Sequence record: NC_005083.2 | Reading direction: 5' to 3' (one strand) | DNA length: 64,000 nucleotides | In this document: in pieces, positions 1 through 64,000 of the stretch | Layout: each line of letters starts with the position of its first letter | How positions within the stretch are numbered: the first letter of the stretch is position 1 | Notes under the pieces: model-generated | Database searches by the model: none | What the model was told of the DNA's origin: nothing | The model's input: only the letters and a program-made list of their open reading frames with translations | Made by a program: the position numbers and the translations under genes

Positions 1-118
1 TAAGTCTGTACTGCATTTCAACAGCAAATGTACAATATTTTCGAAGATTGCGTTTTACAATCTCACAGCGATGCAAGATACAATCAAGTTCGTCATTTAT
101 GTCATCAAACTTATTCAT
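1..118 (-). CDS. Hypothetical protein inside the tRNA cluster, 5' part only (MNKFDDINDELDCILHRCEIVKRNLRKYCTFAVEMQYRL...), running off the window edge
   Basis: Manual translation: ATG at 118-116 preceded by GAGG, open to position 1. Not in the ORF track. Confidence 0.6.
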   Translation of the reverse strand, partial: MNKFDDINDELDCILHRCEIVKRNLRKYCTFAVEMQYRL

Positions 119-132
119 AAAACCTCGAAAAT

Positions 133-256
133 TGGTGGAGAGTGATGGATTTGAACCACCGACCAAAAGATTTACCTAGTTATTAAGGTTTGCAGCATGA
201 ATGCTTGTCAGTATTCTTTAACATTCTTTTGCTCTACCAGACTGAGCTAACTCTCC
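133..256 (-). ncRNA. tRNA-like RNA 1: intact acceptor, D and T arms and CCA end, with a 54-nt loop replacing the anticodon loop
   Basis: Minus strand: GGAGAGT-TA-GCTC AGTCTGGTA GAGC-A-AAAGA[54 nt]TCTTT-TGGTC-GGTGG TTCAAAT CCATC-ACTCTCC-A-CCA. Confidence 0.85.
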
Positions 257-262
257 ATAATT

Positions 263-380
263 TGAGGGTGAAGTACAGGACTCGAACCTGCGACCTCCGG
301 CGTGCATGTAAATGCAGAATGAAATCTTATCAGACTTCGTTTTTTGAGCCGGCATTCTAACCAACTGAACTAACTTCACC
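263..380 (-). ncRNA. tRNA-like RNA 2: 46-nt loop replacing the anticodon loop, G-1:C73-type acceptor, no encoded CCA
   Basis: Minus strand: G-GTGAAGT-TA-GTTC AGTTGGTTA GAAT-G-CCGGC[46 nt]GCCGG-AGGTC-GCAGG TTCGAGT CCTGT-ACTTCAC-C-CTCA. Confidence 0.85.
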
Positions 381-384
381 ATAG

Positions 385-478
385 TGATCAACAGCCCTCA
401 GAATACCCGCAGTCTACACCCTATAATAAGGGACTATACTGAGTCGTTTAATGAGTCGGATAACTCAACTGTTAATCA
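385..478 (-). ncRNA. Putative ~95-nt multibranch structured RNA between the tRNA-like units
   Basis: Closing stem TGATTAACAG/CTGTTGATCA; inner helices GAGT/ACTC, CTCAG/CTGAG, AGTC/GACT, CCCT/AGGG; no ORF. Confidence 0.5.
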
Positions 479-490
479 AATTGTTAAAAA

Positions 491-628
491 CATATAGTTG
501 CGGGTGCAGGATTCGAACCTACATCACGATCTTATGAATGATATGCGAAATTGATTGCCGTACAGATTCTTATCAGAATCAGTTTTGTGCTACGTGTGCT
601 ACCACTTACACCAACCCGCAACTATATG
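491..628 (-). ncRNA. tRNA-like RNA 3 with expanded anticodon region, enclosed by a 15-bp perfect terminal stem; no encoded CCA
   Basis: Inverted repeat CATATAGTTGCGGGT (491-505)/ACCCGCAACTATATG (614-628); D arm GTGT AAGTGGTA GCAC; T arm GTAGG TTCGAAT CCTGC; 4-nt variable loop TGAT. Confidence 0.8.
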
Positions 629-634
629 CTTTCG

Positions 635-674
635 GGATGCTTACGCAGGTTCTTCTCTACGTAAGCACAGATCC
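635..674. other. Bulged stem-loop
   Basis: GGAT-GCTTACG ... CGTAAGC-(ACAG bulge)-ATCC. Confidence 0.45.
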
Positions 675-694
675 TCAATGTATATTTTGCCTTA

Positions 695-783
695 GCTAAT
701 CACAACACAACCCAATATCGTGCGCTTTAATTACGGGATTGATGACCCGTTCGCATGTGATTAGCGTAAAAGTATGATTACGC
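695..783 (-). ncRNA. Putative structured RNA (nested hairpins)
   Basis: 10-bp perfect inverted repeat GCTAATCACA (695-704)/TGTGATTAGC (756-765) enclosing TGCG/CGCA and ACGGG/CCCGT; adjacent GCGTAA/TTACGC hairpin. Confidence 0.45.
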
Positions 784-874
784 ACCTTTTCTTCTTCAAT
801 GTCCAAGGCAAAGAGGACTATGAATACCAGTGCGAGAAGATATACAATCAAATTGCTCACCTCGCTTAATAAGT

Positions 875-1021
875 GAGAGTACATTGGTCGAGTGTAACGG
901 AATCGAACCGTTCCCACGATCTCCCTATGATATGCGTAAATTGGTTGCTGAATATAATCATGTCTGATTACAGTATGCTACGTGTGCTGCCACTACACCA
1001 ACACTCGACCAATATACTCTC
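875..1021 (-). ncRNA. tRNA-like RNA 4 (core 885-1007, ends A-CCA) with expanded anticodon region inside a 21-bp terminal stem; paralog of RNA 3
   Basis: CGAGTGT-TG-GTGT AGTGGCA GCAC...AACGG TTCGATT CCGTT-ACACTCG-A-CCA; inverted repeat 875-895/1001-1021 with one non-Watson-Crick position; insert clearly homologous to RNA 3. Confidence 0.82.
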
Positions 1022-1022
1022 G

Positions 1023-1174
1023 ATATTTTAAATGTGCGCTACTTGCACGCCGACTGAGCGAATTTTAACTCAGCTAGTTTTTGTTTGAGACATCGTCCGC
1101 TAAGACTATTCTCTGCATGCCAGAACTTATACTGGCTCTATGTATTCATTTCGGCTAACGCACATTTAAAATAT
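1023..1174 (-). ncRNA. Putative ~150-nt structured RNA with a 16-bp perfect terminal stem
   Basis: ATATTTTAAATGTGCG (1023-1038)/CGCACATTTAAAATAT (1159-1174); inner helices GCCGA/TCGGC, GCCAG/CTGGC, CTGAG/CTCAG. Confidence 0.6.
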
Positions 1175-1175
1175 T

Positions 1176-1280
1176 ACTCATCTTCAGAGAAGAGACAGAA
1201 ACGATGAGTCTAGTCTGTTTAATCAATGTTGTTCATCTTCAAGAAGAGGCGAGAACGATGAACTTAGCTCGCTTAATCAA
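1176..1280 (-). repeat. Two tandem ~55-nt repeats, each folding into an H-type pseudoknot
   Basis: Copies 1176-1226 and 1231-1280; stem 1 ACAGA/TCTGT vs GCGAG/CTCGC, stem 2 ACTCATC/GATGAGT vs GTTCATC/GATGAAC; all stem differences are compensatory. Confidence 0.8.
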
Positions 1281-1288
1281 CTGTGTTA

Positions 1289-1316
1289 ATCTTATCAGCT
1301 TCTCAGCGAAAGTCAA
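1289..1316 (-). promoter_or_regulatory. Sigma70-type promoter for the RNA array
   Basis: TTGACT-16 bp-TAAGAT with TG extension and an A-rich upstream element. Confidence 0.7.
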
Positions 1317-1380
1317 CATCTTTTTCAAATATTTCATCGAGTTGAAAGTTTGTTTTCTGTCTCTCGACTCGATGAAATAC

Positions 1381-1408
1381 ATTCTACATCCTTTTCAGAT
1401 GAAGTCAA
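1381..1408 (-). promoter_or_regulatory. Second tandem sigma70-type promoter for the RNA array
   Basis: TTGACT-16 bp-TAGAAT with an AT-rich upstream element. Confidence 0.7.
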
Positions 1409-1424
1409 CAACTATTTTAACTTT

Positions 1425-1679
1425 TTAAACGGAAATGATAATGCCGCTTTCAGTCTCACCTCGTTCAAGCGCAGCGTGCTTGATCTGAAGTTGTGATACT
1501 GCTTGCTGAAGTTCAATAATAGCTTTGTCATAAAGCTTGTTGTTCTCTTTAAGCAAAGCAATCTGATCGGTCTGCATACCAATGATGTACGTTAGTAGAA
1601 CAACGTTCTCATCAGTCGTCAGCGTTTCAGGCGCTTCATTGTACTTCTTCAGCACCGCTTCGGTAGATAGATCAGTCAT
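1425..1679 (-). CDS. Hypothetical coiled-coil protein (~84 aa)
   Basis: ORF track 1425..1688; the likely start is MTDLSTE at 1679, overlapping the 57B stop. Confidence 0.7.
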   Translation of the reverse strand: MTDLSTEAVLKKYNEAPETLTTDENVVLLTYIIGMQTDQIALLKENNKLYDKAIIELQQAVSQLQIKHAALERGETESGIIISV

Positions 1680-2127
1680 TATTAGCAACCCATTCTAGAT
1701 CTAATGGTTCGATATATTCATCGACAAGGCGAACCTCTGTATTGATGAACATAGGGGTAATTACGTCGTCATAAGACAATGTGACGTGCGGAGTATAGTC
1801 AGGGTAATCGTGAGTACCACCGATAGAGATAAGGTCTTCGTGACGTTCTACAAGAGCAGGACATGACATCTTAGCAACGACCGCGTGTTTACCGTCTTGC
1901 GTTTTCCAACAGTCAACTTGTTCAACAGTGGCAACGAAAGTGGTATCTACAACGGGCACATCAATTTGCTTACGACTATAAAGCACAGTCACGTGGAATT
2001 TATCGGGATCTAACGGATTTTTTAGACGAAGCGTTTTTTGCAAGCGAACTAGTTCTTGCTTACTTGCTTCGTCTAATTTGATACCAACGTAAGTTCCCTG
2101 ACTCTCAAGGAACTTAGATAGTTTCAT
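1672..2127 (-). CDS. 57B: gp57B, 2H phosphoesterase (Acb1 anti-CBASS nuclease family)
   Basis: Two HxT motifs (KFHVTVLYSR, TPHVTLSY); position next to 57A and the tRNA cluster as in T4. Confidence 0.9.
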   Translation of the reverse strand: MKLSKFLESQGTYVGIKLDEASKQELVRLQKTLRLKNPLDPDKFHVTVLYSRKQIDVPVVDTTFVATVEQVDCWKTQDGKHAVVAKMSCPALVERHEDLISIGGTHDYPDYTPHVTLSYDDVITPMFINTEVRLVDEYIEPLDLEWVANND

Positions 2128-2393
2128 TATTCAGCTTCTTTCTCTTTTTCGCCGTCGCCTTCTACAGGGCGTTCAGCTTTACCGGTTAGATAAGCGACTT
2201 CATCAACATAGTTCTGTAGAGAACTTGCTTTTTCTTGATCGAAGTCTAGCAGTTGAGCTAGTACACCAACGAATTGACCAAATGAATTGCGTTCAGCTTG
2301 AAGTGCTTCTTGCAAGTCAAATGTACGAACTTTCAGATCTTTGATTTGCGCGTCTTTCTGTTCGATTACTTGTTCTGGAGTTTGTTGTGACAT
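2127..2393 (-). CDS. 57A: gp57A-like tail fibre assembly chaperone
   Basis: 88-aa acidic coiled coil containing LKVRTFDLQE; synteny between gene 1 and 57B. Confidence 0.75.
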   Translation of the reverse strand: MSQQTPEQVIEQKDAQIKDLKVRTFDLQEALQAERNSFGQFVGVLAQLLDFDQEKASSLQNYVDEVAYLTGKAERPVEGDGEKEKEAE

Positions 2394-2402
2394 TTCTTCA
2401 CC

Positions 2403-3041
2403 TTAAAATAATTTGTTGATTTGTTCATGTAGTTCTTCAAGAGAACCATTATTGTCTATTTGAATTGCATCTTTGATAAAACCCAATTCAGTATCGCTAA
2501 CGTGATTAGATGCAAGCGAACCTTCTCGGTTAACTTGAAGCATCGTGCCACCAAGCTCTTGTACCAATTCTAATTCGTTTTGAAAACGAACATCAGTGAT
2601 TATAAACACCAAATCCGGGTTTTTAAACACTAGCTCATTGTATTTATTACGTGCGTAATTGATCCAATGTTGATCATCAAGCGAACGTGCAACGTCAGTG
2701 CCAGTCATTTGCAGTAAATCACGAATGCTGAACAGTTTCGTGTGAGGGAGCAACGTGTAGTAGACATAATCATAATCAGCGTCTACATTCGCGTACTCAC
2801 AACAAGTCAAAACAAGTTCAATTGCTTCGTCGAGGGTAAATGTCGGGACTTCTCTATCAAAATTGTTTTGCCCGTCGATGTCTGCATACTCATAGCCATA
2901 TTCTTTCAATCCAATGTACAAACCCTCTTTAATCGGGTCTGCAAACTTGTAAATGTAAGCATTATCACTATGAATATCTTGAATGGCTTGAGCTACAGTA
3001 TCTTTGCCTGAGCGTTTTTGTCCATTTATTCCTATTATCAT
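2403..3041 (-). CDS. 1: Deoxynucleoside monophosphate kinase
   Basis: P-loop GINGQKRSGKDT, IRDLLQMTGTD, ITDVRFQNE, HVSD motifs. Confidence 0.95.
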   Translation of the reverse strand: MIIGINGQKRSGKDTVAQAIQDIHSDNAYIYKFADPIKEGLYIGLKEYGYEYADIDGQNNFDREVPTFTLDEAIELVLTCCEYANVDADYDYVYYTLLPHTKLFSIRDLLQMTGTDVARSLDDQHWINYARNKYNELVFKNPDLVFIITDVRFQNELELVQELGGTMLQVNREGSLASNHVSDTELGFIKDAIQIDNNGSLEELHEQINKLF

Positions 3042-3077
3042 AATGAGTTACCAGTCAATAGTGTGTTTCGTCTCTTG

Positions 3078-3106
3078 ATTATACGACGAAAGTGCTATCT
3101 TCTAAA
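3078..3106 (-). promoter_or_regulatory. Promoter downstream of iteron cassette A, driving gene 1
   Basis: (TG)TTTAGA-17 bp-TATAAT. Confidence 0.6.
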
Positions 3107-3130
3107 CATGCACCAGCCATACTAGTTTCT

Positions 3131-3247
3131 CTAATATTTCTAATATCCCTAACTTCACTAAAACTACTAATACTACTAAGATGATGCCCAATTTTTGGGC
3201 CTCAAATCCAAACCTGCCGCTTCGCTCTAGATTCAGATACAAAAAAA
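3131..3247 (-). repeat. Intergenic cassette copy A: GCGAAGC motif, hairpin and six TTAG units at 9-bp period
   Basis: CTAA at 3131, 3140, 3149, 3158, 3167 and 3176; hairpin GCCCAA-AAA-TTGGGC; homologous to 29135-29245 and 57391-57481. Confidence 0.85.
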
Positions 3248-3261
3248 GCCCCGATAGGGGC
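3241..3261 (-). terminator. Rho-independent terminator after gene 3
   Basis: GCCCC-TATC-GGGGC followed by a T7 tract on the minus strand. Confidence 0.8.
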
Positions 3262-3274
3262 TTATTGCTTGTGT

Positions 3275-3808
3275 CTAACCCATATAGGGTGTGATGACTT
3301 CTTCTTTGCCATCGACTTTATGGATCATTTCAAAGTATGAGTATTCAAACTCAACATCACACGTTACAGTTTCAACATCACCTGCTTCAGTGTAGTTCCA
3401 TTCAATAGCACTTAGAGACTTTGGAAACGCATTGACAAAGCGATACGTTGCAACAATCTTGTCTTTGTTATTGTCTAAAACATGAAGCAACATAGTAACT
3501 GGAACAATCCCGTCACTTGTACTAGCACCAGTTGGGTTATTCATAGTGATTAACCACTTGTATAACTCAGCATAAGTACGCATTTCTTCATCGACCAGAA
3601 ACTGAATCGACAGGTCATCGTAAGATGTACCAGAACCTGCTACATGGTTGTTAGCTAGTTTGGCATATTTGGGACCTCGTGTAATACTTGCAATTTCCAT
3701 ATTAACACCCGGGATAGTGGCAGTTTGAATCTGCCACTGAAACGTTTGTGTTGCGTTGTTATCTGGGATGTCGATTCGGAAATTATTCTTCATCGTCAAG
3801 TTTTTCAT
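3275..3808 (-). CDS. 3: gp3 tail tube terminator / tail completion protein
   Basis: Tube-fold motifs TATIPGV, YDDLSIQFLVDEEMRTYAELYKW, VEFEYSYF. Confidence 0.88.
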   Translation of the reverse strand: MKNLTMKNNFRIDIPDNNATQTFQWQIQTATIPGVNMEIASITRGPKYAKLANNHVAGSGTSYDDLSIQFLVDEEMRTYAELYKWLITMNNPTGASTSDGIVPVTMLLHVLDNNKDKIVATYRFVNAFPKSLSAIEWNYTEAGDVETVTCDVEFEYSYFEMIHKVDGKEEVITPYMG

Positions 3809-5778
3809 TAGTTCACGTTACCTCTTGTAGACGGAATCTTAGCTTCACCGCTTGTAGTCAATGGACGAGTGAAGTTGGTTGTATTTTGCACTGAGCTTAC
3901 AGCGTTGTTGACGAAGTTCGTCCCAACTTCTTTTGTTTGCTGTGCTGCTCTGTATGCTGCTTCACGCGCTGCTACAGCTTCTAAGATTACTGAACGCTTA
4001 ATCTCTTGGAATGGCTTAATCAACCCTTCTTCAATCATACGTTGTCTCTCAGCAGCAACGATAGCGTCTTCTTGCATTTGCTTCTTCTCAACTTCAGCCG
4101 CTAGGAACTTGTCTAGGGATTCAGTTGAACTTGCTAATGACTCGACAGGTCGTTTGATTGCATCGGCAGCGTTCTTAGCACCGTCTATAACCGCTTGTGC
4201 TGTATTCTTAGCACCGTCTACGATCATATCCCCTGCTTTCCCTAGATAGTCAGTTTGATAGCGTGCATTGAGTCTGTCCTTGACTTCAGCCTTGCTTGCG
4301 TCAATACGCGCTCGGTTGCCTTCGATGTCTGCGCCAGCAATGAACTTCTCCATGCCTTCTGACTTCAGAAAATCAGGTAGTGCATTTAATGCATTCACGA
4401 CGAACTCTTTAACGTTTAACATTAGGTCATCTATTGCTAACATAAGAAGTCTGAATGAGTCAGGAATTGATAGCCAACTTGCAATGATCTTATTAACCGC
4501 ATTGACATACATTTGAAACGCACTTCTAACGAAAGAAGTTACTTTCTCGAAGCCAGATACGATTCCCTCAACTGCGCCTTCTGGTACAGCGTCTTTGATG
4601 TTTTCACCAACGATTCCAAACCATTCACCAATCCCTCGAACCATATCCGTGAACCAGTTCGAGATTATACTGAATAGCATTGCTCGTTTTTCGGGGTCGC
4701 TAAAAATGTTCTTCAGTGCGGCGAAGATTCTGTCTAGCTCTTCTTCGAAGATTTTGTAAATACCATAACCTGCAACCATTGCAACTAGAGCCGCTGGGTT
4801 TAGCATTATCGCAACCATTCTACCTAGACCTAAGAATAATTGACGAACAACAGTCCACATCCACCCTTTTATAGTGCCGCTCATATCAGTAGCAAGAGCT
4901 TGAACTATATTACCTGTTCCTTTACTAAACTTACCGAACCCTAGAAGAATGTTAGATGCGATTTTACCGAGCGTTCCGAATTTCGTTGCAGTCGAAGCAG
5001 CCATTGCCATTGATGTACTGAATGTTACCAATTGACCGCCTAACATTACTAACCCAACACCGACAAGTCTGAATAATTTAGCAATCCAGCCTAGTTTTTC
5101 ACCAGCAAGGTGATTCGCGATACGTCGCAGATCACTAGCTTGATTGCGCTGAACTTTCATATTCTCTTTGTAGCGTAGTTGTTCAGTCTTACGATTGCGA
5201 GTTTCGGTAACGACTTGATACGCGAAAATTTTCTTGTACAATGCGCTTATAAAGCCCACAGTCAACGGAGCGTTGTTACCCGCACCGTTCTGTAGAAAAC
5301 TGTTTAAATCGTCGGCAGCCGTCTTCTGAAGCCCTATAACGCGCTTCATGTCGTTGACTCTAAAGATCAGACGTTCAAACCAACGATTAAAGCCCTCCTG
5401 CATACGTGCGAACTGCATTTTTGCAGTTAAGCGCATTTCTTGAATGCCACGATCAATACGAGACAAATGTCCTTTAAAGTCAAGAGTAGTCTTGATAATA
5501 TCCGTTAGTGATATAATCGAAGCACGAACTTTATTGGAAGTTTGCTCAAAGTTTTCGATAACGCGCTGAAACAGATTCTTTTGCTGCGCCACCGCCTTTT
5601 CGTTTGTTTTAAACACCGACTGCATAGTTTCGAGCATAGACGTGGTCGTAATATCAATGTTGTTGATATGACGAGCGACACGCTGCATCGTATAAACTTC
5701 AGGTCGGTCTTCTTGTTGGAGAATGATATGATCTAATCTTCCGATTATCTCATTCATTTTCTTGTCGTCAGCCGCCAT
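3808..5778 (-). CDS. 29: gp29-like baseplate hub / tape-measure protein
   Basis: 656 aa, helical and Ala-rich with hydrophobic central segments; lies in the 54-26-51-x-3 tail operon. Confidence 0.7.
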   Translation of the reverse strand: MAADDKKMNEIIGRLDHIILQQEDRPEVYTMQRVARHINNIDITTTSMLETMQSVFKTNEKAVAQQKNLFQRVIENFEQTSNKVRASIISLTDIIKTTLDFKGHLSRIDRGIQEMRLTAKMQFARMQEGFNRWFERLIFRVNDMKRVIGLQKTAADDLNSFLQNGAGNNAPLTVGFISALYKKIFAYQVVTETRNRKTEQLRYKENMKVQRNQASDLRRIANHLAGEKLGWIAKLFRLVGVGLVMLGGQLVTFSTSMAMAASTATKFGTLGKIASNILLGFGKFSKGTGNIVQALATDMSGTIKGWMWTVVRQLFLGLGRMVAIMLNPAALVAMVAGYGIYKIFEEELDRIFAALKNIFSDPEKRAMLFSIISNWFTDMVRGIGEWFGIVGENIKDAVPEGAVEGIVSGFEKVTSFVRSAFQMYVNAVNKIIASWLSIPDSFRLLMLAIDDLMLNVKEFVVNALNALPDFLKSEGMEKFIAGADIEGNRARIDASKAEVKDRLNARYQTDYLGKAGDMIVDGAKNTAQAVIDGAKNAADAIKRPVESLASSTESLDKFLAAEVEKKQMQEDAIVAAERQRMIEEGLIKPFQEIKRSVILEAVAAREAAYRAAQQTKEVGTNFVNNAVSSVQNTTNFTRPLTTSGEAKIPSTRGNVN

Positions 5779-5945
5779 TATTGTTGTTCCTTATTCTTTT
5801 CTTGAATGTAATGTATAAGCTGTGCGGCATAGATTTCACGCTCGAATAGAACCATCGTTTCTAAGTCGTGAAGAGAAAAATTGCCATGAGTGATCATGGC
5901 AAAGTTTTCCTTGTAATACTCTTCAAGTGAGTATCTACCGAGCAT
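5778..5945 (-). CDS. 51: 55-aa gp51-like hub assembly ORF (MLGRYSLEEYYKENFAMITHGNFSLHDLETMVLFEREIYAAQLIHYIQEKNKEQQ); possibly made as a -1 frameshift extension of gp26
   Basis: Manual translation (below the ORF-track cutoff); TAATG overlaps at both ends; YYKxNF...M...EREIY pattern of short gp51-like ORFs. Confidence 0.8.
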   Translation of the reverse strand: MLGRYSLEEYYKENFAMITHGNFSLHDLETMVLFEREIYAAQLIHYIQEKNKEQQ

Positions 5946-6793
5946 TATACGAAAAAATCTTCGATGCCTCTTAGCGTAACTTTCTCGTGATTACCACACT
6001 TAGGACATTTCACGTCAACGTATGTCGTGATGCGTGGAACTGAATCGACGAATGTCTGAACTTTTTTGAATGCTGCCGTATCAAGTTCGCCCATGATGTT
6101 CACAAGCTGCCCTTGCTCTTCAAGTTCTTCTTTGGTGTAAACAGTATCACCAACATGAACTTCTTTAATTGATTCAACCGCAATATTGAACAGACCTTGT
6201 GGTGTATTCGGGTCGTTGTTCTCATACACTCGAATTGTCGGGTGTTGGAGTTTGATAACAACTTTTGGGTTGACTCGAACTGTATCTTCACCTGTAAATT
6301 CAGGCACGAAAGCAGCTTTCAAGTCGATGTTGGTTCTGATACGCTCACCGCATAAGTGCTTCTCAGGTGCAAACACTGCTTCAATCGCTTCTTCGTTTGA
6401 TTGATTCATAATCTCGGCAAAAATATCATCAGCAGATTTAGCCAGTTCAGCCTCTTCTTCTTCAGAAAGCTTTTGAAGTTCTTCTTCGGACTTCGGAGCA
6501 CAGCAGTTGTATTCTGCTTGAATGTTAGTCACACCGTTACTGTTCATATACATATGCAGAAACAGATACTCAGAGTCACCAACCGTCAGGTCATCCATTT
6601 TGATGTCAGATACAATGCAGTTTTCAAGACACTGTTCGATTGCGTCAATCTTCTCATCAGATTCATTTGCGATAAGCAATGCTTTATGCTCTTTTGCAAG
6701 CATTGCACGCAGTTTAATTTCTTCACCAGTTGATGGTAGTTTTACAGTATATTGTGGCGCAGCAAGTACGCTAATATCAAATGCTTTAGTCAT
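5945..6793 (-). CDS. 26: gp26 baseplate hub assembly chaperone
   Basis: LPSTGEEIKLRAMLAKEHKALL, DSEYLFL, C-terminal CPKCG...LRGIEDFF. Confidence 0.88.
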   Translation of the reverse strand: MTKAFDISVLAAPQYTVKLPSTGEEIKLRAMLAKEHKALLIANESDEKIDAIEQCLENCIVSDIKMDDLTVGDSEYLFLHMYMNSNGVTNIQAEYNCCAPKSEEELQKLSEEEEAELAKSADDIFAEIMNQSNEEAIEAVFAPEKHLCGERIRTNIDLKAAFVPEFTGEDTVRVNPKVVIKLQHPTIRVYENNDPNTPQGLFNIAVESIKEVHVGDTVYTKEELEEQGQLVNIMGELDTAAFKKVQTFVDSVPRITTYVDVKCPKCGNHEKVTLRGIEDFFV

Positions 6794-6804
6794 GATGTTT
6801 TACC

Positions 6805-7551
6805 TTAGAATAGACCTGAAATGGCTTCAGCGCCTGTATTGAAAAAGCTGTTATATGTTTTCTCGAAGTTTTGAGTAATACCCAGTTTATCCGAGATTGT
6901 GCTTGATAGATCTTCAGTCATGTATGTTGCGCTTTCGTAAACAAACTCGACTTCGAATTCAGCCACTGCGTTGTTATTCTCGTATCCTAACTGAACCCCA
7001 CCTACTCGAATTGGATACGCATTCTTCAAGCTAGTCATCGTAACCATTTCTGCGTTACGATTGTATGTGTAAATCTCAATTGTTCGAGCATAGTTCGAGA
7101 AGAAACCGACTTGAGCAGAATCATTCGAATAAATCTGCTTAAACCAACCAAGTAACATTTTACGTTCTGGGTGTGTTGGTGACAGATACAATGACATGGT
7201 CACTGTTTCGTCGGTTTTCGCTTTTACTACGTGATGTGGCTTACGTCGAGTTTTATCTACGTCAGTTTCGTATGACGACCCTGGGATATTAACTGATTTC
7301 ACCATCATTCCGATGTTTCGTTCGAACTCAAACCCTGAGCCGAAAAGAGAAGCAGTTGACGCAAGGGCATCTTGTACCCCTACGCCTTTGATGTCTGAAA
7401 AGTCAGCATTCAAAAATGACTCGCCTGTATTCATCAACTGCTTTGCTGTATCTTGTAGCGATGCAAATCGCACCGCATACAAGTTTTGTCTGGCTAAGTC
7501 GTTCTTTGTAATTTGAGATAAGAACTTCTTAACATCTATTCCGATTGCCAT
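6805..7551 (-). CDS. 54: gp54-like baseplate-tail tube initiator (tube fold)
   Basis: DLARQNLY, VKSVNIPG, AYPIRVGGVQLGYE...EFEVEFVY tube-fold motifs. Confidence 0.75.
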   Translation of the reverse strand: MAIGIDVKKFLSQITKNDLARQNLYAVRFASLQDTAKQLMNTGESFLNADFSDIKGVGVQDALASTASLFGSGFEFERNIGMMVKSVNIPGSSYETDVDKTRRKPHHVVKAKTDETVTMSLYLSPTHPERKMLLGWFKQIYSNDSAQVGFFSNYARTIEIYTYNRNAEMVTMTSLKNAYPIRVGGVQLGYENNNAVAEFEVEFVYESATYMTEDLSSTISDKLGITQNFEKTYNSFFNTGAEAISGLF

Positions 7552-7554
7552 TCG

Positions 7555-8151
7555 TTATCTCCTTCTATAACGATCATCGTAAGCACGAACAGCAGAAATG
7601 TTGCGACCATTTTTAGCAACGAATTGTTGCAATGGCATGTGAATAACGTTGTACCAGTCATGTGGCTTGACTTCTTCAAGCGACCCTTTAATTCGCTTGA
7701 GAATGTATAATTTCACCATATGTTTACTGAACTTGATGTTTTTCACTCGACCCCAATCGATCATTAATCGTGTGGAGTTGCTCACTGTTTTCGTGTTAGC
7801 ATATCTAAGTAATGTGGTTAAAAATTTCTCGCGATCTTTGGGTGGGATGTAATGCAAGTTCAAGCCTAGCATATAGCCTTTTTGTTGCCCCAAGCAGATG
7901 ATGCACGGAAATTTATCCCAGTATGGTAACTGGTGTTTAGTTTTTGCGTCGTACGCGAAAACATACATGTTGCCTTTGTGAGGAACTTGCACTTTTCGAC
8001 TACGAATTGCATCATGAACGCGCTTTTTGAACCACGCCAGTGATTTGCGCTGATTCTTTGCAATTGGAGTACGACCAAGCTCGTGTGTTTGAGCTTTGAA
8101 GCTGTCAAGAAGACTCTCTTTTTTCTTCTTTGCTCTTTCTGGTCTAGCCAT
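7555..8151 (-). CDS. 2: gp2 DNA end protector
   Basis: YDAKTKHQLPYWDKFP, GLNLHYIPP motifs. Confidence 0.95.
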   Translation of the reverse strand: MARPERAKKKKESLLDSFKAQTHELGRTPIAKNQRKSLAWFKKRVHDAIRSRKVQVPHKGNMYVFAYDAKTKHQLPYWDKFPCIICLGQQKGYMLGLNLHYIPPKDREKFLTTLLRYANTKTVSNSTRLMIDWGRVKNIKFSKHMVKLYILKRIKGSLEEVKPHDWYNVIHMPLQQFVAKNGRNISAVRAYDDRYRRR

Positions 8152-8606
8152 TACACTCTCAGTCCTATTAGTTTACGAAGTCCGACTTCAGTCAAGACTT
8201 TGAATTGCCATCCCTTCTGCTTTGCGAATTTAATCGCAGCAGCCCACTTATCTTGGTTTACTTGATACGTATATATCTCTTTCAGTAAACGCTTCTTAGC
8301 TTTTTCAGTAAGTCTCTGTGGTTTCTCGGGTGGCAACGTTTCTTTGTTGGGTTTGATCTCGAATATGAATTCTCGACCGTCACTGAACTTCACGTAAAAG
8401 TCCATGAAATATCTACGTTTTTTCCCACCGTCAGCAGAACTAACATAAGGGATAACGATTTCTTCAGAGTTCCAGCGAACTACATGCGGGTTGTTGTCAC
8501 ACCAGCGCATGAAAGACAATTCCCATGAGCTTCTGTACTCAATTTTCTGATAGTTGCCTTTGTATTTCGATTTGTTTGTTGGAACGTATTTGCCAGAATA
8601 TGCCAT
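8151..8606 (-). CDS. 4: gp4 head completion nuclease
   Basis: YRSSWELSFMRWCD, WNSEEIVIPY, RYFMDF, EIKP motifs. Confidence 0.95.
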   Translation of the reverse strand: MAYSGKYVPTNKSKYKGNYQKIEYRSSWELSFMRWCDNNPHVVRWNSEEIVIPYVSSADGGKKRRYFMDFYVKFSDGREFIFEIKPNKETLPPEKPQRLTEKAKKRLLKEIYTYQVNQDKWAAAIKFAKQKGWQFKVLTEVGLRKLIGLRV

Positions 8607-8672
8607 AAAACGCCTCCTTTCATTTATTTAGTATCGAGTCTAAATACAGATATATTTTAAAGGAGATCTAAC

Positions 8673-9812
8673 ATGGGATTTTTAAGTTACGTCGGTCTTA
8701 ACGGAAAACAAAGTGATACTCTTGATCGTGTACTGTCTTTTGATGGGGGCGTTGAAAGTAGCACAACTGAGATTACCCAAGACACAGATCAGGGCAGAGT
8801 TAGCACGTCTAATATAGTTGCACTGACATATCCGCCCAATCTTGGCGCGAGATCTGGACACTCGAACTTTTTTATTTTTCGAGCGTATGACTTGGCTAGC
8901 ACAACAAAGCAACATTACACTGACATGCGGCAGTCATTCACAGCATCATCGAAAGAATCTAAGCAGGCGTCTGAAATTCCTAGTGAGTTGATGGCAACTA
9001 TGGCTCTTTACGCGCCAAACTTAGTTGAAGAAGTTTCGCATGAATATGACAAAACACCGACTTCAGTTTTAAATGACTTCTTAGCCGCAGCCGCTACAGC
9101 AGCCGGTGCAGATACTGTTTCTCAGGGTGTAGAAGCGGGTAAGAAAGCCGTAGCAACCGCAGCCGGTGCTACGTTAGCACAGATCAAGCGTTCATTCATT
9201 CAATCAAATGCTGCCGGTCAGCTTGAGAAGAACAGCAGCGTAGTTACGGATAACGTTACTGTAACTGCATACAAAGGGACCGCTCAACGTCAGCAAACAT
9301 TGATGTATCAATTTCACCCGAAATCACTAGATGAACTGAAGATCGTCGGTGAGGTCATTAAAACATTCTATCGACTTTCTCTACCAGTGAAAGGTCAGAT
9401 TAGTTCTGATTTGCTAGATACTGGTAATGCTGCATTAGGTTCAGGGTTTTCAAATGGCTTTGCGAAGTATGCAACGCTATTGAAAACGCCGCCAGTGTGG
9501 ATGATTGAAGAAGTTTCAGATGTTGACGCGACACGATACACCCCGCGATTCGTTTTCGGACCTGCGGGTATCACGTCAGTGAAATTAAACAGAACACCAG
9601 ATCAGTATTGGCGCACATTTCGCGGTACAGCAGGCGACCCAGCAGGTATTGAACTTGAAGTAACGTTCACTGAGCTTATCCCTATGGATCGTGCAATGTA
9701 CGAGCGAGATCAAGCAAGTAGCATTCGTGGTTACGACAATGGTACCACTACTGCAAGTGGTAACCGTAATGATTCTGGTTCATTCTTTGGTGATATTGGG
9801 AGTTTATTCTAA
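8673..9812 (+). CDS. 48: gp48 baseplate tail tube cap
   Basis: Tube-like fold (ITSVKLNRTPD, IELEVTFTEL); first gene of the 48-53-27-5 block; CTAAATA late-type promoter upstream. Confidence 0.75.
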   Translation: MGFLSYVGLNGKQSDTLDRVLSFDGGVESSTTEITQDTDQGRVSTSNIVALTYPPNLGARSGHSNFFIFRAYDLASTTKQHYTDMRQSFTASSKESKQASEIPSELMATMALYAPNLVEEVSHEYDKTPTSVLNDFLAAAATAAGADTVSQGVEAGKKAVATAAGATLAQIKRSFIQSNAAGQLEKNSSVVTDNVTVTAYKGTAQRQQTLMYQFHPKSLDELKIVGEVIKTFYRLSLPVKGQISSDLLDTGNAALGSGFSNGFAKYATLLKTPPVWMIEEVSDVDATRYTPRFVFGPAGITSVKLNRTPDQYWRTFRGTAGDPAGIELEVTFTELIPMDRAMYERDQASSIRGYDNGTTTASGNRNDSGSFFGDIGSLF

Positions 9813-10390
9813 TGATTTTCGCGATATTTGACAAGACTGAATATCTTGGTGTTGAAACTGCGAATATTTTCAAGAATTTGAATTATTATCATAAGCAGAT
9901 CATCCCATCATTCACGACTATTCAGTACAAAATCAGGGGCGACTATCGCCCTGAACAGATTGCATATGAACTGTATGGCGATACGTCGTTATACTGGTTG
10001 ATTATGCTTCTAAACGAACGAGTTGACCCTTTTTATGATTGGGTTCAGCCCAACGAATCGGTTTCTGAGAACGCTATTTATCGTTATCAGTTTATTGGCG
10101 GCAACGAGCAAGTTCATCATCACGTAGATGAGCAAGGTCGATGGTGGTATGACGTGGTCGAAGACCCAGAAAATCCTCGAAATTGGTACAATAAATTCGA
10201 TTGGGAAAACAACGCGCCTGAAGAAGGGCAGGAAGATTATCGTGAGCTTCTATATCACGGCGTGATGATCCCTGTTTCCGTTGACGAATATGAATTCAAC
10301 CGAAACGAAGAAAATCGCGTAATCAATGTACTATCGAGGGATGATGTTAGTACTTACATTAGCACATTCATGAAATTAGCAGGGGTATAA
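9812..10390 (+). CDS. 53: gp53 baseplate wedge subunit (LysM-like)
   Basis: RPEQIAYELYGDTSLYWLIMLLN...DPFYDW motif. Confidence 0.93.
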   Translation: MIFAIFDKTEYLGVETANIFKNLNYYHKQIIPSFTTIQYKIRGDYRPEQIAYELYGDTSLYWLIMLLNERVDPFYDWVQPNESVSENAIYRYQFIGGNEQVHHHVDEQGRWWYDVVEDPENPRNWYNKFDWENNAPEEGQEDYRELLYHGVMIPVSVDEYEFNRNEENRVINVLSRDDVSTYISTFMKLAGV

Positions 10391-10391
10391 C

Positions 10392-11663
10392 ATGTTTGAA
10401 ATGCGCTCCGCTAACCCAATTGAGAACTTTGTGGTTAGCAAGATTCACATACGCGGTCTTGATTTTGCAGCGTCGGTGGAGAATGAAATCACACACATGG
10501 AAATTTATGAATCGCTTAACGGGTTGGTTTCTGGCATGTTCATGTTCAAGGATTCGATTGGCGTCGTTGACACAATTCGAATGACTGGGTTTGAAGCAAT
10601 TGACGTTGAATTTGCGTCGTATGTCGGGGAGCAAGCAAACCGAGTCTATCAAAAATCATTTCGTGCAACGGGTATTTCTAGAATGCCCGCACGTACTGGT
10701 GGGTTTGAGACTGTATTGGTGCGTTTCACAAATAACTTACTGACTCTTAACGATTACGTTAAACGACCTTATGTATTCAAGAAGACTAGTATTTCGAATA
10801 TCATAAAAGCGATTTTGGATAATCTGGGCGATGAGAAGCCAGAATATGAAATTGAAACGTCTTTATATCAACGTGATTTTGTGACGAAGATTGGTAAACC
10901 GTACGACATTATTAAAAGTATCGTCGATCATGCTAGTACAGACGTGAATAACAGTTGTAAATTCATGTTCTATGAAGACCGCGACTCAGTTAAATTCGCA
11001 TCACTTGGGTCAATTCGTGACAAAGAATATGAATACATCATCCGTAAGGGTGCTGATACGGGCGATGGTAAATGGACTTCTGGCAACACGAATACAATTA
11101 CAGCATTGCGGGTTGTGGTGAAGGAACAATCTAATATGCACGAGATTTCTAGTGGTTTATTCGGATCTAGAACATATTCGCATAGTTTAATTCGGAAGAA
11201 ATTGACTACAAAAGATGTTCGTAGAAATGATTATATTGCTCAAGTTGGAATTTTGAATGACCGCGCTCATATGTACACTAATGAACTTGAGTTTGCAAGC
11301 GAAGTTCCTGAAACTGAGCAGCCATTAAACAGCATTCAGCTACTCCCGAACGATGGTTTTTACGAACATGACAACAAACACCCACTGGGGTCTATTCACG
11401 GCGTATCTCTTATGGAGGAGACGTATTTGAAAGCTAAACAGATCATCGTTGAAATACCCGGGAACACTAACATCACGGTTGGTGACGTTGTATTTCTTGA
11501 TTATCACGCGGTGACTGGTGAGAATCATTCTAGTTTAGACGCATCGGGTCGTTGGATTGTTCATGAGTTGAAGCACCGTGTTGAACCCAACTCATTTATA
11601 ACTACTCTTGAATTGTCTAGTGATTCATCGGTTAATATCGCAATTGCGGGGAGCAAGAAATAA
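10392..11663 (+). CDS. 27: gp27-like baseplate hub trimer
   Basis: 423 aa directly upstream of gp5; FMFYED, EIPGNTNITVGD, GRWIVHELKH motifs of the gp27/VgrG hub fold. Confidence 0.85.
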   Translation: MFEMRSANPIENFVVSKIHIRGLDFAASVENEITHMEIYESLNGLVSGMFMFKDSIGVVDTIRMTGFEAIDVEFASYVGEQANRVYQKSFRATGISRMPARTGGFETVLVRFTNNLLTLNDYVKRPYVFKKTSISNIIKAILDNLGDEKPEYEIETSLYQRDFVTKIGKPYDIIKSIVDHASTDVNNSCKFMFYEDRDSVKFASLGSIRDKEYEYIIRKGADTGDGKWTSGNTNTITALRVVVKEQSNMHEISSGLFGSRTYSHSLIRKKLTTKDVRRNDYIAQVGILNDRAHMYTNELEFASEVPETEQPLNSIQLLPNDGFYEHDNKHPLGSIHGVSLMEETYLKAKQIIVEIPGNTNITVGDVVFLDYHAVTGENHSSLDASGRWIVHELKHRVEPNSFITTLELSSDSSVNIAIAGSKK

Positions 11664-12928
11664 TGTTTATGGGATTAGATGGGTTTGAGTGGTGGACTGG
11701 CGTTGTCGAAGATCGAACAACCGACCCACTCAAACTTGGTAGAATTAAAGTTCGAATGATTGGTCTGCACCCAGATAAGAAAAGTTCAGAACAAGGTATT
11801 CGAACTGAAGAACTGCTTTGGGTTCATCCCATGCAGTCTCTTGATAATGCAGCAATGAACGGAATCGGGAATGCTCCTATAGGCGTCGTTGAGGGAACGT
11901 GGGTTTTTGGTTTCTTCAGAGACAAGTTGCGTCAAGATGCAGTCGCCATGGGTGTATTGCCCGGGATTCCCGAAGATTTGCCGAACGGTAGCGTTGGGTT
12001 TAATGACCCGAATGAGAAATATCCGTTAGCAGATAAGCTTAATGAGCCAGATACAAACCGTCTAGCTCGTAATGACGTTGATCCTGACGTATATGACGAA
12101 AGTCAATCTCAGACTGCGTTTGATAACGGTGAAGCGCCTTATGTATATCGACCGCACCCGATCATTGCAAGTAAAAGAGCGGCTGAAGAGAAAGAAATCC
12201 CACTTGCTGGTTACAATGCAGAGGGTCCGAAGTACGATGAGAAAGGCACGCCGTATGCAGCACAGTATCCGTACAATCATGTTCGTGAATCAGAATCAGG
12301 ACACATTCATGAGATTGATGACACAGAGGGAGCAGAGCGTCTTCATACGTATCACAGAACTGGAACGTTTGAAGAAATTCACCCAGATGGTAGTCGAGTG
12401 ACAAAGATTATAGGCGATGATTTTGAGATTGTACATAAGAATCAAAATGTGTACATCAAAGGCAACTTGAATATCACCGTTGTTGGCGACGCGACTTTTT
12501 ACTGTCAGCAAAACGTTACTCAACAGATTGACGGGGACTTGAAACAGCACGTCAAGGGTAATGTTGATCAGCACGTCGAAATGAACGTGACTCAAACAGT
12601 TGACAAAGACGTTACGCAAGTCGTTCATCAGAACGTTACACAAACCGTCGATATGAATGTCACTCAGACAGTGCATCAGAACGTTACACAGACGGTTGAC
12701 GGGGATGTTAATCAAACTGTGGGCGGTAACGTTCAAAGTAACGTCACGGGCGATTACACGCAGAATATCAGCGGTAATTACACAATCACAGTGGGCGGTT
12801 CTATGTCTGAAAGTGTTAGTTCATCGTATACTCGTTCAGCAGCATCAATAAGTGATGATGGTGGTGGCGCAACTTTGAATTTAGCAGGTTCAGCAGCATT
12901 GGACGGCACAACAGTAAGTCTAGGTTAA
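11663..12928 (+). CDS. 5: gp5 cell-puncturing spike (OB fold plus beta-helix, no lysozyme domain)
   Basis: GVVEDRTTDPLKLGRIKVR, YPYNHVRESESGH, 8-residue VxxNVTQT repeats. Confidence 0.95.
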   Translation: MFMGLDGFEWWTGVVEDRTTDPLKLGRIKVRMIGLHPDKKSSEQGIRTEELLWVHPMQSLDNAAMNGIGNAPIGVVEGTWVFGFFRDKLRQDAVAMGVLPGIPEDLPNGSVGFNDPNEKYPLADKLNEPDTNRLARNDVDPDVYDESQSQTAFDNGEAPYVYRPHPIIASKRAAEEKEIPLAGYNAEGPKYDEKGTPYAAQYPYNHVRESESGHIHEIDDTEGAERLHTYHRTGTFEEIHPDGSRVTKIIGDDFEIVHKNQNVYIKGNLNITVVGDATFYCQQNVTQQIDGDLKQHVKGNVDQHVEMNVTQTVDKDVTQVVHQNVTQTVDMNVTQTVHQNVTQTVDGDVNQTVGGNVQSNVTGDYTQNISGNYTITVGGSMSESVSSSYTRSAASISDDGGGATLNLAGSAALDGTTVSLG

Positions 12929-12932
12929 TTGA

Positions 12933-13418
12933 ATGGCTAGTATTACACCAACAACATTGCCAATCATTGCAGAGGGTGAGAACGTCGATGTGACGTTCTT
13001 CGCTGTTATGGATGAAGGCGAAACATTGGTTGACATAAACATCACGAATTTTATACCAAATACGGGCATCACGATTGAGGGTGCTCGTTATTACGGTCAG
13101 TATCAGGATTCGTTTGATTTGGGACCAAGTGGCTTGAAGTATCGCGACACGCGAGACAATAGCTATCATGAAGTGAGTAAATTCAGTGATTTGCCAGCGA
13201 ATCCGGCTCATGGTCACGTGTATCGCTTCGAAGCGCCTAGTCCGCTGTCAACTGATTACACATACGAAGTCACAGTCAATTACGAGTATGAAGATCCACT
13301 TGTGCCTGGTGTTATCGAAGAGCGTCAGCTAATCGAAACGTTCAGTCAGACCGTAAAGGGTAAATGGGATAATTGGGCACAGCAACTTAGAGATTATATA
13401 GCAGCGGGAGGTAATTAA
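12933..13418 (+). CDS. gp5.1-like conserved baseplate-associated protein
   Basis: 161 aa between gp5 and the PAAR gene; assignment by synteny only. Confidence 0.6.
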   Translation: MASITPTTLPIIAEGENVDVTFFAVMDEGETLVDINITNFIPNTGITIEGARYYGQYQDSFDLGPSGLKYRDTRDNSYHEVSKFSDLPANPAHGHVYRFEAPSPLSTDYTYEVTVNYEYEDPLVPGVIEERQLIETFSQTVKGKWDNWAQQLRDYIAAGGN

Positions 13419-13714
13419 TGCCAGCTTTAGCAGGGGCAGACGAACCGACTACTGGTCACGGAACATATCCACCGACAGTAGTAACAGGGGGTAGCGGGAG
13501 AGTTACAGTACAAGGCAAACCTGCGTTATCAAAAGATAACATGGTTCATGTTACGCATTGTAACACAGTTCCGAATCATGATTGTCACGCCGGTAGTGCA
13601 GCAACGTTTAGTCCGAAAGTGTTTATTGAGGGGAGTAATGCAATCCGTATCGGCGACACATTGACGTGCGGCGATACGGTAGCAGGTGGTGCGGGGAAGG
13701 TTACTAGTTCGTAG
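13418..13714 (+). CDS. 5.4: gp5.4 PAAR spike-tip protein
   Basis: TTGHGTYPP, VTVQGKPA, H/C metal ligands, AIRIGDTLTCGD. Confidence 0.92.
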   Translation: MPALAGADEPTTGHGTYPPTVVTGGSGRVTVQGKPALSKDNMVHVTHCNTVPNHDCHAGSAATFSPKVFIEGSNAIRIGDTLTCGDTVAGGAGKVTSS

Positions 13715-14063
13715 CGTTGTGCGATTTGATTCGCTCTTCACTATTCAGAGTCGTAACGTCAACTTCTTCAGCTTTGAATGAATTATCGACCATTTTTGGT
13801 GCTTCGACAGTCGTCATTGGATCGACTTTGTATTTTGCAGTGTCGTTTACGACTTCGGTCGCTGTAGGGCGTGTGATTGGTGATGTGAACACTTTAAACG
13901 CACCAGCAGCAAGTGTCAGAACTAGAGCTACTGCAATGATTTTGCCGTAAGGTAGTTTCAAATCAAACTTGAAGATCTTTGACAAGATGAACGCAACAAG
14001 CAAGATTAGCAGTAATGAAACGAATACGCCAACGACTGGTGCGAGAACTAATAAAAATTCCAT
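13704..14063 (-). CDS. Small membrane protein, partner of the SPFH gene
   Basis: Two N-terminal hydrophobic segments followed by a polar tail. Confidence 0.75.
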   Translation of the reverse strand: MEFLLVLAPVVGVFVSLLLILLVAFILSKIFKFDLKLPYGKIIAVALVLTLAAGAFKVFTSPITRPTATEVVNDTAKYKVDPMTTVEAPKMVDNSFKAEEVDVTTLNSEERIKSHNATN

Positions 14064-14084
14064 TGTATTTTCCTATTTCGTGTG

Positions 14085-14110
14085 AAACAAAGGGGCGACA
14101 TAGCCGCCCC
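14085..14110 (-). terminator. Terminator/attenuator between the SPFH gene and its partner
   Basis: GGGGCG-GCTATGT-CGCCCC then TTTGTTT on the minus strand. Confidence 0.65.
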
Positions 14111-14117
14111 GTTTTGA

Positions 14118-14993
14118 TTATTTAATCGGAGTTTGCACTGCGATTTTGTCAAGCATTTCGGTAGGTACGAATACCTTGTTGTTTGATTTCGCAAGCTCAC
14201 GTAGAGTTTTTTGCTCTTCTAGGAAGCGTACGTTGTTGTTCATCAGCTTGTCAGCAACCAGTTTCTTGGTTTCTGCTTCGTACAGTTCGATTTCGCGTTG
14301 ACGTTTTGAAACTTCTTCACGAGTCGCAATCTGTAGCAGGTCAAGTTTACGTTGTGCTTTTACAGTATCTTCTTGCTGACGACGTTCAGCCGATGCTTCT
14401 TGCGCAGCAGTAATCGTTTTAGGGTAAACTACGTCAGTAACACCCACGACTTTAAGAACGAATGGCGTATCTTTCAGTTCTTGATTAAGACGCTGTTTCA
14501 CGAACTGGTTAAGCTTTTCACGGTTAGATGCGACTTCCGAAATGCTGTATTCAGCAATGATTGACGGAATAATCGTGTTCAGTTTAGCTCGTGCATAACG
14601 AACGAACACATCTTGCTGTGAAATCACACCTAATTGATCAGTCTGCGATTTGAACGGCACCTTCGCAAAAACGAAGTTGTATTTCGCAGGATCGACCGCC
14701 ATGGTCATTTCAACGTCGTACTTCAGCATTAGTTCGTCTTTCGGCATGAAAGTGTCAAACTTCATTTCGTAGAAGCTGTCAGATACATCAAGCAGTACTA
14801 GACGATCTGGGTAGCGCCATGCCCAATCAAGACGGAACTTAGATGGTTGACGTGGCTCTTGAGTCAAATCGAAGCCGTCTTTAGTCTGAATCTTACCAAC
14901 GAAGCCGGTTGGGATTTCAGCAGGAGTACCACAGCCAGTTAGTGCGAAGCCCAGTGCTGCTACTGAAAGAAGTTTAGCGATATTTTTAAACAT
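14118..14993 (-). CDS. SPFH/band-7 (prohibitin-like) lipoprotein
   Basis: Lipobox ALTG-C; SPFH core (YSISEVASNREKL, VVGVTDVVYPKTITAAQE); C-terminal coiled coil. Confidence 0.88.
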   Translation of the reverse strand: MFKNIAKLLSVAALGFALTGCGTPAEIPTGFVGKIQTKDGFDLTQEPRQPSKFRLDWAWRYPDRLVLLDVSDSFYEMKFDTFMPKDELMLKYDVEMTMAVDPAKYNFVFAKVPFKSQTDQLGVISQQDVFVRYARAKLNTIIPSIIAEYSISEVASNREKLNQFVKQRLNQELKDTPFVLKVVGVTDVVYPKTITAAQEASAERRQQEDTVKAQRKLDLLQIATREEVSKRQREIELYEAETKKLVADKLMNNNVRFLEEQKTLRELAKSNNKVFVPTEMLDKIAVQTPIK

Positions 14994-15025
14994 GTTTTGC
15001 TCTCTTAGTTAAGTTGACGATGTGA

Positions 15026-15054
15026 ATGATACGTTGTGTAGTTCAGCATGTCAA
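15026..15054 (-). promoter_or_regulatory. Early sigma70 promoter of the SPFH module
   Basis: TTGACA-17 bp-TATCAT with an A-rich upstream element. Confidence 0.8.
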
Positions 15055-15110
15055 GTTGTTTTTCACAAATTTCTCATTTTGTTTGTGCGCTTCGTTGCGC
15101 TGAGGAGTAC

Positions 15111-15139
15111 ATAGTAGGCAAAACAAATACCCCTGTCAA
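15111..15139 (-). promoter_or_regulatory. Second upstream early promoter of the SPFH module
   Basis: TTGACA-17 bp-TACTAT. Confidence 0.7.
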
Positions 15140-15147
15140 CACTTTTC

Positions 15148-15155
15148 TATAAATA
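15148..15155 (+). promoter_or_regulatory. T4-type late promoter (gene 25)
   Basis: TATAAATA. Confidence 0.85.
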
Positions 15156-15178
15156 AATTTAAAATTCGGAGAAAATCT

Positions 15179-15598
15179 ATGGCAATTGCAGAGTTGAACA
15201 CTCTAAAGCCAGGGAGTTACTACTTCAGTGACATCCCAGCAAATTTCGGCAAGAGTGTTGTAAACAATGACTTGAGCGCATCATATGACTTGAAAGCAAT
15301 ACAAGAATCAATCATCGGAATCGTGAGTACAAAGAAAGGCGAGCGACCTTTCAATCCCGAATTCGGATGTGACATCAGCAATCAGCTATTTGAAAATATT
15401 TCGCCTGCAAGTGCGTTTGCAATCAAATACAGTATTGAGAACGCGATTTCTAAATGGGAACCGCGTGTGGTGATTCAAAAGATTGAAGTTCTACCGCTTT
15501 ATGACAAGAACACATACGAAATTGTGGTTCAGTATCATCTACGCACCAACTTTGATCGACTGTTTGCGCTTAAAACAAGACTTGTGAATCGTCTTTAA
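15179..15598 (+). CDS. 25: gp25 baseplate wedge / sheath nucleator
   Basis: GERPFNPEFGCD, ISKWEPRV motifs. Confidence 0.95.
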   Translation: MAIAELNTLKPGSYYFSDIPANFGKSVVNNDLSASYDLKAIQESIIGIVSTKKGERPFNPEFGCDISNQLFENISPASAFAIKYSIENAISKWEPRVVIQKIEVLPLYDKNTYEIVVQYHLRTNFDRLFALKTRLVNRL

Positions 15599-15603
15599 TG
15601 AAC

Positions 15604-15628
15604 AGCCCGCCATTGTGCGGGCTTTTTT
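15604..15628 (+). terminator. Rho-independent terminator after gene 25
   Basis: AGCCCGC-CATTGT-GCGGGCT followed by T5. Confidence 0.85.
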
Positions 15629-15682
15629 GTGCATTAAATATAAGAAACGAAATTTACATAATTTTACCAACAGGGGAATAAC

Positions 15683-17641
15683 ATGACAACTAACTCGAAT
15701 TTGCCTGTTAGTTCTGGCTCGTTTGAGACAATCAAACAAGACCTTATTCAATATCTGAAAGGTCAAGACGAGTTCAAGGATTACGACTTTAAAGGTAGTC
15801 GCCTGAACGTACTAACAGATTTGCTTGCATACAACACAATGTATCTTCAGCACTACTCGAATGCAGCACTATTCGAGGGATTTATTCGCACTGCACAGAA
15901 ACACAGCAGTGTGGTTCAGCACGCTCAAGATATGGGTTATGCTCCAAGCTCTTTGTCGGCAGCAACACATACTATCGGTATCAAAGCGTATCACGCTGAA
16001 AACCCAGTTGAGATCACATTAGGTACAGGTACTCGATTCAGCGCAGATGTTGATGGTGTTGATTACTACAGCTACATCGTATGGGAACCTCATATTCTAA
16101 TCGGTGCGAAACAAGACCCGCTTGATCCTGCGAGTCCCTTAGTGTATCAAGACCAGATTGATTTGGTTCAAGGAACACTAGGTCGCTATGAAACGATTTT
16201 CAGTGAAAGTGAGTCGATTACGATCAAAGACCCGGATTTAGACAGAAATTATGTTCGTGTGTTCGTAGATAATGCAGAATGGACTAACTGGACTGACAAA
16301 TCAATCGTGAACGTAACTGGTGGCTCGAATGTATTCTATCTTCGCGAAACAGTAGACGGGTACACTGAGGTTTACTTCGGCGAGGGTGTTCTGACTGATT
16401 TTACCGAGAACGCAGGTGCATACAATCCCGGTTATATCGGTGGTTTGCGACCAATTGAAGGTCAGCGCATTCGTGTTCAATACGTGAAAACATCGGGACC
16501 GCTTGCGAACGGTTCACAACGTTTCACATGGGCAGATGACATCCCGAATTTCCAATTGGATGACAAGAACATCGACGACAATCCGAATAACGATGAGAAC
16601 TTCGTGGGATCTATCGGCGGTGGCTATGCTGAAGGCACAGAACGTATTAGAGAACTCGCACCGATTTTCCGCGAGTCGCAACGTCGATGCGTGACTAAAC
16701 TTGACTATGAAACGTTCGTTTCTCAGAAGTTCGGTAATATCGTTCAGGCTGTTCAAGCGTTCGGTAGCTCAGACAAGCCGGGATATGTGTTCATTTCGAT
16801 TAAACCGAAAAGCGGATTGACTCTGCCTCAAGTTGCTCGTAATGACATCGAAGAATATCTGAAAGAATTTAATATTGTAACAGTAACACCTAAAGTTGTT
16901 GACCCAGATTACTTGTACATCAAGCACAATCTGAGAATCAACTACCGTACCGGTTCATTGGCTGAGGGTGCTGACTATCTGAAAGCTCAGATCATCAATG
17001 CGATTTCAGATTACTACTACAATGAAGTGGAGATTTTCAACGCATCGTTTCACGTGTCAAAGATGTTGAGCTACGTAGATGACGCGCACCCGTCTATTCT
17101 AGGTTCACGCTGTGACATCAGCTTGATTCGCGAATTGACCAACTTTGCACAAACTCCTATGAGTGGCTACAGTTTCTTGAACCCAATTACACCAGCAACT
17201 GTGAAGTCCGAAGACATCACGTTTACCCCGGGTAATTACAAAGTTCAAATGAGAACAACTGAAGCTCGTACTGCGCCGACACAAGAAGATATTGGTACAA
17301 TTCTATTGGGTCCATTTGCAGCAGGTGACATCACAGCGCCAGTTGACCCAGAGACTGGCTTGCCAACTGGCGCATACACAGACAACGACTTTGATCGCGA
17401 AGTAATTGGCGGTCGCAGTCTATATTACCGTGTAGGTACAATTAACTACGCATCAGGCATGATGGACTATGACTTCATCAACTTGGGTATCAACTCATCA
17501 GATTGGGATGTTACTGGCAACCTGATCGTGTCAGCAACGCCAACACGTGTGAATATATACACAGATGACGGTAGCTTGATTGTATATGAGAACGAGCTGC
17601 GTCCTCAATACACAGACATCGTCCTAGAGGGTATTTCTTAA
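15683..17641 (+). CDS. 6: gp6 baseplate wedge
   Basis: DYDFKGSRLNVLTDLLAYNT, QRRCVTKLDYE motifs; 652 aa. Confidence 0.95.
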   Translation: MTTNSNLPVSSGSFETIKQDLIQYLKGQDEFKDYDFKGSRLNVLTDLLAYNTMYLQHYSNAALFEGFIRTAQKHSSVVQHAQDMGYAPSSLSAATHTIGIKAYHAENPVEITLGTGTRFSADVDGVDYYSYIVWEPHILIGAKQDPLDPASPLVYQDQIDLVQGTLGRYETIFSESESITIKDPDLDRNYVRVFVDNAEWTNWTDKSIVNVTGGSNVFYLRETVDGYTEVYFGEGVLTDFTENAGAYNPGYIGGLRPIEGQRIRVQYVKTSGPLANGSQRFTWADDIPNFQLDDKNIDDNPNNDENFVGSIGGGYAEGTERIRELAPIFRESQRRCVTKLDYETFVSQKFGNIVQAVQAFGSSDKPGYVFISIKPKSGLTLPQVARNDIEEYLKEFNIVTVTPKVVDPDYLYIKHNLRINYRTGSLAEGADYLKAQIINAISDYYYNEVEIFNASFHVSKMLSYVDDAHPSILGSRCDISLIRELTNFAQTPMSGYSFLNPITPATVKSEDITFTPGNYKVQMRTTEARTAPTQEDIGTILLGPFAAGDITAPVDPETGLPTGAYTDNDFDREVIGGRSLYYRVGTINYASGMMDYDFINLGINSSDWDVTGNLIVSATPTRVNIYTDDGSLIVYENELRPQYTDIVLEGIS

Positions 17642-20600
17642 TGGCAAATGTATTACAGGCACCGCCAATTATGGAAGTGTCGATTAACAAATTGACACGA
17701 AACTATGCTGAACTTTCGTGGACAACCGTGGGTGAGAATTTCCGTTATGAAATTCACGTGCGCTCGGCGGTCAGTGCTGAACTGCTTTTAACGCAGCCTT
17801 TCGCGCCGTTATACCCAAACCCGTTCACGGCTGAAACACGTCTGTTTACAAACATTAACGAATCAGTGCGCTACTATCAGTGGCGCATTCGTTCAGTTTA
17901 TCAAGGATTTAATCCGAGTGAATGGATTCAGTCAGACATCGGTTACACGTCTGAAACAAACGATTACGATATTGTCACGCAAGACGAATTCACGCCTGCT
18001 AGTTCATTTATAGAAGCGCGTCTTAACAACGATAACGTTCAGTATCTTAACAGCCGCAACCAGTTGCAAGCAACCTTAGTAAGACCAGGGTTTGAATTTG
18101 ACCCAAATATGTTCAATGCTGATTCAGCCGCGTATTGGTTCGTTACTAACCCAGGATTTAGCGCAAATTACGGGAAAGTGCCGTCAGTTTGTCAGAGCAA
18201 TAGTCGAGTGATCCCGTCGGTGATCGACGATGTGATATATGCATTCGAGCGTTGGCAACAAGTTTGTAAAGTATCAAACGACGGTGGGAAAACATGGCAG
18301 ACATACAAGGCAACCAACTCGCGTCTAGGTAGCCCTGTGTACGACTGTATCTGTAAGCAGTCTAACACGTTTAGTTATCTTCTAGGGTACGATTACCTTA
18401 TTCAGGGCGTTTCGTCTACTGACGTTGATTACTCGCATGATAACGGACTGGAATACTCACACGCTTCGGTTGATCTTACGTTCGATAAACTAGACTTTGA
18501 CTTGGGTTTTGGTTTTGATGTTGAGCGTTTCAAAGATCTTGCTATTTTACCACCACAAGTGCGTCATAAAGCAGATGCGTTCGGGGTTGATGATGTAATG
18601 ACCGTTGTAACATACGGAAACACATACGTATGGCACAACAATAGAATCCCGCGTATTTTCGACAACGTTCAATCTGACCTATACGGTGAACGTATTTTCG
18701 AAACAGTAGGTGAGCTTGACAATGAGCCGGTCTATTTCGAAGCTCGTATTGTTCAGAACGATATTAGTCGCCCAGATTTCGACGAAAATACTGCCGATGT
18801 TTGCGTGAAAAAGATTCAGTACTTTGATGATCCTGAGCAAGGTCTTGATTATCAAGATGGTCACATGTATGCGCTGGTTATAGGTGAGTGGGAGCATGAT
18901 AGTAACGGCAAACGAATCGGAACTTCTGATCCAAATGAGATTCGCGGCGTATATCGTCTGAATCGCACCGCTATCATGAACGGCGACATCGTTGTAGGCT
19001 ATTCAGGTCTATCTTGGGAGCGCGTATACGGTAATATTGCTGAAGAGCGTTTGCTGCTAAACGAACGTTCGGTTATTTCTCGCGATAACACTCATCTAAT
19101 CGTTGGGCATGACTTGACAAAGAACTATGGTGAAGAAGGCAACCCTGCTTATGATAATCGTCAAGAATCTAGCGGCGCGCCTGGCAACTATCACTCAACT
19201 CTCGGTAGCAATTACGGCACAGTCGATGACCCGTACCTAGTTGCAGACAACGATGAAGTTGACGAAGCAGTTCGCATGTTTACTAAGCCGTTCTTTACGA
19301 CTTATGTTAAGCCGATGACTCAGATTATCGCAACGAAAGACGGGAATACGTGGGATTATAAGCCACAAGATTACTACGGTTCAGCGCACTTTAACTGGAT
19401 GCAGCGTGCAGAAACGCGAGATTGGAAATCGTGGGCAAACGAAATCATGTACTACAAGAAAGAGTCTATCTTCCGCCATGATTTTGCTGATCTTGATGAT
19501 GTTCGTTGGAAAGAAACGTTTAACGAAGGCGAATACACATTTGAAGCACCGAACTTATCTATTTTCGGTTTCAATGGGTATGCGGCAGGTGCAATCATTC
19601 ACTCAAAGAATGATAACAAAGTGATTGGTTACTACAAGTTCCCTTATCGCGTTGACATCACCGCACCGATTCGTTGGTCGCCAGAGCGTCGTGTGATAAC
19701 TGCTAGTCTGTCAAATTACACACCTGTAATCATCGAGCCGCCAGCAGAAGATCCAACGACTATGCTCGATCCTACGTTGACGCCACTGATTTACAAAATG
19801 ATGCCAGAAAACTACTTAGATGCAGACGGATTTTACAAGCAATTCGCGAAGCACTACTTGGATTTCATCAGTAAAGGCGACGGAACAGCGTATAATAACG
19901 TGTACAACTTGCTGAACAGCAAAAACCCGTTAGATGACCATTACACTGAATACTTGCACAAGCTTGTATATGAGCGAAATCGTATCTTAGAGCCAGAGAA
20001 GCGCGACGCAGTTGTTAAGTTCTTCTTAGCACGCAGAGCAGACTTTTACAGCACGAAGGGTATTTTGGACTCATACAAGTTTCTGTTCAAGTTACTGTAC
20101 AACGAAGATGTTGAAGTTGAGATTGAATCGCTTAACACATTTGAGTATGCAATTGTGGTGAATTCAAATGATGTAACAGATGATATTGTCGGTCGACGTA
20201 TCTACTCAGGTACAGGCAATGCGGATGTTACGTATATCTCTAGACATTACATTGAGGGTAAACGTTACTGGAAATTGACGTTGAACAACTTAATCGGTGA
20301 ATTGAACATCGGTGATGTTTTGTCAATTGACGGTCTGGATTTTACCGCTACCGCGATCACTCGCGTACAAGGTGAACGAATCGACTACGACTCAAACGAG
20401 TTCTTAGATCGAAGCAAGTCATACTACGTGATGAAATTGCGTTCTGAAATGCAATTGAGTCAGTACAAAGATGATGTAATTCGATTTGTGCATCCAATTG
20501 GATTTGGGTTTTTGGGTATTACGCTACTAACCGTACTGATCAATCATGGTATCTCAGTAGAGCACCATGAAACAATCGTTGATTCGTATCGTTTGATTAG

Positions 20601-21138
20601 ATACGACAATGGTATCGGTCTAAACTTCACAGAAGAAACGTCATTACTTGACATGTATGAAGAGCGTGTTTACAACTCGTTCGGTGAGCTTCAAGTGAAG
20701 CCGCATCCGTTAGCTCTTGAAAATCCGTTAGACCATGTGATTCATGATCGTATTCTGAACACGCAAGGCGTGACAATCACAGAATACAACGACTACTGGC
20801 GTAATGATCGCGTAATCGCCCTTGACGAATCGGTTGCGATTGATGAGCAACGATATATAGAGACAGATACGGGTGATATTAATGACATTTGGGGTGGGAA
20901 ACAGCGCGTTCTTAACCCGAATTACAACCCAACTGCGAAAATTCAACCAGCAGACGCGAACAACTCAGAGCAATGGGGAATGACGCCGTACGAACGTGCG
21001 CCTGCATTCATGTTTGACTGGTCGACAGGGGCAACGAGTATTTCAGATATGTACGAGGATACTGACTACAGACTGAAAGACAACGTAGGTAACCCATACG
21101 ACCCAGAAACGCCGACTCAAAAACAAATAGGTGAATAA
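17641..21138 (+). CDS. 7: gp7 baseplate wedge initiator
   Basis: 1165 aa, N-terminal FN3-like region, FYSTKGILDSYKFLFKLLYNE, FVHPIGFGF. Confidence 0.93.
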   Translation: MANVLQAPPIMEVSINKLTRNYAELSWTTVGENFRYEIHVRSAVSAELLLTQPFAPLYPNPFTAETRLFTNINESVRYYQWRIRSVYQGFNPSEWIQSDIGYTSETNDYDIVTQDEFTPASSFIEARLNNDNVQYLNSRNQLQATLVRPGFEFDPNMFNADSAAYWFVTNPGFSANYGKVPSVCQSNSRVIPSVIDDVIYAFERWQQVCKVSNDGGKTWQTYKATNSRLGSPVYDCICKQSNTFSYLLGYDYLIQGVSSTDVDYSHDNGLEYSHASVDLTFDKLDFDLGFGFDVERFKDLAILPPQVRHKADAFGVDDVMTVVTYGNTYVWHNNRIPRIFDNVQSDLYGERIFETVGELDNEPVYFEARIVQNDISRPDFDENTADVCVKKIQYFDDPEQGLDYQDGHMYALVIGEWEHDSNGKRIGTSDPNEIRGVYRLNRTAIMNGDIVVGYSGLSWERVYGNIAEERLLLNERSVISRDNTHLIVGHDLTKNYGEEGNPAYDNRQESSGAPGNYHSTLGSNYGTVDDPYLVADNDEVDEAVRMFTKPFFTTYVKPMTQIIATKDGNTWDYKPQDYYGSAHFNWMQRAETRDWKSWANEIMYYKKESIFRHDFADLDDVRWKETFNEGEYTFEAPNLSIFGFNGYAAGAIIHSKNDNKVIGYYKFPYRVDITAPIRWSPERRVITASLSNYTPVIIEPPAEDPTTMLDPTLTPLIYKMMPENYLDADGFYKQFAKHYLDFISKGDGTAYNNVYNLLNSKNPLDDHYTEYLHKLVYERNRILEPEKRDAVVKFFLARRADFYSTKGILDSYKFLFKLLYNEDVEVEIESLNTFEYAIVVNSNDVTDDIVGRRIYSGTGNADVTYISRHYIEGKRYWKLTLNNLIGELNIGDVLSIDGLDFTATAITRVQGERIDYDSNEFLDRSKSYYVMKLRSEMQLSQYKDDVIRFVHPIGFGFLGITLLTVLINHGISVEHHETIVDSYRLIRYDNGIGLNFTEETSLLDMYEERVYNSFGELQVKPHPLALENPLDHVIHDRILNTQGVTITEYNDYWRNDRVIALDESVAIDEQRYIETDTGDINDIWGGKQRVLNPNYNPTAKIQPADANNSEQWGMTPYERAPAFMFDWSTGATSISDMYEDTDYRLKDNVGNPYDPETPTQKQIGE

Positions 21139-22162
21139 AGTGGCAAAAATTTACAGATCAACAATCACAACAGAATATCGAGTTAACAACTTGATGAACT
21201 TCTACGAAAACGTAGGTGATGAAGACGACAAGAACACAATTTACCTTATGTTCGGTCGTAATGAGCCTTGGTCAGATCGCGAAGATGAAATAAACTTCGC
21301 GCCACCTTACCCGAACGACAGCCCAGACGGAAAAGCCGACGTTTGGGCGCGTGCGCTCGGTCTGATCAAGATTCCAAAATCACAGCTTCGCCCTGTTCTT
21401 CCTCGTAAGGACTGGGGCGACCCTGATTTGAATAACTCGCTTCGATTCACATTCGGTGATATTGTAACAGTTAACACTATGCCGATCAATAGTCACCCAA
21501 GTGCATTGAACGGCTACATGGTTTATCGTTGCATAGACATCCCAGAAACAGACCCGAACAACACAAACATTCGCGGTACGTGTTCGATTGCGACAGTAAC
21601 GAACAAAAATGACTGTGTAGCAGTCGGCGGTGAATGGAATGCACCGTCATCACCAGGTAACCAAGAAAACATCCCACACGGCACAGGGAATGCAATCGAA
21701 ACAGGTGATGGGTACGTATGGGAATATCTTTACACTATTCCACCGAGTGAAGTTCTTACGAACGTAACTCAAGAATACATCGTTTGCCCGTTCCCTGAAG
21801 ACATTATCGCTGATCGTGTTGCATGGGGTCTAGATCAGAACATCGTTTTCAATGAAAACTACGATGAGACGATTTACAGTGTAGGCGCAGTGCAGTTGCG
21901 TTTTCGAGCTAAACTAGCAGGTGCAGACTTCATTCACTTGTTTGGTCCCGGCAATCAGGGCTATCGCCAGATTTCGCTGGTTCAAAACCCGTTGCTAGTT
22001 CGAGAAGAAGGCGCAACGTCGGATACGAAAGCGACTGAAACACGTTATGACCCACACGAGATTCAAGCAGGGACTGGTCAGATAATTTACATGGAAAATC
22101 GCCAGCCGATTCGTAAAACACTTGACCAAGTAGAAGAGTTCAACTTGATCTACAACTTCTAA
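21131..22162 (+). CDS. 8: gp8 baseplate wedge
   Basis: PRKDWGD, GDGYVWEYLYTIPP, YMENRQPI motifs. Confidence 0.95.
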   Translation: MNKVAKIYRSTITTEYRVNNLMNFYENVGDEDDKNTIYLMFGRNEPWSDREDEINFAPPYPNDSPDGKADVWARALGLIKIPKSQLRPVLPRKDWGDPDLNNSLRFTFGDIVTVNTMPINSHPSALNGYMVYRCIDIPETDPNNTNIRGTCSIATVTNKNDCVAVGGEWNAPSSPGNQENIPHGTGNAIETGDGYVWEYLYTIPPSEVLTNVTQEYIVCPFPEDIIADRVAWGLDQNIVFNENYDETIYSVGAVQLRFRAKLAGADFIHLFGPGNQGYRQISLVQNPLLVREEGATSDTKATETRYDPHEIQAGTGQIIYMENRQPIRKTLDQVEEFNLIYNF

Positions 22163-22217
22163 TAAATAAAGTAAACAACTCATTAGGCGCGTGTTCGCGC
22201 CTTTCTTGGAGATTAAG

Positions 22218-23174
22218 ATGGGACGACAAAGATTAGAAACTGGTACTGCGGGTTCGGTTGGTACTGGTGATACAATTCACAACGGTGGTAATAAGCTGCG
22301 TGACAACTCTGACGAGTTCTACCACATTAACGCAGACTTTGAACTAACTGAAGCAGGTGAAAACTATATCCCTGCTTACAATGACACGTCGCCACGCCCT
22401 TTTGCAGGTGGCTATTGGCAGAGAATTCCGCCAAGCTCAACTGCGGGTGGTTCAGGTGGTCCGAACAACACTAACTTGCTAACATCAATCATTACTGGTG
22501 GTAAGTATGACATTGACACGTCAGCACTAGGCGGCGGGGCATCAATGACATTAAACTTGCCGAAAATCGGTACAACAGCGGGTATGGCAAAGCGCGGTGA
22601 GAGAATTGAATTTCAAAACACGACTGCGACTCTAGACACAAACCCGATTGTTATCGCACCATCAGCAGGTGATGCAATTGTTGGTGCGACTGAACTAAAC
22701 GGCACACAAATCGTTCGTAACAATTACTGCCACATAATCTGTACAGTAATTGATGATGGTACTGGTCTAGCAGGCACACCTCAGTGGGGTATTAAAATCA
22801 TCCCAATTTTAGGTGACTTCGGTGCGCCAGTTAACGACACGATTTACACAATCCCAGAGACAGTGACAGTCACAATGCCGCTATTTGATACTTTATCGTA
22901 TGCAGCGTGTAAGTTGATGGTTTACGCAGAAAACAGCGACCCAGCTCAGGGTGGTGCGGTTACTCGTCGTATGTCATCAGAATTGTTGCTGCTAAATAAT
23001 GTAACAGACGTTTATATTGATGAATACTCAGTAATCAATACAGACAAAGATTTCGGTAACTTGGTTCTAATTGAACCGCGAGTTGATAACGGAACAATCG
23101 TTCTCGATATTACATCAAATGACGATAACGTGTCAATTTCAATCAAATCTATCGAAACAATCAGACTATCGTAA
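22218..23174 (+). CDS. 9: gp9 long tail fibre connector
   Basis: Start re-assigned to ATG 22218 (GGAG RBS); GTGDTIHNGGNKL motif. Confidence 0.9.
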   Translation: MGRQRLETGTAGSVGTGDTIHNGGNKLRDNSDEFYHINADFELTEAGENYIPAYNDTSPRPFAGGYWQRIPPSSTAGGSGGPNNTNLLTSIITGGKYDIDTSALGGGASMTLNLPKIGTTAGMAKRGERIEFQNTTATLDTNPIVIAPSAGDAIVGATELNGTQIVRNNYCHIICTVIDDGTGLAGTPQWGIKIIPILGDFGAPVNDTIYTIPETVTVTMPLFDTLSYAACKLMVYAENSDPAQGGAVTRRMSSELLLLNNVTDVYIDEYSVINTDKDFGNLVLIEPRVDNGTIVLDITSNDDNVSISIKSIETIRLS

Positions 23175-23183
23175 GGGACAATA

Positions 23184-25430
23184 ATGAAACAGACGATCAA
23201 CGTCGGGCAAATTGTTGATGACGGTACTGGTGATTACCTACGACAAGGTGGCATTAAGACCCGTGACAATTTCGACGAAATATACAGTCACTTAGGCGAC
23301 GGTAGCAGACTCTATGCTGCCGGTGCTTGGCGCAATTGGAAATTTGCTTCTACATATCTAAACGGTGATACATCGTACAACCCTGCTAACGCTGAACTGT
23401 ATTTCGACGAGAACGGCGATGGTCAGGGTCCTGAACTACATACGAATTTCGGCGAGTCATGGACAGTCGATACGTCGCTTGGTGCAGTCGATGTGTATCT
23501 CCCAAGTGGTGTTGAAGAAGCAGACTACGGTAAAGCGATTCGCGTTCGTGATGTTAAGGGTACATGGGACAAACAGCTTGTAACAATATACCCAGATTCG
23601 AAAGACTCAATCAAACGTGTTGCAGGTTCAACTCAGAACGAACTAGGCTCAGGTGCTGAATTCAGCAACGCATATCAAGATCTTGAGCTAGTGTTTACGC
23701 CACCCCGCCATTGGGAATATGTTGCTCAGAAATACGTAAACGGGCTGACATTTGGCGATGTTCCGAGCGTATTACGTCGTGCAATTATTGCACGTCAAGA
23801 TCAGCGTGATTTCAACATGTCACTTGAATTGAATGGTGGCGTGTACAACCAAGCTGCGGTTGAAGTATATCGCCGCGGTAACTTGCTGTACTTCGGAAAC
23901 GACCTGAATGACTTCAGTGACTACGGCTCAGTTCCGCTTCACACAGTCGAACCGTGGGTTGCTAATAACCCTGAAACGTATTACGTAGGTGACTTAGTTC
24001 GAGGGGACGTGGTTACAGGTCGTGATGACCGAGTATGGCAGTGTATTGTTGAACACAACAGCATCGGTACGTGGGAAGAGAACAACTGGGCAGAATTTGC
24101 AGATTTTCCTGATTATCAACCACATGCAGGTTCAACTGCATATTCAGTAGGTGATGTGGTTACTCAAGTTGTAGGCGGTTTTGTTCAAACATTTGAATGC
24201 TTGATTTCACACACATCAGCGGCGGGTACAACTGACTTAACTACTGATAATCGCTGGAAGCAATTGACAAATGACGACTTAGCACCACTTGATGGTCGTA
24301 CAATCCGTCTTCGATTGCCTGCAAATGAAGCAGACCCGGTCGCAATGGTCACTTATTTGAGTGACGTATCGAGCTTCCGTAGCAGTTATGTTCTGAAGTC
24401 AATCAAAGTGATTGATGAAAATAACTATGGCGTTCAAGAATCACCGGGCGCGGTTGTTAAAAAAGATTTCGTACCGGGAATGCAAGTTACACTATCAGAT
24501 TTTGGTCTTCCTGAATATACTCAGTTCAATACAGAAACTCTTGAAGTTCTCCTGAACGGTACTCAGTTGACAAAATCAAACACTGCGGGTAATGGTGACA
24601 GTCAGAACGGCGGTGATTATGATTATGACTACATTCAAGATGCTGAAGGGCGCTGGAATACAATCGTGTTTGCAGAAGCATTAGCTGATAGTGATGTAAT
24701 CACAGTCAGATGGTACGATAACGTAATCGGAACGCTTTTGACGTGGGATGAAGGCGATGACAACTTGCAAGAGCGTACACGTGAGATTTTCGTTTCTCGT
24801 GACGACTGGGCAGACGTTCGTCGATTCAACAAGATCATTTACACTGATCCACAAAACCCGTCTGCGGCTGTTACTGAAGTTCTACCGGACCCAGAGACAT
24901 TTGCACCGGGCGGAACGCTAGTTTCGTTATTTGAAAGTATCTTCCCGATTGGCTCAGTGTATACGAATGCAAACAACCCGAACAACCCCGCCGATTACAT
25001 GGGATTCGGTACTTGGGTTCGCTATGCGCCAGGTCGTACAATCGTGGGATGGAACCCAAATGATGATGGGAAATTCCATCGAAACAATAACAACGAAAAC
25101 ATTGTTCAAGCAGGTGGTACAGGCGGTTCGATTGGTGTGACTCTTACTAAAGAGAACATCCCTGAGCTAATAAGTACAACAAACCCTGACTACAACAGTG
25201 AAGGCGAACGCGACATTGGAAATGTCAACGAGCAATATAGCTTAGTTGCGCGTTCAGCAACATCGGGTGGTGACATTAACTTGAACGGCTGTCTTGGTGA
25301 TCCAGAGAACACAGTTCCTCTAGCTTACTACAAAGAAGAGCCAATCAAAGTCAACCACGGTCAAATCGCACAAGCAGTTGACGTAACTCAGCCATACATC
25401 ACTGCATACACTTGGTTAAGGACTGCATAA
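23184..25430 (+). CDS. 10: gp10 baseplate wedge/pin with two inserted chitin-binding-like modules
   Basis: INVGQIVDDGTGDYLRQGGIK, C-terminal QPYITAYTWLRTA; 748 aa. Confidence 0.93.
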   Translation: MKQTINVGQIVDDGTGDYLRQGGIKTRDNFDEIYSHLGDGSRLYAAGAWRNWKFASTYLNGDTSYNPANAELYFDENGDGQGPELHTNFGESWTVDTSLGAVDVYLPSGVEEADYGKAIRVRDVKGTWDKQLVTIYPDSKDSIKRVAGSTQNELGSGAEFSNAYQDLELVFTPPRHWEYVAQKYVNGLTFGDVPSVLRRAIIARQDQRDFNMSLELNGGVYNQAAVEVYRRGNLLYFGNDLNDFSDYGSVPLHTVEPWVANNPETYYVGDLVRGDVVTGRDDRVWQCIVEHNSIGTWEENNWAEFADFPDYQPHAGSTAYSVGDVVTQVVGGFVQTFECLISHTSAAGTTDLTTDNRWKQLTNDDLAPLDGRTIRLRLPANEADPVAMVTYLSDVSSFRSSYVLKSIKVIDENNYGVQESPGAVVKKDFVPGMQVTLSDFGLPEYTQFNTETLEVLLNGTQLTKSNTAGNGDSQNGGDYDYDYIQDAEGRWNTIVFAEALADSDVITVRWYDNVIGTLLTWDEGDDNLQERTREIFVSRDDWADVRRFNKIIYTDPQNPSAAVTEVLPDPETFAPGGTLVSLFESIFPIGSVYTNANNPNNPADYMGFGTWVRYAPGRTIVGWNPNDDGKFHRNNNNENIVQAGGTGGSIGVTLTKENIPELISTTNPDYNSEGERDIGNVNEQYSLVARSATSGGDINLNGCLGDPENTVPLAYYKEEPIKVNHGQIAQAVDVTQPYITAYTWLRTA

Positions 25431-26116
25431 TGACAACTAAAGCAAGACATGCGTCACGAGTGTGGAGCAATGACTCGCGCATGAAGATTTTCGATCAAAC
25501 AGCAATTGACGACTCGGGTTTATTCCCGGGTGGTCGCTTCAATTTCCGCGGTGCGGTATTAGGCGATTCAACAATTGACGAAATTCAAGAAGGCGCGTGG
25601 GACCCGAACGTTCAAGCTGCGATCATGCAGCTTGCAATGGCAGCAATTTTGCCAGTCGGTACTATTATCTCGTCAACAGACGCAACGAACCCGTTTAACA
25701 CGAACCAGTTCAACGAAACAATTACATTCACTGGGACTTCGGCAGTTGATAACATCAGCTTATATGGCGTTTCAGTGCAGTTGACTGTAGGCGATTCGGA
25801 TAATGACATTGCAGAAAAAGTTTTCACGGCTCTGCACGCATCGAATCTGTTTGACACTGTTCCGACAGATCACGTCGCACCGTCAAACACGTTTCTATTG
25901 AAGCACCGCAGTTCTAGACCGCACAATCCTGCGTACTCAACGACGTTTGAAGACATTTTAGACCCAGAAGGTAGTCCAACTGGGATTCAAGCTAAAAGCG
26001 TCGTCACGGGTTCGTCAGACGGTCAGAAGAGCTTAGGTTACGGGGAATGGGAATTGTATCACACTGATACAACAACATTCACTGATACTGTATATTACTA
26101 CAGAAGGATTGCATAA
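25430..26116 (+). CDS. 11: gp11 short tail fibre connector
   Basis: Start at the TAATG overlap (25430); MTTKARHASRV N-terminus; position between 10 and 12. Confidence 0.85.
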   Translation: MTTKARHASRVWSNDSRMKIFDQTAIDDSGLFPGGRFNFRGAVLGDSTIDEIQEGAWDPNVQAAIMQLAMAAILPVGTIISSTDATNPFNTNQFNETITFTGTSAVDNISLYGVSVQLTVGDSDNDIAEKVFTALHASNLFDTVPTDHVAPSNTFLLKHRSSRPHNPAYSTTFEDILDPEGSPTGIQAKSVVTGSSDGQKSLGYGEWELYHTDTTTFTDTVYYYRRIA

Positions 26117-27654
26117 TGTCAGGAACAAACATATTCACGCACGCGAGTGACGAGGCAAAATATGTTTACCTGCAACCGTTCACTTCTCCCGGTTCAGCTT
26201 TTGAAGCGGGAGGAGATGTTCAGAGTATTTTGGAGCAAATTGATCCAAGCGCATTGCTACCACTGCCGCCGTTACCTTATGCAACTCCGACTGAGGACGG
26301 TGCAGTTGAGTACTCGACTCAAGCAGAAGCTAATGCACTTGATGATTTATTGACTGTTCTTACACCCGAAACATTAGACGGTGTTGATCAGTTTGTATCA
26401 CCAGCAACCGATACTCAGCTAGGTAACTTACTTGAATTACGTTCAAGTGATTTGACTCGAACATATGCATCGTCAGATGCTAGTCGTTTGCTTTCATATC
26501 GTCGTCTTGAAGAAATGATGACGACTAGAAATGCACTTGCCGATGACACAACTAATGAATCTCAGGGGTTTGCTCAGTTTGCAACTCTAGCTGAATCATT
26601 AGCATACAACCCATCACGCATAATCTCGCCTATGCGAACGTGGAACTTGATTAAAAAAGAAATTCCAAACCCGTGGGCGCAAGCAACCGAGACATCAACC
26701 GGTGTCGTTAGAACAGTAGCACCGAGTGATTCATTGAAATCAGATGCTTCTATCGCGATTAGTGTCAAAGGGTTGAATCATGTATCAGCAACAACTTCAA
26801 AGCGAGGTGCGTTTAAGTTAACACAAAACAACTATGATCGCAATGCAAGTGATGCAAACGAATATGCAATAACTCCCGGTACAATTGATAATTTATTGGC
26901 TACGAGTGATAAGGTCGGATTCTTTCAACTCCCTGCTACGTTCACAAACGACTCAACTCAAGCAACTAGTGCGGCATTAGGCTACGAACTTGCAAATAAA
27001 CTGGGTCCAGATGGTGGTACGATTACAGGTACGCTTCAATGTGACAACATTTACAGTAATATTGTTACGAGACAAAAGCAATACAGCTATGGCGGCTCAT
27101 ATTACGTTAATGTAAGAGAAACGCGAGAAGTATTCCCGAACAATCAACTTGACGCTAAAATCGGCTTAGCAGGTCGACCAGTCGGGAGCATTTTCCATTG
27201 TACCGAAAATGTAGACCCGAATGTTGTATTTGGGGGCGTGTGGTATAGAATCAGAGCAGGTCAAACAATGATTGGTCAAGGCACGGGCGACGATGGCGTG
27301 CGTCGTCGTTACTTCTCGGCAGGGACATATCGCGATGACGACCGAGTTACATTGTACGAGCGCCATTTGCCTAGTCATAGTCACAAAAGCTGGGGTGAAA
27401 CATACTCGGGTTCTAAATCTGCATGTGTTAAGTACGGTACATATCGAAACCCGTATGGCGTGACGTATTACTGTAAAGAATACAGCTACGTTGATTATTG
27501 GAGATTTGGTAAATCTGGCTCTCGCAATAATATAGGCATGGGTTCTACTGACCGAGATAATTACATGTATTACACATCACCGGTAGGTGGCGGTCAAGCT
27601 CATGAAAACATGATGCCATTCTATCCCGTTTATATTTGGAGACGAGTTAAATGA
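26116..27654 (+). CDS. 12: gp12 short tail fibre, copy 1
   Basis: NIFTHASDEAKYV N-terminus, ATETSTGVVR repeats, HSH metal motif, HENMMPFYPVYIWRR. Confidence 0.88.
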   Translation: MSGTNIFTHASDEAKYVYLQPFTSPGSAFEAGGDVQSILEQIDPSALLPLPPLPYATPTEDGAVEYSTQAEANALDDLLTVLTPETLDGVDQFVSPATDTQLGNLLELRSSDLTRTYASSDASRLLSYRRLEEMMTTRNALADDTTNESQGFAQFATLAESLAYNPSRIISPMRTWNLIKKEIPNPWAQATETSTGVVRTVAPSDSLKSDASIAISVKGLNHVSATTSKRGAFKLTQNNYDRNASDANEYAITPGTIDNLLATSDKVGFFQLPATFTNDSTQATSAALGYELANKLGPDGGTITGTLQCDNIYSNIVTRQKQYSYGGSYYVNVRETREVFPNNQLDAKIGLAGRPVGSIFHCTENVDPNVVFGGVWYRIRAGQTMIGQGTGDDGVRRRYFSAGTYRDDDRVTLYERHLPSHSHKSWGETYSGSKSACVKYGTYRNPYGVTYYCKEYSYVDYWRFGKSGSRNNIGMGSTDRDNYMYYTSPVGGGQAHENMMPFYPVYIWRRVK

Positions 27655-29072
27655 GTAAAGGAACTCAAATTTTCAATCACGTGATTGATGATGCGGGTAC
27701 GGTTACAGTTGAAGTCGCTGGTACTGCCTTTGACGGGCAGACTGGCGGCAACGATGATCTTCAGACGTGCCTTGAATTGATTCAAGATCACGCTGTTCAG
27801 CCGTTACCTGATTATCCAGTCGCGTCAACGACTGTGGCTGGTATTACGAAATTAAGTGATGAAGCCGCTGTAGTTGACCCGCTAAACACAGATAGCGCGG
27901 TTACGCCAAGTTCGCTTGATTATTGGATGCAAAATCACGCAACTGCAACTGAATTGCAGTATGGTTTCGTAAAGCTGATAACCGAAAGCACAATCGACAC
28001 AGTAGCACCGTCAGATCCCGTAGAAGCTGCACAAAAGCACGCATTCACGTTAAAAACGCTGAACTATGCTCTTAATACTAGATTTTACGCGACTGAATCT
28101 GACCCAGGTGCTGTGCGTCTAGCGACGAACGCGCAAGCAACGACAACAGGCACACTTTCAACGACTGTAGCAATGACGCCGCAGCGAGTTAAAGAAATGC
28201 TTGACGTGTGGGCAAATACAACTGCATCAGACGCATCCGAAACTACAAAAGGGTTGATTCGACTAGCAAACGGGACTGAAGTCAACAGTACATTAGCGAC
28301 TGAAGATAACTTGGCAATTTCGCCATATCGTTTTAACTTTAGAACAGCAACTACGACTCGTAAGGCAGGGTTTTATCTACCCGACGCTACAGTTGCCAAC
28401 GCTCGTGCGTCGAACGAACATGCAGTTACAGTGGGCACATTGAATCTATTCAGTGCAAATAGTTCTCGTGTGGGTGTTGCTAAAATAGCAAATAACCTGA
28501 CGACGAATGATCCGTTACAAGCTCTAAGCGCAGCAATGGGTTATAAGTTGAACAACGAGAAGATTGGCGATGCAGGTGGTACAGTCACGGGTACCCTGAA
28601 GATCAACAATGTTCAGTCAGTTGGCGGAACTCAGTTGATGACTAATGGTCTAATTGAATCGCAAGCAATGCTTAATATGTATCCAGTCGGTTCAGTTTAC
28701 ATGTCGTTAGTATCAACATCACCGGCTACACTTTTCGGTGGTACATGGGCTAGATTGGCACAAGGTCGTGTTCTTGTTTCAGAGGGTTCATATGGCGGGA
28801 GAACTTTTGCAGTTCGCCAAACTGGCGGCGAGTATGAAGTTCAGCTAACTGAAGCAACAATCCCTGCTCATAAACACGCTGGCTGGGGTGAACATTACGA
28901 TGGTAATGGTATAGGATTTGGTGTTGCGAAGCAATACGGTCGTAACAACCCAGGTTCTCGTAGAACAGACAGTGACAACTATCTATACTACACATCACCA
29001 GTCGGTGGTAACCAAGCGCACAACAACGTACAGCCATACTATACTGTTTACATGTGGGAAAGAACTGCATAA
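27651..29072 (+). CDS. 12: gp12 short tail fibre, copy 2 (paralog)
   Basis: IFNHVIDDA N-terminus, ASETTKGLIRLA repeats, YPVGSVYMS collar, HKH motif, HNNVQPYYTVYMWERTA. Confidence 0.88.
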   Translation: MSKGTQIFNHVIDDAGTVTVEVAGTAFDGQTGGNDDLQTCLELIQDHAVQPLPDYPVASTTVAGITKLSDEAAVVDPLNTDSAVTPSSLDYWMQNHATATELQYGFVKLITESTIDTVAPSDPVEAAQKHAFTLKTLNYALNTRFYATESDPGAVRLATNAQATTTGTLSTTVAMTPQRVKEMLDVWANTTASDASETTKGLIRLANGTEVNSTLATEDNLAISPYRFNFRTATTTRKAGFYLPDATVANARASNEHAVTVGTLNLFSANSSRVGVAKIANNLTTNDPLQALSAAMGYKLNNEKIGDAGGTVTGTLKINNVQSVGGTQLMTNGLIESQAMLNMYPVGSVYMSLVSTSPATLFGGTWARLAQGRVLVSEGSYGGRTFAVRQTGGEYEVQLTEATIPAHKHAGWGEHYDGNGIGFGVAKQYGRNNPGSRRTDSDNYLYYTSPVGGNQAHNNVQPYYTVYMWERTA

Positions 29073-29112
29073 AGACAAGCATAGTATAGCTTGAAAGTCA
29101 ATGCTAATAAAC

Positions 29113-29140
29113 GGGTGAGATTGATTTCTCACCCTTTTTT
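29113..29140 (+). terminator. Terminator after the gp12 paralogs
   Basis: GGGTGAGA-TTGATT-TCTCACCC followed by a T tract. Confidence 0.85.
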
Positions 29141-29245
29141 GTATGAGCGAAGCGGTAGAAACGGATCGAGGCGGAAAAATTCCGTCTCATCTTAGTAGTA
29201 TTAGTGGTTTTAGTGAAGTTAGAGATATTAGTATGATTAGTATTA
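29135..29245 (+). repeat. Intergenic cassette copy B: GCGAAGC, hairpin and six TTAG units at 9-bp period
   Basis: TTAG at 29192, 29201, 29210, 29219, 29228 and 29237; hairpin GAGGCGGAA-AAA-TTCCGTCTC. Confidence 0.85.
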
Positions 29246-29253
29246 AATACTTG

Positions 29254-29282
29254 TTTAAACCCATGAATGTGCCTGCTATTAT
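29254..29282 (+). promoter_or_regulatory. Promoter downstream of iteron cassette B
   Basis: (TG)TTTAAA-17 bp-TATTAT. Confidence 0.55.
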
Positions 29283-29323
29283 AAACGCATAAAGACATCT
29301 CCCTCCTTGATCCTTTGTATTGC

Positions 29324-29331
29324 TATAAATA
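29324..29331 (+). promoter_or_regulatory. Late promoter (wac)
   Basis: TATAAATA. Confidence 0.85.
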
Positions 29332-29370
29332 GTAGTAAGCTATGTTCATTTACAATACAAGGGAACAAAA

Positions 29371-31050
29371 ATGACAATTCAAAAGCCTATCATTACAGAG
29401 CTTAGATATGTAAATGGTCAACCAGATCCTTCTCAACGTCCCGATCAAACTCGAATTAACTGGGCTAAGAATGGTGAAAGCATCAATGGTGCTTCTGGTG
29501 ACACGGTTTCTGACGGTGTGCTAAACCGCGCAGGAGTACAGATCCAAGAAAACGTTCTGAACACACATTATAATACAAAAGCACAGCAAACGACAATCGA
29601 AGAACTTGTCGATACCGTAAACGAACTGACGGGTGGTGGCGACGCAAACCTTGGTGCTCGTGTTTCTCAGACTGAATTCGATATTGATGTTCTTGAAAAT
29701 CAAGTAGATGATCTTCAAGACAATGTTGGTGTACCGTCTACTATTGATGTTATGGCAACCGGTTTATATCGTCGCGCTGAAGACATCGAAGCTGATATTG
29801 GTGTTCGTAACCCAAATGACATCCCAAATGACGTTGAGAATAATGACACGATTCGTAAAGACTTGTATTTCATCAAACGTCGTATCGGTAACGACCGTAA
29901 CTACGATGTCAACGGGAATTCATCTCCGAGTACAAACCCAACTGGTATGAAATATCAGATTGAAGATTTGTACAACAAAACTGCAACGATCAATGCTGAA
30001 ATTGGTGAAAACACAATCCCGTTGACAATCAATGGTCGTCTGTATGAGTTGGAGCAAAACTCACAAGTTGGTGACGTTGCTGAACTTCGTAGCGAAATCG
30101 GCGATTCTCAAGATGCAGATCCTGCTCGTACGATTTATTTGCGCCTTGACGACGCAGAGAGTGCGATTAGTGACAACTCATCAGACATAAATTTGTTGCA
30201 ACAAGAAATCGAAACTCCAACAACTGGTCTAATTGTTCGCGTTTCGGCTAATGAAACTGCAATTTCAGACGGTCAGACTCAAATCACGGCTAATGCTCAG
30301 TCAATTAATGACATTACAACTGACCTTGGCTCGTACTCAGTAGGTGACGTGTATGCAGGTACGGTTAAAGCTCGTCTATCGACGTTTAACGACGACATTT
30401 CTAATCTATGGAGCCGTTTAGGGGCTACTGACGCAGAGACTGGCACAGTGTCGTACAGAGTGGCAGGATTAGAGGCTAGTCTAGGGGATCGCGATAGTCC
30501 GGTTGAATTCACAGCGTGGTACACTATTCAAGAAAACCGTGGTCTGATTGACTCAGCTCAGTCGGATGTTGATGGTCTATTGACTGTAGTCGGTCAGAGT
30601 GATACTGAAGTGGGTACTTTGCGTGCTCGTGTTCTTGAGCTTGAAGCCAACTTGGATTATGCAATGTTGACTTCAGACACGCCAAACACGGCATCGTTGA
30701 CAACAACACCGACAGACATGTTCAGTTTATTCAACGTTGAATCAGACGTAAGTGGTTTCACATACACAGGTGGTGTTTTGACTAGAACTGGTCTTGGTAT
30801 TAAAAAGCCGATCATGTTGAACTGGGTAGTTGTTTCGCCAACTACAACAACACTTACGATTAAGATTGATATTGTCAATCCGTCTGGTAGTGTTACTATT
30901 GAAAAAACACGTACGCTTCGTGCAGGTGCAGTTACGCCGATCAATATTGTTCACGTTGCTGACATTGAAGACACTGGTGACATTAGTATTCTTGCTAGTA
31001 CTGCGGCAAACGTTACGATTGAACACGAATCGTTCTTCATGCAACTATAA
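29371..31050 (+). CDS. wac: Fibritin (whisker/collar protein) with a non-foldon C-terminal domain
   Basis: LRYVNGQP...RINWAKNGESINGAS...GVLNRAGVQIQEN N-terminus and segmented coiled coil. Confidence 0.92.
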   Translation: MTIQKPIITELRYVNGQPDPSQRPDQTRINWAKNGESINGASGDTVSDGVLNRAGVQIQENVLNTHYNTKAQQTTIEELVDTVNELTGGGDANLGARVSQTEFDIDVLENQVDDLQDNVGVPSTIDVMATGLYRRAEDIEADIGVRNPNDIPNDVENNDTIRKDLYFIKRRIGNDRNYDVNGNSSPSTNPTGMKYQIEDLYNKTATINAEIGENTIPLTINGRLYELEQNSQVGDVAELRSEIGDSQDADPARTIYLRLDDAESAISDNSSDINLLQQEIETPTTGLIVRVSANETAISDGQTQITANAQSINDITTDLGSYSVGDVYAGTVKARLSTFNDDISNLWSRLGATDAETGTVSYRVAGLEASLGDRDSPVEFTAWYTIQENRGLIDSAQSDVDGLLTVVGQSDTEVGTLRARVLELEANLDYAMLTSDTPNTASLTTTPTDMFSLFNVESDVSGFTYTGGVLTRTGLGIKKPIMLNWVVVSPTTTTLTIKIDIVNPSGSVTIEKTRTLRAGAVTPINIVHVADIEDTGDISILASTAANVTIEHESFFMQL

Positions 31051-31060
31051 GGGGTAATTT

Positions 31061-31984
31061 ATGCAAGCGTATAACGCCACATCGCCTCGTGAAATGAAAG
31101 ATTTGATTTTAAGGCGCCTAGGTGCGCCTATTGTCAACGTCGAAGTATCTGAAGATCAGGTATACGACTGTATTTCTCGTGCGCTTGAATTATACATTGA
31201 GTATCACCCAGACGGTGTTAATAAAACGTATTCTATCATTTCATTATCTGAAGAGCAAGCTCAGACAGGCATCATCGACTTGGATATCCCTGCGACTGCT
31301 ATCACTAAGATTTTGCGTGCAGAAAGTTCGTTTTTCACTATGGATGGTAATGCTACTTACTCATGGTTTAGTGATTTTCTACAAGGTCTAGCTGGCGGTC
31401 CCGGTGCGGGGTCGTGTAACTCATATCATCAGGGGATGTTAGGTCAAGGTAGTCTAAGTGACTACTGGAACTTGATGTCATACAAAAATATGTTGACTGA
31501 CTTGTTATCACCTGAATACGATTATTGGTATAATGGCGTAAACAAGCAGCTTCGTATCAATGCAAACTTGAGTGCAGGTGAGCTTATTGTAGTTGAAGCA
31601 TTTGTTCCTAGTGCGTTGTTGGTTTCTGAATCGGCAACTGGTATTATTGGTAACAAAGCAGCTACTATCGGCTCATATGAAGATACGACTGCACAAGAGC
31701 GTTGGGATGACCCATACAGCATTCTTCGTCAGAACAACACAATCGGTAACCCGAACCAATTCGCTGAACAAAATGCTTATTCAGTTCGCTGGGTTAAAGA
31801 CATGGCAACCGCTATGACTAAGCAAATGAACGGCGTTATCTTGAAAAAACATCAAGGGTTGCAATTGCCAGGTGGAATTACAATTGATGGTAAGGAAATT
31901 TACGATGAGGCAACTCAAGAGATTGAGAGGCTACGTGAAGAGCTAATGTCATTGACTGTTCCACTAGGCGTATTCATGGGGTGA
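31061..31984 (+). CDS. 13: gp13 neck protein
   Basis: LILRRLGAPIVNVEV, QLPGGITIDG motifs. Confidence 0.95.
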   Translation: MQAYNATSPREMKDLILRRLGAPIVNVEVSEDQVYDCISRALELYIEYHPDGVNKTYSIISLSEEQAQTGIIDLDIPATAITKILRAESSFFTMDGNATYSWFSDFLQGLAGGPGAGSCNSYHQGMLGQGSLSDYWNLMSYKNMLTDLLSPEYDYWYNGVNKQLRINANLSAGELIVVEAFVPSALLVSESATGIIGNKAATIGSYEDTTAQERWDDPYSILRQNNTIGNPNQFAEQNAYSVRWVKDMATAMTKQMNGVILKKHQGLQLPGGITIDGKEIYDEATQEIERLREELMSLTVPLGVFMG

Positions 31985-31987
31985 TTT

Positions 31988-32824
31988 ATGGGAGCATACG
32001 ACACTAATACGGGTGGTATGTTCGCTAAGTTAGAAAGTCAAAAAGGGTATGATCAGATTTACAACAATCACTTGGTCAACCCTTATTTTAACTGGGTGAA
32101 TCATACTAATGAGCAGAATCTAACGGACATGCTCGTAGCAGAATCAATCATCAACCGAGGGGTTGAATGTGTGTATCTGCGAAGAGAAATGGAAAAGGTC
32201 GATCTTGTGTTCGGCGAAGACCCAATGAGTAAATTCACTCAGAACTTTCGAATGTCTCTTTACGTCGAATCATTTGAAGGGTGGGATGGTGACGGCGATT
32301 GGTACAGTAAATTCGGATTTCAAGTGAATGATGAAATGAACGTCTGTATCAACCCGAAATTGTTCGCTCAACAAGGCGACGGTAAGCAGCCGTTAATGGG
32401 TGATTTAATTTACTTCCCTCTTGCAAATAGTCTTTTTGAGATTAGTTGGATTGAGCGCGAAGACCCTTGGTATATGAACGGTGTTCTACCTATGCGCAAG
32501 ATGAAAATGACTAAATTCGTTTACTCCGGTGAAGAAATTAATCTTGAGAAGCCAGAGGCAGTCATTGATTCAATTGACGATATTCTAAACTTTGGAGAAG
32601 ATACTGACGAAATGATTGACATTGACAAAATCAATGCACTTGACGGGCGTTGGGATATTGGTATCGAACAAGGTGCTGAAATTACTCAAATCGAAGATGA
32701 AGTTGACAAGTTCTATGAGTCTGAGCAAGTCGTGCCTAGCGGCAGTGACGTTCAGCCTACAGACCCGCGCAACGCAACGATTGGTTTCAATGTAAATAAC
32801 AGTAATCCATTCGACAGTTTTTAA
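31988..32824 (+). CDS. 14: gp14 neck protein
   Basis: LVAESIINRG, FSKFG-type motif, GDLIYFP. Confidence 0.95.
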   Translation: MGAYDTNTGGMFAKLESQKGYDQIYNNHLVNPYFNWVNHTNEQNLTDMLVAESIINRGVECVYLRREMEKVDLVFGEDPMSKFTQNFRMSLYVESFEGWDGDGDWYSKFGFQVNDEMNVCINPKLFAQQGDGKQPLMGDLIYFPLANSLFEISWIEREDPWYMNGVLPMRKMKMTKFVYSGEEINLEKPEAVIDSIDDILNFGEDTDEMIDIDKINALDGRWDIGIEQGAEITQIEDEVDKFYESEQVVPSGSDVQPTDPRNATIGFNVNNSNPFDSF

Positions 32825-32833
32825 GGGGGCATC

Positions 32834-34186
32834 GTGAAAGGGTATTTCTATCACAGATCGATACGAAAATACGTTCTCTTGATGGGAAACTTGTTCTCTA
32901 ACATATACGTGTCTCGCGGAGACGGGTATAGAAAGGTGCCAATTACAGTTTCATCAAAGGAGCACTTTGTTGCATCTTTGAACAGTCAAGAGCTTAACGG
33001 CGACGGTAGCGTGGCAAATGTAGCTACGCTGCTACCAAGAATTGGCTTGGACATGGTTTCGTGTACGTATGACGCTACTCGAAAGACAAACATTGCAAAT
33101 CGTAAGCTGACACGTGACTTTACGGGAGACCGACCTAAGTCGAACAAGTTGTTTAACCCTGTCCCTTACGACTTCGAATTTGAAGTGAGCGTTTATACGC
33201 GACATCAGGATGATGCATTTCAGATTATAGAACAAATACTACCATACTTTCAACCTCAGTTCAATACAATGATCAAAGAGCTTGATGAAAATGAAGTTGT
33301 GGTAGACCAGCGTGATATTCCGATCATCTTAGAATCGGCTGTTCCTGAGACAACGTTCGAGGGTGCGGCTGGTGATATGAGACACATCGAATGGACGCTT
33401 AACTTGCGAATGAAAGGTTGGCTATATCCGCCTACAAACGCACAGTTTGGTGAAATCAGAACGATTTACCTAAACTTTCAAGATGAAGAACAAACGATCA
33501 TTCACGCAGAGCGCGAAGCGGTTACAAGCTCTTACGACATTCTTTGGAAAGTTCGCTCAGAGGTTGAAGCACTTACTACGTTCGGATGGCGTCATAGCGT
33601 TGATAGTCTATACGGTCTTGTATGGAACACACGTGGCGATATTGTCAGCGATCTTGAAATTGACTGGAATCGTCGATTCAGCATCACAGATGCATTGCAA
33701 ATTGATTGGTCAACACGTTCAAGCGCGAGTTCTGAGCTATTGGTTGATTGGAATATTCGTGATGTCGTCGGTCGAGACTACGATGTTGACTGGTACAACC
33801 GTCAGATCATTGAAAGCACATACGACTCGCCTTGGGGCGTATCACCAATTGCTTCTAATGAACTGGCAATCGACTGGGATACACGTGAGTTTGTTGAACT
33901 CAACACCGACATTCAGTGGTCAGAGGGTGCAATTGCTGAAAGTAGCTTAGATGTTGATTGGAATCGTTCTCAATATGTTGAAGCAGTGTCAGACATAGAT
34001 TGGTCGACTCGCGCAGTCGTAACATCGGTCAATGACATAGATTGGTCAACACGTTCTGAACTATCGGCATCTACTGATATTAACTACAACATGTCTTCAC
34101 AAGTAACAAGCAGCTACGAAATGTACTACCTACCGGGTGAACTTGCTTGGAACTTCACTGACGTGACGTACAACATTGAAAACTAA
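32834..34186 (+). CDS. 15: gp15 tail terminator fused to a C-terminal 14-aa repeat domain
   Basis: YFYHRSIRKYVLLMGNLF, PVPYDF, QIIEQILPYFQP, then about 14 xxxIDWxxR repeats. Confidence 0.92.
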   Translation: MKGYFYHRSIRKYVLLMGNLFSNIYVSRGDGYRKVPITVSSKEHFVASLNSQELNGDGSVANVATLLPRIGLDMVSCTYDATRKTNIANRKLTRDFTGDRPKSNKLFNPVPYDFEFEVSVYTRHQDDAFQIIEQILPYFQPQFNTMIKELDENEVVVDQRDIPIILESAVPETTFEGAAGDMRHIEWTLNLRMKGWLYPPTNAQFGEIRTIYLNFQDEEQTIIHAEREAVTSSYDILWKVRSEVEALTTFGWRHSVDSLYGLVWNTRGDIVSDLEIDWNRRFSITDALQIDWSTRSSASSELLVDWNIRDVVGRDYDVDWYNRQIIESTYDSPWGVSPIASNELAIDWDTREFVELNTDIQWSEGAIAESSLDVDWNRSQYVEAVSDIDWSTRAVVTSVNDIDWSTRSELSASTDINYNMSSQVTSSYEMYYLPGELAWNFTDVTYNIEN

Positions 34187-34240
34187 TACGTATGGTCTTC
34201 TAAATATGAAGACCATCCTTATCTTTTTGGAGAGCTAACA

Positions 34241-34789
34241 ATGCCTATCGTAACAGGTGATTTGAAATTTAAGAAAAGTCTGCACGTAGTTGCAGCGGGA
34301 CCGGGTAACGGCAATACGCATGATCTAGAAATTGATTCACTTGGTGGCGGTATTAGTGCTACTGAATTAGTGTCTGGTGAATTGCACGGTCTTTTTGATG
34401 CTGTGCCGTCAGCGGAAGCAGCATCAGGACGTGTTGAGTATCGTTTGATTTACGTACAGAACACACACGCTACATTGACACTGTATGATGCGAAAGTATT
34501 CATCTTTGCAAATACAGCATCGCCAGATTCAACAATCGAAATCGGTCTGGACCCTGTAGCAGGCAATGGCGTTGACTCGCTGATCTTGCTAGATGATGAA
34601 GTTGACTCAGGTAATGAATTGTCTGCGGTAGTATTCGGTGAACATTCTGATTTCGCATCAGGTCTAGACATCGGTAATCTACAAGCAGGTGAACAACGCG
34701 CCGTTTGGGTTCGTCGTACAATCAGTCCGGGTGCAGCGGCAGCGGCAGAAACTGCAACAATATCATTGCGCGGTGACACTGACGCTTAA
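34241..34789 (+). CDS. Conserved hypothetical virion protein (182 aa)
   Basis: GLFDAVPSAEAASGRVEYRLIYVQN motif; GGAG RBS; located in the late gene block. Confidence 0.8.
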   Translation: MPIVTGDLKFKKSLHVVAAGPGNGNTHDLEIDSLGGGISATELVSGELHGLFDAVPSAEAASGRVEYRLIYVQNTHATLTLYDAKVFIFANTASPDSTIEIGLDPVAGNGVDSLILLDDEVDSGNELSAVVFGEHSDFASGLDIGNLQAGEQRAVWVRRTISPGAAAAAETATISLRGDTDA

Positions 34790-34900
34790 ATGCTTATTTT
34801 AACGCTGTGTGCAGCTCGTACGCAGCGTTTGTCTATTTTATTGAGTGTTTGTACTCATATTATTGAAAAGACGCTCACAGAGCGTTTTAGAGAGGAACGT

Positions 34901-37211
<2,311 letters not shown>

Positions 37212-37212
37212 T

Positions 37213-37220
37213 TATAAATA
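37213..37220 (+). promoter_or_regulatory. Late promoter (gene 18)
   Basis: TATAAATA. Confidence 0.85.
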
Positions 37221-37257
37221 TTGAATGAACAAACAACTTAATGGTAAGGAAAAATAA

Positions 37258-39273
37258 ATGACTCTTTTATCTCCGGGCATCGAAAATAAAGAGATTAACC
37301 TTGCAAGTGCTATCGGTCGTGCGGCTACAGGTCGTGCGGCTATGGTGGGGAAATTTGAGTGGGGTCCAGCTTACAGCATCACTCAGGTAACTTCAGAGTC
37401 TGACTTGGTTACTATTTTCGGTCGTCCAAACGACTATACCGCAGCTTCATTCATGACTGCAAACAACTTCTTGAAGTATGGTAACGATCTGCGTTTGGTT
37501 CGTATCTGTGATGCAACAACTGCACAGAACGCGACTCCACTGTACAACGCAGTTGAATACACCATCGGTGCTTCAAACGGTTGTGTTGTGGGTGATGACA
37601 TTACAATCACTTACTCGGGCGTTGGTGCGCTAACTGCAAAGGGTAAAGTTCTAGAAGTTGACGCTGGTAACAACAACGCTGCATCGAAGATTTTCTTGCC
37701 TTCTGCTGAAATCGTCGCTGCTGCGAAATCTGACGGGAACTACCCGAGTGTGGGTACTATCACACTTCAGCCAACTCAAGGTGACATTGCACTAACAAAC
37801 ATTGAAATTATCGACACGGGTTCAGTTTACTTCCCTAACATCGAGCTTGCTTTTGATGCGTTGACAGCAATCGAAACTGAAGGCGGTGCGCTGAAATACG
37901 CTGATCTAATCGAGAAGCAAGGTTTCCCACGTCTTTCTGCACGCTATGTAGGCGACTTTGGTGATGCAATCTCAGTAGAGATCATCAACTACGCTGATTA
38001 TCAGACTGCATTTGCATTCGCAGCGGGTCACACACTAGGCGACATCGAACTTCCAATCTACCCAGATGGCGGTACACGTTCGATCAACCTATCGAGCTAC
38101 TTCACATTCGGTCCGTCGAACAGCAATCAATACGCTGTAATCGTTCGTGTATCTGGTGAAGTTGAAGAAGCGTTCATCGTTTCGACTAACCCAGGCGACA
38201 AAGACGTAAACGGTCAATCAATCTTCATTGATGAGTACTTTGAAAACAGTGGGTCGGCTTACATCACTGCTATCGCAGAGGGATGGAAAACTGAATCTGG
38301 TGCGTACAACTTCGGTGGTGGCTCAGATGCTAACGCAGGTGCTGACGATTGGATGTTCGGTCTAGACATGCTATCTGACCCAGAAGTGCTTTACACTAAC
38401 CTAGTTATTGCGGGTAACGCGGCGGCTGAAGAAGTTTCAATTGCTTCAACTGTTCAGAAATACGCGATTGACTCAGTTGGTAACGTTCGTCAAGACTGTG
38501 TGGTATTCGTATCTCCGCCTCAGTCACTGATTGTTAACAAGCAAGCAGGTACTGCGGTAGCGAATATTCAAGGCTGGCGTACGGGCATCGACCCTACGAA
38601 TGGTCAAGCAGTAGTTGACAATCTAAACGTAAGCACAACTTACGCAGTGATTGACGGCAACTATAAGTATCAATACGACAAGTACAACGACCGCAATCGC
38701 TGGGTTCCACTAGCAGGTGATATTGCTGGTCTATGTGCGTACACTGATCAAGTATCACAACCTTGGATGTCGCCAGCGGGCTTCAACCGTGGTCAGATCA
38801 AGGGCGTAAACCGTCTAGCAGTAGACTTGCGTCGTGCGCATCGTGATGCACTGTATCAAATCGGTATCAACCCTGTAGTCGGCTTTGCTGGTCAAGGTTT
38901 CGTACTGTACGGTGATAAGACTGCTACACAGCAAGCAAGTGCATTTGACCGCATCAACGTGCGTCGCCTGTTCAACTTGCTGAAGAAAGCAATCTCAGAC
39001 GCTGCTAAGTACCGCCTATTTGAATTGAACGATGAGTTCACACGCTCAAGCTTCAAGTCAGAGATCGACGCTTACTTGACTAACATTCAAGATCTAGGTG
39101 GCGTATACGACTTCCGCGTTGTGTGTGATGAGACTAACAACCCTGGCTCTGTCATCGACAGAAACGAGTTTGTGGCAAGTATCTACGTGAAACCTGCTAA
39201 GTCAATCAACTTCATTACGCTGAACTTCGTAGCAACGTCAACTGACGCTGACTTCGCAGAAATCATCGGTTAA
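37258..39273 (+). CDS. 18: gp18 tail sheath
   Basis: MTLLSPGIENKEINL, FDRINVRRLF, KSINFITLNFVA. Confidence 0.98.
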   Translation: MTLLSPGIENKEINLASAIGRAATGRAAMVGKFEWGPAYSITQVTSESDLVTIFGRPNDYTAASFMTANNFLKYGNDLRLVRICDATTAQNATPLYNAVEYTIGASNGCVVGDDITITYSGVGALTAKGKVLEVDAGNNNAASKIFLPSAEIVAAAKSDGNYPSVGTITLQPTQGDIALTNIEIIDTGSVYFPNIELAFDALTAIETEGGALKYADLIEKQGFPRLSARYVGDFGDAISVEIINYADYQTAFAFAAGHTLGDIELPIYPDGGTRSINLSSYFTFGPSNSNQYAVIVRVSGEVEEAFIVSTNPGDKDVNGQSIFIDEYFENSGSAYITAIAEGWKTESGAYNFGGGSDANAGADDWMFGLDMLSDPEVLYTNLVIAGNAAAEEVSIASTVQKYAIDSVGNVRQDCVVFVSPPQSLIVNKQAGTAVANIQGWRTGIDPTNGQAVVDNLNVSTTYAVIDGNYKYQYDKYNDRNRWVPLAGDIAGLCAYTDQVSQPWMSPAGFNRGQIKGVNRLAVDLRRAHRDALYQIGINPVVGFAGQGFVLYGDKTATQQASAFDRINVRRLFNLLKKAISDAAKYRLFELNDEFTRSSFKSEIDAYLTNIQDLGGVYDFRVVCDETNNPGSVIDRNEFVASIYVKPAKSINFITLNFVATSTDADFAEIIG

Positions 39274-39283
39274 GAGCAATCAC

Positions 39284-39303
39284 GAGGGGCTAAAAAGCCC
39301 CTC
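39284..39303 (+). terminator. Hairpin after gene 18, abutting a CTAAATA late-type promoter for gene 19
   Basis: GAGGGGC-TAAAAA-GCCCCTC; weak T tract. Confidence 0.5.
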
Positions 39304-39323
39304 TAAATAAAAGGTAAGAGAAA

Positions 39324-39824
39324 ATGGCACTTAATGTAGACAACATTAAAAGAGCTTTCAGCAACGGTGATTTCGCTCGTCCTAACTTGTTCGAAGTTGA
39401 GATTCCGTATCTGGGACAGAACTTTAAATTTCAATGTCGCGCCTCTTCAATGCCGCCGGGCAGTGTTGAGAAAGTGGAAGTTTCATATCAAAACCGTAAG
39501 TACAACATTGCGGGCGACCGTACGTTCGACGATTGGAACGTTACTGTGTACAACGATGAAACTCACGACATTCGCAAAGCAATTATGGCATGGCAAGCTC
39601 GTGCTGTAGGCTTAGGCAAAGACATTTCAGGTGAAACGCCTGATCAGTACAAACGTACTGGTACAATCACACAGTTAGACCGTAACGGTGATCCGACTAC
39701 TTCGGCAACTGTATACGGAATTTTCCCGACTGTGGTGGGTGAAGTTGCGCTTGACTGGGATTCAAACAACGAAATCGAAACGTTTGAAGTAACATTCAGC
39801 CTTGATTACTTCACATTAGATTAA
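39324..39824 (+). CDS. 19: gp19 tail tube
   Basis: GDFARPNLFEV, GDRTFDDWNVTVYND motifs. Confidence 0.97.
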   Translation: MALNVDNIKRAFSNGDFARPNLFEVEIPYLGQNFKFQCRASSMPPGSVEKVEVSYQNRKYNIAGDRTFDDWNVTVYNDETHDIRKAIMAWQARAVGLGKDISGETPDQYKRTGTITQLDRNGDPTTSATVYGIFPTVVGEVALDWDSNNEIETFEVTFSLDYFTLD

Positions 39825-39863
39825 GAACAATAGGGGCGTTCAGCCCCTTTATTGAGGTAAAAT

Positions 39864-41411
39864 ATGTTAGAGTTTATGAAATTCTGGACAAAAGAAGAAG
39901 AGCAGGACATTCAAAAAATCGAGAAAAACCCTGTCCGTTCGTTTTCTGCGCCAGATAACGTAGATGGTGCTAAAGAGATTCATACTAACTTATTAGCACC
40001 TCAACTTGGTCATGCAATTATCCCGTCGGATGCTCAATCTGAAGGGACGATTCCAGTTAAGGAACTAATCAAGAGCTATCGTGCTCTAGCAGAATATCAC
40101 GAAGTCGATGATGCGATTCAAGAAATCGTCGATGAAGCAATCGTTTATGAAAACGATAAAGAAGTTGTGTGGTTGAACTTAGACAACACCGACTTTTCAG
40201 AAAATATCAAAGCTAAGATCAATGAAGAATTCGACCGCGTTGTAAGCTTGCTTCAAATGCGTAAACATGGTTACAAGTGGTTTAGAAAGTGGTATGTTGA
40301 CTCTCGAATCTATTTCCACAAAATCTTAGACAAAGATAACAACATTATCGAATTGCGCCCGCTAAACCCGATGAAAATGGAGCTAGTGCGCGAGATTCAG
40401 AAAGAAACTATTGATGGCGTAGAAGTTGTAAAAGGAACGCTTGAGTATTACGTTTACAAGCAGTCTGACTACAAAATGCCGTCATGGATGAGCGCAACAA
40501 ACCGTGCTCAGACATCATTCAGAATTCCAAAAGATGCAATTGTTTTCGCTCACAGCGGATTAATGCGCGGTTGTGCCGATGACCCGTACATTATCGGTTA
40601 TCTTGATCGTGCTATCAAGCCTGCAAACCAGTTGAAAATGCTAGAAGATGCGTTGGTAATCTATCGTCTAGCACGTGCGCCCGAGCGTCGCGTATTCTAT
40701 GTTGACGTTGGTAACTTGCCGACTCAGAAAGCACAGCAATACGTAAATGGTATCATGCAAAACGTTAAAAATCGCGTTGTGTACGACACACAGACTGGTC
40801 AAGTTAAAAATACGACTAATGCAATGTCGATGCTTGAAGACTACTACCTACCACGCCGAGAAGGTTCGAAGGGTACTGAGGTAAGCACACTACCTGGCGG
40901 TCAGTCGCTTGGAGACATCGAAGACGTATTGTACTTCAACCGTAAGTTGTATAAAGCAATGCGAATTCCGACATCACGTGCAGCGTCTGAAGATCAGACG
41001 GGCGGTATTAACTTCGGTCAGGGTGCAGAAATCACACGTGACGAATTGAAGTTTACTAAATTCGTGAAGCGTTTGCAAACAAAATTCGAAACTGTAATTA
41101 CCGATCCGCTTAAACATCAGTTGATTGTAAATAATATCATAACTGAAGAAGAGTGGGATGCTAATCATGAAAAACTTTACGTTGTATTCAACCAAGACTC
41201 ATATTTTGAAGAGGCTAAGGAATTAGAGATTCTAAATAGTCGTATGAACGCAATGCGTGACATTCAAGATTATGCTGGGAAATATTACAGTCATAAATAC
41301 ATTCAGAAAAACATTTTACGTTTGTCTGACGATCAGATCACTGCAATGCAGAGCGAAATTGATGAAGAAGAGACAAACCCACGATTCCAACAAGACGATC
41401 AAGGATTTTAG
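39864..41411 (+). CDS. 20: gp20 portal
   Basis: YRLARAPERRVFYVDVGNLP, EDYYLPRREG, EITRDELKF. Confidence 0.98.
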   Translation: MLEFMKFWTKEEEQDIQKIEKNPVRSFSAPDNVDGAKEIHTNLLAPQLGHAIIPSDAQSEGTIPVKELIKSYRALAEYHEVDDAIQEIVDEAIVYENDKEVVWLNLDNTDFSENIKAKINEEFDRVVSLLQMRKHGYKWFRKWYVDSRIYFHKILDKDNNIIELRPLNPMKMELVREIQKETIDGVEVVKGTLEYYVYKQSDYKMPSWMSATNRAQTSFRIPKDAIVFAHSGLMRGCADDPYIIGYLDRAIKPANQLKMLEDALVIYRLARAPERRVFYVDVGNLPTQKAQQYVNGIMQNVKNRVVYDTQTGQVKNTTNAMSMLEDYYLPRREGSKGTEVSTLPGGQSLGDIEDVLYFNRKLYKAMRIPTSRAASEDQTGGINFGQGAEITRDELKFTKFVKRLQTKFETVITDPLKHQLIVNNIITEEEWDANHEKLYVVFNQDSYFEEAKELEILNSRMNAMRDIQDYAGKYYSHKYIQKNILRLSDDQITAMQSEIDEEETNPRFQQDDQGF

Positions 41412-41423
41412 AGGTAGCAGATT

Positions 41424-41591
41424 ATGAGCTTAGAAACAATGGTAGCAGCGGCACGCGACGGTAAACTAGCAGATTTTGAAGCGCAATTCCGCCAAGAAAT
41501 CGGGCAACGTGTAGCGGCTCGCATTGACGACATGAAGCAAGAGCTTGGTCGCTCAATCAAAGTAGACGGTGAAATCAATCAGGAGGACTAA
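41424..41591 (+). CDS. 67: gp67 prohead core protein (55 aa)
   Basis: Manual translation MSLETMVAAARDGKLADFEAQFRQEIGQRVAARIDDMKQELGRSIKVDGEINQED; GAGG RBS; between 20 and 68. Confidence 0.85.
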   Translation: MSLETMVAAARDGKLADFEAQFRQEIGQRVAARIDDMKQELGRSIKVDGEINQED

Positions 41592-42082
41592 TGAAGTTCA
41601 TTTCCGAAGCCGTACAAGAGAAAATGGTTGAAGACTTGGTTGAAGCAGTACTTGGCGGTCATCTTGATCGTCAAGATATTAGCGACACAATCAAGGCGTT
41701 CGCCGAAGCTGAAGACATCGGCGTACACAGCAATAAAGACATCACAGATGAAGTCAATGTTGTTCTTGACGTGCTGAGTTCTCTTGAAAACGGATTAACA
41801 TTTGAAGAAGCATGTGCAGAGTTCAATCTGTCTGAAAAACTGGTTAAGCAAGTATCGGTAGCTAATCAGAAAGCGGGCGGGCCTCTGATCTCTAAGCGCA
41901 TCGACCGAAAAACTGCCTCACGAAAAGCGACGCAGACAACTGGTCTAAGTAAATCGAAGAGACAAAAAACGGCTCGCAAAGCAGCTAAAACGCGCAGACG
42001 CCAAAAGGGCACAAGTGCAGAGCGAAAAGCTAATAAGTTGCGTAAAAAGTCGCTGAAGAAGCGTAAGCAAATGGGGCTTTAA
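41591..42082 (+). CDS. 68: gp68 prohead core protein
   Basis: Acidic N-terminal half and basic C-terminus RKAAKTRRR...KKSLKKRKQMGL. Confidence 0.9.
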   Translation: MKFISEAVQEKMVEDLVEAVLGGHLDRQDISDTIKAFAEAEDIGVHSNKDITDEVNVVLDVLSSLENGLTFEEACAEFNLSEKLVKQVSVANQKAGGPLISKRIDRKTASRKATQTTGLSKSKRQKTARKAAKTRRRQKGTSAERKANKLRKKSLKKRKQMGL

Positions 42083-42084
42083 TT

Positions 42085-42726
42085 ATGGAATTACAACTCT
42101 TAATTGAAGACTGGGGCGTATCGAGCTATGCAACTGCTGAGACTGGCGAAAAGCCGCTTGTTGAAGCGAAAATGCCCGCTGAAAAAGGCGGCGACTTGTA
42201 CATTGAGGGTATTTTCATGCAATCGAATGTCGTGAACCGTAATGGTCGCAGATATCCGAAAAAAGTCATGGAAAATGCCGTATCTAAATACATTCAAGAG
42301 CAAGTCAAGACGAATCAAGCGTTGGGCGAGCTTAATCACCCTAGCCGTTCGAACGTCGATCCTGCTGAAGCTGCAATTCGTATCACTGAGTTGTGGTGGG
42401 ATGGCGATAACGTAATGGGAAAAGCAATCGTACTAAATACTCCGAAGGGACAAATCGTACGCGGTCTAATCGAAGGCGGTTGGGTTCCGGGCGTAAGTTC
42501 ACGAGGTCTTGGTTCAGTTAAGCAAGTTGACGGGATCAACGAAGTACAAGACTTTCGTCTTACAGTTGGTGTAGATGTAGTGTGGGGTCCGAGTGCGCCT
42601 GCTGCATACGTTAAGCCAGTAACTGAGTCAAATGAAGCTGCTAAATCAGTAAAAACAGAAGAAATTACAGAAAGTAATGACGCTGAGTTTGCGAAACTAG
42701 CGGAAACGTTAAAAACTCTCTTATAA
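42085..42726 (+). CDS. 21: gp21 prohead protease
   Basis: LYIEGIFMQ, GELNHP, GVSSRGLGS, DVVWGPSAPAA. Confidence 0.98.
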   Translation: MELQLLIEDWGVSSYATAETGEKPLVEAKMPAEKGGDLYIEGIFMQSNVVNRNGRRYPKKVMENAVSKYIQEQVKTNQALGELNHPSRSNVDPAEAAIRITELWWDGDNVMGKAIVLNTPKGQIVRGLIEGGWVPGVSSRGLGSVKQVDGINEVQDFRLTVGVDVVWGPSAPAAYVKPVTESNEAAKSVKTEEITESNDAEFAKLAETLKTLL

Positions 42727-42729
42727 ATA
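42722..42729 (+). promoter_or_regulatory. Late promoter (gene 22)
   Basis: TATAAATA. Confidence 0.8.
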
Positions 42730-42758
42730 TATAAAACATATTTAAGGAATTGAAGAAG

Positions 42759-43601
42759 ATGCAAATCAAAGAGCAACTACTTGAAGCGGTATCAAAAGAC
42801 GATACTAAAATCACTACTGCTTTGGATGGCATTTTTGAATCAGTTGAACTTTCCGAAGATGTTCGTAATAAGTTCAGCACTGTTTTCGAAAGTGTAATCA
42901 AGACTAAAGCCGTTGAGCTTGCTGAAGCACATATTGCTGAAGCTGCTGAAAAGGCTGAAGCAGTAATCAACGAACACAAAGAAGAGCTAAATGAAGCTGC
43001 TGAAAAATACGGCGAACATCTAGCAGAGCAAATGGCGAACAAACTTGATTCATACCTAGATCACGTTGTTGAAGCTTGGATGGCTGAAAACAAACTAGCG
43101 GTTGAAAATGGTCTGAAAGTTTCTATGTTCGACGGCTTGATGGAAGGCATGAAAAATGTATTCATCGAGAACAACGTTCACTGCCCAGACGAGAAGATCG
43201 ACATGATCGAAGCTCTTGAAGAAAACATTCAAGATCTTGAAAGCCGTCTAGACGCAGTTATCGTCGAAAACCGCCAACACAAAGAATACGCTAACTACGT
43301 AGAGAAAAACATCATCATCGAGCGCGTGACTGCTGGTATGGCTGAATCTCAAAAAGAGAAAGTTGCTGACCTAGCCGAGTCAATCCGCTTCGACGAGAAC
43401 TTTGAAGACAATCTAAATAGTGTTATCAAGTTCGCTTCTGGTATCAAGCTTGCTGAAAAAGAAGATATGGAAGATGACAAGAAGCCGGCTGAGAAAAAAG
43501 ACGGTGAAGACGACGCTGAGAAGAAAGACGACAAAGAAATGAAAGAATCCGCAGTACCATCTATGGCTGCATACTTGAAAGCTGCTCGTACTACTCGATA
43601 A
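42759..43601 (+). CDS. 22: gp22 prohead scaffold
   Basis: LDSYLDHVVEAWMAENKLAVENGLK motif; ATG at 42759 preferred for RBS spacing. Confidence 0.93.
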   Translation: MQIKEQLLEAVSKDDTKITTALDGIFESVELSEDVRNKFSTVFESVIKTKAVELAEAHIAEAAEKAEAVINEHKEELNEAAEKYGEHLAEQMANKLDSYLDHVVEAWMAENKLAVENGLKVSMFDGLMEGMKNVFIENNVHCPDEKIDMIEALEENIQDLESRLDAVIVENRQHKEYANYVEKNIIIERVTAGMAESQKEKVADLAESIRFDENFEDNLNSVIKFASGIKLAEKEDMEDDKKPAEKKDGEDDAEKKDDKEMKESAVPSMAAYLKAARTTR

Positions 43602-43625
43602 GCAATAAAACGTGATTTCACGTTA

Positions 43626-43633
43626 TATAAATA
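43626..43633 (+). promoter_or_regulatory. Late promoter (gene 23)
   Basis: TATAAATA. Confidence 0.85.
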
Positions 43634-43671
43634 CTTTTGTAAATTTTAGAATTAATTAAGGAATCATTCAA

Positions 43672-45216
43672 ATGAACCTAACTGAAAAATGGAAAGACTT
43701 GCTTGAAGCAGAAGGTGCGGATATGCCAGAGATTGCAACTGCAACTAAGCAAAAAATCATGTCGAAAATCTTTGAAAACCAAGATCGCGACATCAACAAC
43801 GATCCGATGTATCGTGACCCGCAACTTGTTGAAGCATTCAATGCTGGTCTTAACGAAGCTGTAGTTAACGGCGACCACGGTTACGATCCTGCGAATATCG
43901 CACAAGGCGTTACTACTGGTGCAGTAACTAACATCGGTCCTACCGTAATGGGTATGGTACGTCGTGCTATTCCACAGCTTATCGCTTTCGATATTGCTGG
44001 TGTCCAGCCAATGACTGGTCCAACTAGCCAAGTATTCACACTTCGCTCAGTATACGGTAAAGATCCTCTAACTGGCGCAGAAGCATTCCATCCGACTCGT
44101 CAAGCTGACGCTTCGTTCTCTGGTCAAGCTGCTGCATCGACGATTGCAGACTTCCCAACTACTGGTGCTGCAACTGACGGTACTCCGTACAAAGCTGAAG
44201 TAACTACTTCTGGTGGCGACGTTTCAATGCGTTACTTCCTAGCACTAGGCGCTGTTACTCTAGCAGTAGCTGGTCAAATGACTGCAACTGAATACACTGA
44301 CGGTGTTGCGGGTGGTCTGCTTGTTGAAATCGACGCTGGTATGGCAACTTCTCAGGCTGAACTACAAGAGAACTTCAACGGTTCAAGCAACAACGAGTGG
44401 AACGAAATGTCATTCCGCATCGACAAACAAGTTGTTGAAGCGAAATCTCGTCAATTGAAAGCTCAATACTCAATCGAGCTTGCGCAAGACCTACGTGCTG
44501 TACACGGTCTAGACGCTGACGCTGAACTGAGCGGTATCCTAGCTAACGAAGTAATGGTTGAACTGAACCGTGAAATCGTTAACCTAGTTAACTCTCAAGC
44601 TCAAATCGGTAAGTCTGGCTGGACTCAAGGCGCAGGTGCTGCTGGTGTGTTTGACTTCTCAGACGCAGTAGACGTGAAAGGCGCTCGTTGGGCTGGTGAA
44701 GCTTACAAAGCTCTATTGATCCAAATCGAAAAAGAAGCGAACGAAATCGGTCGTCAAACTGGTCGTGGTAACGGTAACTTCATCATTGCATCACGCAACG
44801 TAGTTTCTGCACTATCAATGACTGATACTCTTGTTGGTCCTGCTGCACAAGGTATGCAAGACGGTTCAATGAACACTGACACTAACCAAACTGTGTTCGC
44901 GGGTGTTCTAGGCGGTCGCTTCAAAGTGTACATCGACCAATACGCAGTGAACGATTATTTCACAGTTGGTTTCAAAGGTTCTACTGAAATGGACGCTGGT
45001 GTGTTCTACTCACCTTACGTACCGCTGACTCCACTACGTGGTTCAGACAGCAAGAACTTCCAGCCAGTAATCGGGTTCAAGACTCGTTACGGTGTGCAAG
45101 TTAACCCATTCGCAGATCCAACTGCTTCGGCAACTAAAGTTGGTAACGGTGCTCCAGTCGCTGCATCAATGGGCAAAAACGCTTACTTCCGTCGCGTATT
45201 CGTTAAGGGTCTGTAA
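43672..45216 (+). CDS. 23: gp23 major capsid protein
   Basis: MVRRAIPQLIAFDIAGVQPM, SRQLKAQYSIELAQDLRAVHGLDA, GFKTRYG. Confidence 0.99.
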   Translation: MNLTEKWKDLLEAEGADMPEIATATKQKIMSKIFENQDRDINNDPMYRDPQLVEAFNAGLNEAVVNGDHGYDPANIAQGVTTGAVTNIGPTVMGMVRRAIPQLIAFDIAGVQPMTGPTSQVFTLRSVYGKDPLTGAEAFHPTRQADASFSGQAAASTIADFPTTGAATDGTPYKAEVTTSGGDVSMRYFLALGAVTLAVAGQMTATEYTDGVAGGLLVEIDAGMATSQAELQENFNGSSNNEWNEMSFRIDKQVVEAKSRQLKAQYSIELAQDLRAVHGLDADAELSGILANEVMVELNREIVNLVNSQAQIGKSGWTQGAGAAGVFDFSDAVDVKGARWAGEAYKALLIQIEKEANEIGRQTGRGNGNFIIASRNVVSALSMTDTLVGPAAQGMQDGSMNTDTNQTVFAGVLGGRFKVYIDQYAVNDYFTVGFKGSTEMDAGVFYSPYVPLTPLRGSDSKNFQPVIGFKTRYGVQVNPFADPTASATKVGNGAPVAASMGKNAYFRRVFVKGL

Positions 45217-45245
45217 TAGACTCTTAATTGAAACAGACAACAAAG

Positions 45246-45268
45246 GGGACTCTTCGGAGTCCCTTTTT
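45246..45268 (+). terminator. UUCG-loop terminator after gene 23
   Basis: GGGACTC-TTCG-GAGTCCC-TTTTT. Confidence 0.92.
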
Positions 45269-45272
45269 GCGT

Positions 45273-46370
45273 TTATAGACTATGCAAATAATTGTAGGCG
45301 ATACTGACTCGCTTATCTTCTAGAGCTTCGCCGTATGCAGGTCCCGGCTCAACGTCAACTTTGATATTTCGAGTTAGTTCAATTAACTCAGTGAGCATTT
45401 TACGCTTCACTTCATCTTTTACTTGCGATAATGCAACTTCGAACGGTAGACCTTCTTTGTATGCACCTAGTTTACGTAAAACAATGACAATCGTTTCATC
45501 AAATGCATTAGCAACGTTTAGACTCATCAAGATCTCAGATGCTTTATCAAATTGCTTAGTCGCACCGAATTTTCGAGTGTAACGATTACGATGGTCGAAT
45601 GATGCCCATTTAGCAATTAGCTGCACGTCTTCACACTTAAAAGGCATACGATTGTAGAACTTCAATTCAAGCAATTCGCGTGCGCTAGGTACTGCACAGA
45701 ACCCAATTTGACCTAAAAATGCGAAGTACATGTGCGCGTCTTTCTCAGACAGTGCTTTTTGAGTCTCTAGCCACACACGTTCTTTAGGTAGATTCTCAAG
45801 CATACCGTCATTGATCATCTTCTTGCATAGCTCAATCGTTTCTTCTGCGACTTTGAATCCCATGCTGTAGTAACGAGCATAGAAACGAGCAACACGCAGA
45901 ACACGCAATGGGTCTTCAGCAAATGCTTCAGTCGTGTGACGAAGAATCTTATTTTTCAAGTCGTCTAGACCCCCGTACGGGTCGATGATGTCATCAGTCG
46001 AGCCCCACATGAATAGACTATTCGGTGTCATGTCTGGTATAGCCATTGAGTTGATAGTCAGATCTCGACGAGATAAGTCGTCTTCTAACGTAACACCGTC
46101 AGTTGTGAAAGTGAAGTCAGTAGTTTTACCGCCAGTGCTACGCTCTACACGAGCAAGCGCGACTTCATTACCGTCTTTATCAAGCCAAACAGGGAAATCA
46201 GCGCCGATTGGTTCGCCGTACATAGCCATCATTTGCTCATGCGTACAACCGGTTACTACGTAATCAATGTCTTTCGGGAATCTAGACCAACCCTCGACAT
46301 GTTTCAGAATGGAGTCGCGTACTGCGCCACCGACAATGTATTTTTTCATCAAGTTAAGATTCGCTTTCAT
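45273..46370 (-). CDS. cca: tRNA nucleotidyltransferase (CCA-adding enzyme, class II)
   Basis: YIVGGAVRD, KDIDYVV, EDDLSRRDLTINSMA, EDPLRVLRVARF. Confidence 0.93.
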   Translation of the reverse strand: MKANLNLMKKYIVGGAVRDSILKHVEGWSRFPKDIDYVVTGCTHEQMMAMYGEPIGADFPVWLDKDGNEVALARVERSTGGKTTDFTFTTDGVTLEDDLSRRDLTINSMAIPDMTPNSLFMWGSTDDIIDPYGGLDDLKNKILRHTTEAFAEDPLRVLRVARFYARYYSMGFKVAEETIELCKKMINDGMLENLPKERVWLETQKALSEKDAHMYFAFLGQIGFCAVPSARELLELKFYNRMPFKCEDVQLIAKWASFDHRNRYTRKFGATKQFDKASEILMSLNVANAFDETIVIVLRKLGAYKEGLPFEVALSQVKDEVKRKMLTELIELTRNIKVDVEPGPAYGEALEDKRVSIAYNYLHSL

Positions 46371-46392
46371 TGTGCTCTCCTTTTGAACCTAT

Positions 46393-46421
46393 ACAGTACA
46401 TGACTAAATAATATAAGTCAA
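46393..46421 (-). promoter_or_regulatory. Early promoter of cca, overlapping a divergent CTAAATA late-type promoter
   Basis: TTGACT-17 bp-TACTGT on minus; ACTAAATA at 46403-46410 on plus. Confidence 0.6.
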
Positions 46422-46429
46422 CCAGATTT

Positions 46430-46783
46430 ATGGGAAGATTTATGGAATACACAAAATACGAGATTCAGAAATATCGTAGTCGTCGAAGTCATGGCATCAA
46501 TCTGCCAGATTACAACGGAGCGATATACATCGACTTGCCAAGTAGCCCGTGTGGGTCTGATAGCAATTACTTTGCTGTACTGAACAGCGAAGAGCAAATC
46601 GCAGTTGAGATTGCATTTGGTGGGTATTACAACGAAACTGAGGGTGATAGAGACCCTATACCAGAAGATACCGATTTTCATTTGATTGGTTCTCAGGGTC
46701 ATTATGAAGCTCAGGGTCGAATGTTTAATAGCAACTTGCGCGTATGGCTGCGAGGGGCGGGTAAAATCACTATAATTTACTAA
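46430..46783 (+). CDS. Hypothetical late protein (117 aa)
   Basis: ORF track; beta-rich; late-type promoter upstream. Confidence 0.7.
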   Translation: MGRFMEYTKYEIQKYRSRRSHGINLPDYNGAIYIDLPSSPCGSDSNYFAVLNSEEQIAVEIAFGGYYNETEGDRDPIPEDTDFHLIGSQGHYEAQGRMFNSNLRVWLRGAGKITIIY

Positions 46784-46792
46784 GGGAATACT

Positions 46793-48247
46793 ATGTCAAG
46801 TATTAATATACCTGGATTCGGTTACTCGGCTGTACCTGAATCGCCAAACGATGGGCAGCTATACGGTAGACGAAATGCCACATGGGAGTTAATTGCTCTC
46901 TCAGACGGTGTGTTAGAAGCACCCGCAGACGGACAAGAATATGTTCGAAAAGATTTTCAATGGGTTTTGCCAACTTACCCAACTTATACCGCAAGTAATA
47001 TTAGCCTAACGTCGTCGTTATTCGCGTCAACGAATGTTCACGATGCGCTTGAGGAACTTTACTACGAAAACCCACTCAATGTCGTACTTGTTCGCAGCGA
47101 AGATGATCTGCCAGCCCCACAAGTGATCAATGGTGTGTTGACGCACAAACTCGAAGAAAAGGAATATGTCATTGATGGTAATGTTACGATTGCAAATTCA
47201 CTAGGGTTTCCGGGAGCGGGGATTAGTGCAACGATTAAAGCGATAAACCGTTCGGTGTTGACTTATACTGGAACCGATGCCATGTTCTATGATCTAGGGG
47301 CACAAGGAAATATTGAAATCGCTGGTCAGACTGAGTTCCAAGCCCCGAATGCCGACATGTTCAATTTGATTTCTGGTGCGGGTGGTTTCTCATTTCAGTC
47401 ACGGTATGCTGACCGATTCAATAACTGTGACCGTCTAGGTGAAGTTTACTGCGGCGGATTATCTACGATTGTGTTCAATAACGGTACATTCAGAAACTTC
47501 AATCAAGGGCTTGTTGTTCACGACCCGGGCTTTTTTGAAGTAAACACGTTCTTCGTATTCGGAAACAATCAAGCCGGTTGCACGTACTTTACAGTACAAG
47601 GAACATCATCAACTGGCTCGATTAACATCGACACAGTGACATGTTCTATCGGGACAAATGAGACAATTTTCAATTTTAACCCGAATATCCAAGCAACTAT
47701 TGATACGATCAACGTTCGAAACTGTAGTCTTCGTGGACCACTGAACGGTACGCTATTTGCACCGGGAAGTTTGACACCTCGTGATTTCAAATTTGAAAGT
47801 CTTGGTAACACTCTTATCCCGAATACGGTTCAGGGTGGTTTGTTGTCATTATCTAGCAATGCGACACCAACTGTAGTCGGGGCAGTAAATACTCCAACAC
47901 TTGCGGCAGGTACATGGGTTGTTCAAGAAACATCACATTTCCTAGGTTCAACGGGAGGTCGTTTGACTTCGCAAGTTATTAGAGACATTTCGACTAGTAT
48001 TGATGCGTCAATGACAGTTGAACCATCATCAGGTCAGGGTATCGTAATTCGCGCATACTTAGCTAAAAACGGTGTTCCGATTGCAGCAAGTGCAAAAACA
48101 ACAACTGCTGATAGTGGCAGAGAGGGCTTCTTGTCATTGACATGGCAAATGGACATATCTAAAGACGATTATATCGAGTTATTTGTTGAAAACCGTTCTG
48201 GTTCAACGTCGATTATTGTCACAGATGCTACGTTACGCATCCCGTAA
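46793..48247 (+). CDS. Putative trimeric fibre/decoration protein with two N-terminal foldon-like motifs and a C1q/BclA-like C-terminus
   Basis: VPESPNDGQLYGRRNATW and LEAPADGQEYVRKDFQW; C-terminal ISKDDYIELFVEN. Confidence 0.75.
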   Translation: MSSINIPGFGYSAVPESPNDGQLYGRRNATWELIALSDGVLEAPADGQEYVRKDFQWVLPTYPTYTASNISLTSSLFASTNVHDALEELYYENPLNVVLVRSEDDLPAPQVINGVLTHKLEEKEYVIDGNVTIANSLGFPGAGISATIKAINRSVLTYTGTDAMFYDLGAQGNIEIAGQTEFQAPNADMFNLISGAGGFSFQSRYADRFNNCDRLGEVYCGGLSTIVFNNGTFRNFNQGLVVHDPGFFEVNTFFVFGNNQAGCTYFTVQGTSSTGSINIDTVTCSIGTNETIFNFNPNIQATIDTINVRNCSLRGPLNGTLFAPGSLTPRDFKFESLGNTLIPNTVQGGLLSLSSNATPTVVGAVNTPTLAAGTWVVQETSHFLGSTGGRLTSQVIRDISTSIDASMTVEPSSGQGIVIRAYLAKNGVPIAASAKTTTADSGREGFLSLTWQMDISKDDYIELFVENRSGSTSIIVTDATLRIP

Positions 48248-48283
48248 TAAATATAATTGAATGGATAAATTTGGAGATTCACA

Positions 48284-48775
48284 ATGAGTCAATTGAAAAC
48301 ACACGCAGATTCACTAACTAAAGCAGAACTAGATGAGTTTGCACAAGAGTTTTACGGCATAGAGCTTGATCGTCGTAAATCAAAAGGCGCTATGACTAAA
48401 GCTCTTCTTGAGGGTGCGGAAGGTAAAACTCCACTGAAGCAACTTCCGTGGGAAGAACTTCTTCTTGAAGAAACACCCGAGCCAGTCGTAGAGACGGAAG
48501 TCAAAGAAGAATCCGAATCTGTTAAAGTTGAGATTCCAACAGATGATTCTTTCGAGCCTCTACCACTACCTTTCAAACGCGGGCATGAACGTTTCATGAT
48601 TGCGTCTGATTCTGCCGTTGAATCGGCAAAGGGAATTGTTGCAGGTAAAGTCTCGATTGACGATGTGCTTGCATCAGATCTTCGCGTAGTTAAATCAATC
48701 TTGCATTATGTCGAGCAAGACGGCAAGGTGCTAGTGCGTGAAACTCGCAATAGTCAATTCATCACAATTAAATAG
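48284..48775 (+). CDS. inh: Inh, inhibitor of the prohead protease
   Basis: ELDEFAQEFYGIELDRRKSK N-terminus; SILHYVEQDGKVLVRETRNSQFITIK C-terminus. Confidence 0.85.
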   Translation: MSQLKTHADSLTKAELDEFAQEFYGIELDRRKSKGAMTKALLEGAEGKTPLKQLPWEELLLEETPEPVVETEVKEESESVKVEIPTDDSFEPLPLPFKRGHERFMIASDSAVESAKGIVAGKVSIDDVLASDLRVVKSILHYVEQDGKVLVRETRNSQFITIK

Positions 48776-48783
48776 GAACTGAA

Positions 48784-49116
48784 ATGACAACACCAATCAA
48801 CACTGATATGAACCTTGCAGTCACTCTTGATGATTTGACTGTAGCAGCGGCAATCGCCGCAAAAAGTGGGTACGATGATGTGACAACTTCCGCACTAAAT
48901 CACGCGGGTGAGTCATACATCATTGTAGACAAGCAAACTTATGAAGAGCTTAAAGCTGCGATTGAGACTGCTAGTCCGTTGAGTTCAATCACTGGTCTTT
49001 CTCAAGAATGTGTTGACATTCTAGCAGGAGCAGTTGATTCAGCAACGACACTTTGCCGCGAACACACTAACAGTCGATTCTTCCGAATCGCATGGACTGT
49101 TACAGTAACGCCATAA
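48784..49116 (+). CDS. Hypothetical protein (110 aa)
   Basis: ORF track, RBS, followed by a terminator. Confidence 0.7.
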   Translation: MTTPINTDMNLAVTLDDLTVAAAIAAKSGYDDVTTSALNHAGESYIIVDKQTYEELKAAIETASPLSSITGLSQECVDILAGAVDSATTLCREHTNSRFFRIAWTVTVTP

Positions 49117-49120
49117 TAGA

Positions 49121-49146
49121 AAAGCCCGCATTTAGCGGGCTTTTTT
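49121..49146. terminator. Bidirectional terminator
   Basis: AAAGCCCGC-ATTTA-GCGGGCTTTTTT between convergent genes. Confidence 0.85.
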
Positions 49147-49174
49147 GTGTCTACGAGACGCGCTGTAAGCGATT

Positions 49175-50359
49175 CTAAGCGACGAACGCGACACGCTGTA
49201 CGATTGTCTGTTTTTCGTCGCGAAACTCGTCGTGAGCTTTTACAGTCGCTTTTACAGTTACTGTAGTGCCGTTCTCAATCTTTTCGCCTTCTTTATCGCG
49301 TAGGCGAGTTGAGCCAAACCACACGATTAGGTTGTTTTGTTCGTCTCGGAAATGATGGATGAACGTGTCGCCATAGTAGCCTTCAGATACGATGACTTTT
49401 TCAAGTGTCACATTGAAGTTTTCACGTTTTTTGATGATACCGACGTGCTCAGATTCAGGCAACTCTGCTTTACGTTCAGCTTCGCGTTTAGCTAGAATCT
49501 CACGCTCTTTTGCTTTGTTAAAAGCTAAGATAGCTGCCGCAATATAACCAGTCTGTTTGTACTCGATGAATGGAGCAGCACATGACGCGATAACATTGTG
49601 CATGAAATCGTTCGTCGCTTCTTGAGTTGAAACCCATTCTAAGATCTCTTTTGCTTGCTCTTCACACTTATCGTAATCGTATTCCGCAAGCATTGCATCA
49701 CGCTCTTCACGCAGTGCTGGTGAGCCAACATTAATCATGTCGATAACCCACTGACGAGTCACACCACCGCCATGGTAACAGCCTTTGTGCTCAACATACA
49801 TAGCAGCCCATGTAACAATCTGAAGTGCGTTGTATGAGATTTTACGAGAACCACCACCCCATGACTCTTCATCACCGAAATCAGCGATTGCAGTGTAGAA
49901 CGTAGCTAGTGAGTCGATGGATTTAGTTGGTAGGTAGTATTTCAAGCATGAACCGCCAACGCGCATTTCTTCTTTCGTCTCTTCATTTTGAATGACGTAG
50001 GTTACATTACGCTGACGTTTAGAGTTGCAGTGATCGCAAGTTGTGTCACCTAGAAGATGACGATGATTAGTCTCGTTGTTAGAGCGAACAAGATTTGTTG
50101 CGTGGTCAAGTTGAGTCAAGAAAGACCAACCTTTAGTTGACGGGTATTCACCGCGAATAGTAACATCAACGTAATATTCACGATATTTTTGATGATTGAT
50201 GATAATGATTTCTGAGTACACTTCACCGAACTCAAATGTGATTTCAGCAACACCAAGACGTTTTGCAATCTTGTTAGTAGATGCAACACGCGCTTCGAAC
50301 TCGCTCATGTAGATTGATTTGATTGTGTAAGTGTTTTCGAATTTGTTTAGTGAAGTCAT
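49175..50359 (-). CDS. Conserved hypothetical early protein with a CxxC...C motif and a C-terminal OB-fold-like region
   Basis: CDHCNSKRQR...VGGSCL; HVGIIKKRENFNVTLEKV...TVKATVKAHDEF. Confidence 0.8.
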   Translation of the reverse strand: MTSLNKFENTYTIKSIYMSEFEARVASTNKIAKRLGVAEITFEFGEVYSEIIIINHQKYREYYVDVTIRGEYPSTKGWSFLTQLDHATNLVRSNNETNHRHLLGDTTCDHCNSKRQRNVTYVIQNEETKEEMRVGGSCLKYYLPTKSIDSLATFYTAIADFGDEESWGGGSRKISYNALQIVTWAAMYVEHKGCYHGGGVTRQWVIDMINVGSPALREERDAMLAEYDYDKCEEQAKEILEWVSTQEATNDFMHNVIASCAAPFIEYKQTGYIAAAILAFNKAKEREILAKREAERKAELPESEHVGIIKKRENFNVTLEKVIVSEGYYGDTFIHHFRDEQNNLIVWFGSTRLRDKEGEKIENGTTVTVKATVKAHDEFRDEKQTIVQRVAFVA

Positions 50360-50401
50360 AATATTCTCTCTTGTTGTGGACGATTCGTTTCGTTGATAGA
50401 G

Positions 50402-50430
50402 ATATTACGGCTTTTTGGTGTAGTCGTCAA
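50402..50430 (-). promoter_or_regulatory. Early promoter
   Basis: TTGACG-17 bp-TAATAT. Confidence 0.75.
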
Positions 50431-50440
50431 CCAATAGATA

Positions 50441-50466
50441 CAAAAAAAGCGCAAAATGCGCTTTTT
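50441..50466. terminator. Bidirectional terminator
   Basis: A7-GCGCA-AAA-TGCGC-T5. Confidence 0.75.
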
Positions 50467-50563
50467 AATTATCAATCAGGTAAGAAATCTGCTGACTCGG
50501 GGTGAATTTGTGTTTTTCAGCACGCGCTTCAGTCAATTCAGTTGACTCTTAGGATGTTTTCAT
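50465..50563 (-). pseudogene. Possible disrupted mini-gene MKTS*ESTELTEARAEKHKFTPSQQISYLIDN
   Basis: ATG with an RBS-like GAAGAG, in-frame TAA at codon 5, frame open to TAA at 50465. Confidence 0.35.
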
Positions 50564-50574
50564 TTATTGCTCTT

Positions 50575-51537
50575 CTATTTATCTAAGTTAAAAATTGTAA
50601 CATCATCATGAGTCACAAACGATGGTTTGTAACCGTATTGCGGACCAAGGCGATTGAATAACCGCTTGTACAGACTGATTCGTTTCTCGTTCCCATCTTT
50701 GATTGATGTTGCAATTGTCTCACAGTTGTATTTCTTAGCAAAGTTCACTGTTTCATTGACTACCGTTGCAAATACTTTCATTGGGTTTTCAGAAGCAGTC
50801 AGATCATTAGTCCATCCACTCTCACCGCGAACTTGAAAATGCACCTCAACAGCTTGTACAAACTCAGGCGGATTGAAATTGAAAATCTCATCATTACCAC
50901 CCCAATCAATGCCTCGCGGTATTAGAATGACGCGATAAACTTGTTTACCTATCTGAAATAGACCCTCGATTGGTTTCTTGTCACCCACGGGAACGTCGCC
51001 TTTCGGGTACATGACTTTCGCGGGCTTGTCAAGTGATTCCGTCAAATTAACCGAAGACAGCCACTCGCGCCATGTCTTTTTATTTCCGATTTTCGCAAAC
51101 GGAATATCGTCATGGTCTAGCCACTGTGCCGAGCGGTCATACGACTGAGAAGTATCAAATCCGCGGTAATCATCGCCAACCCATAGCCATTTATGATGCC
51201 AGATTTGATTGACTTGACGTGGCTTAGAAACAGCACCGTCTTTGTAAGTGATCATCATACCCGCGGCTGGTTCCTGTACAGTGTCAAATTCAACTGAGTC
51301 ATAGAACGCAACGCCACCTTTTTTATAGTCAATTCGGACAATGTTCGGTGTGAATTGCGGATTTGCTATTGATACTTGAGTACGAGCATCAGCAACCATT
51401 TGCTTGAACTCGTCAGGAACATAGTCAACGTGAACATATAATGAACCGCCAATGTCTTTACCAACGCCCCATTTGCTGCGTTTTACTGCACTACCTTTTC
51501 GGGTTTTTAATGTAGCGCGTTCAAAAATTATGCTCAT
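50575..51537 (-). CDS. Two-domain hypothetical protein, candidate internal head protein
   Basis: 320 aa; IFE and LTE-S motifs resembling gp21 cleavage sites; second gene of a late-type operon. Confidence 0.8.
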   Translation of the reverse strand: MSIIFERATLKTRKGSAVKRSKWGVGKDIGGSLYVHVDYVPDEFKQMVADARTQVSIANPQFTPNIVRIDYKKGGVAFYDSVEFDTVQEPAAGMMITYKDGAVSKPRQVNQIWHHKWLWVGDDYRGFDTSQSYDRSAQWLDHDDIPFAKIGNKKTWREWLSSVNLTESLDKPAKVMYPKGDVPVGDKKPIEGLFQIGKQVYRVILIPRGIDWGGNDEIFNFNPPEFVQAVEVHFQVRGESGWTNDLTASENPMKVFATVVNETVNFAKKYNCETIATSIKDGNEKRISLYKRLFNRLGPQYGYKPSFVTHDDVTIFNLDK

Positions 51538-51539
51538 TA

Positions 51540-52133
51540 TTACCTCGTTGCTGCGTTTGTGATATTTCTGATCATACGCACTGCGAATTGAGTGTCGCCT
51601 GTCATGGCTGCTGACGCCGCCTTATCGACGTAAAACGTGCTATCTTCGATCATGTTCAAGTGATGGTAGATTTCACGAAAATCATGGCGGTCGAACTCTT
51701 TAGTGGTGAAACGAAGCGCGCCTGCTTTCTTGTCATCGTCGTGAACACGTTTGTATTCATCAATGACTCGAATCATTTCACTAGCGTATTTCTTCATTTC
51801 CATGTTATCGAGCTTCAAACGTTTTGCTGCTTGAATTACCTCGTCACGAGGACGCTCAAGTTCAATCGCATCTTTAAGAATGTTCAGGCTGTGAATGGTA
51901 TTCACTGCTGCCTTTTCCATTTGTAATTTGTGATCTTCAAGCGTTCGATTATGCTTTCTCAACTCACCAGTTGCGGTAGCACTTGCAATCAAGCCAGCAA
52001 AAACTCCCCAGAACCCGCCTTTACGCTGCAAGCGTTTCTTAACTTCGCCTTTCGAACCTGCTGTAATTGCTTGAAATTGAGCCCATTTGCCGCTTTTTCT
52101 TGCTTTATCCATTTCTGTTAAAAATTCAATCAT
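51540..52133 (-). CDS. Hypothetical helical protein, candidate internal head protein
   Basis: N-terminus MIEFLTE-M; TCTAAATA late-type promoter at 52159-52166. Confidence 0.8.
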   Translation of the reverse strand: MIEFLTEMDKARKSGKWAQFQAITAGSKGEVKKRLQRKGGFWGVFAGLIASATATGELRKHNRTLEDHKLQMEKAAVNTIHSLNILKDAIELERPRDEVIQAAKRLKLDNMEMKKYASEMIRVIDEYKRVHDDDKKAGALRFTTKEFDRHDFREIYHHLNMIEDSTFYVDKAASAAMTGDTQFAVRMIRNITNAATR

Positions 52134-52173
52134 AGTTTTAACCCCTTATTGTTTACTGTATTTAGACGTAAAC

Positions 52174-52201
52174 GAAAAAAGGGCGACCGAAGTCACCCTT
52201 T
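52174..52201 (-). terminator. Terminator after the 208-aa gene
   Basis: AAGGGTGAC-TTCG-GTCGCCCTT followed by a T tract on the minus strand. Confidence 0.8.
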
Positions 52202-52215
52202 AACAGTTGGTTAAA

Positions 52216-52842
52216 TTAACCGTAGATTGCTTTGATGTTATCAAAGAACGAAGAAGATTTATTTACCTTCGCGATTACGTATGTAGCATTCATCCGAACC
52301 ATGTTCGATACGTTGATTTTTTCAAGCTCTTCTTTATCGAGATTTGCATCAGTGACAAGTTTTAGAATGTCGCGTGCATTGTCTCGCAATGCAATTGATG
52401 TCAGATAGCGAATTTGCTGCTTTGCTTCAAGTGATTTGAATGCATCAATCGCATCTTGACCAGCAACTGCAACTGAAAGACCCAGCCCGCGATTAAGTGC
52501 GCGAGTCAAAAGCTTCTCCATGCCTTCGATTGGCTTGCGTGGCGTCGCTCGTTTTGGGATGTCGATAGCTAGACGACCTTTGTTTTTCAGCGAGTAAACG
52601 TGAACTTCACGAACGCCGTACTTCTCAAATCGTGTTACGATGATCTCATCAGAGTTCTGTACGTTATCTTGTACACGTCGTCGTAGAGTTTCGTTGTACT
52701 CGCCGCCATTTAGTGCATAGACAAGTTCAGCAACGGTTAGATCACGATGTGAAAGTAGCTCGATAATCGCAGGGCGAAAGTTTTTGCTGCTAACTTTGTC
52801 ATTTGAAGCAAGTGCTTTGCGTACGATTTCAACGTTTTTCAT
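52216..52842 (-). CDS. Hypothetical protein with an N-terminal winged-HTH-like segment
   Basis: RPAIIELLSHRDLTVAELVYAL pattern. Confidence 0.75.
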   Translation of the reverse strand: MKNVEIVRKALASNDKVSSKNFRPAIIELLSHRDLTVAELVYALNGGEYNETLRRRVQDNVQNSDEIIVTRFEKYGVREVHVYSLKNKGRLAIDIPKRATPRKPIEGMEKLLTRALNRGLGLSVAVAGQDAIDAFKSLEAKQQIRYLTSIALRDNARDILKLVTDANLDKEELEKINVSNMVRMNATYVIAKVNKSSSFFDNIKAIYG

Positions 52843-52858
52843 AATATATTTCTCTCAA

Positions 52859-53134
52859 TTAAATTTCTTTCTCAACGGGAACTTGAATTTCATCAAATTG
52901 CGTATCGTGGTATTGCTCATACGCTTCGTGAAAGCTATCAAGTTCATCGTCAACTATAATCTGTTCGCCGGTCTCGAAAACATACATGATGCTATCGTAT
53001 AAACCAGTGGCAGTATTGTACATTGGTTCAGTTGTGAATCTCACACCGCACGGCGTGAAAAGCTCAATTCTGACTTCAGGGACTGGGACTTGCTCTGCAT
53101 TGTGTACTGCAAAGGCTTGTTCTAATCTAGTCAT
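52859..53134 (-). CDS. Hypothetical acidic protein (~91 aa)
   Basis: Start re-assigned to MTRLEQ (AGAGAG RBS); TTGACA-17-TAAACT promoter upstream. Confidence 0.7.
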   Translation of the reverse strand: MTRLEQAFAVHNAEQVPVPEVRIELFTPCGVRFTTEPMYNTATGLYDSIMYVFETGEQIIVDDELDSFHEAYEQYHDTQFDEIQVPVEKEI

Positions 53135-53195
53135 AATGTGCTCTCTGTATTGTCTCAACGAAAACAAGTTTAGGTCAAGACAATACTAATGTCAA

Positions 53196-53684
53196 TTACT
53201 TTTTGCGCCATTTTGCAAGTTTTTCATCGTATTCACTGTGCTTCCACAAATCAAACACGATAGTACCGCTCTGGAACCACCACACAAGTGAGATTGTATC
53301 ATTCAGCTTAGGATCTTTAGGGTTCTTTCCTAAGTAAAGCTCAGTACTCGGGTGCGAGTGGTAGATTGCTTTTTTGACAGCGAACTTATATCCGCCTTCT
53401 GGCATACCAATTTCTTTCGGTGGGTAGATATTACCCAGATACGCTACTTGATATACTGTGTTTTTGAACACAACACGAGCCGAGTCAATATTGAAAAGCA
53501 AGTTTTGATACTTAGCAGCATTCGGGGCAATCTTCCATTTATTCTTAGGCTTGGTTTCGAGTAGTTTATCAATCTCGGGTTCTGGTATCAATTTACCGAG
53601 ATTGTGATTTCCCCATTCTTCCTCAAGAGAAAGACTAATATGAATGCCGTAAAGCGTGTTTTCATATTCGTTAAATCGAAGCAT
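53196..53684 (-). CDS. Hypothetical protein (162 aa)
   Basis: ORF track, GAGG RBS. Confidence 0.75.
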   Translation of the reverse strand: MLRFNEYENTLYGIHISLSLEEEWGNHNLGKLIPEPEIDKLLETKPKNKWKIAPNAAKYQNLLFNIDSARVVFKNTVYQVAYLGNIYPPKEIGMPEGGYKFAVKKAIYHSHPSTELYLGKNPKDPKLNDTISLVWWFQSGTIVFDLWKHSEYDEKLAKWRKK

Positions 53685-53688
53685 GTTG

Positions 53689-54207
53689 TTACCTCAGATA
53701 AGTGAAGCTATTTGAATTGCGTTCATGAACTAACAATTCACCGCGAAGCTTAACCCAATGTTCAATTGTCTTTAGATCGTGCGAGTCTCGACGACCGATG
53801 TGCCAATCATGAATGATTTCAGCCGATAACGGTTGATATAATTCATCACCGCGACGATATGTAGGCATCCATTTAGGCTTGAATTCATCTTCAATATCAA
53901 TTTCGACCTTAATCGCATCAACTGGATCGACTAGAACTACGCCAACACGTTCTAAATGCTCGTGAGAATCAACGTCAACGCATTCAGCGTCTTTAGCATC
54001 TGATTCATCGACTAAATCACAACGAGTCTCAGAATCAATTACAGCGCATTCTAGCGGTACTTCGGTTTGAGCTACGATTTCATGAGCGATAAGCTCTTCG
54101 ATCATTTTGCTCTTTGTAAGGGATTTGTCAAGCTCGATGTCATAATGTTTCAACGCGAATTCAGCGACCCCTCTCTTAGTCTGTTTCTTTAGATATTCAG
54201 TAATCAT
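53689..54207 (-). CDS. Inh paralog
   Basis: AEFALKHYDIELDKSLTKSKM and TIEHWVKLRGELLVHERNSNSFTYLR align by eye with 48284-48775; start re-assigned to MITEYLK (AAGGA RBS). Confidence 0.75.
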   Translation of the reverse strand: MITEYLKKQTKRGVAEFALKHYDIELDKSLTKSKMIEELIAHEIVAQTEVPLECAVIDSETRCDLVDESDAKDAECVDVDSHEHLERVGVVLVDPVDAIKVEIDIEDEFKPKWMPTYRRGDELYQPLSAEIIHDWHIGRRDSHDLKTIEHWVKLRGELLVHERNSNSFTYLR

Positions 54208-54215
54208 ATTATTCC

Positions 54216-54422
54216 TTAGCACGTAATAGTGACCCATTCGTTTTGGTTCAAATCAAAGAATGTCAGAGTATCGACACAACGTTCATTCTTCCTCATTTCT
54301 TCGCGATTCGTTTCAAGAACAGGCAAATAATGCTTGCACAATGTGCCGTGATATTTGCGCCCGTCGCGTTCTAATTTAAGACATCCTTGTGTCATACAGG
54401 ACATCATTTCTTCTCGTGTCAT
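54216..54422 (-). CDS. Small protein resembling the WYL_2/Sm-like SH3 barrel (DUF2693-type)
   Basis: MTREEM...GTL...LP...FFDLNQNEW pattern. Confidence 0.55.
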   Translation of the reverse strand: MTREEMMSCMTQGCLKLERDGRKYHGTLCKHYLPVLETNREEMRKNERCVDTLTFFDLNQNEWVTITC

Positions 54423-54435
54423 GATTTTAGACCTC

Positions 54436-54443
54436 TATAAATA
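54436..54443 (+). promoter_or_regulatory. Late promoter (uvsW)
   Basis: TATAAATA. Confidence 0.85.
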
Positions 54444-54485
54444 CAGTTATACATATTTAGACAAAACTCGCATAGAGAGAAAAAC

Positions 54486-56009
54486 ATGACAGATATTAAA
54501 ATTGAGTACTTCGATGAGAGTTATGCGAGAGTCGTAGCCGAGCCAAGCATTACTCATGAAATGATTGATTACTTTTCATTTCTAACTGACGGGTACAAAT
54601 TCAACCCTAAATTTAAAATGGGCATATGGGATGGCAAGATTCGACTAATGACGTATCAAGGTCTATTGCCATACGGTCTAGTCGGTCAAGCTAAAGCGTT
54701 TGCATCAAACATGATGTACACGATTGAAACTGATCCACTACTTGATCCGATTGAGAAAATTTCTCGTGAAGATTTTGAAGCATGGGTTTCTTCTCTTGAT
54801 ATTTACGGTGGCAGCAATAAAATTAGCCCGTACTGGTATCAAATGGATTCAGTATTTCACGGTATTAACAATCAGCACAGCCTTTTGAATCTACCAACAT
54901 CGGCGGGTAAATCGCTGATTCAGTCACTTTTGACACGTTGGTTTTTAGAAAATCACGAAGCTCAGAAAGTGTTGATTATCGTCCCAACGACTGCACTAGT
55001 TCAGCAAATGCGTGACGACTTTTTAGACTATCGCTTGTTTGAACACGGTGACATATATCAAATTCGAGGTGGCGTAGATAGAGACGCAATCGGCGACTGC
55101 CGTATTGTTGTTTCAACATGGCAATCGGCTGTTAAGCAAGATAAAGCATGGTTCGATCAGTTCGGTATGCTTCTAGTCGATGAATGTCACTTAGCAACGG
55201 GTAAGTCGCTTGACGGCATCATCAAAAAAATGACCAGTTGTGAATACAAAATAGGTCTTACTGGTTCACTTAGAGACGGTAAAGCTAATATTCTACAGTA
55301 CGTGGGTTCATTTGGTGATATTTTCAGACCTGTATCGACTGCACAGTTAATGGAAGAAGGGCAAGTAACTGATCTGAAGATCAATTGCTTGATGCTTGAA
55401 TATCCTCAGCCACTACGTGATGAAATGAAAGGCAGTTCATATCAAGAAGAAATGAAATTCATTCTTGAGAACAAACAGCGAAATCGTTACCTGATTAAGC
55501 TTGCTCATCATCTGAGTGCTAAGAAAGGCGAGAACACGCTATTGCTGTTCAAGAACATCAAACATGGTAAATTGCTCTACGAAGCATTGAAGAAAGTCTA
55601 CGATCCTGAGAAAGTGTTCTACGTATCAGGTGAAACTAAGACTGACGACCGTACACATGTTAAGAAAATTGCAGAAGATATTGACGGGGCAGTTATTGTC
55701 GCATCATACGGTGTATTCTCGACTGGTATCAGTATCAAGAAACTACACAACGTAATTTTCGCACACCCGACAAAGAGTAAGATCATCAACTTACAGTCGA
55801 TTGGTCGTATTCTACGTAAGCACGGTTCGAAAGTTACTGCGAAGCTGTTTGACATTATCGACAACTTGGCGATCAAGCCGAAACGAGCTAACGCTAAGAA
55901 GCCGTATACGCATGTCAATTATACTATGAAGCATGGGATGCAGCGCATTGAGCTTTACAACCAAGAAGAGTTCAAGTACGCAGTCAAGAAAGTCGACCTT
56001 GCTGCATAA
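54486..56009 (+). CDS. uvsW: UvsW SF2 helicase
   Basis: LPTSAGKS, VDECH, GLTGS, STGISIKKLH, QSIGRILR. Confidence 0.97.
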   Translation: MTDIKIEYFDESYARVVAEPSITHEMIDYFSFLTDGYKFNPKFKMGIWDGKIRLMTYQGLLPYGLVGQAKAFASNMMYTIETDPLLDPIEKISREDFEAWVSSLDIYGGSNKISPYWYQMDSVFHGINNQHSLLNLPTSAGKSLIQSLLTRWFLENHEAQKVLIIVPTTALVQQMRDDFLDYRLFEHGDIYQIRGGVDRDAIGDCRIVVSTWQSAVKQDKAWFDQFGMLLVDECHLATGKSLDGIIKKMTSCEYKIGLTGSLRDGKANILQYVGSFGDIFRPVSTAQLMEEGQVTDLKINCLMLEYPQPLRDEMKGSSYQEEMKFILENKQRNRYLIKLAHHLSAKKGENTLLLFKNIKHGKLLYEALKKVYDPEKVFYVSGETKTDDRTHVKKIAEDIDGAVIVASYGVFSTGISIKKLHNVIFAHPTKSKIINLQSIGRILRKHGSKVTAKLFDIIDNLAIKPKRANAKKPYTHVNYTMKHGMQRIELYNQEEFKYAVKKVDLAA

Positions 56010-56017
56010 TAGATACG

Positions 56018-56047
56018 AAAAAGGGAGCAATTTGCTCCCTTTTTTAT
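56018..56047. terminator. Bidirectional terminator
   Basis: AAAAGGGAGCAA-T-TTGCTCCCTTTTTT. Confidence 0.8.
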
Positions 56048-56161
56048 TAGTCAGAAAAGATTGCCGAGAGAATCGCACCGATTAACTCGAACAGAAATTC
56101 AAATGGCGCCCAGAGCCAGTCGAAAAACCCACGATCTCGTTTACGATCTCTTCCCATACCT

Positions 56162-56332
56162 TTACCCGTTTAGAAGTTGTGTTTCGACAAGTTGCTGATC
56201 GCCGCCAGATTCAGAAATAGCCATTTCTGCTAGATGTTGCTGACATTGACCTGCGTGAACTGTGCCTTGTGGCGTATCAATCGTGACATCGCCTTCTTTG
56301 ATAGGTTGCTTGCATACAACACAATGTGCCAT
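56162..56332 (-). CDS. uvsY.-2: UvsY.-2-like small zinc-finger protein
   Basis: MAHCVVCKQPI...HAGQCQQHLAEMAISES; start re-assigned to 56332. Confidence 0.8.
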   Translation of the reverse strand: MAHCVVCKQPIKEGDVTIDTPQGTVHAGQCQQHLAEMAISESGGDQQLVETQLLNG

Positions 56333-56505
56333 TAGTCTAACCCCGATTTTGTAAGTGATTGGTAGAGTGCGAAGTCGTTGACTTGCAATGAGCCATTCAA
56401 TTCCCACCCGTCGTTTAGTAGCTCTTGCACCTCTTCTTCGAATTCATCTGCGAACTCGTGACGCCGAGATACTACTTTGTATTTATGTCTAAGCCAGTTC
56501 TGCAT
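56332..56505 (-). CDS. 57-aa protein, DUF1737-like (MQNWLRHKYKVVSRRHEFADEFEEEVQELLNDGWELNGSLQVNDFALYQSLTKSGLD)
   Basis: Manual translation; YKVV...V..LL.DGW.L.G...YQ pattern; fills the gap with a TAATG overlap. Confidence 0.75.
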   Translation of the reverse strand: MQNWLRHKYKVVSRRHEFADEFEEEVQELLNDGWELNGSLQVNDFALYQSLTKSGLD

Positions 56506-56506
56506 A

Positions 56507-56920
56507 CTACATACCTATTGCTAGTTTGAATAGAGCAGACGCTTTACCACCATCGAAAACTTTACCTGTAGCCTTTAGAGCGCCCATTAGTTTGCCCATA
56601 TCACGCATAGAATCTGCACCAGTTTCTAGCACGAAGTTAGAAACAAACGTGTCTAGCTCTGAATCGGATATTTTTGCTGGTAGTAAAGACTCAAGAACAG
56701 CGTTTTCCGCGTTCAGGATGTCAACATGGTCGCCTTGTGCATGTTCAAGTGCCAGATTGTTGTTGTCGATTGCGCTTGAGATCACTTTGATGCAAGACTC
56801 ATCATCGTGTTTTTGACGACGGTCAAGTTCACCCATAATGACACCCAAGACAGACGCAACTGCGTTGTTGCGGTCTTTACGAGCTTGTAGGCGTGTTGCT
56901 TTGATTGTTTCGATGATCAT
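56507..56920 (-). CDS. GatB/YqeY-domain protein
   Basis: ARKDRN...LGVIMGEL...ENAVLESLLPAKIS...MRDMGKLMGALK...DGGKASAL. Confidence 0.9.
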   Translation of the reverse strand: MIIETIKATRLQARKDRNNAVASVLGVIMGELDRRQKHDDESCIKVISSAIDNNNLALEHAQGDHVDILNAENAVLESLLPAKISDSELDTFVSNFVLETGADSMRDMGKLMGALKATGKVFDGGKASALFKLAIGM

Positions 56921-57330
56921 ACTATACCACTCTCAATTTTTCTATTATCAATAATGTGTTTAATTGTGAAGCCCATTTGGCTAATGCCTTTCAAAGCTTC
57001 TTCGATGAAAGATAACACATCTTTCATATGTTGAAAACGTGCAATCGCTAATTGAAGAGCTTCATCACCAGCGAGTGCGTATTTCATTTCACTTTTTTCA
57101 ACGATAAAATCACAAACTTCATCGTCATGCTTGCCGCTATAAAAGAGCCAGCGGTCTTTTCTCACTGCTTCCATTTTCATTTCAGCTTTAATAAGAAGCT
57201 GTCTTGCATCGGCTCTATATGCAAGCCACTTTGCATGAAGTACTGGGATTCGAATGGCTGCTGTTTCTAGTGCAGTCGTATCGATCTTAACGTCTTCATG
57301 GTATTCTGCTTTTAAATCTTGTAACTTCAT
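56917..57330 (-). CDS. uvsY: UvsY recombination mediator
   Basis: LHAKWLAY, RWLFYSGK, GFTIKHIIDNRKIESG; start at 57330 with GAGG RBS. Confidence 0.93.
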   Translation of the reverse strand: MKLQDLKAEYHEDVKIDTTALETAAIRIPVLHAKWLAYRADARQLLIKAEMKMEAVRKDRWLFYSGKHDDEVCDFIVEKSEMKYALAGDEALQLAIARFQHMKDVLSFIEEALKGISQMGFTIKHIIDNRKIESGIV

Positions 57331-57350
57331 ATAATACCCTCGCTTCATCA

Positions 57351-57379
57351 AGTATACATATCAAACGGGTTTTTGTAAA
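57351..57379 (-). promoter_or_regulatory. Promoter of uvsY, downstream of iteron cassette C
   Basis: (TG)TTTACA-17 bp-TATACT. Confidence 0.75.
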
Positions 57380-57390
57380 CACGAATCTCA

Positions 57391-57481
57391 CTAATATTAC
57401 TAACTTCACTAAAACTACTAATTCTACTAAGATGAGACGGAATTTTTCCGCCTCTTACCTTTTGCTTCGCGTATAAAAAAA
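57391..57481 (-). repeat. Intergenic cassette copy C: GCGAAGC, hairpin and five TTAG units at 9-bp period
   Basis: CTAA at 57391, 57400, 57409, 57418 and 57427; hairpin identical to copy B. Confidence 0.85.
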
Positions 57482-57497
57482 GCCCCGAAGGGCTTTC
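57475..57497 (-). terminator. Terminator after gene 35
   Basis: AGCCC-TTCG-GGGCT followed by a T tract on the minus strand. Confidence 0.85.
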
Positions 57498-60182
57498 TTA
57501 TTGCATTGCGTAATCAATCGCAGTGATTGTGTCTTCATAGAAACAAGCAACTTTGACTTCAGACACGATAGGCAAAGCCCACATTGTCTGACTTTCAGTT
57601 ACAGATCCCTCATCACGATAGCGCAAGAACATCTTGGCGTGGTCTGATTTCCATCTGTAGAAACTAACTGCGTTCGTTGTGTATGAACCAACGCCTTTTG
57701 CTGTTAAGCTACTTGGATCATCTTCAGGGTTGTAAACGCCGAAGTAGTTTTCATATTTGTCTTGGAACGCTTGATGTTGAGCATCTGTCCACGTATGCGG
57801 TAGAATGAATGCTTGCATCAGAATCCATTTTCCGTTAGCGGCAGGGAAGTTATCAACACGATCAATCGTTGCAAATGTTGAAGCATCTGTTCCATCGGCT
57901 AATTTCAATGTGCTAAACGCATCAGCGCCATCTTTGACTCGACAACTAAAATGTAAATAACCCGCGTCTTTATCAATTGAGTTTACCCACAATGACAAGA
58001 AGTATGGTCTTGTCGGGTCAATATTGATTTCAGACATTTCAATCATTGATTGTGTGCCTGTAGAGCGTGTGAAACACTTCTCGCCATTCGAAAGAACATA
58101 ATTCCCCCAATGAACGTTATCTGTTTCTCTGACTGGCATATTGACATTCTCGTATAGATTCGAGTTCGAGTTGTATGCATTAAACCAGCTTGTGTCATTC
58201 ACTACGTTGCCTGATATTGGTGAATTTACAATATCTTGAGCAGCTAGACCATTTATATTCGAAATCAAATGAGGTGTTCCGCTAGGAACTGCAAACCCGC
58301 CTTTGTAAACGAGTGCATAATCGAAGTACTCTTGGTCAAGATCTGACCAAACGCCAAATGTAACTGCACCTGCTGGGACTTGAACAAAAAACTCTTGAGT
58401 TTCGAATAATTCCGCTGACCCGAAGAAAATATTCTGCCTTGCAACTTCAGTATTCACCGCATTGTACATTCTCAAGTTACACGACTTCGTACCGCCACCG
58501 ATAGCAGTAGTTCTATCAATACACGCTCTTACTTTGTAGATCAGGTATTGACCTTCAACAACACCGAAGTCAGATAGATTGTATCGAGTATCAACGGGTA
58601 CCGTATCACGTGCTAGAAGCGCGTTTCCGAATCCTGCTGAACCGATTCCGTCTTTGTCTTCGAATGCAGTATCAACAATGCTGTCGCCGTCTGACGGGTG
58701 GTCGAATATACATCGATCATATACAATACCTAAATCAGCACGACCGAACGCCGCATAACTGTAGCTGTATTGGCTGAAGTACGAACTTCCTCTATACTCG
58801 ACGGGATTGTATTGATTAATTGCAGCATCAACCGCCGCATCGCCGTACATCGAACCGTTAGAGACGATGATGAAGATTTCATTCGTCAGGTTATTCAATG
58901 CATTGACGAAGTTTCCGCGTTCAGTTGAACTACTCAAAAGATACTTACTGCTTGTTTTCACTGTCAAATCATCATTCATAATCAGAAGACGAATTTGATA
59001 TGCTTGTTTAGTTTCGGGCGTGAAAAGCCTAACATCATTCAAATAGCATGATGCTAGATTCGAACTACCGTTTGCAACACCCGTAGCAACTAGACGATAA
59101 TTGTTATTCGAGAATTCGCGAATGTGTCTAGCCGCAAGTTCATATTCACCGACTCGTGATCCTACAGGCGCATATATCCACAATTCAGTTACATTAACTG
59201 TTTGTCCGGGACCTGGCGTAGAGCCGCCTGACGCAGCTTGCGCACCGATTGCATAATACCAGTTTGAGTGATTCACTGACCCATCAGCAAGTGAGTTTGA
59301 GCCTGTGTTGTACTCAATACCACCCCAATACTGAACGTCAGATTGGATTGAAATCGCTTCATAGCCACGAACCCCACCAGTACGAGCATCATAATCCCCT
59401 GTGTAGTTTTTAATCAACGGAGCATCAGAAATCATGAAGTTAGTCAACCAACGTTTTCCAGTTGGTAGTTTAGCAACATCTGACGTATACCCACAATACC
59501 AGTACATATTACTTGTTGACAGAGTACTAGGCGTCGTGAAACGAGCATAATGACGCTTCCATAAAATTCCATCAACTATACGTTCATTGCCTGCTGACTC
59601 AAACACATCACCCGGGATGTGACCTAGTGTATATGGGTTTGATGCACCGTCATACCAGCGAGAATGAAACAGAGCTGCGGTATCATGATCAGTATCGACT
59701 TCATATCCAACCCAGCATGACATTGTGTATGTTCGATTCGGAAGAAGTCGAGTTTGTGGAACTGAAAACACAATTTGATCGTTGACCGCCGCAGTCGGCT
59801 GCTCGACAACGTATTTTGATGACCCTGGGTTTTCTTTTTCAACAACGACCCATGAGCCTGTTTTTGTCGTTTGTTCAGTAACAAATTGACCTCCAGCCAA
59901 GTTACCGTTTGTCAGATACTGACCTACGCCTTTCGCTGCGAAGTTGTTACTTTGTTTCCAAATATTCGTAATGCCGACTTCAGGGTAATGCAGCTTGAAT
60001 TGGAATTTACCGTCCTCACGACGAAATTCTTCAAGTGAGTTTAACGCACTGAATTTGGCTTCAATGTCGGGATCCGTCCCGACACTTCTAGCCTCAGCAT
60101 CGGAGGTGAAAAATACACCTCCTGTAGAATCATGGCGAAAGATTAGTAACCAATCGCCTTCACGTTTAAGTCTTTCGTACAT
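57498..60182 (-). CDS. 35: gp35 long tail fibre hinge, enlarged with extra N-terminal domains
   Basis: Directly downstream of gp34; 894 aa; central ILEI-like segment typical of gp35. Confidence 0.8.
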   Translation of the reverse strand: MYERLKREGDWLLIFRHDSTGGVFFTSDAEARSVGTDPDIEAKFSALNSLEEFRREDGKFQFKLHYPEVGITNIWKQSNNFAAKGVGQYLTNGNLAGGQFVTEQTTKTGSWVVVEKENPGSSKYVVEQPTAAVNDQIVFSVPQTRLLPNRTYTMSCWVGYEVDTDHDTAALFHSRWYDGASNPYTLGHIPGDVFESAGNERIVDGILWKRHYARFTTPSTLSTSNMYWYCGYTSDVAKLPTGKRWLTNFMISDAPLIKNYTGDYDARTGGVRGYEAISIQSDVQYWGGIEYNTGSNSLADGSVNHSNWYYAIGAQAASGGSTPGPGQTVNVTELWIYAPVGSRVGEYELAARHIREFSNNNYRLVATGVANGSSNLASCYLNDVRLFTPETKQAYQIRLLIMNDDLTVKTSSKYLLSSSTERGNFVNALNNLTNEIFIIVSNGSMYGDAAVDAAINQYNPVEYRGSSYFSQYSYSYAAFGRADLGIVYDRCIFDHPSDGDSIVDTAFEDKDGIGSAGFGNALLARDTVPVDTRYNLSDFGVVEGQYLIYKVRACIDRTTAIGGGTKSCNLRMYNAVNTEVARQNIFFGSAELFETQEFFVQVPAGAVTFGVWSDLDQEYFDYALVYKGGFAVPSGTPHLISNINGLAAQDIVNSPISGNVVNDTSWFNAYNSNSNLYENVNMPVRETDNVHWGNYVLSNGEKCFTRSTGTQSMIEMSEINIDPTRPYFLSLWVNSIDKDAGYLHFSCRVKDGADAFSTLKLADGTDASTFATIDRVDNFPAANGKWILMQAFILPHTWTDAQHQAFQDKYENYFGVYNPEDDPSSLTAKGVGSYTTNAVSFYRWKSDHAKMFLRYRDEGSVTESQTMWALPIVSEVKVACFYEDTITAIDYAMQ

Positions 60183-60190
60183 AAGTCACC

Positions 60191-63100
60191 TTAAATTGCG
60201 TGACCGAATGTGAACTCCAGCACGCCTTGATTGTTTGTTGACATTCTTACAGAGCCAACTTGAATGTAGTCTCTGTATTTAACGTTGTCACCAGTACCGC
60301 CATCTGGCGTGAACAAGTCAATTCGCTCAGATAGAGTCTTACCTGCACCAGCCGATAGAGCTTGGTGTGGGTCTGAAGCATTCACTGGGTCTGCTGTACG
60401 TACATCACTTGTTACTTGAACAATACCTGGGTTCGTACGACTTGACTTGATTAGTCGGTCGTTCGAGATCGTACCGCTCGTGATGTTCTCACCTGAGTGA
60501 TTGTGACTATTGTCGTTAACTTGCACGTTTGTAGAAACGTTTCCGCTTCCGTCAATTGTGAAGTTACCAGTCAAGTCGCCAGTGAACGTCACTGTACGCG
60601 CTGTAACCCACTTCTCAGCCGCTTTTGCTACGTTATTGATACCCAAGTACTTCTGACGAAGTGTACCTGCTGCTGGGCTTGAATAAGTCCCGTATGTTGC
60701 ATCAACGTTTGCGCTTGATTCGTTTTCAGTAACTGTGCTACCGAAAGTCGCACCACTTGCTTGTGTAGTATAACCAGACGAATTAACTTGCCAGCGAACA
60801 AAATCAGCCGCGCCTTGAATCGAGAACGTAGCAGTTGATGAAGCACCGCTTCCCCCGACGCGAATGCGGGGAGCAGAATCAAACCAATCTAGCTTAACAA
60901 TATCACCAGTCGGTGCATTCTGTACTTGAAGCCAGCCACCTGCATTAATTTCGACGTTTTTAGCATTGAACGTATAAGTTCCGTTGATCGTTTGATTAAT
61001 ATCACGACGAGCAAACTGAGTACTGTCTAAACCATCTAGCAATTCTGAGTCATCAGCCTTTGCATTCAATGGCAAGTAGTTGCGCAATGCATAATTCAAG
61101 CTGTACGGCGTAACTGCATACGGTGTACGCAAGTAAGCTGTATATGCTTGAGTTGAACCGTCAGTGCTGTTACCAACGAATGTTTCTGCTGGCGTAGCTA
61201 GACGAACAACACCGAAGCGTGTTTCATCAGAACGTGAATTCGTAGAAGTACGAGTCCAACGAAGCAAGTCTTTTGGCGATACGTAAACTGGTGTGTTATC
61301 AACGCCACCGATTGTCGCAGTGTCAATTTCAGCATTTGTTGCACGACGTGCAAGACCGTATTGTGTTTCAGTGGCACGACGGCGATCAAGTGTCAATGGT
61401 GTGACAATTTTATCGGCTGCTGCTGCTGTGCCGTCCCAAGACGTACCGTTCCACGTTTGCTGAACTTTAGCTTCTGTTTCAGTCGCTGTTTCTAGGGTAC
61501 CGCGTTGCGTTGTTGTTGCCAGTGCGATTTCTAGATTGATGCCGTTCCAAATGTCACCTGTATGTGAGATACCCGATACGCCGTAACCCGCGCCTTGAGC
61601 AACGCCATCACTAGTAAAGTGATCGTATGCAAGCCATGTTGCAACTTTCAGAGGCGTAACTATACGTGTATCATCAGTCCCTGCGTCAACTTCGACTTGA
61701 GTTGCAATCTCAGCAACACCGCGACGAGATTCAGTCGCTGTACGACTGTTTAATGTCTCAGGTGTAACGAAAACAGTTGTCCACGCTTCACCTGTCCCGC
61801 TGATTGCGTTTGTTTCAGCTTGAGTTGCTGAACGTGCAATACCGCGAATTGTTGAGCTTGCTTTCCACGCTGCTAATTTCTTAGGCGTGATGATTGCATC
61901 ATCAACTGTTGAGTCGTTTACACGAAGCTCAGTGCTCTTAGCAACCCATAGAGTACCCGGTTGGTTCTCAGTAGCTCGATATTCATCAAGCATTTTCGGA
62001 GTTACAATGCGAAGATGATCAGTTTTGTCATATACAGTATCAACAACACCGTTAACTGTTCTGTCAGAACGCATATTTGCAGTGGAAGCTACTGTGCCAT
62101 TAGCGTTAATGTTGTTTGACGCCTTGACAAGTTCTGCAACGCCTGTTAAATTCTCTTCCGCTTGCGCAGCATGAAACTTCTTAGGCGTGATCACTTGCAC
62201 ATCGTTAGTTGTGCTACGTGTTTCAGTCTGTGTCGCAATTTCAACAACACCGCGACGTGTTTCAGTTGCTGTACGAGCGTTCAAGCTTCTCGGCGTGATC
62301 ATGATGTCATGACGGAATGCACTATCTGGGTAGCGAACTAACGCGCCAGAACGTGATTCTTCAAGTGCTTCATCAACACCAAGAGTCGCGATACGAGCCA
62401 TACCGACTTGATCTTCGGCTGCACGACGTGCATCTAAAGTTTCAACGGTAATTACGTGATCTTTCAACGGACTCTGATCAGCCCATGGTTTTGCAACATC
62501 TTCTGGATGTGCATATTCAATGCCGTGAGCTAGAGCCTCAGTTGGGTCAGCTAGTGGCACGATACCCGGACGTTTTCGGTGAAGTTCATCTGCAATGTCG
62601 ATACGAGTTGCAATGTTACCGAATGACCATACTTTACGAGTTCCGTCATAGTACAGTACGAATGAGTAACCGCTGTCATAGTCGCTAATATCGAACGATT
62701 CTACGAAGAATGGAACGAAATCGACGTAATGACGATATTTTTGATAACGGTAAGTCTCGAAGTCCAAGAATACTTTGTATTCATCTGGGCCGTGACCTGG
62801 GTCATCATCACCAAAATTCGGGTGAACTTGAACTGTTACAGGTTTGTGCGCAGTCTTGTTGTGTGAAATCTCGATCCAGTCACCATCAACTGGTTTTTCT
62901 GGTAGCGTGATTGTCATTGCACTAACTGCATCAGCGATTTCAATCGCGTAACGAGTACGTGGTTTTAGCGTAACTGCACTTGATTCACCCACATAGTTCC
63001 ACAAATGCGGGTTGTTCGCAATAGTGATAACCCAAACGCCAGTGCCGTTGTCATCAATAAACGTGATGTCAGCTCCACCTATTGTGTCTAAGCTGATTAC

Positions 63101-63961
63101 TGCACTGCGATCACCTGAAACAGGGTCTTGAACAACCTGACCTACTGCTGTTGGTCGAACGCCGATTTGAATTGTCGTTTGACTTTCAAGATATGCAACA
63201 TCTTTAAGATGAATTGTATCGCCCACGTTCGGGTGTAGCGGTAGAGAGATCGCGATTGTTTTTACTGAACCTTCGTATGTGACAGTTTCACCTACGTTCG
63301 TAAAGTAACCACCAGTAGTTAGATAGCCACCTTGTTGACTTGGATGGCTGTCATCTAGGTACGTGTGGTATAGTTGCTGTTCAATTTGATACGTCCATGC
63401 AATCCCGTTGTACACAAGATAAATTGTACTGTTCGGGCGATTGAATGATAGACTTGCATCAGATTGAATTCCGCCATTAATGCCATACGACTGAATAGTT
63501 AGACCGCCTGCTGCTGCAATCGTACATGGGTAAGTCGATAGAATACCGCGCCCATCTTTGATTGTAACAGTATCGCCGGTTAATGGCGTTTCTGGTAGTG
63601 TAATTGTAATTGCTGAACTAGCTGTCAACCATAATAAGTCACCTACGTTTGCACCAACTGAAGAATCTGTATCTTCCCACTCTGGGTCGGTACGCATCTT
63701 CTTCCACTTCTGTGGGTCAAATGGTTCGGGCGCGGTGATTTCAATGATGTTTTTGTAGAGACGTTGGTTAAATTCAACGATGAAATCTACTTTGTAGTGC
63801 GCTCGTGATGGATCATACTCTTGAACAGTGTTTTCATCAATGAAGTAGCCTTGGTTAATACCGTCGAGCAATTCATCTACTCGTGGGTTTGCTACGTTAA
63901 TTACATTTTGACCACTTGCATCAAGACCTGACGCACGAAATGCTCTGCGGAATTCCGACAT
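60191..63961 (-). CDS. 34: gp34 proximal long tail fibre
   Basis: FRASGLDASGQNVINVANP, ATETRRGVVEIATQ repeats, NAKADDSELLDGLDSTQF. Confidence 0.96.
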   Translation of the reverse strand: MSEFRRAFRASGLDASGQNVINVANPRVDELLDGINQGYFIDENTVQEYDPSRAHYKVDFIVEFNQRLYKNIIEITAPEPFDPQKWKKMRTDPEWEDTDSSVGANVGDLLWLTASSAITITLPETPLTGDTVTIKDGRGILSTYPCTIAAAGGLTIQSYGINGGIQSDASLSFNRPNSTIYLVYNGIAWTYQIEQQLYHTYLDDSHPSQQGGYLTTGGYFTNVGETVTYEGSVKTIAISLPLHPNVGDTIHLKDVAYLESQTTIQIGVRPTAVGQVVQDPVSGDRSAVISLDTIGGADITFIDDNGTGVWVITIANNPHLWNYVGESSAVTLKPRTRYAIEIADAVSAMTITLPEKPVDGDWIEISHNKTAHKPVTVQVHPNFGDDDPGHGPDEYKVFLDFETYRYQKYRHYVDFVPFFVESFDISDYDSGYSFVLYYDGTRKVWSFGNIATRIDIADELHRKRPGIVPLADPTEALAHGIEYAHPEDVAKPWADQSPLKDHVITVETLDARRAAEDQVGMARIATLGVDEALEESRSGALVRYPDSAFRHDIMITPRSLNARTATETRRGVVEIATQTETRSTTNDVQVITPKKFHAAQAEENLTGVAELVKASNNINANGTVASTANMRSDRTVNGVVDTVYDKTDHLRIVTPKMLDEYRATENQPGTLWVAKSTELRVNDSTVDDAIITPKKLAAWKASSTIRGIARSATQAETNAISGTGEAWTTVFVTPETLNSRTATESRRGVAEIATQVEVDAGTDDTRIVTPLKVATWLAYDHFTSDGVAQGAGYGVSGISHTGDIWNGINLEIALATTTQRGTLETATETEAKVQQTWNGTSWDGTAAAADKIVTPLTLDRRRATETQYGLARRATNAEIDTATIGGVDNTPVYVSPKDLLRWTRTSTNSRSDETRFGVVRLATPAETFVGNSTDGSTQAYTAYLRTPYAVTPYSLNYALRNYLPLNAKADDSELLDGLDSTQFARRDINQTINGTYTFNAKNVEINAGGWLQVQNAPTGDIVKLDWFDSAPRIRVGGSGASSTATFSIQGAADFVRWQVNSSGYTTQASGATFGSTVTENESSANVDATYGTYSSPAAGTLRQKYLGINNVAKAAEKWVTARTVTFTGDLTGNFTIDGSGNVSTNVQVNDNSHNHSGENITSGTISNDRLIKSSRTNPGIVQVTSDVRTADPVNASDPHQALSAGAGKTLSERIDLFTPDGGTGDNVKYRDYIQVGSVRMSTNNQGVLEFTFGHAI

Positions 63962-64000
63962 TTCATTGCTCCTTTGTTTAGATATGCAATTCGCTATGTT

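What the first reader, a model, noticed from the sequence alone, without database searches (positions are those of the whole stretch)
3078..3261. Dispersed cassette, copy A: terminator - GCGAAGC - hairpin - exact 9-bp TTAG iteron array - promoter (candidate replication origin)
Seen: three copies in the window (3131-3247 minus, 29135-29245 plus, 57391-57481 minus), all in the same order relative to transcription: terminator, ATAC/GCGAAGC, a hairpin with an AAA loop, ATC, then 5-6 units starting TTAG at exactly 9-bp spacing, then a promoter. The copy A hairpin (GCCCAA/TTGGGC) differs from B and C (GCGGAA/TTCCGT) by compensatory changes. The array is strongly strand-biased (almost no G on the CTAA strand). 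Established: T4 origins are transcription (R-loop) primed, and oriE carries iterons bound by RepEB. Inference: these are multiple iteron-type origins or loading sites for a phage initiator or activator.
Basis: partly seen in the sequence, partly recalled or inferred. Interest (0 to 1): 0.78.

Follow-up and report, generated by a model that had tools for sequence, protein, structure and literature searches.

The report
Dispersed hairpin plus 9-bp TTAG arrays
Vibrio phage KVP40 and its relatives carry six evenly spread copies of a hairpin followed by a 9-bp-phased TTAG array, which look like docking sites for an uncharacterised phage protein encoded next to the anti-sigma gene asiA; a Vibrio genomic island has copied both the sites and the protein.

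Summary
The window is the last 64 kb of Vibrio phage KVP40. It holds three of the genome's six cassettes, each with a GCGAAGC motif, a 9-bp-stem hairpin, ATC and 5-7 units of TTAGWRRWW at exact 9-bp spacing. In the window a terminator precedes each cassette and a sigma-70-type promoter follows. All KVP40-like Vibrio phages found carry the cassette; the three genomes read in full have it at the same six loci, more evenly spaced than chance (P about 0.005). Every copy points the same way as local transcription.

Three things are new. The arrays are among the least stable DNA in the window. The copies evolve in concert, with TTAG invariant. The same architecture sits directly upstream of homologues of phage protein KVP40.0294 (phrog_15600) in Vibrio parahaemolyticus-group genomic islands, with TTAG, TTCATT or TTCTTT units. 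In the phages this gene abuts asiA, and these phages lack a recognisable MotA.

Best reading: the arrays are recognition platforms for that protein. The protein would control the adjacent promoters, possibly as the missing MotA analogue, and the sites are the best candidates for transcription-primed origins. Origin function itself is untested. An RNA or single-strand platform and a classical iteron origin remain live rivals.

The parts
3246..3263 (-). Copy A: intrinsic terminator after gene 3 (stem-loop, then a T-run to about 3239)
   Evidence: sequence
3219..3225 (-). Copy A: GCGAAGC motif (within AGAGCGAAGCGG)
3183..3203 (-). Copy A: hairpin GAGGCCCAA-AAA-TTGGGCATC (the CCC/GGG variant), followed by ATC at 3180-3182
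3131..3179 (-). Copy A: six TTAG units at 9-bp spacing (a seventh, degenerate CTAG unit reaches 3122)
   Evidence: 5th least stable 50-mer in the window
3078..3106 (-). Copy A: sigma-70-type promoter TTTAGA-17-TATAAT for gene 1 (dNMP kinase, ATG at 3041)
29113..29140 (+). Copy B: intrinsic terminator after gene 12-2
29147..29153 (+). Copy B: GCGAAGC motif
29168..29188 (+). Copy B: hairpin GAGGCGGAA-AAA-TTCCGTCTC (with a G.T wobble), followed by ATC at 29189-29191
29192..29240 (+). Copy B: six TTAG units at 9-bp spacing
   Evidence: 3rd least stable 50-mer
29254..29282 (+). Copy B: early-type promoter TTTAAA-17-TATTAT. The late-promoter motif TATAAATA follows at 29324-29331, and the wac ATG is at 29372.
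57475..57493 (-). Copy C: short terminator (GCCC-TTCG-GGGC plus T7) after gene 35
   Evidence: sequence
57464..57470 (-). Copy C: GCGAAGC motif
57434..57454 (-). Copy C: hairpin GAGGCGGAA-AAA-TTCCGTCTC, followed by ATC at 57431-57433
57391..57430 (-). Copy C: five TTAG units at 9-bp spacing (a sixth, degenerate TTCG unit reaches 57382)
   Evidence: 8th least stable 50-mer
57351..57379 (-). Copy C: promoter TTTACA-17-TATACT for uvsY (ATG at 57330)

Best explanation
The conserved core (9-bp-stem hairpin, ATC, then 5-7 units of TTAGWRRWW at 9-bp phase) is a cis-acting recognition platform for a lineage-specific phage protein. The most likely partner is the phrog_15600 family member KVP40.0294, whose gene abuts asiA.

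Proposed mechanism:
1. Several protomers load head-to-tail on the phased units. The polarity of the array faces the downstream promoter.
2. Together with AsiA-remodelled RNA polymerase, they keep or switch on the sigma-70-type promoter that lies 9-27 bp beyond the array in five of the six loci (genes uvsY, 1, nrdH, orf0136 and the early-type promoter before wac).
3. This would make the protein the functional counterpart of T4 MotA, which these phages lack.
4. In T4 such activator-dependent promoters are the R-loop origins oriF and oriG. Here the arrays are the most easily melted DNA around. The six evenly spaced sites are therefore also the best candidates for transcription-primed replication origins.

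Shown here: the anatomy, conservation, spacing, strand polarity and low stability of the cassette; the cis-linkage of the same architecture to phrog_15600 genes in Vibrio islands; and the asiA adjacency in phages.

Inferred, not shown: that the protein binds the array, that binding activates transcription, and that replication starts there.
For: Six copies per genome are conserved at the same loci in KVP40, VH7D and 1.081.O. Across 51 Vibrio phage records nearly all have 6 places. Even spacing gives P = 0.006 and 0.004.

TTAG is invariant in 142 of 143 units and positions 6-7 are purines, while the other positions drift. Paralogues within a genome (86%) are more alike than orthologues between distant genomes (80%).

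Promoters follow the array in A-E. The arrays are the 3rd, 5th and 8th least stable 50-mers of the 64-kb window.

In Vibrio islands, homologues of KVP40.0294 (E 1e-25 to phrog_15600) are each preceded on the same strand by GCGAAGCG, a hairpin and a 9-bp array. The unit is TTCATT in L158, L162 and L170, and TTCTTT plus TTAG in L167.

In phages the gene lies directly upstream of asiA: in KVP40 and 1.081.O, and overlapping asiA in a distant phage contig. The family occurs in 52 phage records, all Vibrio KVP40-like, essentially the set that carries cassettes.

Phage D479, with a divergent family member, has a different hairpin-plus-repeat cassette at the same loci.

KVP40 has asiA but no recognisable motA. 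Its AsiA co-activates with T4 MotA, and a functional MotA analogue has been postulated (PMC2988021). T4 oriF is the uvsY promoter (PMC3016281), and copy C sits at the KVP40 uvsY promoter.
Against: - No binding, transcription or replication data exist.
- The distance from the last TTAG to the -35 hexamer varies (13, 15, 17, 28 and 31 bp) with no common helical phase, which is unlike a fixed-geometry activator. This is read directly.
- Copy F has no promoter in any of the three genomes, and its last units overlap the Shine-Dalgarno and start codon of a lipoprotein gene. Copy B of 1.081.O is followed only by a late-promoter motif.
- Hairpin covariation and G.T wobbles that pair only on the sense strand point to a single-stranded form, which a duplex-binding activator does not need.
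- The AF2 model of the protein is confident (pLDDT 82) but has no DNA-binding or any other known fold relative.
- The island variant L154 carries the TTAG cassette but no phrog_15600 gene.
- The AT-rich element lies upstream, not downstream, of the promoter, unlike the T4 oriF/oriG DUE.
Confidence: 0.36

Rival explanations
1. Single-strand platform. The cassette works as RNA (or as the displaced non-template DNA strand). The hairpin nucleates an oligomeric protein, possibly phrog_15600, on an unstructured run of UAG-containing repeats. This follows the logic of TRAP or HutP on (U/G)AG repeats, or of T4 gp32 on its own leader. The effect would be on read-through transcripts: attenuating or insulating transcription that escapes the upstream terminator, or repressing translation where the array overlaps a start site.
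For: - All copies are co-oriented with transcription.
- The hairpin shows double compensatory changes, and its wobbles pair only on the sense strand. The sense strand folds far better than the antisense (-23 against -8.4 kcal/mol for copy C).
- Each array type uses a three-letter alphabet on the sense strand. TTAG arrays have almost no C, the TTCTTT array has no G, and TTCATT arrays have 3-4 G. This keeps a single strand unpaired.
- Copies E and F lack terminators in KVP40 and must be transcribed. F overlaps the ribosome-binding site.
- In the islands the cassette lies in the leader between a promoter-like 37-mer and the gene.
- TRAP and HutP recognition of spaced (U/G)AG triplets is established knowledge, cited from memory.
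Against: - Four of six KVP40 copies, and five of six loci in 1.081.O, sit just after strong intrinsic terminators and before the next promoter. Most transcripts would therefore never contain them.
- No terminator or antiterminator overlaps the array.
- Even genome-wide spacing has no obvious meaning for an RNA operator.
- Array self-folding is not conserved between copies.
- No Rfam family matches.
- Purines at unit positions 6-7 could explain the C depletion equally well for duplex recognition.
Confidence: 0.25
2. Classical iteron origin. The arrays are origins in their own right. The phrog_15600 protein is a replication initiator that melts the AT-rich array and recruits the phage helicase loader, independent of transcription. 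The island versions are rep-plus-iteron replicons, and the TTAG copy in islands lets them fire with the phage initiator.
For: - The island layout is initiator-like: the array lies upstream of the gene, in the region next to a VapE-like primase/helicase gene and a clamp-loader-like AAA gene.
- Island variant L154 has unmistakable iterons of another type beside a replacement gene in the same slot.
- The six sites are evenly spaced and of lowest duplex stability.
- T4 itself uses about five origins, one of them at uvsY and one with 12-nt repeats.
Against: - The units share only TTAG plus purines and each position in the array keeps its own identity, unlike near-identical 17-22 bp iterons.
- The phage gene is coupled to asiA, a transcription factor gene, not to replication genes.
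- There is no helicase, primase or known initiator fold in the protein.
- Strict co-orientation with transcription is not required of an initiator site.
- T4-type phages are not known to use an origin-binding initiator.
Confidence: 0.2
3. Recombination module. The cassette is a PeSL-like promoter/terminator shuffling element, or a homology patch kept alike by gene conversion, with no dedicated binding protein. The island copies are by-products of recombination with infecting phages, or a means for the island to be replicated by recombination-dependent replication.
For: - Copies A-D have the PeSL layout of a terminator stem-loop just upstream of an early promoter (PMC4122927).
- There is concerted evolution, and hairpin variants swap between loci.
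- Island copies are 92-97% identical to different phage variants and are flanked by a duplicated 37-mer, as expected for homologous insertion.
Against: - Neutral homology would not keep TTAG invariant at exact phase while the spacers change.
- It would not keep six syntenic loci across genomes whose cassettes are only about 80% alike.
- It would not reproduce the same architecture with different units upstream of one protein family.
- The described PeSLs lie in hyperplastic regions and include no such array.
Confidence: 0.1

Closest known systems
T4 MotA/AsiA middle promoters, including ori(uvsY)=oriF and ori(34)=oriG
   Same: A phage-specific cis element sits next to sigma-70-type promoters of DNA-metabolism genes embedded among late genes. 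One site is exactly at the uvsY promoter. The phage encodes AsiA. In T4 these promoters double as R-loop origins (PMC2988021, PMC3016281).
   Different: There is no MotA gene and no TGCTT box at -30. The element is a 50-60 bp phased array plus hairpin lying upstream of an intact -35-like hexamer, at variable distance. The AT-rich segment is upstream, not downstream, of the promoter. There are only six sites per 245 kb.
T4 oriE 12-nt direct repeats ('iterons')
   Same: Evenly spaced short direct repeats in a T4-type genome, conserved in close relatives and of unproven function.
   Different: The T4 repeats form a single cluster at one locus with a 12-nt period. Here there are six dispersed copies with a 9-bp period, an attached hairpin and a candidate partner protein. 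No sequence comparison was possible because the primary paper is not held.
PeSL promoter-early stem-loop cassettes of T4-like phages (Arbiol 2010; Comeau 2014)
   Same: A terminator stem-loop is followed by an AT-rich stretch and an early promoter. The elements are repeated in the genome and recombinogenic.
   Different: PeSLs are many, variable and concentrated in hyperplastic regions. The published description has no second hairpin or phased array. The core here also occurs without a terminator or promoter (copies E and F).
Iteron-type plasmid origins (R6K gamma, pSC101, F, P1) and rep-ori modules of phage satellites
   Same: Tandem direct repeats are linked in cis to the gene of a protein of one family. 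In the islands they lie next to replication genes. The region is AT-rich.
   Different: The units are 9 bp with only 4-6 constrained positions, there are no DnaA boxes, and the protein has no known Rep fold. In the phage the sites are dispersed far from the gene.
TRAP and HutP RNA operators; the T4 gene 32 leader (from memory, not tested here)
   Same: Regularly spaced (U/G)AG-type repeats in an unpaired stretch beside a structured nucleation element, read by an oligomeric protein.
   Different: The period is 9 nt rather than 5-7. No overlapping terminator or antiterminator is present. Most phage copies lie between a terminator and the next promoter.
Baculovirus homologous regions (hrs) (from memory)
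   Same: Dispersed, roughly evenly spread repeat clusters that evolve in concert and serve as enhancers and candidate origins.
   Different: The sequences, host domain and proteins are unrelated. This is an analogy only.

Membership tests
Iteron-type replication origin | Tandem direct repeats of constant length | tested here: met
   5-7 units at exactly 9 bp in every copy
Iteron-type replication origin | Repeat units near-identical to one another (each a full binding site, typically 17-22 bp) | tested here: not met
   Only TTAG is invariant. Positions 5-9 vary and each unit position keeps its own identity across copies
Iteron-type replication origin | Cognate initiator protein that binds the repeats | tested here: inconclusive
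   A candidate family (phrog_15600) is linked in cis in islands. There are no binding data and no known Rep fold
Iteron-type replication origin | Supports autonomous or infection-dependent replication | not testable with these tools
   Needs a plasmid replication assay or marker-frequency sequencing
T4-type R-loop origin (oriF/oriG) | Promoter whose transcript primes synthesis | tested here: inconclusive
   Promoter-like sites follow 5 of 6 arrays. Copy F has none. Priming is untested
T4-type R-loop origin (oriF/oriG) | DNA unwinding element downstream of that promoter | tested here: not met
   The low-stability segment is the array itself, which lies upstream of the promoter
PeSL (promoter-early stem-loop) | Terminator stem-loop immediately upstream of an early promoter, SD and ATG | tested here: met
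   True of copies A-D. Not true of E and F in KVP40
PeSL (promoter-early stem-loop) | Located in hyperplastic regions and associated with indels between close relatives | tested here: not met
   The six loci are syntenic in KVP40, VH7D and 1.081.O, and several lie in the conserved core (gene 3/1, 12/wac, 35/uvsY)
Known RNA family (Rfam 15) | Covariance-model match at or near the gathering score | tested here: not met
   Only tRNAs reach gathering score. The permissive scans over copies A and C give terminator-like noise well below each family's gathering score
Transposable element / MITE | Terminal inverted repeats, target-site duplication, variable insertion sites | tested here: not met
   Loci are fixed across the genus. 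The island insertion is flanked by a duplicated 37-mer promoter-like sequence, which is typical of homologous recombination
MotA-box middle promoter | TGCTT-type box centred near -30 replacing the -35 element; motA gene present | tested here: not met
   The promoters keep TTTACA-like -35 hexamers. No recognisable motA exists in KVP40 (PMC2988021)

The most novel reading that the evidence does not exclude
KVP40-type phages use a new sigma-appropriation partner. This would be a beta-rich protein of unknown fold, encoded with asiA, that reads 9-bp-phased arrays at six genome landmarks and thereby fires middle-mode promoters that also serve as the phage's replication origins. Vibrio parahaemolyticus-group defence islands have captured diverged copies of both the protein and its array, and sometimes the phage's own TTAG array. 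They could use these to sense, hijack or jam that step of infection.
Probability: 0.22. Interest if true: 0.88.

Novelty: new variant of a known kind. Interest (0 to 1): 0.72.

Why it matters
Two questions about T4-type phages have been open for years. Which factor replaces MotA in phages that keep AsiA but have no motA (KVP40, nt-1, 65, Aeh1)? And where and how do these large genomes start replication, given that T4 origins share no motif? This cassette gives both questions a concrete handle: six defined sites, a defined unit (TTAGWRRWW) and one named candidate protein (KVP40.0294 and its orthologues).

The island finding adds a second angle. A host mobile element carries the same site architecture and a homologue of the phage protein, next to variable defence cargo. 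That points to a satellite-like or defence mechanism aimed at this step of infection. KVP40-like phages are widely proposed for aquaculture biocontrol, so the elements that decide their early programme, and the host islands that target it, have practical weight.

Tried and rejected
- Rfam at gathering and permissive thresholds on the window and on island loci gave nothing beyond tRNAs and terminator-like noise.
- A generic TTAG-N5 x5 scan of IMG/VR returned mostly unrelated tandem repeats of giant viruses. The stricter pattern found only KVP40 and VH7D plus four unrelated repeats.
- The genome-contig scan with a hairpin-plus-array pattern found one chance coding hit.
- GCGAAGC as a genome-wide signal was rejected. 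Its 60 occurrences are mostly coding and share no context.
- Antisense promoters that could make a CUAA-repeat RNA were not predicted. A Rho rut reading was rejected because regular YC dimers are lacking.
- A coding reading of the 9-nt (3-codon) period was rejected. There is no start codon, and the frame relative to upstream stops is inconsistent.
- A fixed array-to-promoter register was looked for and none was found.
- A search for an equivalent array upstream of uvsY in outgroups was negative for Shewanella phage Thanatos-1. In Aeromonas phage Assk uvsY directly follows another gene.
- Pfam, NCBIfam, PDB sequence and Foldseek searches of phrog_15600 gave no relatives. The first AF2 run with 9 sequences was too poor to use.
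- The plasmid database has nothing like the island region.
- Papers that could have settled prior description were not held: Miller 2003 on KVP40 and Vaiskunaite 1999 on oriE. The phi-pp2 and T4-relatives reviews do not mention repeats. One literature search was uninformative, and one paper that was read (jumbo phage transduction, Pseudomonas) was irrelevant.
Full report
WHAT THE WINDOW IS. A 3-kb probe matches Vibrio phage KVP40 (AY283928.2 / NC_005083.2) at 100% identity. The window is record positions 180835-244834, the last 64 kb. Gene names below are from the RefSeq record.

THE OBSERVATION.
TTAG recurs at exactly 9 bp over 3131-3179 (-), 29192-29240 (+) and 57391-57430 (-).
- A four-unit pattern gives 10 overlapping hits, all in these three places, and none in 100 shuffles. 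The copies pair at 83-86% identity.
- Consensus scans call a terminator and a promoter at A and B, and a promoter at C, all on the strand of the array. The short terminator at C is visible in the sequence.
- Copy A lies between late gene 3 and gene 1 (dNMP kinase). Copy B lies between gene 12-2 and wac. Copy C lies between gene 35 and uvsY.

REFINED ANATOMY. I aligned 24 copies from four phages, one metagenomic phage contig and three island contigs (alignment A3).
- The hairpin has a 9-bp stem, GAGGCGGAA / TTCCGTCTC, around an AAA loop. Of all cells, 88.7% pair, against 36-55% when the partner is slid.
- Two stem positions change on both sides (GC to CG) in three copies. One position alternates G.T with G-C, and another shows T.G. 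These wobbles pair only on the sense strand.
- As RNA the sense strand of copy C folds at -23 kcal/mol (z = -4.2) against -8.4 for the antisense. The array's self-pairing is not consistent between copies.
- Over 143 units the logo is T T A G [T/A] R R [T/A] [A/T]. TTAG is invariant in 142 units. Spacer positions hold 12 C against 154 G out of 715.
- GCGAAGC lies 10-17 nt upstream of the hairpin in four of the six KVP40 copies. Elsewhere in the genome the 7-mer is common in coding DNA and shares no context.

GENOME-WIDE AND GENUS-WIDE.
- I read the rest of KVP40 in pieces. It has exactly six cassettes, at about 35.9, 79.2, 129.7, 184.0, 210.0 and 238.2 kb.
- A motif-blind scan for any 4-mer repeated at 9 bp finds no other array.
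- All six copies point the same way as the local genes.
- The gaps are 43, 50, 54, 26, 28 and 43 kb. For six random points on a circle the chance that the smallest gap is this large is 0.006 (0.004 for phage 1.081.O).
- blastn finds the cassette in 51 phage records, all Vibrio KVP40-like, nearly all with six places.
- VH7D has the same six loci. So does the distant 1.081.O, with locus A duplicated in tandem.

- Copy D (before nrdH) has a terminator and a promoter but no GCGAAGC.
- Copy E starts right at the stop codon of orf0135 with no terminator. Its promoter is 27 bp beyond the array.
- Copy F has neither terminator nor promoter. Its last units supply the Shine-Dalgarno sequence of a lipoprotein gene and abut its start codon. 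This holds in KVP40 and VH7D, and the 1.081.O array likewise abuts the start codon.
- In E and F the GCGAAGC part, where present, is read as the C-terminal codons of the upstream ORF.
- In 1.081.O, copy B is followed only by the late-promoter motif.
- The distance from the last TTAG to the -35 hexamer is 13, 15, 17, 28 and 31 bp, with no common phase (read directly from the sequences).
- The invariant core is therefore hairpin, ATC and array. The flanks of A-D are what Comeau and co-workers call a PeSL, a terminator stem-loop followed by an early promoter. Their description does not include this core.

EVOLUTIONARY BEHAVIOUR.
- Between the close pair KVP40 and VH7D, orthologous copies (92%) are more alike than paralogues (85%).
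- Against 1.081.O, orthologues (80%) are no more alike than non-orthologues (80%), while paralogues within each genome stay at 85-87%.
- The CCC/GGG hairpin variant is at locus A in KVP40 but at A and E in VH7D.
- The copies therefore exchange sequence, or co-evolve with a common partner. TTAG and its phase never move.

PHYSICAL PROPERTY. The arrays are 22-27% G+C in a window that is 43% G+C. They rank 3rd, 5th and 8th among the least stable non-overlapping 50-mers of the window, about 3.5 SD below the mean.

OUTSIDE THE PHAGES.
- A pattern scan of metagenome contigs found the hairpin-array core in non-phage DNA (L149, L150, L151 and L154).
- It is 97% identical to KVP40 copy F over 71 bp. Nothing else in those contigs matches any phage or plasmid record.
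- Looking up the ParA encoded on L151 placed these contigs in an integrated island of about 17 kb in Vibrio parahaemolyticus and its relatives. The island sits at the 3' end of an M32 peptidase gene.
- The island carries, in order: a large serine recombinase, an HTH gene, a clamp-loader-like AAA gene, a VapE-like gene, a 323-382-aa gene on the other strand, an intergenic region of about 0.8-1 kb, parA, and variable defence cargo. The cargo is a Cap4 nuclease set or, in L154, SIR2-STALD, a ThsB-like TIR protein and a PstI-type restriction-modification system.
- The TTAG core is an insert in that intergenic region, flanked by a duplicated 37-nt promoter-like sequence. Sequenced isolates with the same ParA lack it.
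- The three island variants are each closest to different phage variants, which implies repeated exchange.

THE PROTEIN LINK.
- A local tblastn of island ORFs against the phage showed that the 323-aa island protein is homologous to KVP40.0294 (28% identity over 225 aa, E 9e-23) and to its 1.081.O orthologue. Both belong to phrog_15600, of unknown function.
- The leader of that island gene carries AGCGAAGCG, about 12 nt, a hairpin with an AT loop, TC, and then 7-10 units of TTCATTNNN at 9 bp. The related 310-aa gene in L170 has the same arrangement.
- A profile search of 1.8 billion representatives found only 11 members.
- One member, P0025, lies in another defence island. There the gene is preceded by two such cassettes in tandem: one with seven TTCTTTNNN units and one with six TTAG units of the phage type. 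Four 36-bp repeats each holding GCGAAGCG are also present.
- On the sense strand these arrays avoid G, just as the TTAG arrays avoid C.
- In phages the gene lies immediately upstream of asiA in KVP40 and 1.081.O. In a more distant phage contig it overlaps the asiA start.
- tblastn finds the family in 52 phage records, all Vibrio KVP40-like, essentially the same set that carries cassettes.
- With 18 sequences AlphaFold gives a confident beta-rich model (pLDDT 82, pTM 0.77). It has no relative in the PDB or BFVD beyond its own family, and there is no Pfam, NCBIfam or PDB sequence match.
- The annotated KVP40.0294 start is probably 28 codons too early.

A NATURAL VARIANT. Phage D479 has the most divergent phage member of the family and no TTAG cassette detectable by blastn. 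After gene 3, and twice between gene 35 and the nrdH-like gene, it carries its own repeat: a different hairpin, then CTTC, then two or three TTAT/TTAG-like units, then AT-rich DNA. The copies are 96-98% alike. The loci keep a cassette while its sequence changes with the lineage. The rest of D479 was not read.

HOW IT MOST LIKELY WORKS.
- Inference: the core is a recognition platform for the phrog_15600 protein. This rests on cis-linkage in three island types, co-distribution in phages and the D479 contrast. It does not rest on any binding data.
- Established background comes from Hinton's review. KVP40 and nt-1 have asiA but no recognisable motA, KVP40 AsiA co-activates with T4 MotA, and a functional MotA analogue was postulated.
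- A gene coupled to asiA, whose family is tied to arrays that sit just upstream of sigma-70-type promoters of uvsY, gene 1 and nrdH, is the obvious candidate for that analogue.
- In T4 the MotA-dependent uvsY promoter is oriF, and origins otherwise share no motif. The six evenly spaced, easily melted sites are therefore also the best origin candidates.
- I give this combined reading 0.36.
- Its weak points are the variable array-to-promoter distance, the promoterless copy F, and the evidence that the hairpin forms on one strand.
- Those same points feed the main rival, an RNA or displaced-strand platform in the manner of TRAP, HutP or the gene 32 leader (0.25). That rival is weakened in turn because most copies lie behind terminators.
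- A transcription-independent iteron origin (0.20) fits the island layout beside replication genes, but not the unit structure or the asiA coupling.
- A pure recombination module (0.10) does not explain invariant, phased TTAG.

COMPARISON AND NOVELTY. The cassette is not a member of any family I could test. It fails the iteron criterion of near-identical units, the T4 R-loop-origin criterion of a downstream DUE, the PeSL criterion of hyperplastic location, Rfam, and the transposon criteria. It works most like an activator or initiator binding array of the MotA, oriF or hr kind. I found no description of it in the papers held; the original KVP40 genome paper is not held, so earlier mention cannot be excluded. 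I rate it a new variant of a known kind (dispersed protein-binding repeat arrays), with a real chance of being the cis half of a new sigma-appropriation or origin system.

Noticed in passing
L158 1-20930 (also L160-L163, L154, L151); V. parahaemolyticus-group chromosomes: An island of about 17 kb is integrated at the 3' end of an M32 peptidase gene. It carries a large serine recombinase, a clamp-loader-like AAA protein (weakly similar to phage gp44), a VapE-like protein, ParA, a homologue of phage protein phrog_15600 and swappable defence cargo. It looks like a satellite or defence element aimed at KVP40-like phages.
   Followed up: partly
L158 about 8650-8660 (minus strand), L162, L170 about 2856-2863: The T4-type late-promoter motif TATAAATA lies between the 9-bp array and the island's phrog_15600-like gene. 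This hints that the gene is switched on late in a T4-type infection. A chance occurrence in AT-rich DNA is not excluded.
   Followed up: no
L154 3086-3223: At least six copies of an 11-13-nt iteron (CGTAGTTGTATAA type, at 11/22-bp spacing) lie in and just beyond the start of the 382-aa ORF as called (its homology-supported start is 37 codons further in). This gene replaces the phrog_15600 homologue in the island variant that carries the TTAG cassette.
   Followed up: no
L167 3273-3420: Four tandem 36-bp repeats, each containing GCGAAGCG and a short GC-rich hairpin, lie upstream of the two 9-bp arrays. The GCGAAGCG motif may therefore be a separate binding site.
   Followed up: no
KVP40 record 160076-160372 (L007 10076-10372), just after asiA: KVP40.0296 (DUF2829) matches the Pfam family Tad2-like, Thoeris anti-defence 2 (E 9e-26). 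One island variant carries Thoeris-like cargo (SIR2-STALD plus a ThsB-like TIR protein).
   Followed up: no
KVP40 record 158949-159764 (L007 8949-9764): The annotated start of KVP40.0294 is probably 28 codons too far upstream. All orthologues and the PHROG profile begin at residue 29.
   Followed up: partly
window 133-379 (-): Two adjacent tRNA-like genes of 113-124 nt are annotated as pseudo-tRNAs but score well above the Rfam gathering score over the full model. Their length suggests an insertion or intron.
   Followed up: no
L148 7126-7338 (phage 1.081.O, locus A): The whole cassette is duplicated in tandem, with the two copies about 155 bp apart. The second copy has a T.G wobble in the stem.
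   Followed up: partly
L177 4058-4300 and L175 11983-12034 (phage D479): D479 has its own dispersed repeat (a different hairpin, CTTC and 2-3 TTAT/TTAG-like units) at the loci where its relatives have TTAG cassettes. Gene 1 appears to be replaced at locus A.
   Followed up: partly
L005 29376-29903 (KVP40 record about 79376-79903): An ORF of about 175 codons after copy E is not annotated in the RefSeq record. It corresponds to KVP40_0136, cited as the best match of 1.081.O gene 148.
   Followed up: no
window 29254-29331: wac is preceded by both an early-type sigma-70 promoter and, 42 bp further on, the late-promoter motif TATAAATA.
   Followed up: no

Follow-up and report, generated by a model that had tools for sequence, protein, structure and literature searches.

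A conserved six-copy repeat cassette at the uvsY promoter of Vibrio phage KVP40 and its possible role as an origin-like docking array

Upstream of uvsY, Vibrio phage KVP40 carries an array of short direct repeats that runs into the promoter of the gene. Does this array mark a replication origin, does it control transcription, or does it serve another purpose? We know of no established replication origins or early and middle transcription signals in KVP40-type (schizo-T-even) phages. The KVP40 genome paper reportedly did not identify early- or middle-mode features, and iterons in KVP40 are not mentioned in the papers that could be searched.

The original prediction for this locus started from T4, where oriF, also called ori(uvsY), was placed at the uvsY middle promoter, in agreement with the published account (PMC3016281). 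It proposed a positionally conserved origin at uvsY and a separate class of promoters attached to the repeats. We examined both proposals in a window of 64,000 nucleotides, corresponding to positions 180835-244834 of the KVP40 genome, as well as in the whole genome, its relatives and bacterial chromosomes.

The cassette and its copies

The repeat cassette at uvsY (copy C) lies in the 167 bp that separate gene 35 from uvsY, both of which are encoded on the minus strand. Its features are given below in window coordinates.

57498..60182, minus strand: gene 35 (long tail fiber hinge connector), stop codon at 57500-57498
57475..57497, minus strand: intrinsic terminator-like stem-loop, AAAGCCC / TTCG / GGGCTTT, with a T-run
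57464..57470, minus strand: GCGAAGC motif, which corresponds to AGCGAAGCG in most other copies and also heads the sister cassettes in bacterial islands
57434..57454, minus strand: hairpin, 9-bp stem including one G.T pair, AAA loop
57377..57433, minus strand: ATC junction (57433-57431) and six 9-bp units, a tract of ~22% G+C almost without C on this strand
57430-57386, minus strand: units 1-5, of the TTAG.... type
57385-57377, minus strand: unit 6, TTCGTGTTT, of the TTCG type
57351..57381, minus strand: sigma70-type uvsY promoter, TGTTTACA-17-TATACT, -35 box at 57381-57374 and -10 box at 57356-57351
56917..57341, minus strand: Shine-Dalgarno sequence (SD) GAGGG (57341-57337) and uvsY, ATG at 57330

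On the minus strand, the order is terminator, GCGAAGC, hairpin, ATC, six units at an exact 9-bp period, promoter, SD and uvsY, with the -35 box of the promoter overlapping unit 6. The predicted five TTAG units followed by TGTTTACA-17-TATACT are exact in the sequence, and the array ends in an additional sixth unit of the TTCG type. A three-unit TTAGT pattern matched 11 times in the 64-kb window, compared to 0.18 expected matches. The two other copies in the window follow the same plan as copy C, and their promoter boxes were found as predicted.

3078..3226, minus strand: copy A (gene 3 to gene 1), with AGCGAAGCG at 3226-3218 and the array at 3179-3126
3203-3183, minus strand: hairpin of copy A, with a compensatory CCC/GGG stem
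3108-3078, minus strand: promoter of copy A, TGTTTAGA-17-TATAAT
29146..29282, plus strand: copy B (gene 12-2 to wac), with AGCGAAGCG at 29146-29154, the hairpin at 29168-29188 and the array at 29192-29245
29252-29282, plus strand: promoter of copy B, TGTTTAAA-17-TATTAT

The complete KVP40 genome contains six cassettes, located at 35.9 kb (before nrdH), 79.2 kb (after ORF0135), 129.7 kb (before the lipoprotein gene ORF0252), 184.0 kb (gene 3/gene 1), 210.0 kb (gene 12-2/wac) and 238.2 kb (gene 35/uvsY). They are the only arrays in the genome with at least five units and a period of 7-12 bp, and all six are co-oriented with the local genes. Five lie just upstream of a promoter, and four are flanked by a strong terminator upstream and the next promoter downstream. 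Site 3 has neither terminator nor promoter; there, the SD comes from the array itself, which directly adjoins the ORF0252 ATG. The gaps between copies range from 26 to 54 kb, a spacing more even than random placement (P 0.004-0.006) that counts as a single evolutionary observation because the sites are syntenic among relatives.

Several further repeats and motifs were seen alongside the cassettes. At sites 2 and 3, upstream ORFs run into the left arm of the cassette (KVP40 genome 129638-129652; ValKK3 loci L023 and L033; nt-1 locus L022), where AGCGAAGCG encodes Ser-Glu-Ala and the hairpin directly adjoins the stop codon. Two additional occurrences of AGCGAAGCG in KVP40 are both within coding regions and were taken as chance. 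Tandem Repeats Finder (TRF) reported a 54-bp repeat (2.1 copies) at 1178-1293 and a 48-bp repeat (2.5 copies) at 12583-12700 of the window.

Conservation and the uvsY promoter

Conservation in related phages had been proposed as a check of the prediction. The uvsY cassette is kept in position in nt-1 (another genus), ValKK3, 6E35.1a, K566 and 1.081.O, and so are the other five: the same six sites are occupied in all five relatives, beside the core genes 1, 3, 12, wac, 35, uvsY and nrdH. Phage 1.081.O has a seventh, tandem extra copy at the gene 3-gene 1 site. By BLAST, the core is limited to KVP40-like vibriophages and found at the six places in almost every complete genome. Pattern scans for the cassette across IMG/VR and one genome per prokaryote species returned only VH7D and chance-level matches; these scans missed the bacterial island cassettes described below, which were found via the ORF0294 protein search only.

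Among 39 copies, the TTAG of units 1-6 hardly varies, and a would-be "unit 7" is back to normal composition. The arrays contain 1.9% C versus 23% G, at ~22% G+C. The hairpin stems of the phage copies differ in sequence while the fold is kept (CGGAA/TTCCG, GCCCAA/TTGGGC and a U.G variant), the stem change from CGG/CCG to CCC/GGG between copies being compensatory. In an alignment of 25 sequences, the covariation score of the hairpin was reached by none of 500 shuffles. On the sense strand, and only there, the stem accepts G.U and U.G pairs. No Rfam 15 family matched at its gathering score (best 14-22 bits versus cut-offs of 50-70 bits).

At the uvsY site, identity to the relatives amounts to 86-100% for the hairpin, 83-100% for the -10 box and 75-92% for unit 6 with the -35 box. 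The promoter spacer is only 35-71% identical, compared to 75-100% for the boxes, and the terminator stem-loop is 77-97% identical versus 56-68% for the adjoining gp35 coding end; the start of uvsY reaches 69-87%. Hairpin, -35 and -10 boxes are more strongly conserved than the coding DNA on either side. Copies are homogenised within each genome, which indicates that the cassettes recombine. In K566, all six arrays have TTCG in units 3-4, where the near-identical 6E35.1a has TTAG. This concerted change separates two phages with 91-98% identity in the flanking DNA (6E35.1a and K566, loci L013-L041).

Is the uvsY promoter special? Read as TTTACA-17-TATACT, each of its hexamers agrees with the sigma70 consensus at five of six positions. 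A search of KVP40 intergenic DNA for TGTTTAvn-17-TAtaaT gave 28 loose and 13 strict matches. Each of the 13 strict matches has a T ahead of GTTTA. Cassette promoters account for only two of them, those of nrdH and uvsY; the TGTTTA form is also present in copies A and B, which fell outside the strict filter. At least ten intergenic sites carry the form without any cassette. One such promoter precedes the ORF0294-asiA operon, its boxes conserved in five phages and its spacer free to vary. Since asiA is needed before any phage factor exists, the simplest reading of the TGTTTA form is an early-type sigma70 promoter. The early box TTTACW of T4/PST, as given in the PeSL study (PMC4122927), resembles it.

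The relation between array and promoter is variable between sites. From array start to the start of the -35 box we counted 48 nt at nrdH, 50 nt at uvsY, 61 nt at wac, 68-74 nt at gene 1 and 72-75 nt at site 2, a distance that is constant per site across phages and different between sites. A separate class of cassette promoters is not borne out: the form is common without a cassette, site 2 uses TTGACA-17-TACTAT, site 3 is promoterless and the array-promoter distance varies. The accompanying claim that stand-alone promoters use TTGAC holds within the window but not genome-wide. The uvsY promoter is an ordinary sigma70-type promoter of a form common in KVP40. In every relative, the last unit runs into the -35 box at both uvsY and nrdH, and a factor occupying that unit would have to influence these two promoters. 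Because site 3, without terminator or promoter, is conserved in all relatives and the array-to--35 distance varies between sites, the core function of the cassette is independent of a downstream promoter.

Candidate hexamers for a promoter within the array, reading either way, were rejected on inspection by eye because they are not conserved between phages. Three RNA runs compared with window positions 55500-59500 yielded zero reads, the runs being without phage reads. KVP40 also has a second dispersed promoter family, with five near-identical copies of TTGACnGnnGTCAGCCCTTTCgnGTATTAT (plus strand; KVP40 genome 21147, 59699, 97800, 100194 and 121377) in which the spacer is conserved too. A T4-type late promoter motif, TATAAATA, is located at 29324-29331 (plus strand), ~40 bp downstream of the sigma70-type promoter of copy B, so that wac appears to have both promoter types.

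ORF0294, AsiA and the Vibrio parahaemolyticus islands

KVP40 encodes AsiA (166 bits), and neither the N-terminal nor the C-terminal domain of MotA was found in its genome. Whether AsiA-only phages have a functional MotA analogue was left open in the review by Hinton (PMC2988021). In the gene 52-asiA interval, where T4 holds motA, KVP40 has ORF0294, which encodes 243 aa from an internal Met, lies 4 nt upstream of asiA and ends in an acidic ...DEEEF tail recalling the ...DEDGDF of T7 gp2.5. ORF0294 has no Pfam family and no PDB sequence match, and the PF24083 and PF10991 profiles did not score in the KVP40 genome. The AF2 model is poor (pLDDT 34), and the ESM Atlas puts the protein closest to ssDNA-binding families of phages (0.92, 189 shared features). 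No similarity was detected by hhalign to T4 MotA or T7 gp2.5, so that neither HMM nor hhalign comparison backs the ssDNA-binding lead; these negatives, with the lack of a Pfam match and the poor model, count against the docking-array explanation given below.

An exhaustive HMMER search with ORF0294 yielded five clusters only: the KVP40 group, two metagenomic T4-like contigs and two groups from bacterial chromosomes. Both metagenomic contigs retain the PhoH...ORF0294...AsiA neighbourhood; a related-locus search of IMG/VR with the island or metagenomic homologues returned nothing. Between 6E35.1a and K566, identity reaches its local minimum in the ORF0294 region (91-94% versus 98-100% beside it).

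For one bacterial group (P0012), the sources name Vibrio parahaemolyticus. The homologues, 28-32% identical to ORF0294, are encoded in chromosomal islands that lie beside pntAB where the flanks are visible. Within the ~1 kb preceding the ORF0294-like gene, the islands carry a six-unit TTAG cassette nearly identical to that of the phage, with a promoter-like TGTTTAAA site after the array. The same upstream region contains sister cassettes composed of AAGCGAAGCG, a small hairpin, (C/T)ATC and an array with other units, either 9 bp (TTCTTTAnC or TTCATTnnn) or 8 bp long (TTAGAnnn or TTGTTTAC). Their arrays are G-free, where those of the phage are nearly C-free. Island hairpin stems read TGACAA/TTGTCA or CGACAA/TTGTCG, and island proteins and array types do not pair one to one. 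The islands also encode homologues of KVP40 ORF0291 (62% identity) and endonuclease VII, as well as a protein related to the KVP40 genes at 107.3 kb and 35.7 kb. Based on the co-occurrence of gene and cassette in these islands, ORF0294 is a candidate reader of the arrays.

Other elements of the islands were recorded in passing. A small ORF before the ORF0294-like gene, considered as a ribbon-helix-helix protein, lacked Pfam support. One V. parahaemolyticus island (L169:5279-5390) contains ~14 tandem 8-bp units in which TTGTTTAC alternates with TTGAGTAC; the unit repeats the word TGTTTAC of the phage -35 box and could form a decoy or sensor array. In another (L155:9273-9389), three exact 36-bp tandem repeats, each opening with AGCGAAGCG, lie upstream of the island cassettes. 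A TATAAATA motif is located between array and ORF0294-like gene in a third (L150, 9367-9374).

What the arrays may do

In T4, oriF and oriG consist of a MotA-dependent middle promoter and a downstream A+T-rich unwinding element (DUE; Kreuzer and Brister, PMC3016281). The KVP40 locus resembles oriF in that an A+T-rich tract lies beside the uvsY promoter of a T4-related phage, and T4 likewise has several dispersed origins. However, oriF has no repeats and its DUE is downstream, whereas KVP40 combines a promoter of the -35/-10 type with an A+T-rich repeat tract upstream, in a module present six times. Where T4 has a box centred at -30, the KVP40 box occupies the -35 position and no MotA box is present; the 22% G+C tract is the array itself, upstream of the -35 box rather than downstream. 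The uvsY site is not of the oriF type. Of the proposed conserved origin at uvsY, the conserved cassette position stands, but it is not specific to uvsY, which is one of six sites, and it lacks the anatomy of T4 oriF. The site might instead be an origin of another, iteron-like type.

Iteron systems offer further parallels. The arrays are tandem direct repeats in a fixed register (six units, exact 9-bp period). T4 oriE, too, shows short direct repeats at even intervals in a T4-type genome and is syntenic in relatives, the role of its 12-nt iterons being undefined (PMC3016281); it differs as a single locus with a 12-nt period and without a hairpin, the AGCGAAGCG motif or multi-copy dispersal. Plasmid and satellite origins (R6K gamma, P4 ori/crr, PLE) likewise use tandem short direct repeats to dock an initiator, and the island arrays adjoin the candidate reader gene, like rep-ori modules. 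ORF0294, by contrast, gave no sign of a known initiator fold, the units measure just 9 bp and are contiguous, and none of the six phage copies is beside the ORF0294 gene.

Copy C is an ordinary uvsY promoter together with one of six conserved cis-acting DNA cassettes. Our leading explanation, plausible though somewhat short of an even chance, is that the cassettes are docking arrays for a phage-encoded multimeric factor and act as origin-like loading sites. The factor would nucleate at the hairpin/ATC junction and fill the six 9-bp units of the easily melted 22% G+C tract, and the filled arrays would mark six evenly spaced loading sites for the phage DNA machinery in an iteron-type, origin-like fashion. 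At uvsY and nrdH, where the last unit overlaps the -35 box, occupancy would also gate the promoters. The candidate reader would be the ORF0294 family, co-transcribed with asiA. Binding by a protein, the choice of ORF0294 as reader and a part in replication are our inferences, whereas anatomy, copy number, synteny, even spacing, hairpin covariation, the ordinary promoter and the joint presence of cassette and ORF0294-like gene in the islands can be read from the sequences. A promoter-independent role is suggested by the even spacing, the promoterless site 3, the lack of a fixed promoter geometry and the battery of island arrays beside an ORF0294-like gene. Docking arrays are further favoured by the occupation of all six sites in the relatives, the covarying hairpin, the conservation of non-coding parts above that of the flanking genes, the unit 3-4 change in K566 alongside the divergence peak at ORF0294, and the ssDNA-binding lead and gp2.5-like tail of ORF0294. 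The different construction of T4 oriF and oriG (promoter plus downstream DUE) speaks against an origin, and the co-oriented placement of all cassettes, five of six upstream of a promoter, would suit transcription control equally well.

Somewhat less likely, in our estimate, is that a phage transcription factor standing in for MotA works with AsiA and uses the arrays as upstream operator or activator sites. Such a factor would time nrdH, gene 1, wac, uvsY and other genes, and the islands would have copied the site for switch-on at infection. The placement between terminator and promoter, the perfect co-orientation and the position of ORF0294 next to asiA favour this idea. The genome has asiA and lacks the MotA domains, as in the phages for which a MotA analogue was considered (PMC2988021); ORF0294 sits 4 nt before asiA in the motA interval, a neighbourhood kept by the two metagenomic T4-like contigs; five of six cassettes precede a promoter, unit 6 covers the -35 box at uvsY and nrdH in every relative, and the islands have their promoter-like TGTTTAAA after the phage-type array. 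The likeness to MotA/AsiA at T4 middle promoters thus extends to AsiA itself, a candidate reader gene at the motA position and an array over the -35 box at two sites. Yet a MotA homologue is missing, ORF0294 has no similarity to MotA, and the KVP40 box lies 19 bp from the -10 box, compared to 11-13 bp in T4. The TGTTTA form is used without an array at at least ten sites, including the asiA operon, which is fired before any phage factor is present, while site 3 is promoterless and site 2 has TTGACA. Array start-to--35 spacing differs between sites (48 to 75 nt), and even spacing along the genome is not expected from regulation alone. On balance, we slightly favour origin-like loading over transcription control.

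The remaining two explanations appear improbable. The cassette may act as an RNA or ssDNA element, with a hairpin and a nearly C-free, unstructured UUAG tract cooperatively bound by a single-strand-binding protein; modelled on the T4 gene 32 operator, binding would control translation or stability of read-through transcripts. The tolerance of G.U and U.G on the sense strand only, the skew of 1.9% C versus 23% G, the SD supplied by the site 3 array next to the ORF0252 ATG and the ssDNA-binding lead for ORF0294 from the ESM Atlas are in line with this idea. Against it count the position of four of six copies between a strong terminator and the next promoter, where they would be poorly transcribed, the island sister arrays, which lack G instead of C, and the lack of an Rfam match. 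Least likely of all, the cassettes could be terminator/promoter repeats of the PeSL type, providing dispersed homology for recombination and modular gene shuffling without a dedicated reader protein. In nt-1 and KVP40, the PeSLs of the study cited above (PMC4122927) combine a stem-loop with an AT-rich stretch and an early promoter; its text does not mention the present repeats. Like the PeSLs (Arbiol 2010; Comeau 2014, PMC4122927), which also recur within genomes of the nt-1/KVP40 type, the cassettes pair a terminator-like stem-loop and an AT-rich stretch with an early-type promoter and an SD, and the homogenisation of copies within each genome indicates recombination. However, PeSLs occur in large numbers in hyperplastic regions and are associated with indels, whereas the six cassettes have fixed, syntenic positions across genera, by core genes and not at indel hot spots; a location in hyperplastic regions with indels between close relatives was not found in the five relatives examined. 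In addition to the 9-bp array, the cassettes contain a second hairpin, which covaries, and terminator and promoter are both absent from one of them. The strict 9-bp register, the six-unit length, the covarying hairpin and the precise copying in host islands point to a selected function read from the sequence. In copy C, the terminator stem-loop is ~95 bp upstream, and TTTACA and TATACT are outside the KVP40/nt-1 consensus that the same study gives for PeSLs (TTGYVH-N17-TAWWAT, the -35 part being TTGYVH).

Extended to the bacterial host, docking arrays might form an initiator-iteron system in which the six arrays are fired or read by ORF0294, and satellite-like islands of V. parahaemolyticus might eavesdrop on it through a phage-type array kept beside arrays of other specificities before their own ORF0294-like gene. 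We put this combined scenario forward tentatively and consider it rather unlikely in its entirety. The cassette is a sharply defined and easily mutated cis element for which ORF0294 can be named as candidate reader and of which host islands hold natural variants. This makes both the origin question and the question of a MotA analogue directly testable. Beyond this, it may point to a satellite or defence relationship in phages of a seafood pathogen.
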